From the NCBI GenBank assembly GCA_951406725.2, contig OX597829.1:36642001-36706000 (forward strand): a stretch of 64,000 nt of DNA, in the 5' to 3' direction. Positions within the stretch are counted from its first letter, which is position 1, and the number at the start of each line of letters is the position of its first letter. This document shows positions 1 to 64,000 of this stretch, piece after piece. A program made the position numbers and the translations under genes. The DNA is from Octopus vulgaris. Its lineage: Eukaryota. A model generated the notes under the pieces. It was not told where the DNA came from. It made no database searches and saw nothing but the letters and a program-made list of their open reading frames with translations.

Positions 1-212
1 AAGGTCGCAGTTGTAACACCGTTGTCGAGATCCAGAGCCAATCGCAGAAAGTCCTCGCCTGCCTTACAGAAAATTACTCCCAGGCCGAATCCCAAAAGTG
101 GAAGGAACGCTGCGCAAAGTGACTATTTCAAAGGAGATGATGTTAAAACATAAGTAAATATGTTATTTTTTATTAAACATAACTTGTTCGGGAATCTTTT
201 GATACCACCTCG
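1..212 (+). mobile_element. Mariner-type transposon 3' end (decayed transposase C-terminus plus TIR)
   Basis: Translates as KGRSCNTVVEIQSQSQKVL...QKWKER...DYFKGD, matching the mariner C-terminus. Ends in TIR-like ttcgggaatcttttgataccacctcg followed by TA. Related TIR at 51250-51280. Confidence 0.8.
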
Positions 213-224
213 TACATGTTGTGG

Positions 225-600
225 AGGCCATTTTATTAGATATGTACTGCATGTGTTTGTCTATTTTGCATTTAGGAGCTTTCCTTTCTTGTAAGATGTA
301 TCGCTGGACGTTTTGCAAATGTATTTTGTGATGTTTTTCTTATATCGTTATTTTTCCTCCATATCTCATATGTTTCTCTTATTATTCCTGTGTATTTTCG
401 GTATAGTGTTGCAGTGTAGAATGCATTTAGCACTTCAATGTAGTCGGCACTTGTCCATCGATTTTTTTTAGTTTTGTTTTTTATTTCGGCAGTGGCATTA
501 AGAGATGGGTCTGTCTGTTTAGTGTTAACTTTTTGACAGAATTCCGCCTTTGGGCTTGTGCTGAGGCTTCTTTCATATCGCTATTGCCCAAGACTCAAAG
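225..600 (-). mobile_element. R4/Dong-like non-LTR retrotransposon, N-terminal ORF fragment
   Basis: Minus strand reads RWTSADYIEVLNAFYTAT...ETYEIWRKNN, resembling the N-terminus of R4/Dong ORFs; frameshifted. Confidence 0.55.
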
Positions 601-2039
601 AACAAAATTGACCGCCATTTCTTTCCTCTTGATAGCTTTATCACCGAGCACAAATGCTCTTTTCCACGGTTTAAAATGAAACTTGCATCTTTTTTTAAAG
701 TCATTTAAATACCGTACGTTCGATATTTTTGTTCCGGTGTAGAAGCTTGTATGTTATCGTATGTGAATTGAATAAACATTATATTGGTTGCTTTATATGC
801 AAGAAGCAAAAATGAGCATATGTGTAGGAATGGGAATGCATGTGATTAATTCTCGTATTCACAGTTTTCTTCACAGTTCTATACAGTTGTATACGAATAT
901 CACAGCACCTCGAGTTGTTTACATTTTCACGCACATGTCTTATTGCGTTAACACATCTGGAAAACTGTGCTTCACATACTTAATATATGAGGGAAACCTT
1001 TTGGGATCCTGAAATAATTTTCTTTCAACTTTTTTTTTTTTTTTTTTTGGCGGGAGGCGGTTCCTTAAATATTGCTTTGTTTCCAGCGAATTGGTTTGAC
1101 GAAAGCTTTTCAGATTTAAATTTTTTATATTTCAAAACACAAAATAAAGACGTGGCTTCCCAAAAGGAGGCAGGTGATGGCTGTTGGAACAGTCATTAGG
1201 AAAGCAGGTTCTCTACACTACTTACACAAAGTACATGCAACAGCGACAAAAATGGCGACAGCGACATCAGCACGCTTTACATAACAACAAAAATTACGAA
1301 GTACATCAAAAAAGTCAACGAAGAAAAGGAAAAAAATCTACAGTTATGACGACGAATTTAATAGCAGCGACAATGAGGCCATACAACAACAACAACAAAA
1401 ATCAACAAAGAATTAAATTTTCCATTTCACACGACTGCAAGCTCTATCTCCACCGCCACAAACACAATTAACACAAAAAATTAAAAATAAAAGAACAATC
1501 CTTGTAAATTTGCTGTGAGCGGTTTCACCAACGCGATAAATGACAGAAGTTATTAATGCAAACTAATTTAAAATGCACAATCTATGTGGGCAAAAATGTA
1601 ACATTGAATATACGTAAATCTGTCCATTAAGAAACCAACTTGCGGACAGTTGTAATACAAACCCATAGGAGCAAGAAGCAAAAGGACACAGCGAGCAATA
1701 CACCAGTAGATAAAGAAAACTCTTCAGTCAATTTGGAACAGCAAAATCGATATAACGAGGGAAGGAAATATGGAACTGTTGAAGTGAGGTTCGACTCAGA
1801 GCAGGAGACCAGATTACTCAACAACCGCCCTAAGGAGTGATGAGCTAATCCTCGTCTCCATTTAGTTAGACCGAAGACTGTTTAAAATAAAAATAATAAA
1901 CGCATCTCCGGAAATCAACATTTTTTGGTTGGTGGTAGCGGTTCTCTTTGAAACAAGAGAAAACCAGTAATATGCAGATGCAGAGACTGCTGAAGCAGAG
2001 ATGCTTGGGACAGAGAATGGAGTCGTTAATACAGGCGAA

Positions 2040-3110
2040 TCAGAAGTATCGAAATATACCCGGACTTAATAACCCTACCGGATGGTAAGTTTCATTTGGC
2101 TTTTAAGGAGAGACGGTAACACAAATCACTTCAGGGCTTTTAGCCCACAGCAAAGGAAAGATGAGAGAACAATATTCTTGTCAGTAACTGCTGACCATGC
2201 TGCGAGTAAACAAGTAAACTCAATGGTTGTGGAGTGTTACTTTCGGAGCATTCCAGTAGATGCAAATGACATGTCAGGTAAAAGATACAAGCAACAAATT
2301 CATAGAGAATGGAAGGGGATGGAACTGTTTGAAATTACAGAACAGGAAGTATGTAATCAAGCAAGAGCAATAAGACAGAAAGGGTGGTTGTCAGAATAGG
2401 AGTTAGAAGCTATCAAAAGAGGGATATCTTGGGGATGTTGAACATATGAGAAACGAAAGTGGCATAACAGAAGAAATGGACAATTTCTCACAAAAATATA
2501 CCGTGAGTGGTGAAAGAATCGAGATCAAAGAACAATTAAGCAATGAAGATCAAATAAGAATGAACAGGATTTTGGATCTACTAAATGCGGAAGAGACAGC
2601 ATTTACGAGGCTGATCAATGGAGACTAAACTAAGAAACAAGTAAAGTCAATAATGTATTGAAACACATTGAGACAAAGAACATCTTACAAACATATAAAC
2701 TCATCAGGTCTGCAAGTTGGGCTGTTACAGAAAGAGTAGGATTAAAGATCAATGAGAACAGAACATTGAAAGAAAGACAAGGAAATAAACAACTTTGGTG
2801 GAAAAGAAGAATAGAAGATATAAGCTCTCTGAGTTGTGTAGTGTCAATACTTGACAGGGAAAAAATGAGAATTGAAGAATGATCGTAAATTTGAACAATT
2901 GATGAAGTATGGTGTTGATAAAAAAGGAGTGAAAAGTTGAAGCAGTGCATACTTGCAAAGAAAGCAAAACTAACTAGGCTTGCGGAACGGATTAAGCAAT
3001 ACCAGCAAAACCAATTGTTTAGAATCAGCCAAAAAAGAATTTACAATGAAATTAATGATTTAGAAAGCGAAAGATAGTTCCTGGAGCAGATGAAAGTAGA
3101 AAAATAGTCT
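2040..3110 (+). mobile_element. R4/Dong-like LINE, decayed 5' ORF region
   Basis: VVECYFRS...IHREWKGMELFEITEQEVCNQARAIRQKGWLSE and WWKRRIEDI. 2880-3100 is homologous to 24640-24900. Stops and frameshifts present. Confidence 0.8.
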
Positions 3111-3297
3111 AAAACTAAAGAACTATGTCCAATACTATATAAATATGCTTCAGATGGCATGGATGGTACACTCGTTATTGAGATGAGTATCGTATCGTTT
3201 TTGTTACTCGGTTAATTAAATTCTCATCTGAAACTGGAAATTTTCCATTTATTTATACCAAATTATTTATAGAAAATTATTTATAGAAAAGACAAAA

Positions 3298-3443
3298 GGC
3301 GTAGGAGTGGCTGTGTGGTAAGTGGCTTGCTTACGAACCACATGGTTCCGGTTTCAGTCCCACTGCGTGGCACCTTGGGCAAACGTCTTCTACTATAGCC
3401 CCGGGCCGACCAAAGCGGAAACTGAAAGAAGCCTATCGTATAC

Positions 3444-3528
<85 letters not shown>

Positions 3529-3738
3529 CGTGTCTGTGTTTGTCCTCAACATCGCTTGACAACCGATGCTGGTGTGTTTATGTCCCGTAACTTAGCGGTT
3601 CGACAAAAGAGATCCGATAGAATAAGTACTAGGCTTACAAAGAATAAGTCCTGGGGTCGATTTGCTCGACTAAAGGCGGTGCTCCAGCATGGCCACAGTT
3701 AAATGACTGAAACAAGTAAAAAGAGAGAGTAAAGAGTA
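3298..3738 (+). mobile_element. tRNA-derived SINE family A
   Basis: Head gtggctgtgtggtaag...ggtttcagtcc (A/B-box-like), internal (TG)n, tail ggcggtgctccagcatggccacagttaaatgactgaaacaagtaaaa. Many copies in the window. Confidence 0.9.
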
Positions 3739-3973
3739 ATTGTCCATAGTCTGATTTATTTCACCTCCATTGAGTTCCAAATATGTCCGATATGACAATC
3801 TGCTTCATTTTATTGTCACTTTTACAAGTTTAACGTCAAAAATACTAACTTAGTTTAAATGCTGAAAAGACTCTCTTTATGTTGCAGAAAATTCCTACCC
3901 AATAGATTTAAGTTAAAAGAGAATGGCGAATCAGAAATTTCAGTAAGGACATATTTCACCGCTATATAACCCT

Positions 3974-4018
3974 GGCTGCTGCTGCTGCTGCTACTACTAC
4001 TACTACTACTACTACTAC

Positions 4019-4080
<62 letters not shown>
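3974..4080. repeat. Compound (GCT)n(ACT)n(AAT)n microsatellite
   Basis: Directly visible. Confidence 0.95.
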
Positions 4081-4082
<2 letters not shown>

Positions 4083-4129
4083 GTCTTTACTAACCACTAG
4101 CTGGCATAAAAGTCAAGGACAGTACAGAA

Positions 4130-4400
4130 CTACATTATTTACACTCGACGGATATACGTCCTCATCTTGTTGTTAACACAACGTTTCGGCTGGTATACCT
4201 TCCAGCCTTCAACAGGTGTCTTGGGGAAATTTCGAACCTGGGTTCTCATTCCTAAGGTATTTTTCAATGTTGTGGTGGTTGTTGTTATTATTATTAATAA
4301 TAACGTTGTGTTAACAACAAACAGGATGAGGACAAATATAGTCAAATGTAAATAATGTAAATAATGCACATAATTCCTCATCTCTTGAATATAGAACTGT
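4130..4400 (-). mobile_element. PLE pseudo-LTR-like unit with inverted partial duplication
   Basis: 4135-4185 is inverted at 4301-4365. Homologous to 40509-41213 and 48631-48991. Confidence 0.7.
4175..4220 (-). ncRNA. Minimal hammerhead ribozyme-like motif (core variant)
   Basis: Minus strand: gacac CTGTTGA a ggctgg aaggtata ccagcc GAAAC GTT gtgtt. Stems I and II pair, stem III is the palindrome AACGTT, and the core has A6>U. Confidence 0.55.
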
Positions 4401-4790
4401 ATTAGTACAGAACTACTTGCCTTTTGAATAAAAAATTCAAAAGGCAGGTATTTTCAAGAATTATCATCAAAACCCCCAAAAAGACACTGTCACTTTGACC
4501 ATCAAGGCAAGTGATCTCTTTCAGTTGTTCTCTCAGATGTATATTCAGGTCATGCCAGTTCATTTCCACACCAATTTTTTCTTGAGGCAACTCTTCCTTC
4601 TCCACACCAACTTTTGTTTTCTAGTCAAGCTTGAAAACGTTTATGAGGTCTTAGTCAAAGAAAGTGTGTGTTACAAGCCTTTTTTAATCTCGTTTATCAC
4701 AGAACCTCTGTCAAAAAAGTTATCAAGCGGATATAAGATGCCTGTTCTTTCCGTCCAAATAAAGGCGATGAATGATCTTCACATTGAACT
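4400..4790 (-). mobile_element. R4/Dong-like LINE fragment (post-RT region)
   Basis: HRLYLDGK resembles the D-RLY-PR-GGRG motif; heavily decayed. Probably continues 6170-6760. Confidence 0.45.
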
Positions 4791-5129
4791 CGACTGATTC
4801 GCTTTACATGTGACAGTAGCTGTTAGAAGTTACCAATACTCGGTCATTGGACGTATGTGTCTAGAAAACTCGAATGGACATGGCTGGTAGCATTTCCGTA
4901 TTGTTGAGTTTATTCCTATCCGGCAATGTTTTCCCCCCTCCCGGTAGCAAAACCTGGCCAGGGATTTCTGGAAATTATTCACAGGCCTCGGCCCAAAAGT
5001 CCTCCATAATAGAACAGCCAGCAGTTGATTTTCATTCGCGCTCAGGAATTTTCAAGAAAGTCGTTGTTCCGCCATAACACTAATCCTAAATAGAATGCTA
5101 ACATAAAAATTCAACCAACCTATTACAAA

Positions 5130-5890
5130 ACTTATAGAGGACTGTGTGCATTTAACGGCATTCCAGTTCTCCAATTGCTCTGCCTCGTTCTGTGCTTGAC
5201 CCAGGAATACAACTATGTTAAAGAGGCAAGTTGTAGAAAACTGTCAGATAAACGGTGACCGCACCGACTCACCCTCAAGATATTGTTGATGTCTCATTGT
5301 ACGTGTAAGCATACAATGCAACGTCAACATTCCTAATTCTCCATGTAGATAATATTCGCAGCAAATAGGATGCCTGGCTTAAGGAGCACAACCCCTTCGT
5401 AAAAAGCTACAAAGAAGATGTCCCATTCTGATTAGACATCGAATAGGGCAAGGTACAACGGTCAGGCAGTAATAGATTGAAAAGGCATTCACCATCTCTT
5501 TTCGACCTTTTAGGACAGCTTCCTCTGAGCCTATTTCTGCATGAGACAGTATACTCTGCTTATTACCTCGCCCACAGTTTCTCCACTTGAAGATCTAGAC
5601 CAAATCAACTCTCGAGCAATTTAACTGGCCCGCCGTCCATAGCCCACAATGCTTTCGTTAAGTAAATATGAACTGTCTGAAGTAAGAAAAGACCGTAGAA
5701 ATCTTGTGACAATATGGCTCAATTACAGAAAAGCATTGTCATAGAAAAGCATTGAGCTCCATTTCCTGCTCGTTGCTGAAGTCACTACTGCTAACATAAG
5801 TACCTGTTGTTTCAGTCACTGTCATCCATGGGCTAATGAACTCTTAGAAGCAACAGCAAACTAAAAATTTTACAGTCTTTACATTTGTAA
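5130..5890 (-). mobile_element. Heavily decayed LINE RT fragment (RTE-like)
   Basis: Remnants resembling QG-VL-P-LF (near 5370-5400) and DD-AL-AHT (near 5300-5325) on the minus strand. Confidence 0.4.
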
Positions 5891-6169
5891 CTGAGAGTGG
5901 GACGTCTATCTCTGATGATATTAATATTTCAACGAGAATATCCCCAACTTAACATTCTACCAGCACTTCTGTATAGTTTGGATCAAATCTACTGCCATTT
6001 CTTCTACGAAAATCTACTGGTTATGTCCTTAGGTTTGCAGCAGAAAGCCACTTTAAAATTACCTATAATTCCTTCATGAACGATCTAAAGCAGTGGTTCG
6101 CAAGCTTTTTATAATTTCTTTCCCACCGAATCTTTGAAAGGATTTACAAATTTTCACTGTACTAGTAAC

Positions 6170-6760
6170 TGACAGCATTCAGAGAATGTAAATTAATTTG
6201 CTTGTTACTTATCAGATAATCCCTGAATCACAGGGCTTGCTCGACACATAGCTCTACCCACAGAATGAACATATGCAATATTGTCGTAGATTCCAAGGTA
6301 ATTGTAACATTCATCATTGATGATAGGGGAGATAAACCATCGGTACCCATATTCCTTGCCAAGTCGAAAATCGTTTCTCCTTTAACTAACATATATGAAC
6401 ATTTGTCCTCGCCAAAAATTATTATCTCCTGCGAAAATGTTGGGACCATTTCTGCCTCTTGATGTCATGTGTATCACTGGAGTAGACCATTTCTGCCTCT
6501 TGATGTCATGTGTATCACTGGAGTACATATTAAGGTCATCAGCAAAGAAGAAATAAATTTTTCTTTCATTTGCAACTCCTATCATGTAACATTTGTATTT
6601 CCTTAACAAGGCTGACTGGGGTTTCGCTGCTAGACAAAAATCATTGCAGGTCAACTGTCACTCAGAAATATTCTTGTTGATAGCGTATTTCTGTTAGTGA
6701 CCATAATGTCTGGTACATCGATTTCAGTATTCATTGTTCGTTTGAATAAGTTGATAGGGG
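6170..6760 (-). mobile_element. R4/Dong-like LINE RT fragment
   Basis: FFFADDLNMY (RT catalytic motif) and FSQEIIIFGEDKCSYM (M-FG--KC motif). Contains a 41-bp tandem duplication. Confidence 0.8.
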
Positions 6761-6820
6761 TTGCGTGTGTCTTATATATATATGAACATTATACACACAC
6801 ACACACACACACACACGCGT

Positions 6821-7035
6821 AAGGCGGCAAGCTGGCAGAATCATTAGCACGCCGGGAAAAATGCTTAGCAACATTTCGTCCGTCTTTACGTTCTGAGTTC
6901 AAATTCCGCCGAGGACTTTGCTTTTATCCTTTCGGGGTTGATAAAATAAGTATAAGTTGAGTATTGGGATCGATGTAATCGACTAGTCCCCTCCCCCAAA
7001 ATTTCTGGCCTTGTGTCTATAGTAGAAAGGATTAT
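6821..7035 (+). mobile_element. tRNA-derived SINE family B
   Basis: aaggcggcaagctggcagaatcattagcacgccggg...gagttcaaattccgccgagg; several copies in the window. Confidence 0.9.
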
Positions 7036-8329
7036 GCACACATACACTGATACATGCGCATGCGCATTCACACATGTATATGGGGAGGTCATAACATTTT
7101 ATTTTGTATGTAGGTGCAACTGTAGAGAATGATGAAGATGACGACGATGATGATGATGATGACGACGACGACGACGACGACAATGACGACGATGATGATG
7201 GTGTTACTGAAGATTGGTGTAAAGGAAGATGGTATAAAATAATGAAATGAGATTATTCTTACGCTTTTTAAATAATTTACATGATGAGTGTTTGCTAATT
7301 TAGTGAAATATTTGATTGAGACATACAAGCAAGCATTAAAAAATTATGCAAACAAATCAAATGAAACATAAGTGAATGCTAGAACGATTCAATAGTTTAA
7401 AACAATAAATACAATAAAATGAGTTAAGGGAAATAATACAGTTTGGTCAGTGGCATATAGTTAGCTAAATAAGATAAGTGGTGATGTTTTGAATGAAGCA
7501 GGTAAAAAACATTTTTATATAATTGAGATCCTCCTTTTAGCTGAAGACAGAAAGCGAAAATTTAGTGATATTTATTAACCACACTCATCGAAATGGGAAG
7601 ATAATTTGAAGAGACTAAGAATTGGTCTATCAAAATTAATTCACATGCTTTTCTTTTGCAGAACTACAGACGTGTTACAATATTAAACGATCTGATTGTT
7701 AAGTCATTAGTGTTTTTGATAGAATCCCTCACCGTATGTGTTTCAACTCTCTGAGTCAATTTTGCTTTTCATATTTTCGAGGTCAATAAGAAAATATAAT
7801 ATAGGCGGAACAGTTAGTGTTTGGTAAGCTGTCTTCTAATATTTTTTCCAGCTCTTTACATTTCGACTAGAATTCCTAAGATGACACTGGTGCCAAGCTG
7901 AATCGGCTCAAGTCGCTGGTTTTCCGTGGGACACGTCAATATCATGGTGAGGGGAGACTCGCAACAGTCTTTCTCGAAAAATGTGGCCCAGGCCTACGCA
8001 TGCCTGCTGGGGCTGCCTTCTGGAGCCTAACGGCAGGTATTTAAAGTGAAAAACTTGACAAGTCAGTCAGTCACCGGCTGACACTCGCTGACGATACATC
8101 GAAGAGGCCAGGGAACAGAAGAAAGAAGACATACACCCAACACCAGAGCTGAAGACACCTCCGAAAGGGGGTGCCGCCACGTCAAAACGGTAGAGGAGTA
8201 GGGGGCCGAAACCAGACGTGGTTCCCCCTGATGATGTCTTGAGCTAACTGGATCCTATAAAGGAGCAGTTGTGGTAGCAGACCACGAAACACGGTTGTAA
8301 TTCCTCCCTATTCTTCCAACTATGTTTCC

Positions 8330-9957
8330 AGTTCATTGCTCAACTGCACCAAGGTCTTGTTCACTTCAACATTGTCAAAACACCTTAAACTCATTGACAA
8401 ATTGTGAGCACAGCTTCTTCCACACACTATTCATAACTGTGCTCTTCATCTCATTCTACGCAGCTGCTATGTTCATTATGGCTTTGTAGATGTCATAACT
8501 TTTCCAAAAATCACGAACTGTGATGCTTTCGTCGATGTCAGTTGCAGATATTGCTTGGTGTAATATACGCTTCATATAATAGCGCTTAAAGCTGGCAATT
8601 ATTCCCTGGTCCATTGGTTGCAACAGCGAGGTAGTGTTAGAGGGAGGAAGGTAACTGTAACGTTGGGATGGAAATTTCCGATGTCTTTCGGGTGGCCAGG
8701 AGCGTTATATAAGACAAGCAGAATTTTTTTAAAAATCCCTTTAGCCTTACAGTACTTTTCTGCTTCAGGAACAAAATGATTGAAAAACCATTCTTCAAAA
8801 ATTATGACAGTGACCCAAACCTTTGAATTGACCATCCCTATTACAGGAAGAGATACCTTGGGTATGTTCTTAAGAATTTGGGGATTCAGCGCCTGACACG
8901 CAAGCAGCGGTTTTAGCTTGCATTCGCCTGCACAATTACCTCTCAACATTAAGGCCAAACGTTCTTTTGACACTTTGTAGCCAGGAATTCTTTTCTCTTC
9001 TTTTGATATGAAAGAGTGATCTGGTAATTTCTTCGAACATAGAAATCGGGTAGAAATCTATTATCTTCAATAATCTTCGCTAATATAGCAGGAAATTCCG
9101 CTGTAGCAACATTGTCAGCCGACGTGCTTTCACCTTGTTTTTTGCGGAAAGTGCAAATTCTGCCGCTGCTTAAACCTCATAAACCATCTCTGCCTTGCCT
9201 TATATTCTACGTCTTTCTCATCTGAATATTTCTTTTTCAAATCTTCAGACAAAGACAATGCTTTCTCCTGACTCTTTTCTTGCAAACGATTCTGCCATTC
9301 AGCCCAAAAGGCAAAAAGCTGCTCCATCTCTTCGTAGATTCGTCCTCTTTTCTTGTTGATGATGGTGTTTTTCATCCCAGGAACATCATCTTTCACATGT
9401 GCCATAATCCTTTCTCTATTGTGCACAATCGTTGATACAGTAGTACGGCTCATCCTAAACGATCGTGCAATAGCTACAATCTTTCACCCTCTTCATATAA
9501 TGTTATCACACCCACTTTATCTTCCAACAATATGGCTTTACGCTTACTATTTTCACTAGGATTCTTCTTCGGTGTCATGGGGCTAAAATGTAAATCACAA
9601 AAATAATTGTACAAAATTTTACAGCACTGTCGACGTGAAAACATCTGAACTAGTATACTTGTTCCAATTTGTATTACCGTTAACCTGTAACTTCTCATGT
9701 CTTTGTTTTTAAATGAATTTTAATCTTTCATGATACATATAGTATTTTAACATTAATTTTAATATGCTATAAAGATTATATTTCTATTGCATTTTTATTT
9801 ATTTTCCGGAGACGATTACGAACGTAACCAATCGATACAACTCGGAATTAACAGTACAGTATAGTATGAACGTTATTGCTATTTTTGCCAGGTTACGTAA
9901 ATTAATACTGTATTAAATATGACGTATCTTCAGAAATGAGGTAAGTCGAAAATACTT
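8330..9957 (-). mobile_element. Tigger/pogo-type DNA transposon with disrupted transposase (start codon near 9578)
   Basis: HTH regions KRKAILLEDKV, MSRTTVSTI and WFMRFKQR; DDE region KERLALML..CKLKPLL..KILLVLYNAPGHP..LLQPMDQGII. TIR-like 5' end near 9940-9957. Frameshifted and 3'-truncated. Confidence 0.92.
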
Positions 9958-9982
9958 AACCAAAGTTATATGTATATATATA

Positions 9983-10498
9983 CTAGCAGTATCGCCCGGC
10001 GTTGCTCGGGTTTGTAAGGGAAATAACTATATAAGCATTTTTAGAGAGTTACTTCCTTTATAGATGCCAATTCGGGCTTTCTTAGCCATTTCTGTTTTGG
10101 TGTCTTCAAGCCATGAAGTCGTTGTTCTAAAAGAACGCTGGTCTCCTTGACAACGCATTACGACGTTGATTTCCTTAAACTCCCTTCCCCACAGCTTCAC
10201 GAGGGAGGGAAGAAGGGGGAGAAGCAAACACAGGTGCAGGTGTTTGAGCGTGGATGCCAACTCCGCCGCCATTGACACACGAAAAATTATGCATTAAAAT
10301 GGAATAAAAAATGATGTTAGATTATTTTTAAAATCGTAGACTCATCGTAGACGCGCGCTAATAGCCAGACGGGCTCGATATTAATCACGACTATAAGATA
10401 CCCGAATTTGGTTAAACTGCACCGCAAAATGTGGGAGGAGTTAGGAATCTAAATCGTAGAAGACAGACACTCACACAACTACAGTTTTATATATATAG

Positions 10499-10499
<1 letters not shown>
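9983..10499 (-). mobile_element. Non-autonomous Helitron
   Basis: Minus strand starts TC and ends with hairpin cccgagcaacgccggg then CTAG. Inserted between A and T with no TSD. Second copy at 46598-46992. Confidence 0.88.
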
Positions 10500-10542
<43 letters not shown>

Positions 10543-10597
10543 AAACAAGTCAAGATAGGAAATGCTAAAATAATTTTATAAAGAACATTTCAGTACC

Positions 10598-10997
10598 AGT
10601 GGCTGTGTGGTAAGTAGCTTGCTTACCAACCACATGATTCCGGGTTCAGTCCCACTGCGTTGCATCTTGGGCAAGTGTCTTCTACTATAGTTTCGGGCCG
10701 ACCAAAGCCTTGTGAGTGGATTTGGTAGACGGAAACTGAAAGAAGCTCGTCGTATATATGTATATGTATATATATGTGTCTGTATTTGTGTGTCTGCGTT
10801 TGCCCCCACCCCCCGCATGGCTTGACTACCGATGCTGGTGTGTTTATGTCCCCGTAACTTAGCGGTTCGGCAAAAGAGACCGATAGAATAAGTACTAGGC
10901 TTACAAAGAATAAGTCCTGGGGTCGATTTGCTCGACTAAAGGCGGTGCTCCAGTATGGCCGCAGTCAAATGACTGAAATAAGTAAAAGAGTAAAAGA
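10598..10997 (+). mobile_element. SINE family A
   Basis: Near full-length match to 3298-3738. Confidence 0.9.
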
Positions 10998-11039
10998 TTA
11001 TATATATATATATTTATAAACCCACAGATTCTAAACAAT

Positions 11040-11740
11040 ACCTATTATTTAACTCATGCCACTCCAAACACATAACATTAATATACCTTAATTAGTGTCT
11101 TCGATATGCGAAGGTAGGGCAGCAACTATAGGAGATAAAAGTTTGTCGAGGTAGGAAAATAAAAATTCTGTAGGGCAATTTTGCAAGCAGAGACAATAGG
11201 GCGGCTGGGATTATCTTGTTTATGTATTTTAGGGACGAAATAGATAGTGGAATTTCGGGAAGTGGGGAAACTTATGTTGGTGGCAATGGGCGGCAGTGAA
11301 CCAGAAAACATTAGCTGATGTACAGTGGCCGAAACAAATCCTCTGGTAATGGTATCTTTATGTAGTATCTAGCGTCGCTGAATTGACGGAGTGCTTCTCT
11401 TCTATAATGGTCGGCTCGCCAAACAACAACGGCGTCCCCTTTTGTCGGTTGGCTTGATAACAATGTCTTTACGTTGACGGAGCTTCCGGAGGACGTCCAG
11501 TCCCGACGGGGGAAGGTTCGAAATACTTGGGTTTTTTTTATCGAAATTGAAAGTACCGAGGTCCAAACGACATTTCTTGATAAATATATCTACCGAACAG
11601 TGTAATCTTAGGAGAAACGTCTTTTGAGTGTAGTAAAGTTATCCTCAATCGGAGAAACTGGGCTTCTGTTGTAGAAAAATGCCCTGAGTTGGATACGACA
11701 GAGAATACTTTCTGTATCGGCGCGTGCGTGGAATTCACTG
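11040..11740 (-). mobile_element. Penelope-like element RT N-terminal fragment
   Basis: DIVIKPT..KG..VVVWRADHY..ALRQ and IYFVPKIHKQDNPSRPIVSAC are hallmark PLE RT motifs; frameshifted. Confidence 0.88.
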
Positions 11741-11741
11741 G

Positions 11742-11799
<58 letters not shown>

Positions 11800-12010
11800 A
11801 TGTATGTATGTTTGTATGTGTGTATGTATGTATGTATGTATGTATGTATGTATGTATGTATGTATGTATGTATGTATGTATGTATGTATGTATGTATGTA
11901 TGTATGTATGAATGAATGTATGAATGTATGTATGTATGTATGTATGTATGTATGTATGTATGTATGTATGTATGTATGTATGTATGTATGTATATATGTA
12001 TGTATGTATA
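11742..12010. repeat. (TA)n(TG)n(TATG)n microsatellite
   Basis: Directly visible. Similar tracts at 14140-14340, 17463-17640 and 20270-20360. Confidence 0.95.
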
Positions 12011-12302
12011 TTTATAAATATACAGCTGCCAGCCAATTGTAGAACACGACTGTCACTATTACTACATAATTCTAATGATTGCGTAACGCATGGAAGTACT
12101 ACTTTTTATAATATCGTTAAATAGTATAATAATAAAACGTTAAAATCAGACTAGGTTAAAATGTCATTGATTTATATCAATCATACGAACCTGGATATTT
12201 ATCTATCTATCTAGCTATCTATCATCTACCTACCTACATACATACATACAAACATGCTACCTACCTATGTATCTATCTATATACCTATGCATACATTCAT
12301 GC

Positions 12303-12359
<57 letters not shown>

Positions 12360-12999
12360 TATGTGCATGTGTGTGTGCACGCGTGTGTGTGTGTGTGTGT
12401 GTGTGTACCAAGAGACCAAAGGAAGATAACTGAAGGAGGCAAGTGAAATGACTTGAAATAATTAAGTTAAAGGCTAATGCATTGGATGTCGCTTGCAGTA
12501 AATTTTTAATTTATTGAAATTTGACTGTGATGAAGCTGAAGACAAAAATCCTACTGGCTATTGTTAGAAATTCTTAAACAGAAAAAGAGGTAATTTCAAG
12601 AAATCACAAAAAATTTTTCAAGTTAATTTACTTTTAACAACAAAGATCAGACTATCCTTTAACTCATGATATAAATTTACTTGGGGAATTAATTCTTACT
12701 TTCTTATAAATTATCTCTTGTATTTTAAAAGTCACTACAAAAGTGCCGTTAGGCTTTCATTTTTTGCTTCCAAATAAATGGGAAATTTCAACAATTTTAT
12801 TGTGTATGGCATTCAGTATTGTTCAAATCCATAGCACTTGCCTTTCATTATATATCTTTTACTTCACTTTATTTCTAATTATGTTTTCCCTTCAGCAAAA
12901 AATATACGTAACTCTCTTTCATAGGTAAAAATATATTTTCTGATCTTTAGGCTGTTACACTGAGCTGGTGAAATAGACCAAGAGGCATGGCCATAGCTG

Positions 13000-14020
13000 G
13001 AATTTGCCTACAAAAAAGATAAGGCAGGTATTTTCTGATTATATACATTTATTAAAAAATTATTGCATGCTCTATTATCATTTAGCTTATACATACATGC
13101 ATGCATCCGAGAAGAAAACGGATTCAAGCCATCAATGGAATTGTAAAAATTTGTAAAACTATCCAGAAGTTTATCATGTAAGTATATATACGCATCTGTA
13201 GACAAGCAACTATATACATGAGAAAAACATAGTAACTAGTCAAACACAGATCTTAAGCAAAAGACAATGACATAACCTAAAGAAACTATTAACAAGGGTA
13301 AAATTCATCACGAACAAACAAGATAAAACATTCACAGTATTCAAGTTTAATGATAACAGGTGTGGAACGTGTCAATACATGCATACAGGTAGATCTATTA
13401 GAACAAAAAATAGACAGATTTTCACAAATGGAGAAATGAACTGCAAAAGTAGAAATTTGATCTTCTGCATTAAATGCCCTAATTGCGAGGAACTATATAT
13501 TGGTGAGACAGGAAATGCATTATCGGAATGTTCACGAGTTCACGGACAACAAATCTAGAACATTAATATTCGCTAAATTCCATTGAGTGAACATATAGAA
13601 ACATGTGATCAGAAAATGTTCTAAGTTTTCCTTTCCACAAACTACATGACATTTTAAAATGTTCAAACCTGTTCTGGGCGGAAATAAAAAATAATATAAT
13701 AACCAGTTAATGGTGTGGATTAAAAAAAATATCTTTAAAATATGAATTTAAACAAACTACAGAAGACACTCACCGATTAAAATAAAAACGATTGAAACCA
13801 AGTTTGCTCACTCATAAAACCATTACATGTAAACCGCAAGTTAATTGGTTAAAATAAAGGCGAGATTTATGCCAGTAATATCGGTGCGCCCGACAAACCC
13901 TGACGTTTAAGGTGCATGCTGACTAGTCATTTTACTACATTTATTAAGAACTCAACTGTCAGTTAAATACATTTTGAAGTCTGATGATTACTACGAATGT
14001 AGCAAAGCGATAAATCAACC
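13000..14020 (+). mobile_element. Penelope-like element 3' fragment (GIY-YIG endonuclease remnant plus degenerate HHR)
   Basis: 13466-13560 reads CIKCPNCEELYIGETGNALSECSRVHGQQI, homologous to 44167-44679. CTGATGA followed by a hairpin at 13981-14003. Confidence 0.8.
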
Positions 14021-15859
14021 TTATGAACATTACAAAATATATTTTTAATGTTTAATATACTTCAACATTGGAAAAATCTTTTTTTAAATACAATAATAAA
14101 AAGCGTGAAAACCAGACCATGTTGTTACTTTATTCAAATTATATATATATATGCATGTATGTATGTATGTATGTATGTATGTATGTATGTATGTATGTAT
14201 GTATGTATGTATGTATGTACGTATGTATGTATGTATATGTATATGTATGTATGTGTATATGTATGTATATGTATATATATATATGTACACATACATATAT
14301 GTATGTATATATATATATATGTATAAATACACACACACCGATCTAAATAATAATTTGCTTGTTCGTTTGCCCGTTATACATTAGTTAAAGAGGTGGAGGC
14401 GGAGTGAGTGAGAGGTGAAGTAAGAGTGAGAGAGATAAATAGAGAGGGAGAGAGAATCAGGAGTGAAGAAAGAAGAGAGGAAGAAGTAGAGAAAGACGAT
14501 TAATATTAATACACTTAAGCCAAATGGTCACGTGATCAGCTCAATGTAGTGACGAAGAACGAGAGAAAAAGACGACGAGAGAAAAAAGGGGAGAGAATAG
14601 TGCTAACGACGTGTAGTGTGGCGGGGAAGGAATATTTATTACGTGGTTAAAAAGTTAGCTGAAGGGAAAGGTAGTTAGAGAAGGATAGAAAGGAGAGGCA
14701 GTTATAGTGAGAGAGAGAGAGAGGGGGGAGGGTCAGATAGCGGTATTGTGGTGTGTTGATAGTGAAAAGTATATATTTTTTTAATTAATTTTTTTTATAG
14801 CGACCATGGCATATGCAATTATTTATCGTTTGCTCGCTTAAAAAATTGATATTTGTTTATAAGGGTTGATTTAGCCTAAGCCCTAGATTCACAAGAAACA
14901 CTGTTGCAAGCTGCCCAAGAAAGGATGTGCAGATATAGATCACGGGCCTTAGAGAAACAGTGAAAAGATATAATAAAATGAGGAAAGAAGCATCACCGAT
15001 TGAGACGTGAGGAAATGAATGTAGACGAAGTCAAAAATATTTAAAGAGAGCCTAACAATGTATGGTATAAAAATGTAAATCATCCTTTCTTCTTTAAATA
15101 GGTCCTCATAATGTTTCCATTCCGTGGAATTTCCACGGGTCCCACTGACATATATATTTTCTAATGTACACACACAGACATATATATATAAACGTCAGAC
15201 AGCCCGACTAAGGGTTTCTGGTGAAAATTTTATTGAATAACTCTTTAGTTTAATGTTAAACTATTTTTATGTAACTTGGCAACCTGACATAAAACATTTA
15301 CATACATACATAGTACGTACATACATGCATACATACACATGTACGTATATACATATAGATACGTACATATGTACACACACACACTTTTTACTCATTTTGT
15401 ACAATCTTACTGGTTACAGTCATTGAGCTGCAGTCATTCAGGTGTAGCATCTGGTGGGTTTAGCCAAACAAATCAATCCTGGTACATATTCTTTAAGTCT
15501 AGTACGTATTCTATTGTTGATTTTTGCCGAGACACTATGGTACGGGGATGTAAACAAATCAACACCGTTTGTCAATTAGTGGGGGACAAACACAATCGCA
15601 AAAGTGATCACATACACATATAGATAAATAAATTGGAATAATTGATTGTTGCTTCATACACGTTGCAATGCGAGTGACAACATGTACATAATCGACATTT
15701 ATGTCACCTATCCTCGACTAATGGAGAACTTCGTTGCAGATGTATATAAACATACATAATTTCAGCGACCAGTACGTAAATTTACAAAAGGAATTGTTCT
15801 GAGAAACACTTCAAACGTTTCTTAAGATATTACAGCTGAAGAAGTTTAGATTATATGAG

Positions 15860-16290
15860 AGGCCTTGAAAGTTTCGTGCACTAGTAAAAGAATATATTTT
15901 CGTGGGCCTGTTTCAGCATTTAATTTACTGTGGCTCAAAGAAGAGATATCCACATAGCCACCCTGCCAAATAAAAGATAGAGGCTGATTCTCAAGTAGGA
16001 TCCCACTAACAGCCTAACGCTTGCAGTTTATTATATTTTTTCAGCATAATCTTTGCAGTTTCAAAAGCTTGTAAAGAGTCATTTCAAATTTGATCCACGT
16101 TGGGTAAATTTCTCGATCGACCAGAGAAAAAAGTGTTGAAGACTAATCCATCAAACTCGATTTGATCTTCAGATAAATTTGAGTTGCGCCTTTAATGTGA
16201 AATCTTCATCACTCATGACTCATCTATGTTTAGTTTTGGCCATAGAGCTTGATCCGTTCTAAAAGTCTTCTTTTTAACTGTTAAAAGATA
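15860..16290 (-). mobile_element. Possible decayed Tc1/mariner-superfamily (maT-like) transposase remnant
   Basis: RLLERIK and SDEDFTLKAQ remnants only. Confidence 0.3.
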
Positions 16291-18071
16291 CTGAAATCAC
16301 AACATATGGGAGCAAGCAATAGATGTATTTTCTACACAGTAGACATCTGAATTTTGAATTAGCTGAAATGTTACTTGAAAGTAGCTCTAACTGCAGCAAA
16401 AAATGTATTATTTTAGATTTTGTTTTCGTCATTATTGAAGTTGTTTCTGTCGTAGTATAATTGTTGTCTTCATCATCGGCGCTGTTGTTTGTATAGTTGT
16501 CATCATTGTCGCCTTCATTGCAAATGTTTCAGTTCTTTTGATCTGTAGTGGGAATATATAGTCAGTACAAGGTTTTGATGCGGCTGCGTGTATGTTATTA
16601 CAATAGTCCATAAAGAAATGAAGAATAAATTCAAGATCTATATATTTTATTTACTGGTCAATGATACACAGAATCAATATGTAGGATCTAGTTGAATGAA
16701 GTAATTTATACAAGAAAGTTCAGAGATAGAAAATGTAGAAATAATAGCTAAGTGGTGGTTTTCAGTCATGTAACATAGAGAAATAGACGGACACAGCAAT
16801 GACGTGAATGGCGTTAAGTCTAATCGACAGGGTTAGCAAGCTGTTTTAGAAATTTCCAAAAGAAATGCTACGCTTCTTGAATAATTAAGAATCACGTCTC
16901 ATGACACAGATGCTTCGAGAAACTTAGAAAGGGAGATTACTCTATAATCTTTTTTGCGAGGGAAATCATTCAACTATCTAGCTACCGCTACGGGTCCATT
17001 ATTGCGTCAGCAGTTTTTCTAGCTGCAACTATAGTTTTCATAACTGTAGTTATTATTGATATCGTTGTAGCAACATTTATCTTGTAATTTTACTGTGTGC
17101 TCTTTTTTATGTTATTTTCTTCATTATTCTTATCTATATATTTTTAAGCTGGTGTTGTGTGAATATCTTTCAATATTGTTTTTGCTTCAATTTGGCTTCA
17201 AAAAACAACGTCATGGAAATAATAAATACAATCTTTTAAAGCCAAGTTGGTCCTATGACATTTTCTCTTTTGAGTTAATGAAAGAGAAATATTAAATATC
17301 AATTCAAACTTAGTGATGAGATGAAAAATGCTATTGTGATATCCAGAATATATATGCATTTTTAGAGAATTCTTCCCCTGTGAAAGAGATACTAAATATA
17401 CATACATATATATACACACATGGCCGCAGTCAAATGACTAAAACAAGTAAAAGAAAAAGAGAATACATACATACATACATACATACATACATACATACAT
17501 ACATACATACATACATACATGCATGCATACATACATGCATAAAGGCATGCATGCATGCATGCATACATACATGCATACATACATACATACATACATACAT
17601 ACATACATACATACATACATACATACATACATACATGCATATGTGGGTGTGTTATGTCTATATGTGTGCGCGTGTGCGTCACCGAACGCATTTTCGTCTT
17701 TCATAGTTTGCTTTCATAGGAAGATTCACTTCTAACTGCATTGTTTTATTATTCCAAAATTTGGATTAGGAAATATTGTTGGAGCTGTCTCCTTTGCATT
17801 GAACCCAACATTGTGGACTCCTGTGCCAAATAAAATAAATTATAAACACATACATGCACAAGTATGCGCATAAATAAATAGGTATATGTACATATGCTGT
17901 GCATAAGCACACAAATACACATGTGCGCGCACACACTATATTATATATAAGTATTGAAACACACATATATATATATAAATATTGAGCCGTACATTTTCTT
18001 ATTCATTTAGTGATAAATAAATTATTTGGCATCAATAATATATACTCTTATCGATATATTTATGCTTGAAC

Positions 18072-18304
18072 AAGGCGGCGAGGTGGCAGAAACGTTAGCA
18101 CGCCGGGCGAAATGCGTAGCTGTATTTCGTCTGCCGTTACGTTCTGAGTTCAAATTCCGCCGAGGTCGACTTTGCCTTTCATCCTCCCTGAGTCAATAAA
18201 TAAAGTACCAGTTTCGCACTGGGGTCGATGTAATCGACTTAATCCGTTTGTCTGTCCTTGTTTGTCCCCTCTATGTTTATCCCCTTGTGGGAAGTAAAGA
18301 AATA
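18072..18304 (+). mobile_element. SINE family B with 14-bp TSD
   Basis: Flanked by tatgcttgaacaag at 18061-18074 and 18305-18318. Confidence 0.92.
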
Positions 18305-18307
18305 TAT

Positions 18308-18710
18308 GCTTGAACAAGAATATTGTTGACAGTGACTTCGAAGTTTAACCCATCGTTGGGCTGCAATACATAAAAGTTAATCTGGGCTTTATATAGTTTG
18401 TTGCGTTAAAATCTTCCTTGTGTGGCGGGTGGAGTTGAGTGGGGTGGTATTTAGGTTTTAGGGTGAGTTGTTATGGAAAAATTTGTTAGTGACTAAATCT
18501 GGTGTTATGTTATTGTTCGGAATGTACAAATGTATGTAAAGCTTTGTAAGAGCATCTTTAGGAGTATCTATTTGTCAGGGAGTCACAGGTTGTGTTAGTA
18601 CTTCGGTTATTTGGGGATTTATAGGATTATAAAATCTAATGCATCGCAGTCCAACGATGGCTTAATTGACCGAAACCTCCGAGTCACTGTTGACAACAGT
18701 CTTATTTAAG
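18308..18710 (+). mobile_element. Fold-back unit with degenerate HHR (18646-18690)
   Basis: 18308-18380 is a diverged inverse of 18626-18710. Motif reads gcagt CCAACGA tgg..cc GAAAC ctccga GTC actgt. Confidence 0.6.
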
Positions 18711-18887
18711 AATAAACTTATACTCCACAAAAGGATAGAGTAACTCTATTATTATAACTAAACATAAAAACACATTAACATATATGTGTGTTTGTATGTA
18801 TGCGTGTGTGCGTGTGAGTGTATCTATATCTATCTGTCTATATATATATATATAAGTGTATACACTCACACATACAAACACACACAC

Positions 18888-18965
<78 letters not shown>

Positions 18966-21900
18966 CACTCACATTATTTTTGTTTTTCACATGCAAAAAT
19001 ATGAATAATAACAAAATTAAGCTAAATTGATGACAAGCTGACCAGATTTAATGTCTCTATGTGTATTGGTGTATCTCTTCAGAACACTAACGCTCTCCAT
19101 AAGTAAGAAAGTTCAGCTATAATTCTCATTTGAAAACGAAATTTAATCAATTAAATAAAATATTTGAATACCACTGACAATATCTTTAATCATGTGCTAG
19201 AGTTAAACACCAATATATTCCGTTATTTTATCTTTTTGAAATGTAAAAGAACATTAATGAAAATCTTATAAAATATTCTCACTTAAGAGAAATAAATAAA
19301 TAAATAAATAAATAAATCATTTTTTTTTCTAAACGAAACAAATAAAATCGTAAGGCTTGTTAAATTAGAATTCGTTAGAATAGTTATTGTTGTTATTGTT
19401 GCTTGTGATTTTATTTCCCAAAATTTAGTTTTAGATTTTTTTTTCTTCCATTCTTCTCTACTTTCTGTCTTTCTTTCTCATTTCTTTCTTCCTTAGTTCA
19501 ATATTTGTTTTCTTTATTTATTTCTTACTTTGTAAAATAACAAACCTGTTTTTAGAAAATCGAAGACATTTTTCATTGAATCAGTAAATGTATACATTTA
19601 AAAACGTTCGAATATTATGTATTTAATAGCAGTTGAATCTGAAACATCCCACGAAAAACTAAATGATTCATACAATAAATATCAGATAGAAACACGCAAA
19701 AGGAGATGAAAAATGAAAAATAAAAAATATAAATATATCAAAATCTCAGTAACAACTATTAACAATAAGTTAATTATTATAATTCAGTTATTTTTCTTAT
19801 CGTTTATCTTTAATTATTTCTATTTTAGTTTCGGTTTTCATTTCTTTTCCTTTTGCATCATTCATCATACTACTACTGTTCTTAATATTTAAGAACAGCT
19901 TGGGAAATTGATCTGTTTACATTCATAAAGCTTATTATTGAAACAAGAAAGAGAAAATATGAACTTTTGCATTTCTAATAAAAAAAAAACAACAAAGAGA
20001 AAAATTCGTTATGTTTAAAGGTCTGTAGAGTGAAAAGTATTTCTTTGTCAAGAAATATTATTTATTGCGATAAAGCTTATATAAAAATGGTATCAAATCC
20101 GTTCCAACTTGAACTGATATAATGAACTACAAATCAATCTCAATGGTTAGCATTAAACAAAATGAAATAAAAATGTCTATCAGCATCTCCTATCTTAAGT
20201 GTTAGTCACATTATAACTTGAAGGAGTAGTGTTATTGTAAATTAAAGGGACAGTTTGAGTATGAAGTATATATATCATATGTATGTATGTACGTATGTAT
20301 GTATGTATGTATGTATGTATGTATGTATGTATGTATGTATGTATGTGTGTGTGTGTGTAAGTACACAAACATATATCTATGTTCATATTCATGTATGTGT
20401 GTATATACATTTTATAAATATTTATTTTTACATACATATATATATACATAAGACATTATGCATACAATAGGTCATCCATACAAACCTCACCGAATGGTCT
20501 GGTGGGCCACATTTCAGATTTGCTTCAAAATTTAACAATAGAAAACTTGTACGGAGAAAACAGAACCCTGAAAATTTCAGGTCAGTGGTTCAATCCATTC
20601 CAAAGTTATCGACGTTTGAAATTTAACTACAATTAGCGAAAATATTAATGCATACTTAAAGAGTTTTAGATTCTTTGATAATTTTCTTAAATTTTGATGA
20701 TTGGTGTAGATTTGGAAGGAATTGTTTGGCCGAATGTAACAAAACATTCAAACATGTCTGAGCAACCACAACCATGTGAATATGTATGTAAGGACAGGAG
20801 TGGTTCTGTGCTCAGAATGTTTGCCTCCTAACTACGTGATTCCAGATTCAGTCTTACTGCGTGGAACTTTGGGCAATAGTCTTCTACAATATTTTCGGGC
20901 CAACCAAAAATTTACGAGCCAATATGGAGATAGAAATTGAAAAAGACTCCCGACATGTGTGTGTGTATATATATATTACGGAGTTGTACTTCATAGCATG
21001 TGACCTGATCTGAAATCATGTGCTGAGACAAGTCAGTGAAGCTGTCGGTATACAGGAATAATACAAATCCACCCTCAACCGTAAATCCGAATGGGGTAAC
21101 AACCAGATTTCACTCGGGAGTACCCATCTATAACCACCCCTTTCTCTCATTTACATGTAGAGATGCATACATACATGTTTAGATGCATGATACTGAAATA
21201 CATATATGCAGTTATATATAATCGTATGAGTGTACATAGATTAATACTATGTACGTATGTGTAGATGTATGTGTATTTCGGCGTGCGTGTGTATGTGTTG
21301 TGTGTTGTGTGAGTATGTGTGTGTATGAGTGTGTGCATGCATGCACGTATGAGTATGTGTGTACATATATGTTTATATCATATATATACATGTATGTATG
21401 CACATATATATGTAAGTAAATAAAAAAATTTTTAAATTAAAAAGACTAATTTGAATTTTAACAGCTGTCTGCGAAAATAGTGACATATATGCTTAGATGG
21501 ATAAGCATATATATGTGTATACTTTAAGATTATACATATATATGTGAATGTGTATACGTGTTTATATGATTGTGTGCGCTTGTACATAAGTATAGATAGG
21601 TTCATATTTGCATGTATGTATCTAAGACATTGTATTCATTCACCGTTGGACGGTAGTGAGAAGGACATACGCACACACACATATATATGTGTGTGTATAT
21701 ATATGTGTGTGTGTATATATATACAACCTTCGACAGAGTAACAGTCATGTATACAACTTGAACAGACATACATTTCAGTACATTAACATACGTTCACATG
21801 TACGCACACACAGACACGTCTACACACTTACATACCTAAATACTCACATTCAAGTACATACGTACATACATACATGCGCATAGGCATGCACCCATGCATA

Positions 21901-22348
21901 CGCATGTACACATATGCATACGCACATGCTTACATGTACACATACATACATACATACATACATACATACATACATACATACATACATACATACATACATA
22001 CATACATACGTACATACGTACATACGTACATATATATCATGAACTAACTTATTTTCTCAGATGCAGCACAAAATTTTGTCAGTGAACAGGTCGCGATCTC
22101 AAAGCGACGAAAATATTTTGGCAAATTAAATTTAAATCTTGAACTGAATCTAATGGTTTTTGTGTGTGTTTTAAATGGCTTATAAACACCTTACACGCTG
22201 CAATTGTTTACATATATATATATATATATATCATGATCCAAGGATGTTTGCAAAAGGGACATGAAAGCCTACAACATCAATATTAGCAACTGGGAAGCAG
22301 TTGCCAGCAACTGTGTGTGTGTGTATATATATGTATATATCTGTTATA

Positions 22349-22401
<53 letters not shown>

Positions 22402-22430
22402 ATGTGTATATATATGTGTGTGTGTGTGTG

Positions 22431-22815
22431 TATTAATAGTTATCGGCGAGTTAATATGGCAGTCCATAAATATGGGACGAATGCTGCCGTTGATTAGCTC
22501 CAAGAGGCCATCGCCTCTAGCTAGCTATGTGACACACAAACCTGTGTCCATTATAACCTTCCAACAGGGGAGGTCAGCCACTTCCCCTTGTTGGCCAGGC
22601 ATCTGCAGACTAGTTTCAGGGTATTTGCCCTTTATCAATGCAGATCAGCCGAACCCAGCAGGCATCGCTACTGACCGTCAGTTCGAAGGTTATAATGGAC
22701 ACAGGTTTGTGTGTCACATAGCTAGCTAGAGGCGATGGCCTCTTGGAGCTAATCAACGGCAGCATTCGTCCTATATTTATTGACTGCCATATTAGCTTGG
22801 CGATAACTATTAATA
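22431..22815. mobile_element. Fold-back element with 131-bp inverted arms and a 123-bp spacer
   Basis: 22431-22561 pairs with 22685-22815, about 5 mismatches by eye. Confidence 0.9.
22601..22645 (-). ncRNA. Degenerate minimal hammerhead ribozyme
   Basis: Minus strand: atctgca TTGATAA aggg caaata ccct GAAAC ta GTC tgcagat. Stems are perfect; the core has two transitions relative to CTGATGA. Confidence 0.7.
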
Positions 22816-23399
22816 TCCAGTACTGCTGCCGAAGTCTCCTTTAGAGAGACTTAGAAATAATTATATATATATATATATACACCGTTATATTTTAGAATAA
22901 TACATGCTTACTATTGATTTCCAGTAGCCGTGCATAATGATATATGGTAACCGGCCGGAGTTAGCTGCAGCATACCTACACACATATGTGGCCCAGCGAA
23001 TTCTTTCCTCATAACTTACAGAAAAAAGGATATTTTCAATGAAATGTTCTACAATGGTGGTGCCCCAGCATGCCCACAGCTCATGAGCTGAAACTAGATC
23101 AAAACAAATACGCTTCAGATGGTGCCAATTCTGATTATATCGAAATGTGTTCTGAAATAAAGTTTTCGAAAATATACGAGCGAAGCCATTGCTAGAAAGG
23201 ACCCTGAAAATGAGTCATTGATATTTCAATGTGAGGTTAACGATTCTACCAGCTTGCCGCCTTAATAATGTTTGCTTTATTAACCACTAAGTGTTCACAA
23301 AAAACATTGGAGACGGTTCAAGATAATACAAGGTGTGCAAAAATTAAAAGATTAGTAACAATATAAAATTATAAGAATAAATAATTTCTCAAAAGTGGG

Positions 23400-24570
23400 A
23401 AACTTCTTCAAGTTACTCTTGGAGCCTCTACAAAACCACGGTCACCCTGACCACTTGAACACGTGTCCTCACCACATCTTCTTCCTTTAACCTACAGGAG
23501 TACGCTTAGAGTACACCCGTTCATTCGGACCAATTTTGCAGCATTCACCTGTCTTTTAACAAAAATTGCAGGGAGGCGGCACCTTCCTCTCTACTCTCAC
23601 TTTCCGTTTTAAATGGAACTTGAAAAAGTTGATGAGGGCTTGGCCAGAAAAGAAAGTATCTGTTGCCCTACACGCATCTCGGAGAAGCCCGGCTTACAGC
23701 ACTTTCATATCTATAGAGTTTATCCTAAACTGATAATGAACCCGGTAGCACTGCCAACCAAGGATTTCTGGAAATTATCCGTAGGCTCCGGCCTCCAAAA
23801 CGGATCAGAGTCTCTCCGAGAAGATCGTTGTGCTTGTATGCCACTAACCCTCTATAGAATGTCAGAGGCTGAACTTCCACTAGTCACATTGTCCAATTGA
23901 CAGAGGACTGTAAGCGCCTGACAACACTCTAGGTGTCAGGCATCCTACTTCAGTCTATACTTGATTCAGGACTGCAGCTCAGTCAAAAGTGCTGTGGAAA
24001 ACCTTACCTGAGAAAAGGCCAACACACTTGCTCACCGTCAAAGAAGTGCTGGAGATGTTGTAGCCTCAGTCCATACGTATCGGTAACCCGGGCATGCCCA
24101 GTCCTCCAGCTAGCCATCCGGTATTGACAGAAAATGGAGTAACTGACAAGTGGAACGCGCCACTTCCACAAAAAGAGAAAGATTGTTCGCTCCACTTTGG
24201 TCAGACGTAAAGTGGGGCAAGGCACAATAGTCTGGCGGTAATATATAACGGAGACGAGGTAAACATTCGCCACTTCTGCCCGACCTTTCAGGGATAGCTT
24301 TCTCTCAGTCCATTTCTGGGTGAGATTCGTCCCCCTGCTCGTCGCTTCGTCCCAGTTCTTCTCCACCTAGAGATCCGGTGCAATTCGACCCCGACAAATT
24401 TGATATAAGCAAGCAATTTGACGTTACTGAACGACATGGATTTGCCTCTCCGTATGCCTAGCTGCGAACCATTTGATTTTTTTGTGGTTAATTTTTGCTC
24501 TCGTTACCGCCTCGAATTTAATTAGAGCAGTGCTGATCAGGTTTATGTGCCTGGCATTCGACACTATGAC
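23400..24570 (-). mobile_element. Tx1/L1-like LINE ORF2 3' fragment
   Basis: FEAVTRAKINHKK and KWTERKLSLKGRAEVANVY..IYY..ERTIFLFLW, the typical L1/Tx1 post-RT region. Confidence 0.82.
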
Positions 24571-24589
24571 TGAAGATATAAACTTCTTG

Positions 24590-26222
24590 AACAGTGTAGT
24601 ATCAATGCTTGTCAAGAAAAGAAATGGAGGACTTAAGAATTAATGGAAATTCGAATAAGTTAGGAAGAAGTATGGTGTAGATACAAAAGGCCTGAATGTT
24701 GTAATTCAAGAACTGAAGCAGCGCATACGTGTAAAAAATACAAAGCTAACTAGGTTTGAAAAGCAGATTAGGCAATACCGGCAAAAACAAATTGTTTAGA
24801 ACCGGCCAAAAGAGATTTTATCAAGGGATTAATGACGATAAAAAATGTGAAAGATTAGTCTCTGATGTTGATGAAAGTCGACTTGTTTGGGGTAAGATAT
24901 GGAGTAAACAAGAACAACACAATACTACAGCTGAATGGCTCTGCAGCCTGAAGCAGACAGCTTTTTATCACTAGTAAGAGGCTAACCACTTCACAGAAGA
25001 CAGTATCAGAAGTATGAATAAAAAGATAAGCAATTGGAAAGCAACAACACTTAATGGTGTACAGGAATTTTGGATAAAAAGGCTCAGTACTTGCCATAAA
25101 TTGATCGCAGAGCAATTTAATGGAGAAGAAATCCCGGGCTGGTTGACAAAAGGACGAACGGTGTTGTGCCTGAAGGATGCATCAAAGGGAAATGTTGCTA
25201 ACAATTACAGACCAATTTCCTGCCTCCCATTAATGTGGAAGTTACTGTCAGAAGGAATTGCAGAAGAACTGTATAAATTTCTGGATGACAACGATATATT
25301 ACCGCCAGAACAAAAAGGCTAAGGAGTTGCAGAGGTATAAAAGATTAGCTATTGATAGAGAAAATGTTAATGCCAGGTTGTAAACAAAGGAGAACAAATC
25401 TGAGAATGGCCTGGACTGACTATCGCAAAGCTTATGATATGATTCCAAATCCGTAGAACATCGAGTTCTTAGATCTATTTGGAATTACGAGGAATGTAGC
25501 GTAAAAACTAAACTGATATCTCAGGGAAAAAGATTGGGCACACTGGGCATCCGAAGAGGAATTTTACAGGATAATAACATATCTCCGTTGCTTTTTGTTC
25601 TCTGCATGATATCTCTGACTTTGGTACTTAGGAAAATGAACCAGGGTATGAACTAAAGTAAAAATCCCAAACAATCAACTACCTCCTCTTCCTGAATGAT
25701 GTGAAACTGTATGGCAAAGATGAGACACAAGTTAGTTCCTTGGTGAACACGGTCCACTGTTTTAGTACTGATATTAGAATGGAATTTGGACCCGAGAAGT
25801 GTGGAATAAGGTAGCTAAACGTACCTAAAAAGAGGTAAGGTACAGGCCCTAGTAGGGTTAGAATTACCGAATAGAGACTTGATTAAGCAAATTGAAACGG
25901 AAGGATACAGGTACCTTGGAATACTAGAGTTCAACGAGATAGTGGAAAAGGAAACGGAAAAAGATGGAGTGTTTCCAAAGACTGAAGTTGATGCTGCTCT
26001 CAAAATTGACTGGATGGGAAAATGTTTACAGTACACGGAGCCTTCCACCCTAAGAGTGACACCGATAAGCTGCACCTGTCCAGAAGAAAGGGTAGAAGAG
26101 GTTTAATCAGTTGTCAGGACTGTATCGAAGCAGAGGAAAACAGCCTAGAGTGGCATATAAAAAATGGCGTGGAGCCATTGTTGAAAAACACGAAGAAGGC
26201 CGGCGTCATCAAAACGGAAAAT
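24590..26222 (+). mobile_element. R4/Dong-like LINE RT region, decayed
   Basis: [81 protein letters not shown]. Confidence 0.92.
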
Positions 26223-26459
26223 TACATATGTATATATGTAATTTTTGGACAATTAGTGTGTTGACGTTTTGAGCACAGTTTGAGCGACTTGATGGCATCC
26301 TCTGGTAGGATATATTCCGTTGGATCTAGCTTAGAAATTCTGTAATGTTAGTTGAGATAATAATCGACAAGATGGATTTGGTATTAATACGGCGATCGTT
26401 TTGACCCATCCTGCGACAATACAGAAATTAGCTTCTCTAATTTCTGTATTGTCAGAAAA

Positions 26460-27265
26460 TAGAGAATCAGCAGATGGAACGTTTGAGCGCTTGGACGCTA
26501 ATAAGATGGGTGAGGGTGAAATTCAAAGCCAAGAAATCTCGAAATGTGGCATTCATGAAAGGAATCCAAAAAGAAGTGAAGTTCAGGATAGGAGACGAAG
26601 ATACACCCATGGTGAAAGAACAACCAGTAAAAAGTCTCGGCAAATGGTACAGAGATTTATTAAACGAAAGAAGCAAAGCATAGAGACAGACGATTTAGTG
26701 GAACAGGGACTAAAGACAATTGACAGGACAACATTACCGGGGGAATTCAAATGCTGGATACTGCAATTTGGATTATATCCAAGGATAATGTGGCCACTGA
26801 ATATGTACGAAATAGCCTTGAGTAGAGTAGAAGAGATGGAACAAAGGTGCAGTATGTTTATCAGAAAATGGCTTGGTCTTCCAAAATCACTGAACACAAC
26901 TGCACTATATGGAAAACTCGTGCTGCAACTACCAATAACATCAATCGTTGAAGAATATAAGGCAGAAAAGGCGAGGACAGTAATGATGCTAAGATATTCG
27001 AAAGATCAGAACACCCGAGTAAACTCTCCAACGGTACGGACAGGGAGGAAATGGAAAGTAGAAGAAGCAGTAAACAGATCGATCGGAAAGCTAAGGCACG
27101 CCGATATAGTCGGAGCAACGTAAAAAGTTTCAAACCATTTTGCATGGACAATGTAAAAGAGGTGAAAGAGGCAGGGATATACGAAGTGAAAAAGGAGGAA
27201 AAAGAAAGGCGAAATGTACATTTGTTGCAATGTAGTCAACAGGTACAGTGCCTGAGATGGGAAGA
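26460..27265 (+). mobile_element. HERO-like (RLE-type) non-LTR retrotransposon fragment
   Basis: KFKAKKSR..EQPVKSLGKWY, then LPGEFKCWILQFGLYPRIMWPL..IRKWLGLP..LQLP..EEYK..VRTGRKW. One frameshift between the blocks. Confidence 0.8.
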
Positions 27266-27274
27266 ATATATGGT

Positions 27275-27420
27275 CAGTCTATCTTCAGGTGTTATAAATC
27301 CTTGCACGAAGATAAGTGATTTGAACATGTCCTGAATGAGATCCTGGAGTTTGAAATTTCCGCACATACGGTTGAATACACCGGCGTAGGTGATACATAT
27401 ACCGGCTGGGAAATAGCGTC
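27275..27420 (-). mobile_element. Ty3/Gypsy gag fragment
   Basis: ITYAGVFNRMCGNFKL..MFKSLIFVQGFITPED is homologous to the gag at 57586-57939. Confidence 0.8.
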
Positions 27421-27722
27421 GATAGGTTTGGCTGACTGGCACTTAGACAGCGTTGCTACTTGACAGGTGGACCGAGGGAACCATCTCGTTCAATGCATGC
27501 CTTCCTCCACGATAGTTCAAAGGCTTGTATCACAAGACAGCTAGTCGGTACTGGCTGTTGGAGCTAAAACTAACACGACTCTGTTAGAGGTTAGGTCTAG
27601 AGAAAGCACGGACCAAAACTACGCGCTCTTCCCCTCCATTGGTTAGTTGAAGCTTAGACTGTGTCACGTGACAGTTAGCTGGCGTTGGCTGCTGGAGTCT
27701 ACCGGCGAGTATTTAAAGAGAA

Positions 27723-28018
27723 ATTGTTACCACTTACGTAATCACATGCGTAGATGTCCGCAACTGGCCAGTGTGATCGTCATAGCAAAATATAATTTGC
27801 TGAACTATACACGAGACGTCTCGTGTATAGATTACGCAAGTGGTAACAACGAAACTAATTCGTAGTTAATCTATATATTTTGTATCTTTTCATTTGGCTT
27901 GCTCGCTTACGTTTTGGTGTTTGCTAAATTTTCTTGAGAACATTTCTTTCTTAGTGGTAAGACCATAGGGGTCGACTTCTAGCATATTGGACGTTCACTT
28001 AGTGGTCATCCCTCTTAT
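27723..28018 (+). mobile_element. Fold-back copy of the HHR-bearing family at 46161-46440
   Basis: 27723-27820 matches 46332-46428 directly and 27830-28018 matches 46161-46345 in inverse. A 26-bp palindrome lies at the junction. Confidence 0.8.
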
Positions 28019-28024
28019 GTGTAT

Positions 28025-28082
<58 letters not shown>

Positions 28083-28538
28083 TTGTGCATATACATATAC
28101 ATATATGTATGTGTAAATATATTTGCATATATATATATGTGTGTGTGTGTGTGTATGGATATATATAAATTATAAATACTATTAATATATAAGTACAGAA
28201 GTATTATTTTCAATACAATAATATTATTTTCCAGAGAAATAGAGCATCATCAATGTGAAAGCCAATCAGTATTACGATAACAAACGTATTCGGAAAAGTT
28301 CGAAACTCGAGTATTAGGTTGTCCATTTCTCTGGTGTTCTTCCTAGAGGTAAGACGAATTTTTTAAAGTTCGACGCCCGCACACATCTTTGCCTCTATGC
28401 ATCCAGTTAAGCTTTACTTACCATCGTTCGGTTATCGACTGCTATTTCCAGCAAAAACGAGTACTTTGTTGTGCCACTATTTCCTACTTCTGTGTATATA
28501 TATATATATATATATATCCATACACATAGATATGTATG

Positions 28539-28600
<62 letters not shown>

Positions 28601-29754
28601 TATATATATATTTATTTATGTCTATACAGATAGACATATGTATGTATGTATATATATGTATGCATATATATATAATCACATACATATAAACATACATACA
28701 GTCACGCGCGAACGCCCATACACATACACATTTATACGTGTATGTATGTTTGTACGCATGTATGTATATATGCATATATATGTATAAATATATATATGTA
28801 TACATGTATACATATGTACATGCATTTATATGTGTGCGAATGTGTGTGTGTGTATACACCTGTAGATTAATTTAATTGCAGAGCCAAAAAGAAAAGAATG
28901 GAGTAGGATGCTATAATTATGAATATCTATATGCGTATATGCTTTTGGACATACATATATATGTTTGTAAGTGATTATCTGTAAATACATATATACACAC
29001 ATAAAATTTATTATAATGTAAAATGTAATTATATACGAATTCATTATTATTATATAAATCACCCCATCACAAAAAAAAAACAATTAAGTACTAACTAAAA
29101 CTTCTTTTAATTTAGAAAGGTGTTCGATAAAATACGAGATGTAAATGAAATTCAATTACATTTCATTCTAACGAAGGAGAATCACTCTAGACCTAAGTAT
29201 TATAAAGATGAAACTTTTCGAAAATTATGAATTATTATAATGAGAGCGATAATGAAGGTGAATGAGCTTTGAGAAGAAGGTAGAAAGTGGTAAGAGGTGA
29301 AAGAAAATGTAAGTGGATGAGGAAGAAAGAAGACTGGGAAATGTACTAAAATATGCTACATTAAAGTGAATAAAGGAAATGCGTGAGAGGAGAGAAATTA
29401 ATTTATCACCCAAATAGTATATCTATTTCTTAAAAGGGAGTTTAAAAGATAAAAGATTGATATGATTTATGTTTTGTCATTTTATTCTGTTTATTGGTTC
29501 AGTTTGTTTTTTATCGTTTTAATAAGATCATCAATCGTCAAAAGATGTTGATCATAGCTATCATGGTGATTATGATTTTACTGATGAAGATAAGTTTGTC
29601 AATGTCAACAGCCAATGGTAGTTTAATGGTGGCAGTTATAATAGCGTATTAGTATCGGTGTTTGTAATTTTGTAGAAATTGATTTCCTGATAGGAGTAGC
29701 TCACCTTGTTGTTATGGGTGTTGAAGAGTTTGTAATATATGTGACCTCTGAAGG

Positions 29755-30444
29755 TTTCGCTATTAATAAATTATGTAATTTTACTCACACAACATATCTG
29801 TAGCTATTCTGGACGGGTTCGGCTGAAGAGCTACAGATATGTTGTGTGAGTAAAATTACATAAATGCACTAAGCCACTTGGTGTTAAATGGTTATACTAT
29901 TAAATTAGTATCTAATTCTCTCACCCTTATTAGTTGATTGTAATTATACTACATTTAATTTTGGATGTAGTATCTGTTTCCGTGAATTTTGGCGGGCTGT
30001 GGCAGGGGCACTTGAATTATAACAGCGAATGCAATCGACTGAACCGCACGTGTGTTTATCGTTATGGTAAAATCTAGCGTGCAGTTGAGTAAATTGTATT
30101 CTGGACGGGTTCGGCTAAAGAGCTACAGATATGTTGTGTGAGTAAAATTACATAATTTATTAATAGCGAAACAATTGTCCTGAACTAATCTGCATTTTTG
30201 TTATTTTTATTTGCCCTGTTCGTTTGCGCTAGTAGTCGTACTAACTTTCATCGAAACAATTCTTTGTGGCTGAAACCTAGCGGATCTATTTTTAGTGCTA
30301 GAGTCGACCACATAGTGGTTACTCTCTCATATTTATATATAAAATTCATTGAATTCCGGGTTTTTATGCACTAAGCCACTTGGTGTTAAATGGATATACT
30401 ATTAAATTAGTATCTAATTCTCTCACCCTTATTAGTTGATTGTA
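29755..30444 (+). mobile_element. Partial-tandem plus inverted pseudo-LTR-like unit
   Basis: 29806-29863 repeats at 30098-30155, 29864-29942 repeats at 30366-30444, and 29755-29805 is the inverse of about 30121-30171. Confidence 0.85.
30109..30185 (+). ncRNA. Type I hammerhead ribozyme (G5>A in this copy)
   Basis: gttcgg CTAAAGA gcta...tagc GAAAC aatt GTC ctgaac. The upstream duplicate has intact CTGAAGA at 29823-29829. Confidence 0.8.
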
Positions 30445-30557
30445 TATATATATATATATATAAAAGAAAAGAAAATTTCTCTCAGATAATGTTTACTCCA
30501 GACAGCTCACGGAGGTTTGGAGGTAAATACAGAAAAATATCACAAGTACATAGATCG

Positions 30558-30620
30558 TTTGAGTACGTCAACGTTTCAAGATTAGCCAAATAAAATCAGC
30601 ATTTCTTTCGTCAGCTCAAA
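30558..30620 (-). ncRNA. Mirror copy of the hammerhead ribozyme in the left palindrome arm
   Basis: Exact reverse complement of 30647-30709. Confidence 0.85.
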
Positions 30621-30646
30621 ATTTCTTAATTTCCAAATTAAGAAAT

Positions 30647-30709
30647 TTTGAGCTGACGAAAGAAATGCTGATTTTATTTGGCTAATCTTGAAACGTTGAC
30701 GTACTCAAA
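30647..30709 (+). ncRNA. Type I hammerhead ribozyme, intact core
   Basis: tttgag CTGACGA aaga...tctt GAAAC gttgac GTA ctcaaa. Predicted cleavage after 30703. Confidence 0.85.
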
Positions 30710-30996
30710 CGATCTATGTACTTGTGATATTTTTCTGTATTTACCTCCAAACCTCCGTGAGCTGTCTGGAGTAAACATTATCTGAGAGAAATTTTCTTTT
30801 CTTTAAGTAGTAGAAATTGCTAAAAAAAATTTTTTTTTGGCTGCTATTTCTACTTAGTTCAGTATGTGGCAAAGTAATTTATTTTACTAAGCCCTAATTA
30901 TATAATGTAATATTTTGAATTCGCCTTAAATGGTCCTTTTACATACTGAACACTTGGTGAAATTGATTAATTAATTAATTTTACCCTCAATTGTTG

Positions 30997-31044
<48 letters not shown>

Positions 31045-31049
31045 ATAAT

Positions 31050-32005
31050 AAAGATAGACACGAAATCGTCCCACCACTTTAAAAATCACAAAACTACACG
31101 ACCTTTCTATCCTCTGAGAAATATTTTTGTAGATCGTGACACCCTAAATATCAGAAGTTTCATAAGAGATGATCTAGATATGCTCAACTGTCTTCCGAAA
31201 ATAGTCTGAGAGTATCTGTTGATGTAGTGAATCTGCCCAAAACTCTACACGACTTACAATGTGAGGTCATTAAATTCTGGTTGGATAATTATATAAGTGA
31301 ACTCCATCGTATAAAAAAATTATAATAGGACTGAAATTTATTTTAGAAAATAATTACTTTATGTTAATGACTATTTTTTCGACAAAAACTGGGAATGGAG
31401 ACAAAAAAATTCTTCTTCTTTACGAATCTAGTTATGGGTTACCTAGATATCACGCGATACCAATAAAACTGGGAAAAAGTACCAAGAGGATTACTTCATT
31501 CTATGAAAAGAAAGCATAGAGAAATTAAAGGAATTTGAAACATTCAGTGGAAACAATGAAAATATTCAATTCCCCACAGAATATACCTATGACCAAATTC
31601 CATTTTTAATAAATTCAACAGTCAAATACATACGGTTATTTACTATACACCTACGGACATCTAACTATATCTTTCATTCAAGTCATGCCAAACGAAAGAA
31701 AAGGATTTATACAATAGTATCTCATACAAATATCTGGGATATAAAACTCCAAGAAATGCACTCCTTCACAGGAATAACCGATCATTCTTAATCAATAATG
31801 GAATTCAACGAATCCCAAAGATCCAGTATCCAAGAATTAAGACAAACAAGGAAATTAATCGGAATTGAAGGTCATACCATACATCTCCACCTACAACCCC
31901 TAAAACAATGAGGCTGACAACAGCGTATTCCATAACATACTGTTACTGAAAAAGGACCCCAGATCAAACCAAATACTCCAAACGTACAAGAATAAAAGAC
32001 AACCC
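31050..32005 (+). mobile_element. Penelope-like element RT fragment, decayed
   Basis: IRSFIRDDLDMLNCLP, IKFWLD, GLKFILENNYF, NLVMGYLD, YYTPTD. Confidence 0.82.
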
Positions 32006-32388
32006 AAGTTCATTCATCTACTTTTTTCTTTCTCTCTACTTTCTCTTTTCTTTTTCTTCTTATTGTTTCTTTTTTTCTATTTAACATATTTTCTCTCCAC
32101 CACCACACCTGTTTACAAGAAAACTATATACAGATGTACAAAAACCTTCAATTTTCAGTCTGAACTTGCCTGAAGACCCGATATACATATGTTCGGAGCT
32201 TAAAATATGATATATTATTAATCTCTTATGGTATTGAGTACTCTGTTTTCCAACACTTAACATTAACTCTTCCTCTCTCCCTTTTTCTCTCCCTCTTTCT
32301 CTCCCTCTCTCTATATATCTCTCTTTCTTTCCACACACACACACGCACACACATATATATACATGTACGTACATATATATACATGTAC

Positions 32389-32431
<43 letters not shown>

Positions 32432-33239
32432 CATACATATATCATACATATATATATATTGATACAGATTAGACTAAATCAACAGCGAATAAAACAACAA
32501 CAGCCCGTAGGATTTTAGATGTGCTTTGATATAAATGAATGGCATAACACAGAGACCGAAGACAGCTCAAAGCTGTTATAATCATTTGAGTCCAAAACGC
32601 AAGCTGTCACAAATAGTTTGTTTATATATCAGTTTTTAATGACAGGTAGATTTCCTTGATGGAAGTTGTAACACCAGCAGTTGCTACAGAAGCAAGCAAT
32701 CAAAACAAGAGGGAGGTCACTCTCACCGTTTTCTTCTTGTGTTGTTGTTTACTGTTTATGTCGTTTGCAGTAGTAATAAACCCTTAAAGGGTGATAGAGT
32801 GGCAGAGACGAAAGATGAAGAAAGACAGAATGATACTTCATTCTGCCCGTCATTTCAGTGGAGAAAGACAGAATGACATTTGTCATTCCAGAGTGACCCA
32901 GTGAAAGAGTAAAGCATTCGTCGTCTGCTTGATCATCTCTTCACAAACTCCTTTCACTAACTGCCTTTGGCTTACGAACTTTCGCTATTTACAATTCTCG
33001 CAAAATAGCGAGAAGGAGAGACATATCACCGAGAACAATGGGAAACTGCTGTAACTTTATCTAGTTTCAGCTCTTGTTGGCACAGAAGGGGTCAAAAGAG
33101 CTAAGTGGAGAATGCATAAATCGGCTTGGCATAGGCCATATGTCGAGTGTCTCACTGTCAATTCTTGTCTCTCCGTGAGAAAGTGCATCTGTAACTTACA
33201 GGAGATCCACTTTTTTCGTTCCAAGTAAAACATTTTCGT

Positions 33240-33292
<53 letters not shown>

Positions 33293-33519
33293 ACTGCTAT
33301 TTCTACTTGTGGAAAATAGAAATAAGCATCCTTGACTGCTATTTCTACCTTTTCGGTATGCGGCCAAGCAACCTGTTGCCTGTTCCTTTTTCTTATATAC
33401 AGTATATATACTGAACTTTACAGAAGTTCCTACCGTTAATCGGCTATATTTACATACCGAATTCTACCAGTAAATAATTGTGGTCTTTTTTAAAAACCAT
33501 TATAGAAATTATTTACTCT

Positions 33520-33578
<59 letters not shown>

Positions 33579-33580
33579 AA

Positions 33581-33850
33581 TTCAGTGGTTAGAGTGTAGG
33601 AATCACGACCATGAGGTAGTGGGTTCCATTCCCGGACTGAGCAGTGTTGTGTTCTTGGGCAAGACACTTTATTTCACATTGCTTCAAGCTGTATTGGCCT
33701 TTGCCTTTCCCTTGGATAACATCGGAGGTGTGGAGATGGGAGGCTGGTATGCATGGGTGGCTGCTGGTCTTCCATAAACAACCTTGCCCGGACTTGTACC
33801 TCGGTGAGGAACTATCTATGTGGTGATTCATGACTGGAGGTGGGGATTTT
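33581..33850 (+). mobile_element. tRNA-derived SINE (third family)
   Basis: cagtggttagagtg (A box), ggttccattccc (B box), then cttgggcaagacacttta. Confidence 0.75.
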
Positions 33851-33883
33851 ATCCTTTACCAAATATATATATATACATACATG

Positions 33884-33959
<76 letters not shown>

Positions 33960-34294
33960 CAATAATAAAATAATAATAAGGGTAAAATTAATTAATCAAT
34001 TGATAATTACTAATTTTAACAAGTAGTTCGGTATATTAAAAGAAACATTATCGGTAAACTTATACAATTTTTTTTATAATTATAAGTATAATTAGGGCTC
34101 AGCAAAATTGCTTCACTACATACCGAAATTTAGAAATAGCAGTTAAATACTATTCTATACCATATGATATCTCCCCGACACATACTCCCAACTCACGCAG
34201 GCAAAGAGAAAAAATAACGTATTCCACCTGGCTTTGATTAACTATATACGCGTATTGATTAACTATATACGATATTGATAAATCGGGTACTGTT

Positions 34295-34542
34295 GATCAT
34301 GTAAGATGAAGTTAAAATAATAGACAGAGAACACCACTGGAAAATACGAAAACTAAAAGAAGCAGCACATATGCTAGGACACAACAACCTCCTAAGCAGA
34401 CCGTGTGCAGATATGAGTAGCATATGGGAACCAGGATAGGAGAATATTAGATTTATAAGCCATAAAATTCACTCCATAATTGCCCACGTGCATATGGCGT
34501 TGTGGTTAAGAGCGCGGGCTACTAACACCAAGATTCCGAGTT
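34295..34542 (+). mobile_element. PLE endonuclease C-terminus followed by a tRNA-like sequence
   Basis: EVKIIDREHHWKIRKLKEAAHMLGHNNLLSRP, then tggcgttgtggttaagagcgcgggctactaacaccaagattccgagtt at 34495-34542. Confidence 0.72.
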
Positions 34543-35345
<803 letters not shown>

Positions 35346-35629
35346 TATACAATACGAAGAGCACGGTGCGATTGCAATAGATATTCGATTGGTTGAACGA
35401 TATTTCGACAACTAGCCTGTCTTTGTCGAGTTCTAAATGAAAAGTGATTACATAAAAATTAAAAATTATAGAAATTGAAATCCAAAATTTGAACGAGGAC
35501 AACCAGCGTTCCCACGTTGACGAAATGACATTATCAGTCATCAGTTTTTAAGTTTACAACTGGCAAAAAGAAAAAGAAAGAAAAAAAACGAAGAAAAGGG
35601 AAAAAAAGGAAAACGAACAATATTTAATC

Positions 35630-35975
35630 AAACAGTCAGTTTTGTGTAAATATAAAATTCTCCCGTCATTTTATTCATCCCTTCAGGGCGTGATCTTAAC
35701 TCGTAAGCATATTTCTCCCCGTGCATTTTGGGGAATGAAAGTGTAGCAGATTCAGAATATTTTCTGAGAATATGCACTTTCAAGTCTTTTTCAAAATTGC
35801 AGCCGTTTGATGTAAAATTTTTGGCAAGTTCTGTCGAACTATTGTTATTGTGCCCGACGTCATATTTGTGCCCATTGAATCTTTTGTTTAATTGTTCTGT
35901 TGTACCATCAACATATATCGAGTTGTGCTTGGTGCATTCTGCTGCATACACTAAATGGGAAACTCTACACGTGTT
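35630..35975 (-). mobile_element. PLE GIY-YIG endonuclease fragment
   Basis: TCRVSHLVYAAECTKHNSIYVDGTTEQLNKRFNGHK...PEGMN. Confidence 0.85.
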
Positions 35976-36299
35976 ACCTTCAAGGCGGTGCTCTAGCATG
36001 GCCACAGTCAAATGACTGAAACAAGTAAAAGAATAAAAGCAATAGCCTCACACGCATAAACACACATACAAGCACTCATAAATAGATACAAATACATATA
36101 TATTTCTTCGTATGCACAGCAAAGTTCCCAGGCATACACTATTAGAAATATTACTAATAAAATAATTGGAAATATGTACATAGACTGTTTGTTTTAATCG
36201 TTTATATATTGTTGCATAATTATAGAATTATATTTTGTAGAATATGTTAAAGATGATGTCAAAAAGAGGAGAAATAGAAAAAATAAATAAAACCTGATA

Positions 36300-37030
36300 G
36301 CAGAACATGTCTCCTTTGTAGTGAGATGGAATTCAATCAGAAAAAACTACCATTTCTAGATAATTTTATCATGAGTAAACATGGAAAATAGAAACAGATA
36401 CCCAATATCCAAAACTAACCCAAGGATTCTGAACAATATCTTCGTTTCATATCCTGTCTTTCTAAAATGCAAAAATAAACGTTCCCTTCAACTTACCAAA
36501 AAATCTTTTGTACAACAATTCGGAGTCAAAAATGAGAAAAACTGAAAAACTGCAAACGCAAAGAACGTCTCCACTCAGACTTATTGTAAATGGAAAAGAA
36601 AGGGCAGTGTTTTCATTCACATGTTCTCAGAACAATGAAAGTAAAGCCCCCGAAATGTTTTAACCCCCAAAACAATGAACTACTCAATTACATATAGAAC
36701 AATATATCTATTTTGCCTGAAAATCAATAAGTGAAAAAAATCTCGCAAACCAACTTATTATCTACACAAAACAAAATGCAACTAAAGGCTTCAAAGAACG
36801 TGCAAATTCAGCAAAGATTTTCAATAACGTGATTAACTCCAAATGTAGTAAACCAAATTGTGATACATGACTGTACTTAACTGAAGACTCGGAGTTCAGA
36901 TTTAAGGATGGACAGGGTCATCAAAATAAAAGAAGAAAATATTTCCATTTTACAAATGATCGAACTCTACCACAGTACAACAGCAATTAAACAAAGAAAG
37001 ACAATTTATTATAAAACATAAACCCTGCTT
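36300..37030 (+). mobile_element. PLE RT-thumb and linker fragment, decayed
   Basis: MEFNQKKLPFLD, KIETD, DSEQYLRFISC, KCSKPNCDT*LYLTE. Confidence 0.72.
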
Positions 37031-37086
37031 GAAGGGTTGACAAATAATTTCCTTGGCCTTAGGGCAATACAGATTCACTTACCTGG

Positions 37087-37119
<33 letters not shown>

Positions 37120-37595
37120 ACCACATAGTCTTTGGATACGTACAATATCGTGTGTGTGTGTGTGTGTAAAGTAAGCGCTTAATACTTATGACTTGCCTAA
37201 AAGTAAAGTTCAACTAACCCTTCTTAACTTATTTGGAAGAGGAACGATTTACCTATCTACTTGTCTATGTGATTCCCTCGATGCATCTGCCTATCGATCT
37301 CTCTAGGGCAGTCTTTTGTTTACTGCTTTTCGTTTACAGTTTCAAACCCATATCCTTTCATTCTTTGTCTTGTAACCTGATACCCTAGTTCTCTGGACAG
37401 TTACAAAACTGTCAGTCATATATATTCCAAACACTATACCTATTTTCATTTGATAAATGCACAGCCATAATGGATGAAACCGGATATAATTAAGTTTAAA
37501 ATATCTAATATAACACTTGATTTTGCCTCTTTAATTTGTCTACAATTACAATAATTCTTTTAGTGATATTGTTCATTGTCATCCATTCTTTGTTT

Positions 37596-37693
<98 letters not shown>

Positions 37694-37694
37694 C

Positions 37695-38280
37695 AACTTG
37701 AGTTGACAATCAGCAAAGTTTGCTTTAAAAGCCTTGAGATGTATTGAAAGATACAGATAAGGAAATAATTTTATTCTCAAATGCAGGTTAATACCATTGA
37801 TATAGCATGAACATGATAAACTATCCATATTTTGCAGATACATCTGTCGGCGGCTAGCCATGTGACTCAAACTCACATCTCTGTGATTACGCGTCAAGTG
37901 CTTTACCATTAAGCTAAACTGCATTTGAGAATAAAATTATTTCCTTTATCGGTATCTCTCAATACATCTCAACGCTTCTAAAGCAAGCTTTGTTGACTTT
38001 CAACGCGTGTTGTATTTAACGTGTGATAGCGTCTTATAAAGTTAAATTTATATATCCTAAATTTGCAGAAGAATTTGTCGTTGGGGCAGTTTAGCTTAAT
38101 GGTAAAGCGCTTGACGTGTAATTACAAGGATATGAGTTCGAGTCTCATGGCTGGTTGCCGACAGATTTTTCTGCAAAATATGGATAGTTTATCCTTTTCA
38201 TGCTATATTATTGGCATTATCCTGTGTTTGAGAATAAAATCATTTCCTTATTTGTATCTTTTTATACATCTCAACGCTAA
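37695..38280. mobile_element. Divergent pair of tRNA-headed repeats with an extra tail copy
   Basis: Plus copy 38087-38280 (tagcttaatggtaaagcg...gagttcgagtc), minus copy 37695-37922, tail duplicate 37921-38005. Confidence 0.8.
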
Positions 38281-38474
38281 TGTTGAGTGAAGATGCTGAA
38301 TGTGCGAATCTTAACAATGGAGGACTATTTGTTTAAAACATGTTAAATAAACAAAATTTGCTCCTACACACGAATTCACGTGAAAACTCTTGCAAACCGG
38401 ATACAAAAACGAAATATGTTAAATAAATATACGAGAATTGTTGATTTGCACTAAGAATATAATGTACGGAGCTT

Positions 38475-38800
38475 AATATTGGTTTCTAAGTTTGACACAA
38501 GGCCAGCAAATTCGGGAAAGGAGGAAAATCGATTATACCACCCCCAGTCCTCAACTGGCACTTATTTTATCGATCCTGAATGGATGAAAGGCAAAGTCAA
38601 CCTTGGCGGAATTTAAACTTAGAACGTGATGACGGACAATATGTCCGTAAGCATTTTGCCCGGCGTTCTAACTTTTCTGCCAGCTACCGCTTTTATGAGA
38701 GCTTAGTATTGGTTTCAAATTTTGGCACAAGGTCAGTGTTCAACTAGTACTTATTTTATTGACCTCGAAAGGATGAAGGGCAAAGTCGATCCCGACTTAA
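38475..38800 (-). mobile_element. SINE family B plus adjacent partial copy
   Basis: Reverse-complement similarity to 6821-7035. Confidence 0.8.
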
Positions 38801-40508
38801 TATGTTTTTAATCCATAAAATAAATAAGTCTAACACAAAACTGAAAATTCTAGATAGAAAAATCCAAGCATTTAATTATAAAGCAAAAAATCTAACTGTA
38901 ACTTTGATATGAACTCATGATATTTTTATGGATAAAATAACATCATCTTAGTTAAAGTAAAACTGTTCATTATAAATATTAATATACTATGTAACTAAAT
39001 AAGTTACAGATATGAACTCGATAAATATTTTGAACGTATATAGATTAGAATATTAGAGAGCAAGATCAACTTGATATCTGTACATTATTTTGAAAATTAT
39101 GATTTATAAATAAGCACTGATATTAATTTCTAAGTATTCTAGTATTTTAGTTTTTTACCGTAGCTTAGACAGATACAGTGTACATAACACTTTTCTGGGC
39201 TTCAGTCTCGTGTGGGGAGGTGCAGCTGGAAAGTTGCTCTAAAACCAGAGACCTGCTACGATGGCTCGAAGCGGAATGAACTTAGCTAAATGTACATAAA
39301 CAAAAATTGGGCTTGTTAATTTGAGCCATGAAGTTTGCCACCTAAAAGGAGGACAGGCCCTTCTGACAGCGTCCATATAGGTTCCTTCTACCGATCTTCA
39401 CTCATAAGTTATGTGGCTGCTCGAATTTATGATAGAGGACACACGCTCAATGTACGGCACATTTAGAATTGAACTCGAAACCACGTAAAAGCGAAGCAAA
39501 CTTCTTAATTAGTCACATATATTTGCACCCAAATATGCAGACTGAGTCCTACATAGTGAGAGAAAGAAAGCTGTGTAAAAAGGCTTACTCACACGCAGAC
39601 ATATATATGTATGCAAATAAAGAGATCTCTGAAAATGTTCCATTAAAATAGTTAATTTACCTGACTTACAATATTTTATCTTTCCGTTTTTTATTTATGA
39701 TTTTGTACTAAGAGATCTAATTGTTGCTAACTGAATGTCTTGTTGAGTGTAAAGATTAACAGATGATGTTGTATCTCTTAAAATTCTGATCAATTGTCTA
39801 TTCGAATGGATCTAATTTTACATTGTCTAAAGGCTTGCGATGTAGGAAAGCTGATAAAATTCTGACGTAGTCCATATTGCAACATCGTTTCAGTTCTCTA
39901 TTGATGTTCTTTCATTTCGATTATATTACAAATTCTCACGTTCGTATGTCTAAAATATAGAGCATTTATTGTTTTAAAAACCAATATTATATTACAATAG
40001 CAAAAGGGTCGTACTTCCAAAGCTAAAGGCATTGTCGATTGAATTGACAATTCATGACTATTACATACTGCATCAGCTTAAAAGAGATGAACAAATGCCA
40101 AACTAAGCAGGATATAGATGAGAAAAGTAGATGGACAAAATTACAAGTAGTTGGACAGTGTTGCATTTTTATGGATCACTATTGGTTATTTTTCTGCACT
40201 ACCCTTTTATTTCAATACATAATATATATTATACAAAGATAATTCTGATTAACTGGTTTCCTAAATAAAACTGTGTGAATGATACTCTAGGATGAGTAGG
40301 CAAGCAATCTTAGCAACCAATTTACTCTGATCAATTTGTGTTTCTCCTTTCATCTCTGGCTTTTCATAACAATAACATCATTAATACTCTATTTACGAGT
40401 CACTTGAAAAAAGCAATGAGACTTAAGGGAATTTCAGAAATTATTGTTTCCAATTCAAATACCAATGCTAATTTAAGTATCCAAAGTTACACTACAAGTA
40501 GTTTGTTC

Positions 40509-41213
40509 ATTATTTACATTATTTACATTATTTACATTATTTACATTCGACGGATATTTGTCCTCATCTTGTTTGTTGTTAATACCCTCCAGCCTCCTTC
40601 AGGTTCTCATTCCTAAGGTATTTTTCGAAGTTGTTGTTGTTGTTGTTATTAGAAGTGGCTGTGTGGTAAGTAGCGTGGCACCTTGGGAAAGCGTCTTCTA
40701 TTATATCCTCGGGCCGACTAAAGCCTTGTGAGTGGATTTAATAGACGGAAACTGAAAGAAGCCCGTTGTATATGTATATATAAGTATATGTTTCCGTGTA
40801 TGTTTGTCCTCCCAGCATCGCTTGACAACCGATGCTAGTGAGTTTACGTCACCGGAACTTAGCAGTTTGACAAAAGAGATCGATAGAATAAGTACTAGGC
40901 TTACAAAGAATAAACTCTGGGTCGATTTGCTCGACTATAAAGGCAGTGCTCCAGCATGGCCGCAGTCAAATGACTAAAACAAGTAAAAGAATATTATTAT
41001 TATTTTCTAGGTCACTGCTTGAAATCAAACTCGAAATCTTGGGGTTAGTAATCCGCGCTCTTAACCACTACGCCAAATTCCTGTGGGTATAAGGCTGGAG
41101 GGTATATCAGCCGAAACGTTGTGTTAACAACAAACAAGATGAGGACAAATATCCGTCGAATGTAAATAATGTAAATAATGTACATAATTCCTCATCTCTT
41201 AAATATAGAGCTG
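40509..41213 (-). mobile_element. tRNA-head/HHR pseudo-LTR unit with inverted partial copy, interrupted by a SINE
   Basis: Minus copy has the tRNA-like head at 41009-41075 and tail at 40509-40650. Plus partial copy 41091-41213 contains ggctgg..tcagccGAAACGTTgtgtt. Confidence 0.78.
40652..40990 (+). mobile_element. SINE family A (internal deletion in head)
   Basis: Matches 10598-10997; inserted in the (TTG/TTA)n tract of the host unit. Confidence 0.9.
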
Positions 41214-41397
41214 AAGTAGTTTGTTGTTTTACCAAACCGTTGAAGATATCACGATCGAATTAGGTTCATTAATATACTAAAGTGTTTTAATCGACTATAA
41301 CAGTTCCATTATTTGTCATTACTTGCATGAAAGGTGGATGAATTGACAGAATCGGTAGTGGTGGAGGAAATACCCCGCAGTATTTAATACGATCTTT

Positions 41398-41820
41398 GGA
41401 TCTTTTCGGTTTGACCGGCAGTTTTTTAAAATAATTTCCAGGTAACTAAACACTTTTAAACTTCGTATACTGGTAGAATGTGTTTATAAAACATCTTTTT
41501 CTCTTGGCTTTATTGAGAAAATTCTATAGTTTGTAAGATATTTGTTGTTGTTTTTTTCTTCAATTTCTGCAATTTCAACCAATCAATGACGTCTATTGAG
41601 GTGAAAACATTCTGTGCCGTATGAATATGTCCCTCGTTTAAGAAACAGGTTGGGTTTATTTACATTTGTGAAGATAAAAAGATACCCTTCCCCCACCCCA
41701 ACCCTACCCCTAACCCTAAAACAGATTGAAATGCAATAGATCGATACTAGGGTCATAATTATGGGTGACAATTTCATATGACACCGCTAGAAAAAACTGT
41801 CGTTCAAACCGAAAAGATCC
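41398..41820. mobile_element. MITE with 30-bp TIRs and a 7-8-bp TSD (Merlin- or hAT-like)
   Basis: ggatcttttcggtttgaccggcagtttttt ... aaaaaactgtcgttcaaaccgaaaagatcc, flanked by cgatcttt and tgatcttt. Splits a decayed SINE B. Confidence 0.88.
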
Positions 41821-42323
41821 TGATCTTTTAAGCTTAAATCCCACCAGCGTCGGTTTTACCTTTACTCTTTCTGGGATCGATTAAATACGTTCCAATTAAG
41901 AAATGAATTAAATAAGTGAACTTATCAACTATATGCATAAGCAAAAACACAAATAATTGCATGACATATTTAATTTTAAACTTTAAGTCTCTATGTTAAA
42001 GGAGACGTTTTCCTCTCATTTTCTATATTATCTTCGGAAAGCAAAGAATAACAGCAACCAAACATTAACAGCTACATCAACAGTCAAGCTGTGCTCCTAG
42101 GGCACAGTTTTGTTGTTGGTATTGTTGGTATTATTGAACTTAATATTTTAGTAATAGCGATGGTATTTTGTTTTATTTTATCTGTGTGCTATATTTTTTT
42201 TCTTATTGCTATTATCAAAACTAATGTTCTTGTTGTTATTAAAGTTGTTATGACTCTTATTGATGTTGTTATTGTTGACATTGTATATATATTGCAATTT
42301 ATGTTATTGACATTATTGTTTTT

Positions 42324-42580
42324 ATGGTTGTAGTGGTGGTGGTGGTGGCGGCGGCGGCGGCTGCGGCGGAGGCGACGGCGGCAGCGGCGGTGGTGGCGGT
42401 GGTGGTGGCGGTGGTGGTGGCGGCGGCGGTGGTGATGGTGGTGGCGGCGGCGGAGGAGGAGGTGGCGGCGGTGGAGGTGGCGGAGGTGACGGTGGCGGAG
42501 GTGGCGGCGGCGACGGCGGCTGAAGAGGCGGCGGCGGAAGGCGACGGCGGTGGTGGCGGTGGTGGTGGTGGTGGTGGTGT
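42324..42580. repeat. GC-rich (GGC/GGT)n cryptic trinucleotide repeat
   Basis: Directly visible. Confidence 0.9.
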
Positions 42581-43181
42581 TTTTGTTATTGTCGATTTCG
42601 ATATCAGAGTATAATTATTGAGCTAACAATTCAATGCCAGAAGCAAAATTCCTCAGAAAAGTTCACGGAAAACTTACGAATTTCATTTTGAAGTTATTTC
42701 TTAACACACTCAATAATATTGAGTTACTTTTACTTGTTTTCATTGTTTCCCTATTACTTTTTTATATTTTAATTTTTTAGTGATGATGATGATGTTAATG
42801 TTTTGTACAATTCTTCTGCGTTCTTCAGATGTAATTTTTTTCTATCAATTTTCAAAAAAATTTTTTAATATTGATATTTACTTTTTTATCTTTTCTTTTC
42901 TTTTTCGATTTGCTTTACTAATTTGTCTGGATGTCCCTAGAATTGTCATCAACATTTTTTTTTAAAATTCAACAGATACAAAAATATTAACATTTATTTT
43001 AATTACTACTGGGACAAAAGTAAGTAGAGTACACTGAGGACAAAGACGAGTAAAAGAGAAAAATAAGGAGAAGCAAAAAGAGAAATTTATGAAGAATAGA
43101 CACACATACACACACACACATATACATACACATATACATACACACACAAAAATATAGATAGACAGATAAATAGACAGATAC

Positions 43182-43940
<759 letters not shown>

Positions 43941-44166
43941 ATATGAGTATAATTATAATTAGGCTTAGGCAAAAATTTTTCTTCACCACACATCGTGTTC
44001 GGTGTGTAGTGAAGCAAATTTTTTTACCTAACCCTAATTATAATTATACTCATAATTATAATAAATATTGTGTAAGTTTACCGATAATGGTCTTTTTAAC
44101 ATACCGAATACTACTTGGTGAAATTATTAATTATTAATAAATTAATTAATTAATTAATTTTACCCA

Positions 44167-44679
44167 GTGAAATACTGCATAATAAACAGTAAACGCCAAG
44201 AGAAAAATCTGAAAAAACAACTGACAAGAGCAAAATTCTCATCAGAGAATGAAACTGAATTCCTTGTAAAAGAATGTGGAGATAGTAGATGTGGGATCTT
44301 CAGTAACCACATTTACAAATATATAGAGGAAAACAGCCAAATAAAATTTAAGAGTGGACACACATTCAAAGCACATGCAAACATGAATTGCAAGATACAA
44401 AATTTAATATATTGCATAACCTGTCCCACATGCAAGGATAACTATATAGGTGAAACTGGCAATTCTTTATGCCAACGAACCAGAATTCACCGACAACATA
44501 TCCGACATGGAGAACTACAAAAAATTCCACTAAGTAAACAATTAGAAACATGTGGAGAAGGAAGATTCAAGATCTCCCCCTTCTATAAAGGCCCAAGAAA
44601 TGATACCTTCCTCAGAAAAAATATGAAACAACATTTCATATCAAAATTCTCCCCCCAAACTGATTGGCTGAAAATATGA
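44167..44679 (+). pseudogene. PLE GIY-YIG endonuclease domain (5'-truncated, open for 170 codons)
   Basis: NLKKQLTRAK, CGDSRCGI, NCKIQNLIYCITCPTCKDNYIGETGNSLCQRTRIHRQHI. Confidence 0.92.
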
Positions 44680-45343
44680 AAATTACATCAACTTCCTTAT
44701 AAACCCATCTGGAACCCTAAGATATATGCATATGTGTGTGTGCGTATGTATATACATAAATAGAGACATTCTTGAATCCAGATTTTCCAACCCATACCGG
44801 CATGGGAATCAAACATTGGACAATGATGATGATGATGATGATGATGATAAGTCCAGACAACTTTTTGAAAAATAACTTTCATTATTCCACATCAAAACAG
44901 AACCCCTTTAGAGTAACCACCTGGTCTTGCCATTTTTACAGACTAAGAATCAACTTGTCATCTTCTATTCAAAGAACTGACCAACTGTATAGATATAAAC
45001 ACATTTTTCCTTCCCTTCTTTCCTTCTCTTTTCCATTGACATTAAGAAAAAACACATTTTTTCACTTTGAAAACATTTTTCTTTCAGACCCCCTGGTGAG
45101 TTGGCTGAACCAAAGTAAGCATCTGTTCTAGCCACCTGCTTTAAAATATATATTGTTTTTCTTTATCTCTTGTTCAAAACATACACAGACACACACGCAT
45201 GCATAGACACACACAAACACACACAAACTGTCTCACTTTCTCCCTCCACTATCTCCCAATTCCTCACCCTCTTTTCCTACCCTTTACACTCCACATTACT
45301 CTTCTTTTCCCCTCTCTCTCTCCATCCCAACGCATTCGCTAAT

Positions 45344-45786
45344 ACTATAAAAAGAGACAAATCCCTTCACACAGTTCTAACAATTCGCGCAAGAGTCCAA
45401 CGGTCCCTTTTTGAAAGTTTTGGTTTTCTTCCGGAGTTTTGTTTCGCCGAGGAGGTTTTCGCTCTTTCTCAAAGGCTGTCATTACTTTCGAGACAGTACT
45501 TCTTGATACCAAACATTTCGGCTGTCTTCGTTACGCTAACCCCTGCCATGCGAGCACCAACAATTTGACCTCTTTGAAAGTCCTATAGATCTGTCATTTT
45601 AATGAATTTTAATTACCTTTTTCTGAGGATATCTAAAAAGAAACAGCAATTTTAACAAAACACATTAAGCAACATTAATAATAAATCCAAAAACATAAAA
45701 ATAAACAAGATTTTGGCGGTTTTATAGATATTTCAAAATTATGATGCTATGATGCTAGATGTTTCTATTATTTGGACCAACCCCTA
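45344..45786 (-). mobile_element. Tc1-like transposon 5' fragment
   Basis: TIR-like end at 45759-45786 followed by TA. MTDL*DFQRGQIVGARMAGVSVTKTAEMFG...SGRKPKLSKRDR. Confidence 0.88.
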
Positions 45787-46053
45787 TATAAATGAAGAAA
45801 GAAGAGAGTTCGATAGTTTAGTAGCATGTTATTATTTTAATTTTTCTGCCACGTCCGCCTGACACTCCTATATTTATGCGTATCTACACATAAGTGTGTT
45901 GGTGTGTGTCTACGTGCGTAGAAGTTATTTATATTCACATACATGTGTGCATATATATATATGTGTGTGTATGTATATATATTTGAGGGTGTGCGTATTT
46001 ATTTGTGTATGTAAATATTTATTTGTGTATTTATTCGTACACCTGTATATATG

Positions 46054-46105
<52 letters not shown>

Positions 46106-46131
46106 CATACATACATACATACATACATACA

Positions 46132-46160
<29 letters not shown>

Positions 46161-46163
<3 letters not shown>

Positions 46164-46440
46164 AGAGGGATGACCACTAGGTGGACATCCAATATGCTAA
46201 ATGTAGACTCCATATGGTCTGACCACTAAGAAACAATTGTTCTGAAGAAAATTCGGCAAATGCCAGAACGTAAGCGAGCAAGACAAATGAAAAGATACAA
46301 AATATAATGATTAGTCACATACCAGGTTTCATTGTTACTATTTACATATTTACATACGTAAATGTCCGCAATTCATCAGTGCGACCGTCATAGAAAATAT
46401 AATTCGCAGAACTGTACATGAGACGTCCACACGAAAGAGA
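46161..46440 (-). mobile_element. Short non-coding HHR-bearing repeat between microsatellites
   Basis: Homologous to 27723-28018. Confidence 0.8.
46313..46386 (-). ncRNA. Type I hammerhead ribozyme, intact core
   Basis: Minus strand: ggtcgca CTGATGA attg...caat GAAAC ctg GTA tgtgact. 7-bp stem I with two G-U pairs. Confidence 0.85.
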
Positions 46441-46443
46441 ATA

Positions 46444-46506
<63 letters not shown>

Positions 46507-46597
46507 ATACAGAAGGGTATTGAAATACCACTTGCTGCGAACAGAGCTGTCGCTCCAAACTACAATTCACTGACAATAAAAATATTAGTAATACTTA

Positions 46598-46992
46598 TCT
46601 TTATATATAAAAGCCAAGTTGTGTGTCTGTCTCCTCCGATTTAGATTCCTAACTACTCCCACATTTTGCGGTGCAGTTTAACCAAATCCTGGTATCTTAT
46701 AATCGTGATTCATATCGAGCCCTTCTGGGTATTAGCGCGCGTCAACGATGAGTCTACGATTTTTTTAAAAAATTACCATCATTTTTTCCATTTTAATGCA
46801 TTTTTTCGCTATTATATAAGGGAAGTAACTCTCTAAAAATGCCTACGATGAGTCAACGATTTTTAAAAAAATTACCATCATTTTTTTCCATTTTTAATGC
46901 ATTATTTTGCTATTTTTTGGCTATAACTCTCTAAAAATGCTTATATAGTTATTTCCCTTACAAACCCGAGCAACGCCGGGTGATACTGCTAG
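46598..46992 (+). mobile_element. Non-autonomous Helitron
   Basis: a^TCttt...cccgagcaacgccgggtgatactgCTAG^t; homologous to 9983-10499. Confidence 0.9.
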
Positions 46993-47117
46993 TTTAATTT
47001 AAATTTATTAATAACTCACGTTATGTTCGTCTTTTGAATGAGGCAGGGCATTCAAATGTAAGAACGCACATGGTGTAATGTGAAGAATATTTCAGAAATA
47101 GCGTATTCTGTGTTAGG

Positions 47118-47176
47118 TCCAGCTGATGAGCTTAAGTATTTTTTAAATACACAAAGCGAAATCTATAGATCCTGGA
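47118..47176 (+). ncRNA. Type I hammerhead ribozyme, intact core
   Basis: tccag CTGATGA gctt...aagc GAA atctatagat C ctgga. Palindromic stem III, AUC cleavage triplet (C47171). Confidence 0.9.
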
Positions 47177-47504
47177 ATATACACATCCTTACTTATGTAT
47201 TCCATGCAAGGTAAGCCTGTCTCTGGTTTGTTTATCGCATTCACCGTGTGTATTTTTATAGTGGTTTAGAGCGACAGCTCTGTTCATAGCAAGTTGTATT
47301 TCAGTACCCTTCTGTATTTTATTTATATTTTACCTATAGATATCTAATCTTGCTAGCCACTTTATTATTAACATTATTTTAAATAATATTAGTGACACTT
47401 ATTAAATTTAAATATATATATATATATTTATATATGTAAAGGCACTTATATATGTGTGCAAGCTTGTGTCTATGTATATTTAAGAACTCTTATACGTATA
47501 AATC

Positions 47505-47843
47505 AACCCCAAGACTTATTCTTTGTAAGCCTAGTACTTATTCTATCGGTCTCTTTTGCCGAACCGCTATGTTACGGGGATGTAAACACACCAGCATCGG
47601 TTGTCAAGCGATGTTGGGAAGACAAACACAGACACATAAACATATACACACACGTACACACATACATATATATATATATACATACATACGACGGGCTTCT
47701 TTCAATTTCCGTCTACCAAATCCACTCGCAAGGCTTTGGTCGGCCCGAGTCTAGAGTAGAAGACACTTGCCCAAGGTACCACGCAGTGGGACTGAACCCG
47801 GAACCATGTGGTTGGTAAGCAAGCTACTTACCGCACAGCCACT
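47505..47843 (-). mobile_element. SINE family A
   Basis: Reverse complement of the 10598 copy, tail truncated. Confidence 0.9.
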
Positions 47844-47905
47844 ACAATTTTATGCAGTATATTTTATGATCATTACAACCTACACGTATTCCATTCCATA
47901 CATAC

Positions 47906-48159
47906 ATGACAGATCTATAGGACTTTCAAAGAGGTCAAATTGTTGGTGCTCGCATGGCAGGGGTTAGCGTAACGAAGACAGCCGAAATGTTTGGTATCAA
48001 GAAGTAATATCTCGAAAGTAATGACAGCCTTTGAGAAAGAGCGAAAACCTCCTCGGCGAAACAAAACTCCGGAAGAAAACCAAAACTTTCAAAAAGGGAC
48101 CGTTGGACTCTTGCGCGAATTGTTAGAACTGTGTGAAGAGATTTGTCTCTTTTTATAGT
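47906..48159 (+). mobile_element. Inverted duplicate of the Tc1 fragment
   Basis: 254-bp inverse of 45344-45597 with about 3 mismatches. Confidence 0.92.
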
Positions 48160-48630
48160 TAGGGTTCGGTGAGTGCGGGTTGCTTTCAAACTGAAATCTG
48201 GTCTTAACAGGGTCCAACTACTACAAAACACAAAGACCCCTGCGAAAACAGTAATATTAGACTTAGGACAGCAACTGGTGTGAATCTGAGGTCAACCGCG
48301 CAAGCCTACAAGCAGATTAGATTTCAGTTTCAGAACAACCACACACTCCCTGAGCCCTAACTATCAAACAATCAACTCCACTCAGTTCGCTACGAAATTA
48401 GCCAAATAGGCATACCCTGAAGAAACTGCACCGACAATCATGATAGTTTACATCTGCAACTACTCGTAATTTGCGAAATGGAAGAACGGGCAGGTCGTAA
48501 TGACCATAAAAATATGCTGTATTAAATTGTAAAATAAGTGAAAATAAATTTTGAGGATGAACAGGCCTCTATGTTCTATATCGTTATAATTTTTGCTAAT
48601 ATACACACCAGACAATATTACCATCCAGTG

Positions 48631-48675
48631 AAAGGTATTTTTCGATGTTGTTGTTATTATTATTGTTGTTGTTGT

Positions 48676-48715
<40 letters not shown>

Positions 48716-48850
48716 ATTGAGGTCACTCCCTGGAATCAAATTCGGAATCTTGGGGTCAGTAGCCCGCGCTCTTAACCGCTACCCCATGGCGTATTGGTTA
48801 AGAGTGCGGGCTACTAATCCCATGATTCCGAGTTCGATTCCAGGCAGTGA

Positions 48851-48936
<86 letters not shown>

Positions 48937-48991
48937 GCAACAACATCGTAAAATATCTTAGAAATGAGAACCCAGGTTCGAAATTTCCCCA
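48631..48991. mobile_element. Head-to-head dimer of the tRNA-like/(AAT)n unit
   Basis: Symmetry centre ccatgg at 48784-48789. Plus head tggcgtattggttaagagtgcgggctactaatccc..gagttcgattcc, then (AAT)n, then gaaatgagaacccaggttcgaaatttcccca as in the 4130-4400 unit. Confidence 0.85.
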
Positions 48992-49088
48992 CGTTTACAT
49001 ATATGTATATATATATATATAGTAATGGTAAGACAACGAAAGAAGGAAAGAGAACTTGATAATATGTAAACAGAGGAATTTATTTCTA

Positions 49089-49300
49089 ATATAATATGGG
49101 ACAATTATTCAGTTGCCATAATAAAACTCCGAGTTTCGGGTGTCGAGGCGGAAATCTGCACCGGCATCTCTTCAGTTATCCAGCAATTCCGATGGTCGGA
49201 TAACTGAAGAAATGGCGGCGTGGATTTCCACCCGACATCCGAAACTCTGAGTTTATAATGGCTACCGAATAATTGTCACATATTACATTTACAGATTTAC

Positions 49301-49344
<44 letters not shown>

Positions 49345-49437
49345 GTAATATAATGTGACAATTATTCGGTTGCTATGATAAAACTCCAGTTTCGGATGTC
49401 GGGGCGGAAACCTGCACCGGTATCTCTTTGGTTATCA
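49089..49437. ncRNA. Three alternating copies of an HHR-like unit (minus, plus, minus)
   Basis: Minus 49121-49179: ataa CTGAAGA gatg...c GAAAC tcgga GTT ttat. Plus copy 49200-49256. Degenerate minus copy 49378-49436. Confidence 0.7.
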
Positions 49438-50784
49438 AAGCAATTAAAATATGCTATGAAAATGACCGTTAAATAAAGGAAAAACCGAAGAGAGGCAATA
49501 CAAAGTAAAGGAGTAAGAAAGATCATAGCAATCGCTCGTGCGCGCATGTACATGCATACACATGCGCGCACGCACACCCACGTCTGTTCACTCAGACTCG
49601 CATGAAACACACATGCGCACCCACACATACGTCACATAGAGGCACACATATATATATGCAACCATGCATGTACACGTATACAAATCCACACACACACGCA
49701 CACACGTGCCCATACCCATACGCGCACAGATATATTCAAATACGCGCGCGCGCACACAGGTAATTATACGCGCACAATTATATTCAAATGCACGTCTAAA
49801 AAACATACATGCTATATGTGCATACGCTCACTTACAGTCGCGTGGACTCCCACGTAAATATGCAACCATACACATGTGCTTATACATGTACATATATATA
49901 TACCCGCGCACACGCACACACACATACACACGCACACACACATACACACGCACAAAAAAATTCATATACATGTTTATAAACGCACATTCACAAGAAAAAT
50001 GCAGGGTGGAAGGCCAAATACTGGAAAAAAGTGTAAAAATATATAAAGTAATAAAAATATAAAAATATATCTCTGTAAGTATGTAAAAAATATGTAAATA
50101 TATATATAAGAAATATATAAAAAGTATAGAGAGATAAAAAGCTTGTACGTGGACACAATATAAAGCAAGTTCTATCTTATCTTAGGAGTACCATAAACGT
50201 AACAAATATTTAGCCATATGTGGACTTGATCCAAAAAGTTCAGTTCTTGAATTTAGACATGTAGTGGGATCTAAGCTGCTTTTCCAGATGAGCCATCTTT
50301 CCATATCACGAAGACCGCATTTACCACTACTGTTCGTGTAAGGCTTACACTTGTCTAATATCTTCCAATGGATGTGCGGTAACTTACGGATTTTATAATG
50401 TTGGATTATTTATTCATTTTACAAATGAGAACATCAAAAACATACAAAATATTATATAAATCAATAGATAAGATAATAATACAAAACAGATTTTAAAAGT
50501 CATATTATAAGTTAATGAAATCCTAAAATTACTTCTTACAGCTGTTTCAGCCTATGAATTAATTGCATTGCAATTAAAAACATTTATGTATTAAGAATTT
50601 GGGTACTTTACCAACAGTATATTGGATAAATGATATCCCATAGAGCGTTACACCCATAATCCCTTACTTATCTTACTTTGTATTATATATATATATACAA
50701 GGATAATATTGTTTATAATAATATCAGTGGTTTCAGTAATTTTGACTGCAATTTTAGCATGCTGATACTACCAGCAGATCCGGT

Positions 50785-51280
50785 CGCTTTCGCGGAACAT
50801 CCTCCCTCTCAAACACTTCAAAACGTCGCAGTAGAACTCACGATTTACGGTCTGGCCCTGGGGGAAGAATTCTTGATGCTCAGTACTAAATTTCTAGGTG
50901 GTGATGCTCGTGGCAGGTCTTCCAGATTGCTGACTGTCTTCTACAGACGTTCTTCCGCAACTTGAAACATTGTGTACGGCACATTGCCTCGTTTCCGTAG
51001 TCTTGCCGAAGAGTGCTTAGTGTCTCTGTAGCAGACGCCAAATGTTTAAGACAAAATTTCACGTTGACTCTTCGTCCTTGTCCATGACAAAAACCAGACT
51101 TCAGCATACACGTGATCACAAAAACACAAATTTAACAATTTGCGAAATAAACACAGCAATGTCATTTGGGTCACTGCCTTGCGAAATTCACTGCTCGCTC
51201 TCGTTACGCACGCAACCGTGTGCTGCCATCTGTTGGCGTACTACAGAACTAGTCCGGAAACCTTTTGGTACCACATGGTG
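50785..51280 (-). mobile_element. Mariner-type transposon 5' fragment
   Basis: RVNVKFCLKHLASATETLSTLRQDYGNEAMCRTQCFK (mariner HTH); TIR-like at 51250-51280. Confidence 0.85.
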
Positions 51281-51772
51281 TGTGTGTGTGTATGTGTGTG
51301 TGTTTTATCTTTTACTTGTCATTTGACTGCGGTCATGCTGGGGCACCACCTTGAACGTTGACAGTAAGTATTTCTATGCTTTGTTTATTTTAAGTATAAT
51401 TCACTCCTTTCCTTTCCAGTTTACCTAACCGAAAATTTCTGTACATTACAATTATCTGTTTCCATTTTTATGTTATCGAAATAAACACTTCGTTGACAAA
51501 TATTCAGGGAAACTTTTAAGAGACTTTTAAAACAAATTCATAGCACGTTAAAAGGAAAATAAATAAATAAAAACTTGTTTTTTTAAAAAATACATGAAAA
51601 GAAATGGAAAGAATTTTTCTGCAAAGTCAATAAATAGAAGACAACTGCATCATCATGAACCTACCGTCGTTAATGAAAGACGATCCATTTGTCATATAAC
51701 ACGAATTAAAATTCTGCCTTCGAGCTATGGTAAATAGGTTCTTCTCAGTGTAGCAAATGTATGTGTAAAATG

Positions 51773-52432
<660 letters not shown>

Positions 52433-53287
52433 GCAAAATATTTACACAGAGAGGAGTGAGAATTATAAATACATGTATCCGTGTGTTTGCGTAACTCGCT
52501 CACACAAATGCATACTTATATCAATATAACTGTGCATATATAAATCTTTTCATACACCTGCTTTCTTATATATGAGTGTATGCACGTGCGTGTGTGTGTG
52601 TGTATCTGTAAGTGTGCGAGCAATATCCATCTATCAATGCTTGGGTGTGTACCTGTGCGCATGTGTGTGCCATCCAGTTATATGTGCGTGTAAGTATATA
52701 GATATATGTACATACATACTTAGACGTTAATTTCCTATAGGATTATTGTAATCTCTACATGATGAATCACGTATTTTTTAATTTTCATTTCTATGTAACA
52801 GAAAATATATCAAAAAGTGTCACGGTTGTTTAACACCAATCGATCTACAACCAACAAAATATTAAAGACTATAAGAACTGAAAAAACAACTTGGAACAAC
52901 AAATTGGAAAGTGTAGTCCCAAATAAACGAGGTTAAATCAACTTCATTTTAATTCTATCACTAATGATTCCAACTTCACAATCTAAACTACTGTTACAGT
53001 TTAGATTGAATTGAGCAGTTTGGTTTTTCTTAACAAGGTTTTAAGACAGAATGTTCATGGAAGTTTAGTAGAATTTGTTCTTTTCTCATGGATACCGAAG
53101 ATACTTATGAAGAAGTTTCAGCCTTGTATCTTTGAATCTGTAGTTAATTGAATATAGCCACCTCGGTTACATAATTTCAAGTACGTTATCTCATTACGAT
53201 AGCCATTATATCTGATTACAAATATTTTATACGAAATTTGAATGTGAATATATTTGTTAGCTGCCGGATACATTTATGAATAATATT

Positions 53288-53488
53288 GATTTCAAATTTT
53301 GGCACAAGCAATATCGGAGTATGTCGATTACATCCACCCTAGTGTCCAACTAGTACTTCTTTTGTCGACCTCGAAAGGATGAAAGGAAAAGTCGACCTCA
53401 AAAAAATTTGAACTCAGAACGGAAAGACACGAAATACTGCTAAGCATTTTGCCCAGTGTAGCTAACAATTCTTCCAAATTGCCGCCTC
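53288..53488 (-). mobile_element. SINE family B with 18-bp TSD
   Basis: acatttatgaataatatt at 53270-53287 and 53489-53506. Confidence 0.88.
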
Positions 53489-54992
53489 ACATTTATGAAT
53501 AATATTAATTCTCGGGGAAAATGATAGTTAAAATAATTATATCAGGGAACTTAATATCAAATAAGGATGGGGAAGTTGTAGGAAAATAAGTGTATTTGAG
53601 TGTTTAATGTTAAACAATGCTAAATGAATTGAAATGAAATAGAAAATTTGCGTTGGGATTTATTATGCTCGTTGCAGAACGTAATTGTGACTTAACAGGC
53701 TTAAAAACAAGTTGACGAAACTAACCATACCACTGATTTTCTTTTATTTTGGCACACTTATGCTTCCAGTTGCTTTTATCAAGTACCATTCTCCAGTTCA
53801 TAAGTTTCTGTAAGTTGCATAAAGCCATTATGGTCAGTTTTGTTGTCCTAATCTTGATAACTGGCAATTAAAAAAATATTTCGCAATGATTTCGCTACGG
53901 CACAAACCAAAGAACACTTTTCTCACTAAGTCGAAGTTGTATCTTGAGTTTCTATTGATGATTCTGAATTTTTTATTTTCTACCAAAGAAACTCGGATTT
54001 CTTATATGCAGAAAATATTTACCGGTGCTTGAATAATAATTCATTTAACAGCCAACTAATTTTGCTTTGAATAAAGGCAAATACAGAGGATAATTTATTT
54101 TGTTAGCGAAATTTATGAACAAAGACTAGTTGAATTTATTATATGCCTGAAGTAATGAGTTTTAATAACGTGGATATTTAATCCTGATTTCTTCAGACAT
54201 CTAGAGGATTTCCTAAGAACCTCCTGATCTCTACTACTAGTGGGGGTGGCAGGACTTGCATTTTAGAGACACATCATTATTGCGTGTGTCAAGAGCGTTT
54301 GAGGAGGGGTGCAAAAGAATCAAAAACGTATACAACCGTTTTCAGCTGTCGGGCAGTTAGTCTGTCAACTGTTTGAACTGGTCGACCACAAATTTCTGAC
54401 CTGTTTAGTCGGCTTAATGAAGGGGGTCTTATGAAAGAATAGAGTGAAGAGGATTTAGTTAGGAATTTAAAAGAGGTAATTGGTAAAAGCATCCTGGCCG
54501 ATATGTTCGTGACGAGAATGGCTTCGACCATTTCTTGAACACGAAACATGAATATTATGTTTTAAAAGCTACACGTGCGCTGAAACACGAGGTACTATAA
54601 GTTGTCCGATGGGGTGAAGTGAAGGAGGTAAAACGTAGCAACGACTCTAAAACCCGTTCTTTCCGGAACAGCAACGAACACGCTATTTGATTTTGAGCAG
54701 ATTTTTGCGGCTTTCCAGCAGCGCGTTGCTCAATAGTTTGAAGCGGTCAAAGGGTCGGAGACGGTAGAAATTTTAATTTCCTACTCGGACGGTTTACAGA
54801 CACATGGCAGAAGACGCGAAATACTGCAAGAATTCCGATAAATATTTTCATACACATTAGGCAATGAGTAGTTGAATTAGAAGCAAATTGCTCAGTTTGA
54901 ATGGTTTGGCTTTACGAATACATTTTACATCAACTTGCTGAAGAACGGAAGAATTCATGGTACTGTCATCCGAGATATGGTAACTCTTTAAT

Positions 54993-55004
54993 GTATTATT
55001 ATTA

Positions 55005-55062
<58 letters not shown>

Positions 55063-55107
55063 TACTATTACTATTATTATTATTATTATTATTACTATTA
55101 CTATTAC

Positions 55108-55164
<57 letters not shown>

Positions 55165-55183
55165 CATCATCATCATCATCATT
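54993..55183. repeat. (TAT)n/(CAT)n microsatellite
   Basis: Directly visible. Confidence 0.95.
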
Positions 55184-55439
55184 ATCTTTCAATTCTGTTT
55201 CCATTTCTTGCCGATTGTCTTCCTGACACATAGAGGAGAGAGATGAATTGTATACATTGGTAGGCCATTAGAAGAAACACACCAAATTTTCCATTTGCAA
55301 CATCATGTGATAGAGAAGAAAGACTGACAGAAAAAAAGAAAAAGAGAAAGTAAACAAAGAAAACAAAGGGGAAAAGGGAAAGAAAATTCACAGCGACAAT
55401 GCTCTTCTCACTACGTGTGACGTACCAGTTAATACAATC

Positions 55440-55940
55440 ATTTGCACTTCCTACATGGATGGTAATTCAGGGATCATTCTTCAATAATTTTCAGTTCCTA
55501 TTTTGATCATTCCAAGTGCTCCTACAATCACAGGTATTGTAACCGTCTCGAGATGCCACATCTTATCGATTTCGATGAGCAAATCTTTCTATTTTCTGAG
55601 CTTATCAAATTCTTTTGCCGAGATATTATCATCACAGGGTATGCTCATGTCAATCAATGAACAGACTTTATTGTTTTGGTCTTTCACAACAATTTCTGGT
55701 TTATTTGCTTTGATGGTCTGGTCTGTACATACTGAATAATTACATTTTCTCCCTCAGTTACAGCCTCAGGGTGTCCATAGTTTTGATTTTATAATGCCAA
55801 CACATTATCCAGTATAGATATTGGCCAACTCTGTCATGTCTTGATTTGTACTCTTCAGGGGCTAAAACCTTACATCCAGAGATAAGATGGTCAACTGTTT
55901 TTATTCTATCGTTACAGTATCGGCACTTTGAATCTACACC
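55440..55940 (-). mobile_element. R4/Dong-like LINE 3' end (CCHC finger plus restriction-like endonuclease)
   Basis: CRYCNDRIKTVDHLISGC..RHDRV and KANKPEIVVKD..LIDMSIP..KEFDK..VIVGALG. Confidence 0.88.
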
Positions 55941-56099
55941 ATTTTTTTTTCTTACAATAAAAAGGATGCTTACATTTTCGAATATCTAAGGAAAAAGGAA
56001 CCGAAAGAAAAGGAAGTTACTTTTTTTCGCAGAAATTTGTAGATATGAAGTTCTTAAAATTTGCTGGAGATGATCTTTTGTCCGTCCGAACAGAGAAAA

Positions 56100-56429
56100 C
56101 TGTAGTGTTCTTGGAAACTGCTCCTAATGCTTCAATTACCACTGATATCACCATTACTTTCCTCGTGCTCCATGACTTATCTATCTCGTCCCACAGTGGC
56201 TGGTATTTCTCACACTTTTCTGTTTCCTTAGATTTCACCCTCGAATCGCCTGGTGTTGCAACATCTATCATCTTTGCTTCTTTTTTATCTTTATGGATGA
56301 TCACGATATCTGGTCGTCTCGCCTCTATGACTTGGTCGTACTGTATGTTAAAATCCCATAGTATTTTGTAATGTTCGTTTTCCATTACTCCCTCTGGCTT
56401 GTGTTCGTACCATGTATTTCTTTTCCTTT
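56100..56429 (-). mobile_element. Second R4/Dong-like RLE fragment
   Basis: WYEHKPEGV..KILWDFNIQ..ARRPDIVII..IDVATPGD..KETEKCEKY. Abuts the Gypsy LTR. Confidence 0.9.
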
Positions 56430-56626
56430 TGTTGTAAGGAATTAGTAATAATGGTACACCCCTCCCACGTGACGAATTGAATAACCTAGTCACTACAAGT
56501 AAAGAGAAGTGCCAGAATACGTAGCTGTCGATCAGAGATAGTTGTGTCTTTACTGATGATTTTACTAAGTATACTGTATACCGAAGTGGGCGTTATTAAT
56601 AATCCAACATTATAAGGATTATAGCA
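56430..56626 (+). repeat. 5' LTR
   Basis: Starts TG and ends CA; the first ~83 bp recur, diverged, at 59567-59650. Confidence 0.88.
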
Positions 56627-56627
56627 G

Positions 56628-56640
56628 TGGCGACGAGGAT
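56628..56640 (+). promoter_or_regulatory. Primer binding site, tRNA-Ser(GCT)-type
   Basis: tggcgacgaggat, 1 nt after the LTR, is complementary to the ...AUCCUCGUCGCCA end of metazoan tRNA-Ser(GCT) (from recall). Confidence 0.8.
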
Positions 56641-56867
56641 TTAAACAGCTCACAAGGAATTAATAAACTCGACGAGGATTTGAACAACTCTCGATGAATT
56701 AATAAACTCGATGAGGATAAACCAATTCCCGTGGAGTTAATAGAAACTCGAAGAGGATTTCATAAACTCACAAAATTTTGTTGTGCGAATTTTACGAAAA
56801 ATTATGAAAAATTATGGAAAATTTGTTGATCGGTTTGCTTGAGTTGCAAAAACAGCAACAACAGCAA

Positions 56868-57222
56868 CTGTGGTTAGGGCAGCAGACTCGCGGTCGGAGG
56901 ATCGCGGTTTCGATTCCCAGACCGGGCGTTGTGTGTGTTTATTGAGCGAAAACATCTAAAAGCTCCACGAGGCTCCGGCAGGGGGCGGGGTGACCCCTGT
57001 TGTACTCTTTCGCTCCAACTTTCTCTCACTCTTTCTTCTTGTTTCTTATCCCCGACTTCCTACGCAACCGCTGAGCCTAGAGGCACATTCATCCATCCGT
57101 CGATGCTCTCAGTGTCGGGGGTTGACCTGTTTTCTCTTCTGCGAGTCTTACGAATAGCAAAGAACCACGTTTCGGACTTCTCCCCCTCTGGGGACGAAGA
57201 TCGCCTCGCTCAACAAACAAAC
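56868..57222 (+). mobile_element. tRNA-derived SINE nested in the Gypsy Gln-rich gag leader
   Basis: gtggttagggcagcagactcgcggtc..ggtttcgattccc head and (AAAC)n tail. Confidence 0.8.
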
Positions 57223-59555
57223 AAGCAAACAAGCTGCAACTGCAAGAACAACAACTCAAGCAATAACAACTCCAACAGAAAAACAAAAGAAAAACAGCTG
57301 CAAGAGCAACAACAGAACAACAACAAATAACATTACAACAATAAATGTTGCAATTACTGAAGTCATCAGAAAAAGTGTTCTCGCCAGACTATGTCGTGAA
57401 CTCCATAACAGAGTTTACTACGGAAGATATCAGAAAATCTTTGAGAAAGAATGTAAAGATTGGGACGGTGAGATATAAATGCGCTTAATCTTAAGAAAGC
57501 TGGCGGCAACAGAACATGAACGATACAGTAATTAGGTACTCCCAAGAAAACCTTCGGACATAACTTTAATGACATAATAGATATATTGTGTAAAATTTTT
57601 AGTGAAAAGAGCTCATTGTTCAACACATGTTGGAAATGTCTGAACATAGAGGAAAACAACGACGAGGACTACATCACATATGCTGGTAGAGTAAACAGGG
57701 AATGCGAGAAGTTTAAGCTGGATGAATTAATGTCAAATATGTTCAAATGCCTGATTTTTACACAGGGGTTTATTACCGAAAAGGACGCGGAAGTTAGAAC
57801 TAGAATTCTCGTAAATCTGGAACAAAACCAGGATGTAACCGTGCAACAAGTGTCAGAAGAATGTGAACGGATAGTCAAATTAAGACATGAAACAGAGGAA
57901 ATTGAACGTAAAGATTCTTTACAAGTAAAGCAAGTGTGAAATAGTCAGAAAAGAGATAAAGTGTTTTCTAAAAAAACAAGGCAAAAATCAGGAATTAAGC
58001 CCATGTTTTGCATATGGAGGTATACCCCTGAGGAAACATTGTCCATTTAAAAAAGTGGAGTGCTTTCGCTGTGGATATAGGACATATAAAGAAACATTGT
58101 AGAACGAAGAGGAAAAAACATCAGAGCAAAGGAAAAAGAATAAATACTATGTCACCGGAAGAAATTAGCAATATAACGATGAGAAAAATCGTGAAGGTGA
58201 TAATCAGAAATACAAGTGTTAAAATGCAGTTGGACACTGGTAGTGATATCACCATTATAAACGAAAAAACGTGGAAATATGTCGGTAAGCCGAAATTAAT
58301 TAAATCGAAAAAGGTAGCACATGGTGTTACGGAGAAAAAGATTATATTTTTTCGGTGAATTCATATGCAATGTAACATTTCGAGGTCAAACAAAAAAGGC
58401 GAAGATATATGTGTTAAAAAGTTCACTTAATTTATTCGGAACAGAGTGGATGGAACTATTCAAAGTATGTAATATACCCATAAGTGTTTTGTGTGAAAAT
58501 ATAGTCGGTTCAATCGAAGTTTCAAATGCAGCTGAGGGACTGAAACATAAAATTGCAGTAGAATAGTGTGGAACACCGGTATGTAAGCCAAAACGAAAAG
58601 AAAAATTGCCCACGATAAAAAGTAAACATTGTTCAAAAGTAGATGTTCTGTGGTCAAGAATACACATCGATTTCACTGGTCCTTTACTACTTAGTGGTTC
58701 ATACTACTTAGTGGTAGCTGATAGTTTCTCGAAATGGCCTGAAATTGTTAAATGTAAAAAACCAACACGAATTGTTTGCAAGATTTGGCATCTCAGACAA
58801 GAAAGTGTCTGACAATGAAACGTAATTTGTGTCTAGCAATTTTTTTAAATTTTGTGAAACATTCTCGGTAGAACATGTAACTACGGTGGCATACCATCCC
58901 AGATCTAATGGACAGGCAGAATGCTTCGTCGAAACCTCCAAAAGAGCCCTTAGAAAATCGAATAAGGAAGTCACGGATGAGGTAACTCTACAACAATTTT
59001 TAAGAGTGTACCGTGTGACACCAAATCTGAATACACCATCAGGTAGCTTACCAGCAGAGCTGATGTTTGTAAGGGAAGTAAAATCAATCTTTGATAATTT
59101 GCTACCTGGCAAGAAAAGAAAAAGTGCCAGGGAAGACATAGCAAGATTCTTTGAAGTTGGTGAAAAGGTGTATATGAAGGCATACAAGAATGGAAAGCAG
59201 AGTTGGGAAAATGGCGTGATTACCAAATGCATAGGTAAAATGATGTTTTGAATAAAAAGTAGAAAAGCATACGGAAGAGACACAGGAACCAACTTAAAAA
59301 GAGATTTGTGGAAAGCGAACTAAAGAAGTTGGAGGAACCGATAGAATGGTTGTACGATATGTTCCATGTACCCACGCCATTGCGTGTGAGGGAACCCAAG
59401 CGTACAAGTGAGAGGGGGAAAACACAGAGTTCCTGAAAATAGATGCCAAGTGCAAAAAATATCAAATTGTAAGAAAAACAAAAGAATCAAAAAAGGGAGT
59501 TGGGGTGAATAAAAATATTATTGCTAAATAAAATGATACTTCCTAAGAAAAACTT

Positions 59556-59566
59556 AAAAGAGGAGA
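59556..59566 (+). promoter_or_regulatory. Polypurine tract
   Basis: aaaagaggaga immediately before the TG of the 3' LTR. Confidence 0.8.
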
Positions 59567-59651
59567 TGCTGTATTGTATTAGTAATAATGGTACACCCTT
59601 CCCAAGTGACGAATGGAATAACATAGTCACTATAGGTAAAGAGAGGTACGT

Positions 59652-59767
59652 AAAAGGATGAGATGCAAAGTCAAACTCGGCAAAATTTGAGCTCAGAATG
59701 TAACGACAGACGAAATGCCTTTAAGCATTCGTCCGGCGTGCAAACGATTCTGCTGGCACGCCGCCTT
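59652..59767 (-). mobile_element. SINE family B head truncating the 3' LTR
   Basis: Reverse-complement similarity to 18072-18185. Confidence 0.8.
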
Positions 59768-60315
59768 CTTTTACCTTTAATATTAACGCTTATTATACTT
59801 TCCAGCATTCCAATATATCAACAATAATGATATATTACATTACGATGTAATGTAATATGATTTAATTATATCTTACAAAATTATACATTACTTAAAAACT
59901 AAATAGTATTTTACTTCAAATATTACTGCCAAGCGAATAATTCATTTGTTCTCGACATACATGTATATGATTAAAATAAATTTAGACTAAATTATTGTAA
60001 ACAACTGCAACTTTTACTTTACTTATTATGCTGTACTTTCTCCTAACACACTCCACAATTTTACACATCTCCCTGACTACTTTCTTACACAGTAAACAGC
60101 TTCTTTTCTCGTTTGATATTCCTCCATTGTCTTTCTCGGCCACTTATCTCGATATTATCCGAATGCTTGTAACATCAAACGTTCAACTTTTCTATACATG
60201 CCCTTTATATATTTGTGCGTGCATGTATGTATGCACGTGCTTGTGCATGATCCTGTGACTGTGAACCCAGATATATATACGCGCTCGCACACACACATAT
60301 ACATCTATATATATT

Positions 60316-60660
<345 letters not shown>

Positions 60661-61389
60661 CACACACACACACACACACACACCTCAAATGTAAAATTAT
60701 TCCCTAAAGACGGAAGCTAGTATCATCCGATGATAATACACACACACACACACACACCTCAAATGTAAAATTCTTCCCTAAAGACGGAAGCTGGTATTAT
60801 CCGATGATGGAATCAATTTACAATCATTATTTTCAACCACCAAGCGTCCAGAAACAGCTGTTCGACTCGTAAAACTCTTATTCAATCCCTTTAATTTCTG
60901 ATATCATTTCTGTTTTGTGTAAGTTGGACCTTCTTATATGTAAATAGACGTACATTTTCTGTAGTAGATGTATTTAATATTTTTTTTGTTTATTTACTTG
61001 CCTAACTTACTTATCCTTACATTTACTCCTCTACCTGCTCAAGCTAAGTATATTCTATACGGGGAATATTTGTCTCTCATCTATAAGCTACACACACAGA
61101 CTCACACACACACACATATATATATATATAAATTTTGTGTATATATATATACAAAATTTTTTTACATACAAATTCTCGAATTTTTTAAATCCTTGGATCT
61201 TTTAAAAAATATGCTAGGACACTGGTTTTAATTGATTAATATCAATTTCTACCTTATTTAATTATATATATTCAAATATGAATGTGCTTTGCTTGTTTGC
61301 CGGTAAACTGCTTATTGACGCAGTGTGTATGACTCTTTCAAAGCACTGAGTGTTAAAACACCTGAAAGGCGAGACACTCCGAGTCACTT

Positions 61390-62960
61390 TCAGGAGCGAC
61401 AGATATCGATGTTTCGCCATTCTTGTGGCTTCTCACCATCAAGTTCCTAAATCCCGGAGACACTTCAGCGGCTATGAGTGAGAAATATAGTGAAATGTTT
61501 TCCTTTAATTAAGCCATGCTGTTTTAATATCCCCATACTCTCTTCTTTCCACCTGCTTGCTCTCCAGTCACTATGTTGTTGTACACAATAACCCTAGGGG
61601 AATGTGTTTGAAGTACCTTGTCTATAATTTGTACATAACGTTTAGGTAAATAATGAGGCAATAGTTTTCAGCCAACTCGGTGGTTTTCTTCTTTGCTACT
61701 AGATTTTTCCGTGCTATAGCAAGCCAATTTGGTATGTCAGTCTGATCTTACATAGTGCTTTGAATATACCTATTAGTGGTTTCCTTTGAAATGTCAGCCT
61801 CTTGTACCAGTATCTAACTATTAGTTTCCTTTCAGCTGTCTTCCCAATATGCAGTTTGCCTACAGCTATGGTAACAGTTTGCGGGTCAATTGCATGTGAT
61901 TTACTATTTATATTGATACAATATTCTCTCCTTACTGCATTTAGCTACGATGCATTAAGATTGACATTCCTCTTTTCGTTCCAGATTTTCAACCAGAATA
62001 ATTCAAGATCTTCTTAAGCGGGGGCTTTCTTAAGAGTAATATTTTCCTCCCTCATCCCTCTGTATAAGCAGTAGTGAGGATTTTCGCTCAGCTGAGTTCG
62101 TGTTTTAGAGTAATTAACCTTCCCTCAAGAGCTTGGTATGAAGAGTCATCAGAGAATTTTGTTAATTTATTCATAAGATGTAATGATGAGATGTAAATTC
62201 ATTATTCCGCTTACATTATACTATCGTGGTGAACCATCCAACATGGTGGTGCAGTGTTCATGTTTTCATCGGGTTTTGTTTTTACAGATTTCTCCTATGT
62301 GTTCTTTAAGAGTTATAGCAGTTGTATTAGTTAATATCACATGATTCCATGCGCTCTCCAGTGACATCATCGATAACTTTCAACATTAGTGCTGTTAAGA
62401 TTAACCTGCCACTTAACAATGGTTTCGAAAAGTAAAATATTTTTAAAGAACTGTTTCAGGATGTTTCTAAATTGAATATATTCCACATCTTTGTCTGTTG
62501 ATTCAGCTATATTATGAGACACAAGAATTTAGTGATGGTGGCAGCGATTTGTTGCATTACCTTTGATCTCTCTTCTAACAGATTTTGTTCTTAGTGCTTT
62601 GAGAAGATCGATTTACATCACGAGAGCAAACCATTTTTTTGAAGAAAGATACTTGTTGCTTAAGTTGTTTCGCTGTAAATGTGCTTAAATTGGGGCGAGA
62701 TTTGTCCCAGTATTATTTAACCGCTTCATATATCTGATAGAAGCGTCTTCACGGGCTTTTTCACAGCATCGAAGTAGATGTTGGTTTAGATATAGAGTCC
62801 AAGTAAAATGAGAGAAAAACTTACGTTTTCTCAGCTACCTTCCTGGTGCTGTAATGTTGTTTTCGTTTCTAGTGTTGTTTCAGCCATGATCGTGTTAGCG
62901 AAATTCCATTTGGTATAAGATATGTTTTTAAAATCCGACCTAAATAACGCTACGTTGATA
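61390..62960 (-). mobile_element. Heavily decayed Penelope-like element with terminal degenerate HHR
   Basis: KLHIGKTAERKLIVR (YIG-T-R-L--R-like) near 61815-61860. Minus 61400-61440 reads GTGAGAA gcca caagaa tggc GAAAC atcgat ATC. Confidence 0.5.
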
Positions 62961-63136
62961 AGTAAAAGGTATTTCTCTTGTTTATAATGGGAGAAATAAA
63001 TGAGTTACTAATTTGGGGTACAGAAGTTGGTATAAACGTAGAAGAAAACGTTCAAAAAGAAACTCTAAACAGTCCTCTACGCCTGCACGTCTGATACTGA
63101 CACAAATAACAAACACACACACACACGCACACACAC

Positions 63137-63188
<52 letters not shown>

Positions 63189-63190
<2 letters not shown>

Positions 63191-63420
63191 CGGAGATGTA
63201 CTTGCATAGCAAGTGATTTGATCTGAGATCGTGTGCTGAAACGAAAACAATTGCAGCGTTCACTGACAAAAATCCGTGCTGCACGGACTTTTGTCAGTGA
63301 ACAGGTCGCGGTCTTAAAGCGACGAAAATATTTTGACAAATTAAACTTAAATGTTGAAGTCAATCGAACGGCTTTTGTGTGTTTCTTAAATGGCTTACAA
63401 ACACCTTCCACGCTGCAATT
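63189..63420. mobile_element. Short repeat family with internal fold-back
   Basis: Homologous to 22055-22210 and 20978-21030; hairpin at 63258-63302. Confidence 0.7.
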
Positions 63421-63444
63421 ATATATATATATATGTACATATAT

Positions 63445-63606
63445 ATACGACGGGCTATCAGTTCCCGTCTATCAAACCCTTTACTGGCTTTGGTCGAACC
63501 GAAGCTATAGTAGAAGACAATTGCCCAAGGTACCATGCAGTGGGACTGAATCCGGAACCATTTGGTTGGGAAACAAGCTTCTTACCACACAGCCCGTCCT
63601 GCGCCT
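63445..63606 (-). mobile_element. SINE family A head
   Basis: Reverse complement of the 3298 head. Confidence 0.88.
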
Positions 63607-63625
63607 ATATATATATAGAAAGATA

Positions 63626-63700
<75 letters not shown>

Positions 63701-64000
63701 AGCAAATTATTTTACTTGCTAATATAAAGTCTGAAACCATGGTCCAGGAGATAGATGGTAAATGTTTATATTTTTCATTCCCTTCGAAATTTATCCCTAA
63801 TAGCCGTTTGGATTTTGGCTATTCCTTCTAGCGTGCCAGGTATCCTATGATGGATACCTCTTATGTGTTTAAATGTACACTGTATTTATATGAATAATAT
63901 ATAGTCTATTGACTAATTTTTCCAGACGCCAGGCCATTGGTAGTAACAATTTCTAAATTTTTTCTTGCCCTGATATTATTAATTATTGATAACTTTTTTG

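Follow-up and report, generated by a model that had tools for sequence, protein, structure and literature searches.

Judged from its sequence, an abundant protein-coding element of the octopus genome is a Penelope/Poseidon-type PLE with a reverse transcriptase (RT) and a GIY-YIG endonuclease, and fixed behind its ORF is a composite pseudo-LTR (pLTR) in which a tRNA-derived head leads through an (AAT)n microsatellite into a hammerhead. We lean towards the view that the head is a Pol III promoter, and that the numerous short copies of the repeat would be run-off products of internally primed reverse transcription. A broken copy of the element lies in the 64,000-nucleotide stretch of DNA analysed here (the window), on the contig labelled C16 of the 2.8 Gb genome (227 contigs) that was searched. 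The copy is made up as follows.

34271-34303, plus strand: 5'-most remnant, endonuclease coding sequence, 88% identical to the natural copy L320 and followed by a deletion of about 30 nt
34305-34458, plus strand: C-terminal end of the GIY-YIG endonuclease encoded by the PLE ORF, from translation and alignment to L320
34459-34487, plus strand: 3' UTR of 29 nt, from the folds of four natural copies
34488-34542, plus strand: tRNA-derived head, tRNA positions 1-55, with A box, loop and partial B box
34543-35340, plus strand: a separate repeat of about 600 bp ending in (AAT)n, not part of the PLE, which replaces the rest of the window copy

The original prediction placed a PLE endonuclease end ahead of a tRNA-like head at 34295-34542, and this was borne out by matches to the RT-bearing homologue P0001 and to L320, a full-length natural copy, as well as by the family-wide junction described below. 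Translation of 34305-34436 gave 44 amino acids that were 67% identical (29/43, E 5e-21) to the C-terminus of P0001, and 34305-34556 was 87% identical to the 3' part of L320. An early TAG at 34437-34439 results from an 11-nt deletion private to the window copy; the stop codon of the family corresponds to 34456-34458, 29 nt upstream of tRNA position 1 (34488). The head contains an A box (34495-34505), an anticodon-like loop (CT-ACT-AA, 34519-34525) and the first five bases only of a B box (34538-34542), the different repeat beginning at 34543. In the folds of four natural copies the end of the UTR (34481-34487) pairs with tRNA positions 1-10 as a palindrome or hairpin. The UTR together with the last ORF codons (34444-34487) also resembles a decayed inverted copy of about the first 48 nt of the head, a match reached by 3 of 1000 shuffles, and it is possible that this is a scar of head capture.

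The repeat of about 600 bp is joined to the window copy at a common 10-nt word. It was present in 30 fetched loci, L100, L117, L175, L207, L219 and L325 among them, has a fixed start and ends in (AAT)n; in all but one of the 10 other listed matches that extend into its start region, the start comes directly after an (AAT)n-type tract or at the end of the locus. It often sits inside the PLE's own microsatellite, and pieces of non-LTR ORFs with a restriction-like endonuclease end, which we take to be of the Dong/R4 type, lie 3' of the PLE (AAT)n tract in L036 (from oriented position 2755 onward), L130 and L075. The position of these pieces suggests that the tract is a landing site for other retroelements.

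A genome search with 34295-34543 returned 3,287 candidates, and all 40 places scored were collinear across the junction; since the query itself selects for the junction, this is not an unselected test of linkage. At sites anchored on a 19-mer of the UTR the head followed in 29 of 30 cases, and a chance SINE insertion at the window locus was rejected on the basis of both results. Downstream of a head 19-mer, the body was found at 74 and the hammerhead region at 70 of 90 sites, these being the first 90 of 5,491 listed head sites, all on contig C1 and including a few duplicates and both arms of some insertions. The intact order, head-(AAT)n-ATG-minimal hammerhead-tail-2.3-kb ORF-UTR-second head, was present in L440; a pLTR also lies on both sides of the ORF in L444 (body on both sides), and the tail-to-ORF junction was found in further copies. 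The composite pLTR predicted from the window is thus fixed behind the PLE ORF, and the proposed genome-wide check of the collinearity of ORF, head, (AAT)n and hammerhead gave a positive answer at the UTR junction, at the hammerhead region and, for the whole order, in L440. The two conditions that the original prediction had named as evidence against itself, unrelated flanks upstream of other heads and a tail without a conserved hammerhead core, did not overturn it.

Exact matches genome-wide numbered 11,652 for the tail, 5,491 for the head and 1,060 for the UTR, with none for reversed controls; corrected by the exact-match rates of the three words (105/270, 37/117 and 32/73, respectively), they give estimates of about 30,000, 17,400 and 2,400 arms. 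No older subfamily was obtained from a genome search with the most diverged copy (L349), and a protein search with a 43%-identical relative gave only the head-bearing family and no headless sister family (30 loci fetched). At C2:16238319-16238937 the UTR-head border motif occurs four times, three of them at 150-bp spacing, possibly as a tandem array of part of the unit.

Upstream walking, with motif order read by translation, showed that the ORF past the repeat covers about 2.3 kb and encodes an N-terminal domain, an RT and, at the C-terminus, a domain of GIY-YIG type. In the 569-aa frame of L058, Pfam RVT_1 was matched at E 2.7e-6, just below the cut-off; the endonuclease was not called by Pfam in L058 and was called in the homologue P0069. 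The closest proteins are 55-68% identical to the family protein. Starting at an ATG 70 nt upstream of the predicted cut site, the frame stays open through the hammerhead, and a homologue with 55% identity (P0003) has a similar starting peptide. An extra Zn-finger linker of the Neptune/Nematis type was not seen by eye in L058. What lies outside the head and microsatellite amounts to only the 29 nt of UTR and about 35 nt ahead of the ATG; a T-rich intron region is absent, in contrast to the controls, for which we used 79 loci of related PLEs in other organisms (29-48% identity). It is by its domain order, pLTRs, hammerhead and tail that we class the element as a Penelope/Poseidon-type PLE. No copy with an unbroken full ORF was seen, 569 aa being the longest open frame, and the family therefore looks dormant.

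The hammerhead was found in 243 matches, in which the core columns are 93-99% conserved outside CpG and N7 is the sole free position; 45 of 199 copies that span it are fully intact. The features of the minimal type are all present, namely the core, a bulged base after position 9, G10.1-C11.1, a long helix II, a helix I of 4-5 bp and a palindromic 15.2-16.2. Helices I and II fold in L061, and the 15.2-16.2 palindrome pairs in a self-dimer. Rfam at default settings gave no match for the family hammerhead in the window or in L061, the window list being swamped by microsatellite miRNA models. By these features it is an ordinary minimal hammerhead of PLEs, a type that on its own is a poor cleaver (PMC4209133; literature is cited throughout from the available parts of each paper) and which in a relative was dispensable for in vitro insertion (PMC11167929). 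Copies of the element end either 53 or 84 nt after the cut site, 31 nt apart, and RNA reads leave the element loosely at the same two points. One long and one short tail were combined in 46 of 53 inverted pairs, a count in which overlapping loci may enter a pair twice. PLEs carry a tail of 30-40 bp at one end (PMC8557442), and we identify the two end points as this tail.

The three other insertions in the window are all head-to-head arm pairs.

48632-48787, minus strand: inverted arm of a head-to-head insertion, with head, microsatellite and start of the body
48787-48991, plus strand: direct arm, with head, intact B box (48830-48841), (AAT)n and ATG region
40518-41078, minus strand: arm in which the head (41078-41010) is kept, a SINE (about 40652-40992) interrupts the (AAT)n, the hammerhead is deleted and the tail is present
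41091-41215, plus strand: opposite arm, with the 3' part of the hammerhead and a long tail
4131-4302, minus strand: headless arm, with (AAT)n, body, hammerhead with one core change and short tail
4302-4400, plus strand: opposite arm, with the end of the hammerhead and a long tail

These copies had been predicted to lead from the head through (AAT)n into a hammerhead. The path is tiled by the three copies jointly, but no single copy spans the whole of it: the arm at 48787-48991 stops 6 nt short of the CUGAUGA core, and none of the window copies combines a head with an intact hammerhead. The upstream cccac context, said to be common to the copy at 41075-41090, is present.

On tRNA numbering the A box occupies positions 8-18 of the head and the B box positions 51-62, and the positions of the promoter that are invariant agree in column counts taken over 153 heads. 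The head is identical to the genome's tRNA-Arg(TCG) at 49 of 73 positions (z 7.2), the best of seven isotypes sampled, with Arg(TCT) and Ala near. ARAGORN and Rfam at default settings did not call it, and with relaxed settings ARAGORN recognised the plus-strand head of 3 in a set of 30 copies. The sequence fails to form a cloverleaf (z +1.5), the acceptor and T stems no longer pairing. A functional tRNA was rejected on the missing default calls and cloverleaf. A pattern search for A and B boxes together found them in none of the 79 control loci. One locus, L186, holds seven tRNA-Cys-like genes and pseudogenes within 3 kb.

The 5' ends of the copies cluster at the head. At 62 of the 90 head sites the copy starts between 7 nt upstream of and 7 nt inside tRNA position 1; of the rest, none starts 8-11 nt upstream, 4 start 12-35 nt upstream, 12 at least 62 nt upstream and 12 deeper in the head. 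(A looser scoring of boundaries at 30 sites, which placed 14 and 15 of 30 within -12 to +3, overshot in AT-rich flank, and the stricter scoring of 90 sites was used.) Two to seven nucleotides upstream of position 1 are kept in 34 of the 90 copies. Two ORF-bearing copies retain the upstream head entire; they begin at +1 (L440) and +4 (L441), and the flank there is unique. Of UTR-anchored copies, only 8 of 30 were lost over the next 70 nt. An inverted arm accompanies 45 of the 62 clustered starts, in many cases with the junction at the palindrome across position 1, and genome-wide the fold-back motif was matched 1,081 times (palindromes counted twice) against 511 for the read-through motif; the other 17 lack such an arm, so that the pile-up needs more than fold-back to account for it. 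Palindromes at the 5' end of the pLTR and inverted junctions are also known in Penelopes that have no tRNA (PMC3846280), so that the pile-up marks the boundary of the repeat, not the polymerase. The tandem copies L107 and L118 begin upstream of the head, indicating that longer RNAs existed.

The sense strand of the element is poor in TTTT, the Pol III stop. Over 2,251 columns of the ORF no T4 run was common to more than 6 of 37 copies, compared with 28 common A4 runs, and in the repeat body a T4 run occurred in at most 18 of 388 copies. L320 has no TTTT in 2,590 nt, where shuffles gave a mean of 3.5 and 6 of 400 shuffles gave zero. Synonymous shuffling of 25 family frames gave an expectation of 40.5 TTTT against 12 observed; for 78 control frames 559 were expected and 631 observed. 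The spacers between ORF and hammerhead in the controls are T-rich, and 2-12 T4 runs were present in 16 of the 17 (out of 79) in which a hammerhead downstream of the ORF allowed the spacer to be bounded. Four of the 79 controls lack T4 in the matched ORF stretch, and an intact-looking one (L255) has one T4 in about 2.3 kb; the low-TTTT controls L244, L246, L255 and L283 showed no boxes, and three of them have T-rich flanks. A T4 or longer run lies within 40 nt downstream of 33 of 40 tRNA calls of the same genome. Because the family copies descend from one master, the TTTT deficit counts as one observation, with p about 0.015-0.05.

Short units outnumber UTR-linked units about 7:1 (17,400 and 2,400, estimated). 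The two non-CpG subfamily variants, at head position 64 and at hammerhead N7, occurred at similar rates in the 109 long and the 138 short units compared (p 0.17 and 0.71, respectively) and are linked alike in both, each class containing both haplotypes. The divergence of short units was 3.5-3.9% and that of long units 4.2-5.0%. A few columns, including a CpG and a small gap, differed at a nominal p of 0.01-0.04, uncorrected for the many columns compared. The shared subfamily variants and age argue that the short form is not a separate SINE but a product of the same masters. The SINE-like self-cleaving derivatives of the original prediction need recasting: short copies dominate, but they do not form an independent SINE lineage, and their hammerhead is of the ordinary minimal type. 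In three RNA-seq runs mapped to L320, depth followed the gradient of the DNA contig, both directions were equal and 73-79% of the reads entered unrelated flank. No pile-up of read starts was detected at the head or cut site in these runs, in which the libraries were probably unstranded, the species was uncertain and reads were cut at (AAT)n. The signal is passive transcription of old copies and is uninformative on Pol III.

Given that most copies begin at the tRNA, the element likely uses the head as a Pol III promoter, as had been predicted; the boxes, the clustered 5' ends and the lack of TTTT speak for this, although the support is indirect. One could envisage that transcription by Pol III begins 2-7 nt upstream of position 1 and, as no TTTT stands in the way, continues through the 2.3-kb ORF and the next repeat. 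RT would then start inside the RNA at the tail, as in the anole Poseidon element, where it needs ORF sequence beyond the start site (PMC11167929). A start at the first tail would copy about 270 nt and run off at the RNA 5' end to give the short SINE-like copies, a start at the second tail would give long, mostly 5'-truncated copies, and two cDNAs ending in the self-complementary 5' palindrome could anneal to produce the head-to-head insertions. Translation of an uncapped RNA would be the weakest step; it might be cap-independent from the A-rich leader, or protein might come from Pol II read-through of some copies. As to origin, an ancestral pLTR may have had its T-rich Pol II promoter/intron region supplanted by a tRNA-(AAT)n retroposon that brought a 5' fold-back of its own. 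In its fullest form, that of an autonomous coding element with an end-to-end Pol III transcript of about 2.7 kb from a captured tRNA promoter, purged of TTTT, translated without a cap and shedding SINE-like 5' copies, the proposal is tentative and we doubt it more than we trust it. Kojima (2024) has argued that Pol III is too weakly processive for autonomous elements (PMC10886601), which counts against a Pol III-driven coding element.

Another reading is that a tRNA-(AAT)n SINE inserted and hitch-hiked in the pLTR of the master, that Pol II carries out transcription, through host read-through or from a promoter that has escaped recognition, and that the palindrome makes the 5' pile-up through fold-back or annealing of cDNA. 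The inverted arm at 45 of the 62 clustered sites, the excess of fold-back over read-through motifs, the palindromic junctions of tRNA-less Penelopes (PMC3846280) and the purely passive RNA-seq signal agree with such a passenger, and a capped RNA would solve the problem of translation. We nevertheless regard it as unlikely, if still worth serious consideration, since the 17 non-inverted copies and the full-length L440 also begin at position 1, the boxes were kept while the stems were lost, the whole unit lacks TTTT, unlike the controls, and little other than the 29-nt UTR and the 35 nt or so before the ATG is left outside head and microsatellite, with no T-rich intron region.

The numerical excess of short units and their slightly lower divergence could also reflect an independent, PLE-dependent SINE whose short head-to-tail unit amplifies from its own copies, the ORF-linked form being a chimera made once. 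This is improbable, as short copies have no diagnostic variant, each haplotype is found in long as well as short units, and the head was present on every ORF end examined but one; moreover, short copies stop where RT starts and would be missing the ORF stretch farther downstream that the anole protein requires (PMC11167929). Little credence can likewise be given to a role of the head as an RNA structure and not a promoter, whether because a longer Pol II transcript is cut at position 1 in the manner of RNase P, or as a translation or RT-binding element. The centring of 5' ends on position 1 and the placement of the head just ahead of the start codon region fit such a role, but the acceptor and T stems no longer pair, and 34 of 90 copies keep the 2-7 nt that a cut at +1 would remove, some of which fold-back can restore.

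Schistosome Sm-alpha, which combines Pol III boxes with a hammerhead, was the analogue named in the original prediction; closer ones are provided by Cassandra/Helenus and Poseidon. The anole Poseidon PAc and EN+ PLEs share with the octopus element a single ORF (N-terminal domain, RT, C-terminal GIY-YIG), pLTRs and the passage of the ORF through a minimal hammerhead (PMC11167929; PMC8557442; PMC3846280), and Penelope/Poseidon EN+ PLEs also share two 3' ends about 30 nt apart and inverted 5' copies joined at palindromes. In contrast to PAc, the octopus pLTR starts with the tRNA head and (AAT)n where the PAc type has a T-rich promoter/intron region, and its ATG lies 70 nt, not 26 nt, before the cut site; unlike Poseidon, the element is without sense-strand TTTT and is dominated by repeat-only short copies with one common 5' end. 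The TRIMp3 elements Cassandra, Helenus and Ajax likewise have a small-RNA-derived Pol III promoter inside the terminal repeat, with boxes kept and tRNA function lost, for which an origin by SINE insertion into the repeat was proposed (PMC10886601). They are, however, non-autonomous LTR elements of 0.3-1.3 kb, whereas the octopus head is fixed in a protein-coding PLE (RT-EN, PLE ends), and their autonomous partners must use Pol II according to Kojima (2024) (PMC10886601).

Like tRNA-derived SINEs, the short units have an A/B-box head at the 5' end, a length of about 270 nt, tens of thousands of copies and a 3' end in common with the mobilising element; unlike them, they are not a lineage separate from the autonomous element, and they have PLE-type ends and inversions. 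Octopus tRNA-derived SINEs (OK, OR1 and OR2) were reportedly described by Ohshima and Okada in 1994. OR2 is a CORE SINE (PMC5804259; PMC4758252). Non-LTR retrozymes resemble the octopus units as short type I hammerhead units related to PLE pLTRs (PMC7229834; bioRxiv 10.64898/2026.07.22.740005), but retrozymes and Sm-alpha are non-coding tandem arrays, whereas the octopus units are dispersed, single or head-to-head, tied to an ORF and equipped with a minimal hammerhead; no tandem non-coding hammerhead array was encountered among the octopus units sampled. The available parts of the two retrozyme papers make no mention of a tRNA head or Pol III, and the available part of the octopus repeat annotation gives Penelope families without a tRNA-head feature (PMC13282606). 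Our literature search found no tRNA-bearing coding PLE, though Repbase, Dfam, SINEBase, Ohshima and Okada (1994) and the supplement of PMC13282606 may hold the family, and the use of a tRNA as a Pol III promoter was something we saw reported solely for non-coding parasites, for example SINEs.

A Pol III promoter is regarded as the mark of a short non-coding parasite. A coding Pol III element, if true, would run counter to this rule, and one would have to ask how a protein of about 850 aa is made from an uncapped RNA. Ribozyme-driven cap-independent translation in viruses (PMC13725137) is a possible parallel, though in the octopus element the cut site would be 70 nt into the frame. The 5' end of the RNA appears to be fixed and can be recognised, and thousands of insertions therefore record where RT started and stopped, making questions about the PLE cycle testable, including the source of the pLTR, the formation of head-to-head inversions and the role of the hammerhead. 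Annotators should be aware that SINE-looking repeats can be the pLTRs of a PLE.

The window contains several neighbouring features of other kinds. A different hammerhead lies at 47106-47194 (plus strand; 36.5 bits and E 1.4e-5 with the Rfam HH9 model, short of the gathering score), and a tRNA-like gene with a degenerate anticodon arm at 38084-38159 (plus strand) was called Tyr(GTA) by ARAGORN and Rfam (33 bits). GIY-YIG-like ORF fragments of other PLE families occur at 35628-36047 (minus strand), 44158-44679 (plus strand) and 13271-13558 (plus strand), and a perfect 170-bp inverted repeat with a 2-nt spacer is present at 30463-30804.

Follow-up and report, generated by a model that had tools for sequence, protein, structure and literature searches.

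A canonical hammerhead repeat with Penelope-type insertion marks in Octopus vulgaris, a likely non-LTR retrozyme

A stretch of 64,000 nucleotides of Octopus vulgaris DNA (hereafter the window) carries a hammerhead ribozyme motif within a short repeat that lies between two TA microsatellites and is interrupted by a Helitron. This arrangement raises the question of what kind of element brought the ribozyme to this place and by which machinery it was copied and inserted. A first-pass annotation had proposed a retrozyme-like monomer of about 450 nt with an inverted arm and short direct termini, copied from a circular or multimeric RNA.

Anatomy of the split unit and its surroundings

The window consists of repeat-rich animal DNA with about 35% G+C and contains 55 TA runs of at least six units. 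Both ends of the whole unit abut TA runs, which had been missed before, and 0.5% of the window positions lie within 3 nt of a run of this kind. The features of the locus are compiled in Table 1.

Table 1. Features of the octopus locus (positions in the window)
Feature	Position	Strand	Details
(TA)27 microsatellite	46448-46501	.	left half of likely target
Inverted truncated copy of 47251-47323	46502-46584	-	includes 11 nt missing from body; head-to-head with direct copy
5' terminal direct repeat, left part	46581-46597	+	equals 47385-47401
Non-autonomous Helitron, 395 bp	46598-46992	+	TC...CTAG, A/T site, subterminal hairpin, internal ~100-bp duplication
5' terminal direct repeat, right part	46993-47004	+	equals 47402-47413
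Body of 409-nt non-coding monomer	47005-47384	+	about 32% G+C
Predicted long RNA rod	47058-47259	+	47058-47101 pairs with 47217-47259; helix probabilities 0.87-1.0
Type I hammerhead	47109-47185	+	distal stem I 47109-47113/47181-47185, proximal stem I 47118-47122/47172-47176
Hammerhead core CUGAUGA	47123-47129		GAAA at 47158; stem II 47130-47133/47154-47157; stem III 47161-47163/47168-47170
Extra 6-bp hairpin within loop 2	47136-47150	+	
10-nt palindrome	47161-47170	+	stem III (3 bp) in one ribozyme, or 10-bp duplex between two
Side hairpin on rod	47188-47215	+	
3' copy of terminal direct repeat	47385-47413	+	read as PLE-type tail
(TA)7 microsatellite	47413-47426	.	right half of likely target

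The inverted arm described in the first-pass annotation was clearly recovered, as 46501-46560, aligned without gaps, agrees with the reverse of 47264-47323 at 54 of 60 positions, with a local score of 90 and scores of at most 24 elsewhere (2556 window tiles). The inverse is indeed diverged, but its end had been set too short: the arm continues across a gap to 46584 (corresponding to 47251), the body having lost 11 nt which the arm and the family retain. Arm and direct copy overlap by 4 nt (46581-46584). The outer end of the arm corresponds to an internal position of the unit (47323) and not to the 3' end of the unit, and the arm as a whole, previously counted as part of the unit, lies outside the monomer.

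Removal of the Helitron restores a junction (46581-46597 joined to 46993-47008) that is identical to 47385-47417 at 29 of 33 positions, as had been suggested. The stretch is AT-rich and the direct repeat is 29-33 bp long; its score of 49 was reached by none of 2000 shuffles (maximum 43), and the best unrelated tile of the 2556 scored 35. Subtraction of the 395-bp Helitron from the repeat offset of 804 gives a period of 409 nt, by which the earlier estimate of the monomer is corrected; about 440 nt corresponds to the monomer plus the redundancy. The unit length is 409 nt here and about 420 nt in the family, and the octopus copy is dispersed and spans 1.07 unit. A second copy of the family was not found within the 64-kb window. 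No open reading frame of more than 50 codons was present in a doubled 404-nt version of the monomer, on which the ORF and G+C figures were computed (longest stop-free stretch 50 codons), and no reverse transcriptase (RT) or GIY-YIG ORF was found in the unit.

The element splitting the unit proved to be the Helitron that had been annotated, with its TC and CTAG ends set between A and T and its subterminal hairpin. A second copy with the same ends is located near 9983-10499, and both window copies display the canonical features as defined in PMC8969392, namely a 5' TC, a 3' CTRR, a subterminal hairpin and insertion between A and T without duplication. The Helitron arrived later than the unit, splitting the 29-33-bp direct repeat.

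Several other elements of the window are associated with microsatellites. Directly left of (TA)27, a second hammerhead-like, microsatellite-flanked family occupies 46160-46446 on the minus strand, with a core at 46379 for which no Rfam match was obtained; a relative with its own inverted arm lies at 27723-28138. The (TA)27 run has been hit by insertions repeatedly. Small direct-plus-inverted units beside microsatellites were likewise observed at 49078-49445 (with hammerhead-like cores on both strands), 29754-30450, 37689-38278 and 22431-22815. A 342-bp palindrome, 99.4% perfect and situated beside a TA run at 30463-30804, holds hammerhead-like cores at 30653 (plus strand) and 30614 (minus strand) and looks like a very young head-to-head insertion of the Penelope-like element (PLE) type. 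The whole 2.3-kb cluster is enclosed by an inverted pair (45344-45597 and 47906-48159; 254 bp, 98.8% identical) of a frameshifted coding fragment, which is far younger than the contents and which we take to resemble the N-terminus of a Tc1-type transposase. A SINE at about 47660-47840 is presumably of an octopus type. Remnants of a DDE_1 transposase (8459-9057, minus strand), a weak aspartyl-protease match of the LTR-element type (58032-58355, plus strand) and a tRNA-like match above the Rfam gathering score (38085-38156, plus strand) were also recorded.

Remnants of coding PLEs were detected as well, since two of 100 open frames of the window match GIY-YIG, both below the curated cutoff. One belongs to a plus-strand segment (43835-44680) in which (TA)50 is followed by a palindrome (43928-44068) and then by the GIY-YIG remnant (44158-44676; Pfam E 8e-4) with its CxxC and paired His motifs; the segment probably represents a coding PLE that was truncated and inserted with a matching anatomy, and it shares no DNA similarity with the hammerhead unit. 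The other (35631-36047, minus strand; E 3e-3) is followed at about 35390-35430 by what appears by eye to be a PLE-end hammerhead of the minimal type, in decayed form. Sequence similarity of the unit to a coding PLE was not detected among ten window units, none of which exceeded its shuffles.

Ribozyme and predicted fold

The hammerhead of the unit is canonical, in agreement with the first-pass annotation: the core is intact, stem II is closed by G47130-C47157 (G10.1-C11.1), and stem III contains the 10-nt palindrome. The CUGANGA, GAAA and UH elements and three stems are present and the structure is open at stem I, as in type I hammerheads; distal and proximal stem I, separated by an internal loop, have 5 bp each, stem II has 4 bp and stem III 3 bp, with the predicted cut site after C47171. 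In addition to the internal loop of stem I, there are unpaired A residues next to the hairpin in loop 2. When both window strands were scanned with a descriptor, nine rows at five core positions were obtained, and in the row at 47123 stems I, II and III measure 5, 4 and 4 by the count of the scan, again with the cut after C47171. When the 441 bases from 46980 to 47420 were analysed with cmscan, the sole match was to Rfam Hammerhead_HH9 (RF02275) at 47106-47194, with 36.5 bits (E 1e-7), below the gathering score of 52; among 150 of the 224 Rfam rows for the window, the hammerhead of the unit is the only one. HH9 resides in a conserved amniote intron. The octopus ribozyme shares with it the two-part stem I, the 4-bp stem II beginning with GCU, the 3-bp stem III and an identical core, and differs from it in the added hairpin of loop 2 and in sitting in a mobile repeat. 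In collections that are ill suited to animal repeats, the hammerhead pattern had no match (viral_contigs and metagenome_contigs), nor did a 22-nt family motif (metagenome_contigs).

The intact core was rejected as a sign of selection on this copy, since at 5-7% decay a 13-nt core survives in roughly 40-50% of cases. According to a model without tertiary contacts or Mg, the active fold lies 3.5 kcal/mol above the ensemble, and two palindromes are predicted to pair as a 10-bp duplex of -11.2 kcal/mol. Dimer-assisted cleavage has been described for animal hammerheads with a palindromic stem III (PMC4209133, PMC7229834), and the modelled energies of the active fold and of the palindrome duplex fit such a mode of cleavage.

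The ribozyme is predicted to be placed at the tip of the long rod. The fold of the monomer has a z-score of -4.3 to -5.0; because the window is rich in palindromes and 12 of its 80 control tiles were as low, the z-score alone was rejected as strong evidence. The circular fold was similarly dismissed as proof of a circle, the linear fold being equally stable (-104.4 kcal/mol, against -98.8 kcal/mol for the circular one) and the pairs across the monomer junction weak (probability 0.17-0.26). The conserved hairpin that directly follows the ribozyme includes a motif resembling a 5' splice site (47209-47215); introns have been described in PLE ends (PMC4209133).

The repeat family in sequencing-run contigs

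A search of sequencing runs retrieved 24 runs from six studies, nine of which contain part of the stretch; none of these nine is labelled as RNA, and they provide no evidence on expression. The contigs of four of the 24 runs were aligned to 46975-47500 at 80% likeness, with 47398-47500 skipped as a repeat. Three DNA or unlabelled runs yielded 112, 209 and 185 family contigs, mostly 80-95% alike, and the counts of contigs with another letter at site 47084 (21, 37 and 30 in the three runs) indicate at least tens of distinct copies. Near-identical pieces (no difference in 213 nt in run X2; 3 in 133 and 4 in 236 in run X1) represent the locus or its allele, in runs carrying other organism labels. 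The RNA-labelled run X12 contained five short family contigs, none of them more than 95% alike and none with a kept joint, which are at most a hint of transcription of the family.

Among the best 15 of 17 joints, nine change strand (at eight body positions), four go back and two skip. The decisive one is the go-back joint of contig 15 of X2, in which 31 letters lead up to 47385, 16 tail-like letters follow, and the sequence then resumes at 46993 and runs through to 47386. This contig has 56 other letters over 394 (86% alike), a period of 393 + 16 = 409 and no Helitron, and begins further upstream than the copy at the octopus locus. Two further joints go back from 47376 to 47046 and from 47377 to 47047, both with unassigned letters in between. 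Contigs beginning at 46975 had fewer than 31 letters on the Helitron side and were excluded as bridges of the Helitron junction. The listed loose ends before 47046 and behind 47378 look by eye like family sequence and not like coding DNA. The earlier claim of a retrozyme-like monomer with terminal redundancy is thereby supported, as the tail-to-start junction and its period recur in a diverged copy elsewhere and the listed loose ends resemble the family rather than a coding PLE. Two ribozymes in tandem were not seen in any listed contig piece, the contigs being short, and the octopus locus has one.

The family carries about 11 extra letters near 47260, and these are retained in the arm; furthermore, the arm holds the family letter at 47295 and 47304, at both of which the body has changed. 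As the arm shares family letters exactly where the body changed, arm and body stem from one family sequence and have decayed separately. A subfamily of seven contigs in three runs has a ribozyme (47101-47186) too divergent to be aligned, with changed stems I and III between conserved flanks, and in the loose-end rows before 47186 of three runs its stem III is different yet still palindromic. The ribozyme is more variable than the rod carrying it.

With respect to the predicted fold, three family variants restore pairs in the rod, and each of the five variants that fall on a mismatch bordering a helix creates a Watson-Crick pair (1 in 243, at a chance of one third per variant). A compensatory change from U-A to G-C at 47140/47146, in the loop 2 hairpin, occurs at equal depths in X1, X2 and X12. 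Among the 25 variants at predicted paired sites that are listed (40 of 210 rows), 11 break the pair; for some of these the partner change perhaps lies outside the listed rows, or the family folds differently. A p of 1e-5 for the 14 of 25 paired-site variants that still pair was set aside, as its null ignores transition bias. The family-majority letters 47339 A, 47341 G and 47342 G would create a TATA-like motif (47335-47342) about 45 nt before the tail, where the promoter of a tandem unit would sit; it is decayed in the octopus-locus copy and constitutes a weak lead.

Mode of insertion and comparison with known systems

PLEs are described as inserting in partial tandems that frequently have an inverted, 5'-truncated copy on the 5' side and a tail of 30-40 bp, with a bias for (TA)n (Craig 2021, PMC8557442). 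Head-to-head inverted repeats overlapping a direct repeat, and mobilization in trans, have been reported as well (Arkhipova 2013, PMC3846280), and a PLE protein was found to cut and extend both strands of AT-rich DNA and to start at two internal RNA sites bounding the tail, with hammerhead cleavage dispensable in vitro (Frangieh 2024, PMC11167929). The octopus locus bears an inverted, 5'-truncated copy beside its 5' end, the inversions varying in other copies, and (TA)n or AT-rich target sequence at both ends. Its terminal redundancy of 29-33 bp compares with the published PLE tail of 30-40 bp, the 3' ends of other copies falling within the skipped region 47398-47500. This published insertion signature explains the arm and the short redundancy better than a circle-specific origin would. 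Since the unit bears the marks of a PLE but no ORF, and its tail re-enters its own start after 409 nt, it appears to be non-autonomous and to have been copied in trans from a template exceeding unit length. The redundancy supports a more-than-unit template, which a circle and a tandem transcript would both provide; the first-pass proposal of a circular or multimeric template stands to this extent, and with weak junction pairs and an equally stable linear fold the two forms are indistinguishable.

From the anatomy of the locus, its many family copies, the recurrence of the tail-to-start junction, the inversions at varying places and the pair-restoring variants, we regard the unit at 46502-47413 as quite probably a decayed single copy of a multi-copy, non-coding repeat of 409-420 nt, likely a non-LTR retrozyme, which was pasted into (TA)n by a Penelope-like RT/endonuclease from an RNA of more than unit length and was split later by the Helitron. 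The proposed course of events would be as follows. Source loci with at least two units would be transcribed and their hammerheads cut, probably aided by pairing of the stem III palindromes between ribozymes, to give monomers that are possibly ligated to circles. A PLE protein acting in trans would then nick (TA)n DNA and begin reverse transcription where the tail ends (about 47413), and one whole unit plus 29 nt would be copied across the head-to-tail junction. Second priming from the other target strand, at an AT-rich site near 47323 or trimmed back to it, would produce the inverted arm, joined via the 4-nt overlap; the copy would subsequently decay and take in the Helitron. As a single ribozyme cannot cut out a monomer, the locus is a daughter and not a source; it is a dead end that cannot release a monomer or circle by itself, and taken alone it represents an old and dead member of an element type already known.

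The explanation competing most closely with a trans-copied retrozyme, and still an unlikely one, holds that the unit arose as a by-product when a coding PLE was gutted or truncated: it would be the ribozyme-bearing pLTR end of an abundant autonomous element, its ORF deleted or never copied, and would not propagate itself. Type I hammerheads also occur in PLE ends, whose insertions leave an arm, a tail and a target of the same kind, and a coding parent could hide behind the poorly covered tail and start (depth lowest at 47011-47046 and 47389-47406) or among 215 loose-end rows beyond those listed. However, recurrence of the junction in a copy that is 86% alike argues that the short unit itself was amplified, and the listed loose ends around 47046 and 47378 resemble the family. 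Moreover, metazoan PLE ends mostly have minimal hammerheads (PMC4209133), whereas the octopus ribozyme is canonical in its G10.1-C11.1 pair, in the lack of an extra base before stem II and in its two-part stem I.

We consider it improbable that the repeat spread at the DNA level like a satellite, by unequal exchange, circular DNA or repair-templated inversion, with the ribozyme carried along as a passenger that came from the end of a PLE. A 2026 preprint, in which cleavage was observed for one of nine elements, proposes that such ends are amplified locally in tandem (10.64898/2026.07.22.740005), and palindromes and microsatellites are abundant in the window; such a spread is nevertheless difficult to reconcile with inversion breakpoints that vary between copies, with the position of both ends in TA runs and with variants that preserve RNA pairing, including changes from G-U to Watson-Crick pairs and compensatory changes. 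A MITE with terminal inverted repeats (46502-46584 and 47251-47323) and a captured hammerhead has very little probability and is largely refuted by the varying inversion points of other copies: the arms do show 90% complementarity across 60 nt, and TA precedes the left arm, but family sequence carries on beyond the right arm for 90 nt up to the tail, so that this arm is internal, and the direct repeat is left unexplained.

The interest of the unit lies in the footprints of a PLE on a canonical-hammerhead retrozyme. We lean slightly towards a family of this kind that spreads as dispersed near-monomers, each with the full Penelope footprint of a head-to-head inversion remade per insertion, a tail and (TA)n targeting. 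If so, it would furnish direct structural evidence for a PLE protein that reverse-transcribes and integrates animal retrozyme RNAs, circular or multimeric, in trans. The autonomous element that moves animal retrozymes is still argued only indirectly in the literature, the link to PLEs having been drawn so far from co-occurrence and pLTR phylogeny, and a family with PLE-specific insertion ends would back this link from the DNA itself. A natural template of 410 nt would also become available for in vitro PLE assays, with the RNA tail (about 47385-47413) as the place where the PLE enzyme would start.

Compared with insertions of the Neptune, Naiad and Poseidon PLEs, the octopus unit shares the inverted, truncated copy that is joined head-to-head through a short overlap, the AT-rich or (TA)n target and a hammerhead near the end, and its terminal redundancy may correspond to their 30-40-bp tail. 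Unlike endonuclease-bearing PLEs, it has no RT or GIY-YIG ORF, a period of 409 nt rather than kilobases, a canonical instead of a minimal ribozyme and an arm whose outer end is internal. Non-autonomous Chlamys derivatives such as MRC1 are also short and non-coding, with pLTRs and head-to-tail insertions via the PLE machinery; those are found in green algae, and most Chlamys elements are reported to be without canonical hammerheads (Craig 2021, PMC8557442).

The closest counterparts are the animal non-LTR retrozymes, low-GC tandem units with canonical type I hammerheads. Coral, mussel (350-390 bp) and axolotl express them as circles, and PLEs were put forward as strong candidates for the role of partner (Cervera and de la Pena 2020, PMC7229834). 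Retrozymes are defined by tandem arrays with at least two ribozymes (PMC7229834; 10.64898/2026.07.22.740005). The preprint of Li, Clavereau and Pollet (2026) reports monomer copies, homology to known elements for 24 of 57 frog families (21 of 22 of those elements being PLEs) and cleavage in one of nine tested elements; it adds co-occurrence and pLTR phylogeny and leaves the mechanism open (10.64898/2026.07.22.740005). In a search confined to mainly open-access papers, we found neither cephalopod retrozymes nor retrozyme insertions with an inverted arm and tail. PLEs and Helitrons are listed in an octopus repeat annotation of 2026, where the word 'hammerhead' does not occur (PMC13282606), nor do 'inverted' and 'microsatellite' in the main text of the 2020 retrozyme paper (PMC7229834). 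The octopus unit is likely an animal retrozyme, a kind of element already known. At 409 nt and about 32% G+C, with a canonical type I hammerhead, it lies within the non-coding, low-GC range of about 150-450 bp, and its multi-copy family has head-to-tail junctions (three long go-back joints, one of the exact period); tandem arrays with two ribozymes and a circular RNA would be predicted for it. It resembles the animal retrozymes in its canonical ribozyme, its self-paired, low-GC unit of a few hundred bases, its multiple copies, the occurrence of monomer copies and the proposed partnership with PLEs, and differs from them in being a dispersed copy of 1.07 unit with an inverted arm, a putative tail, a (TA)n target and an extra hairpin in loop 2.
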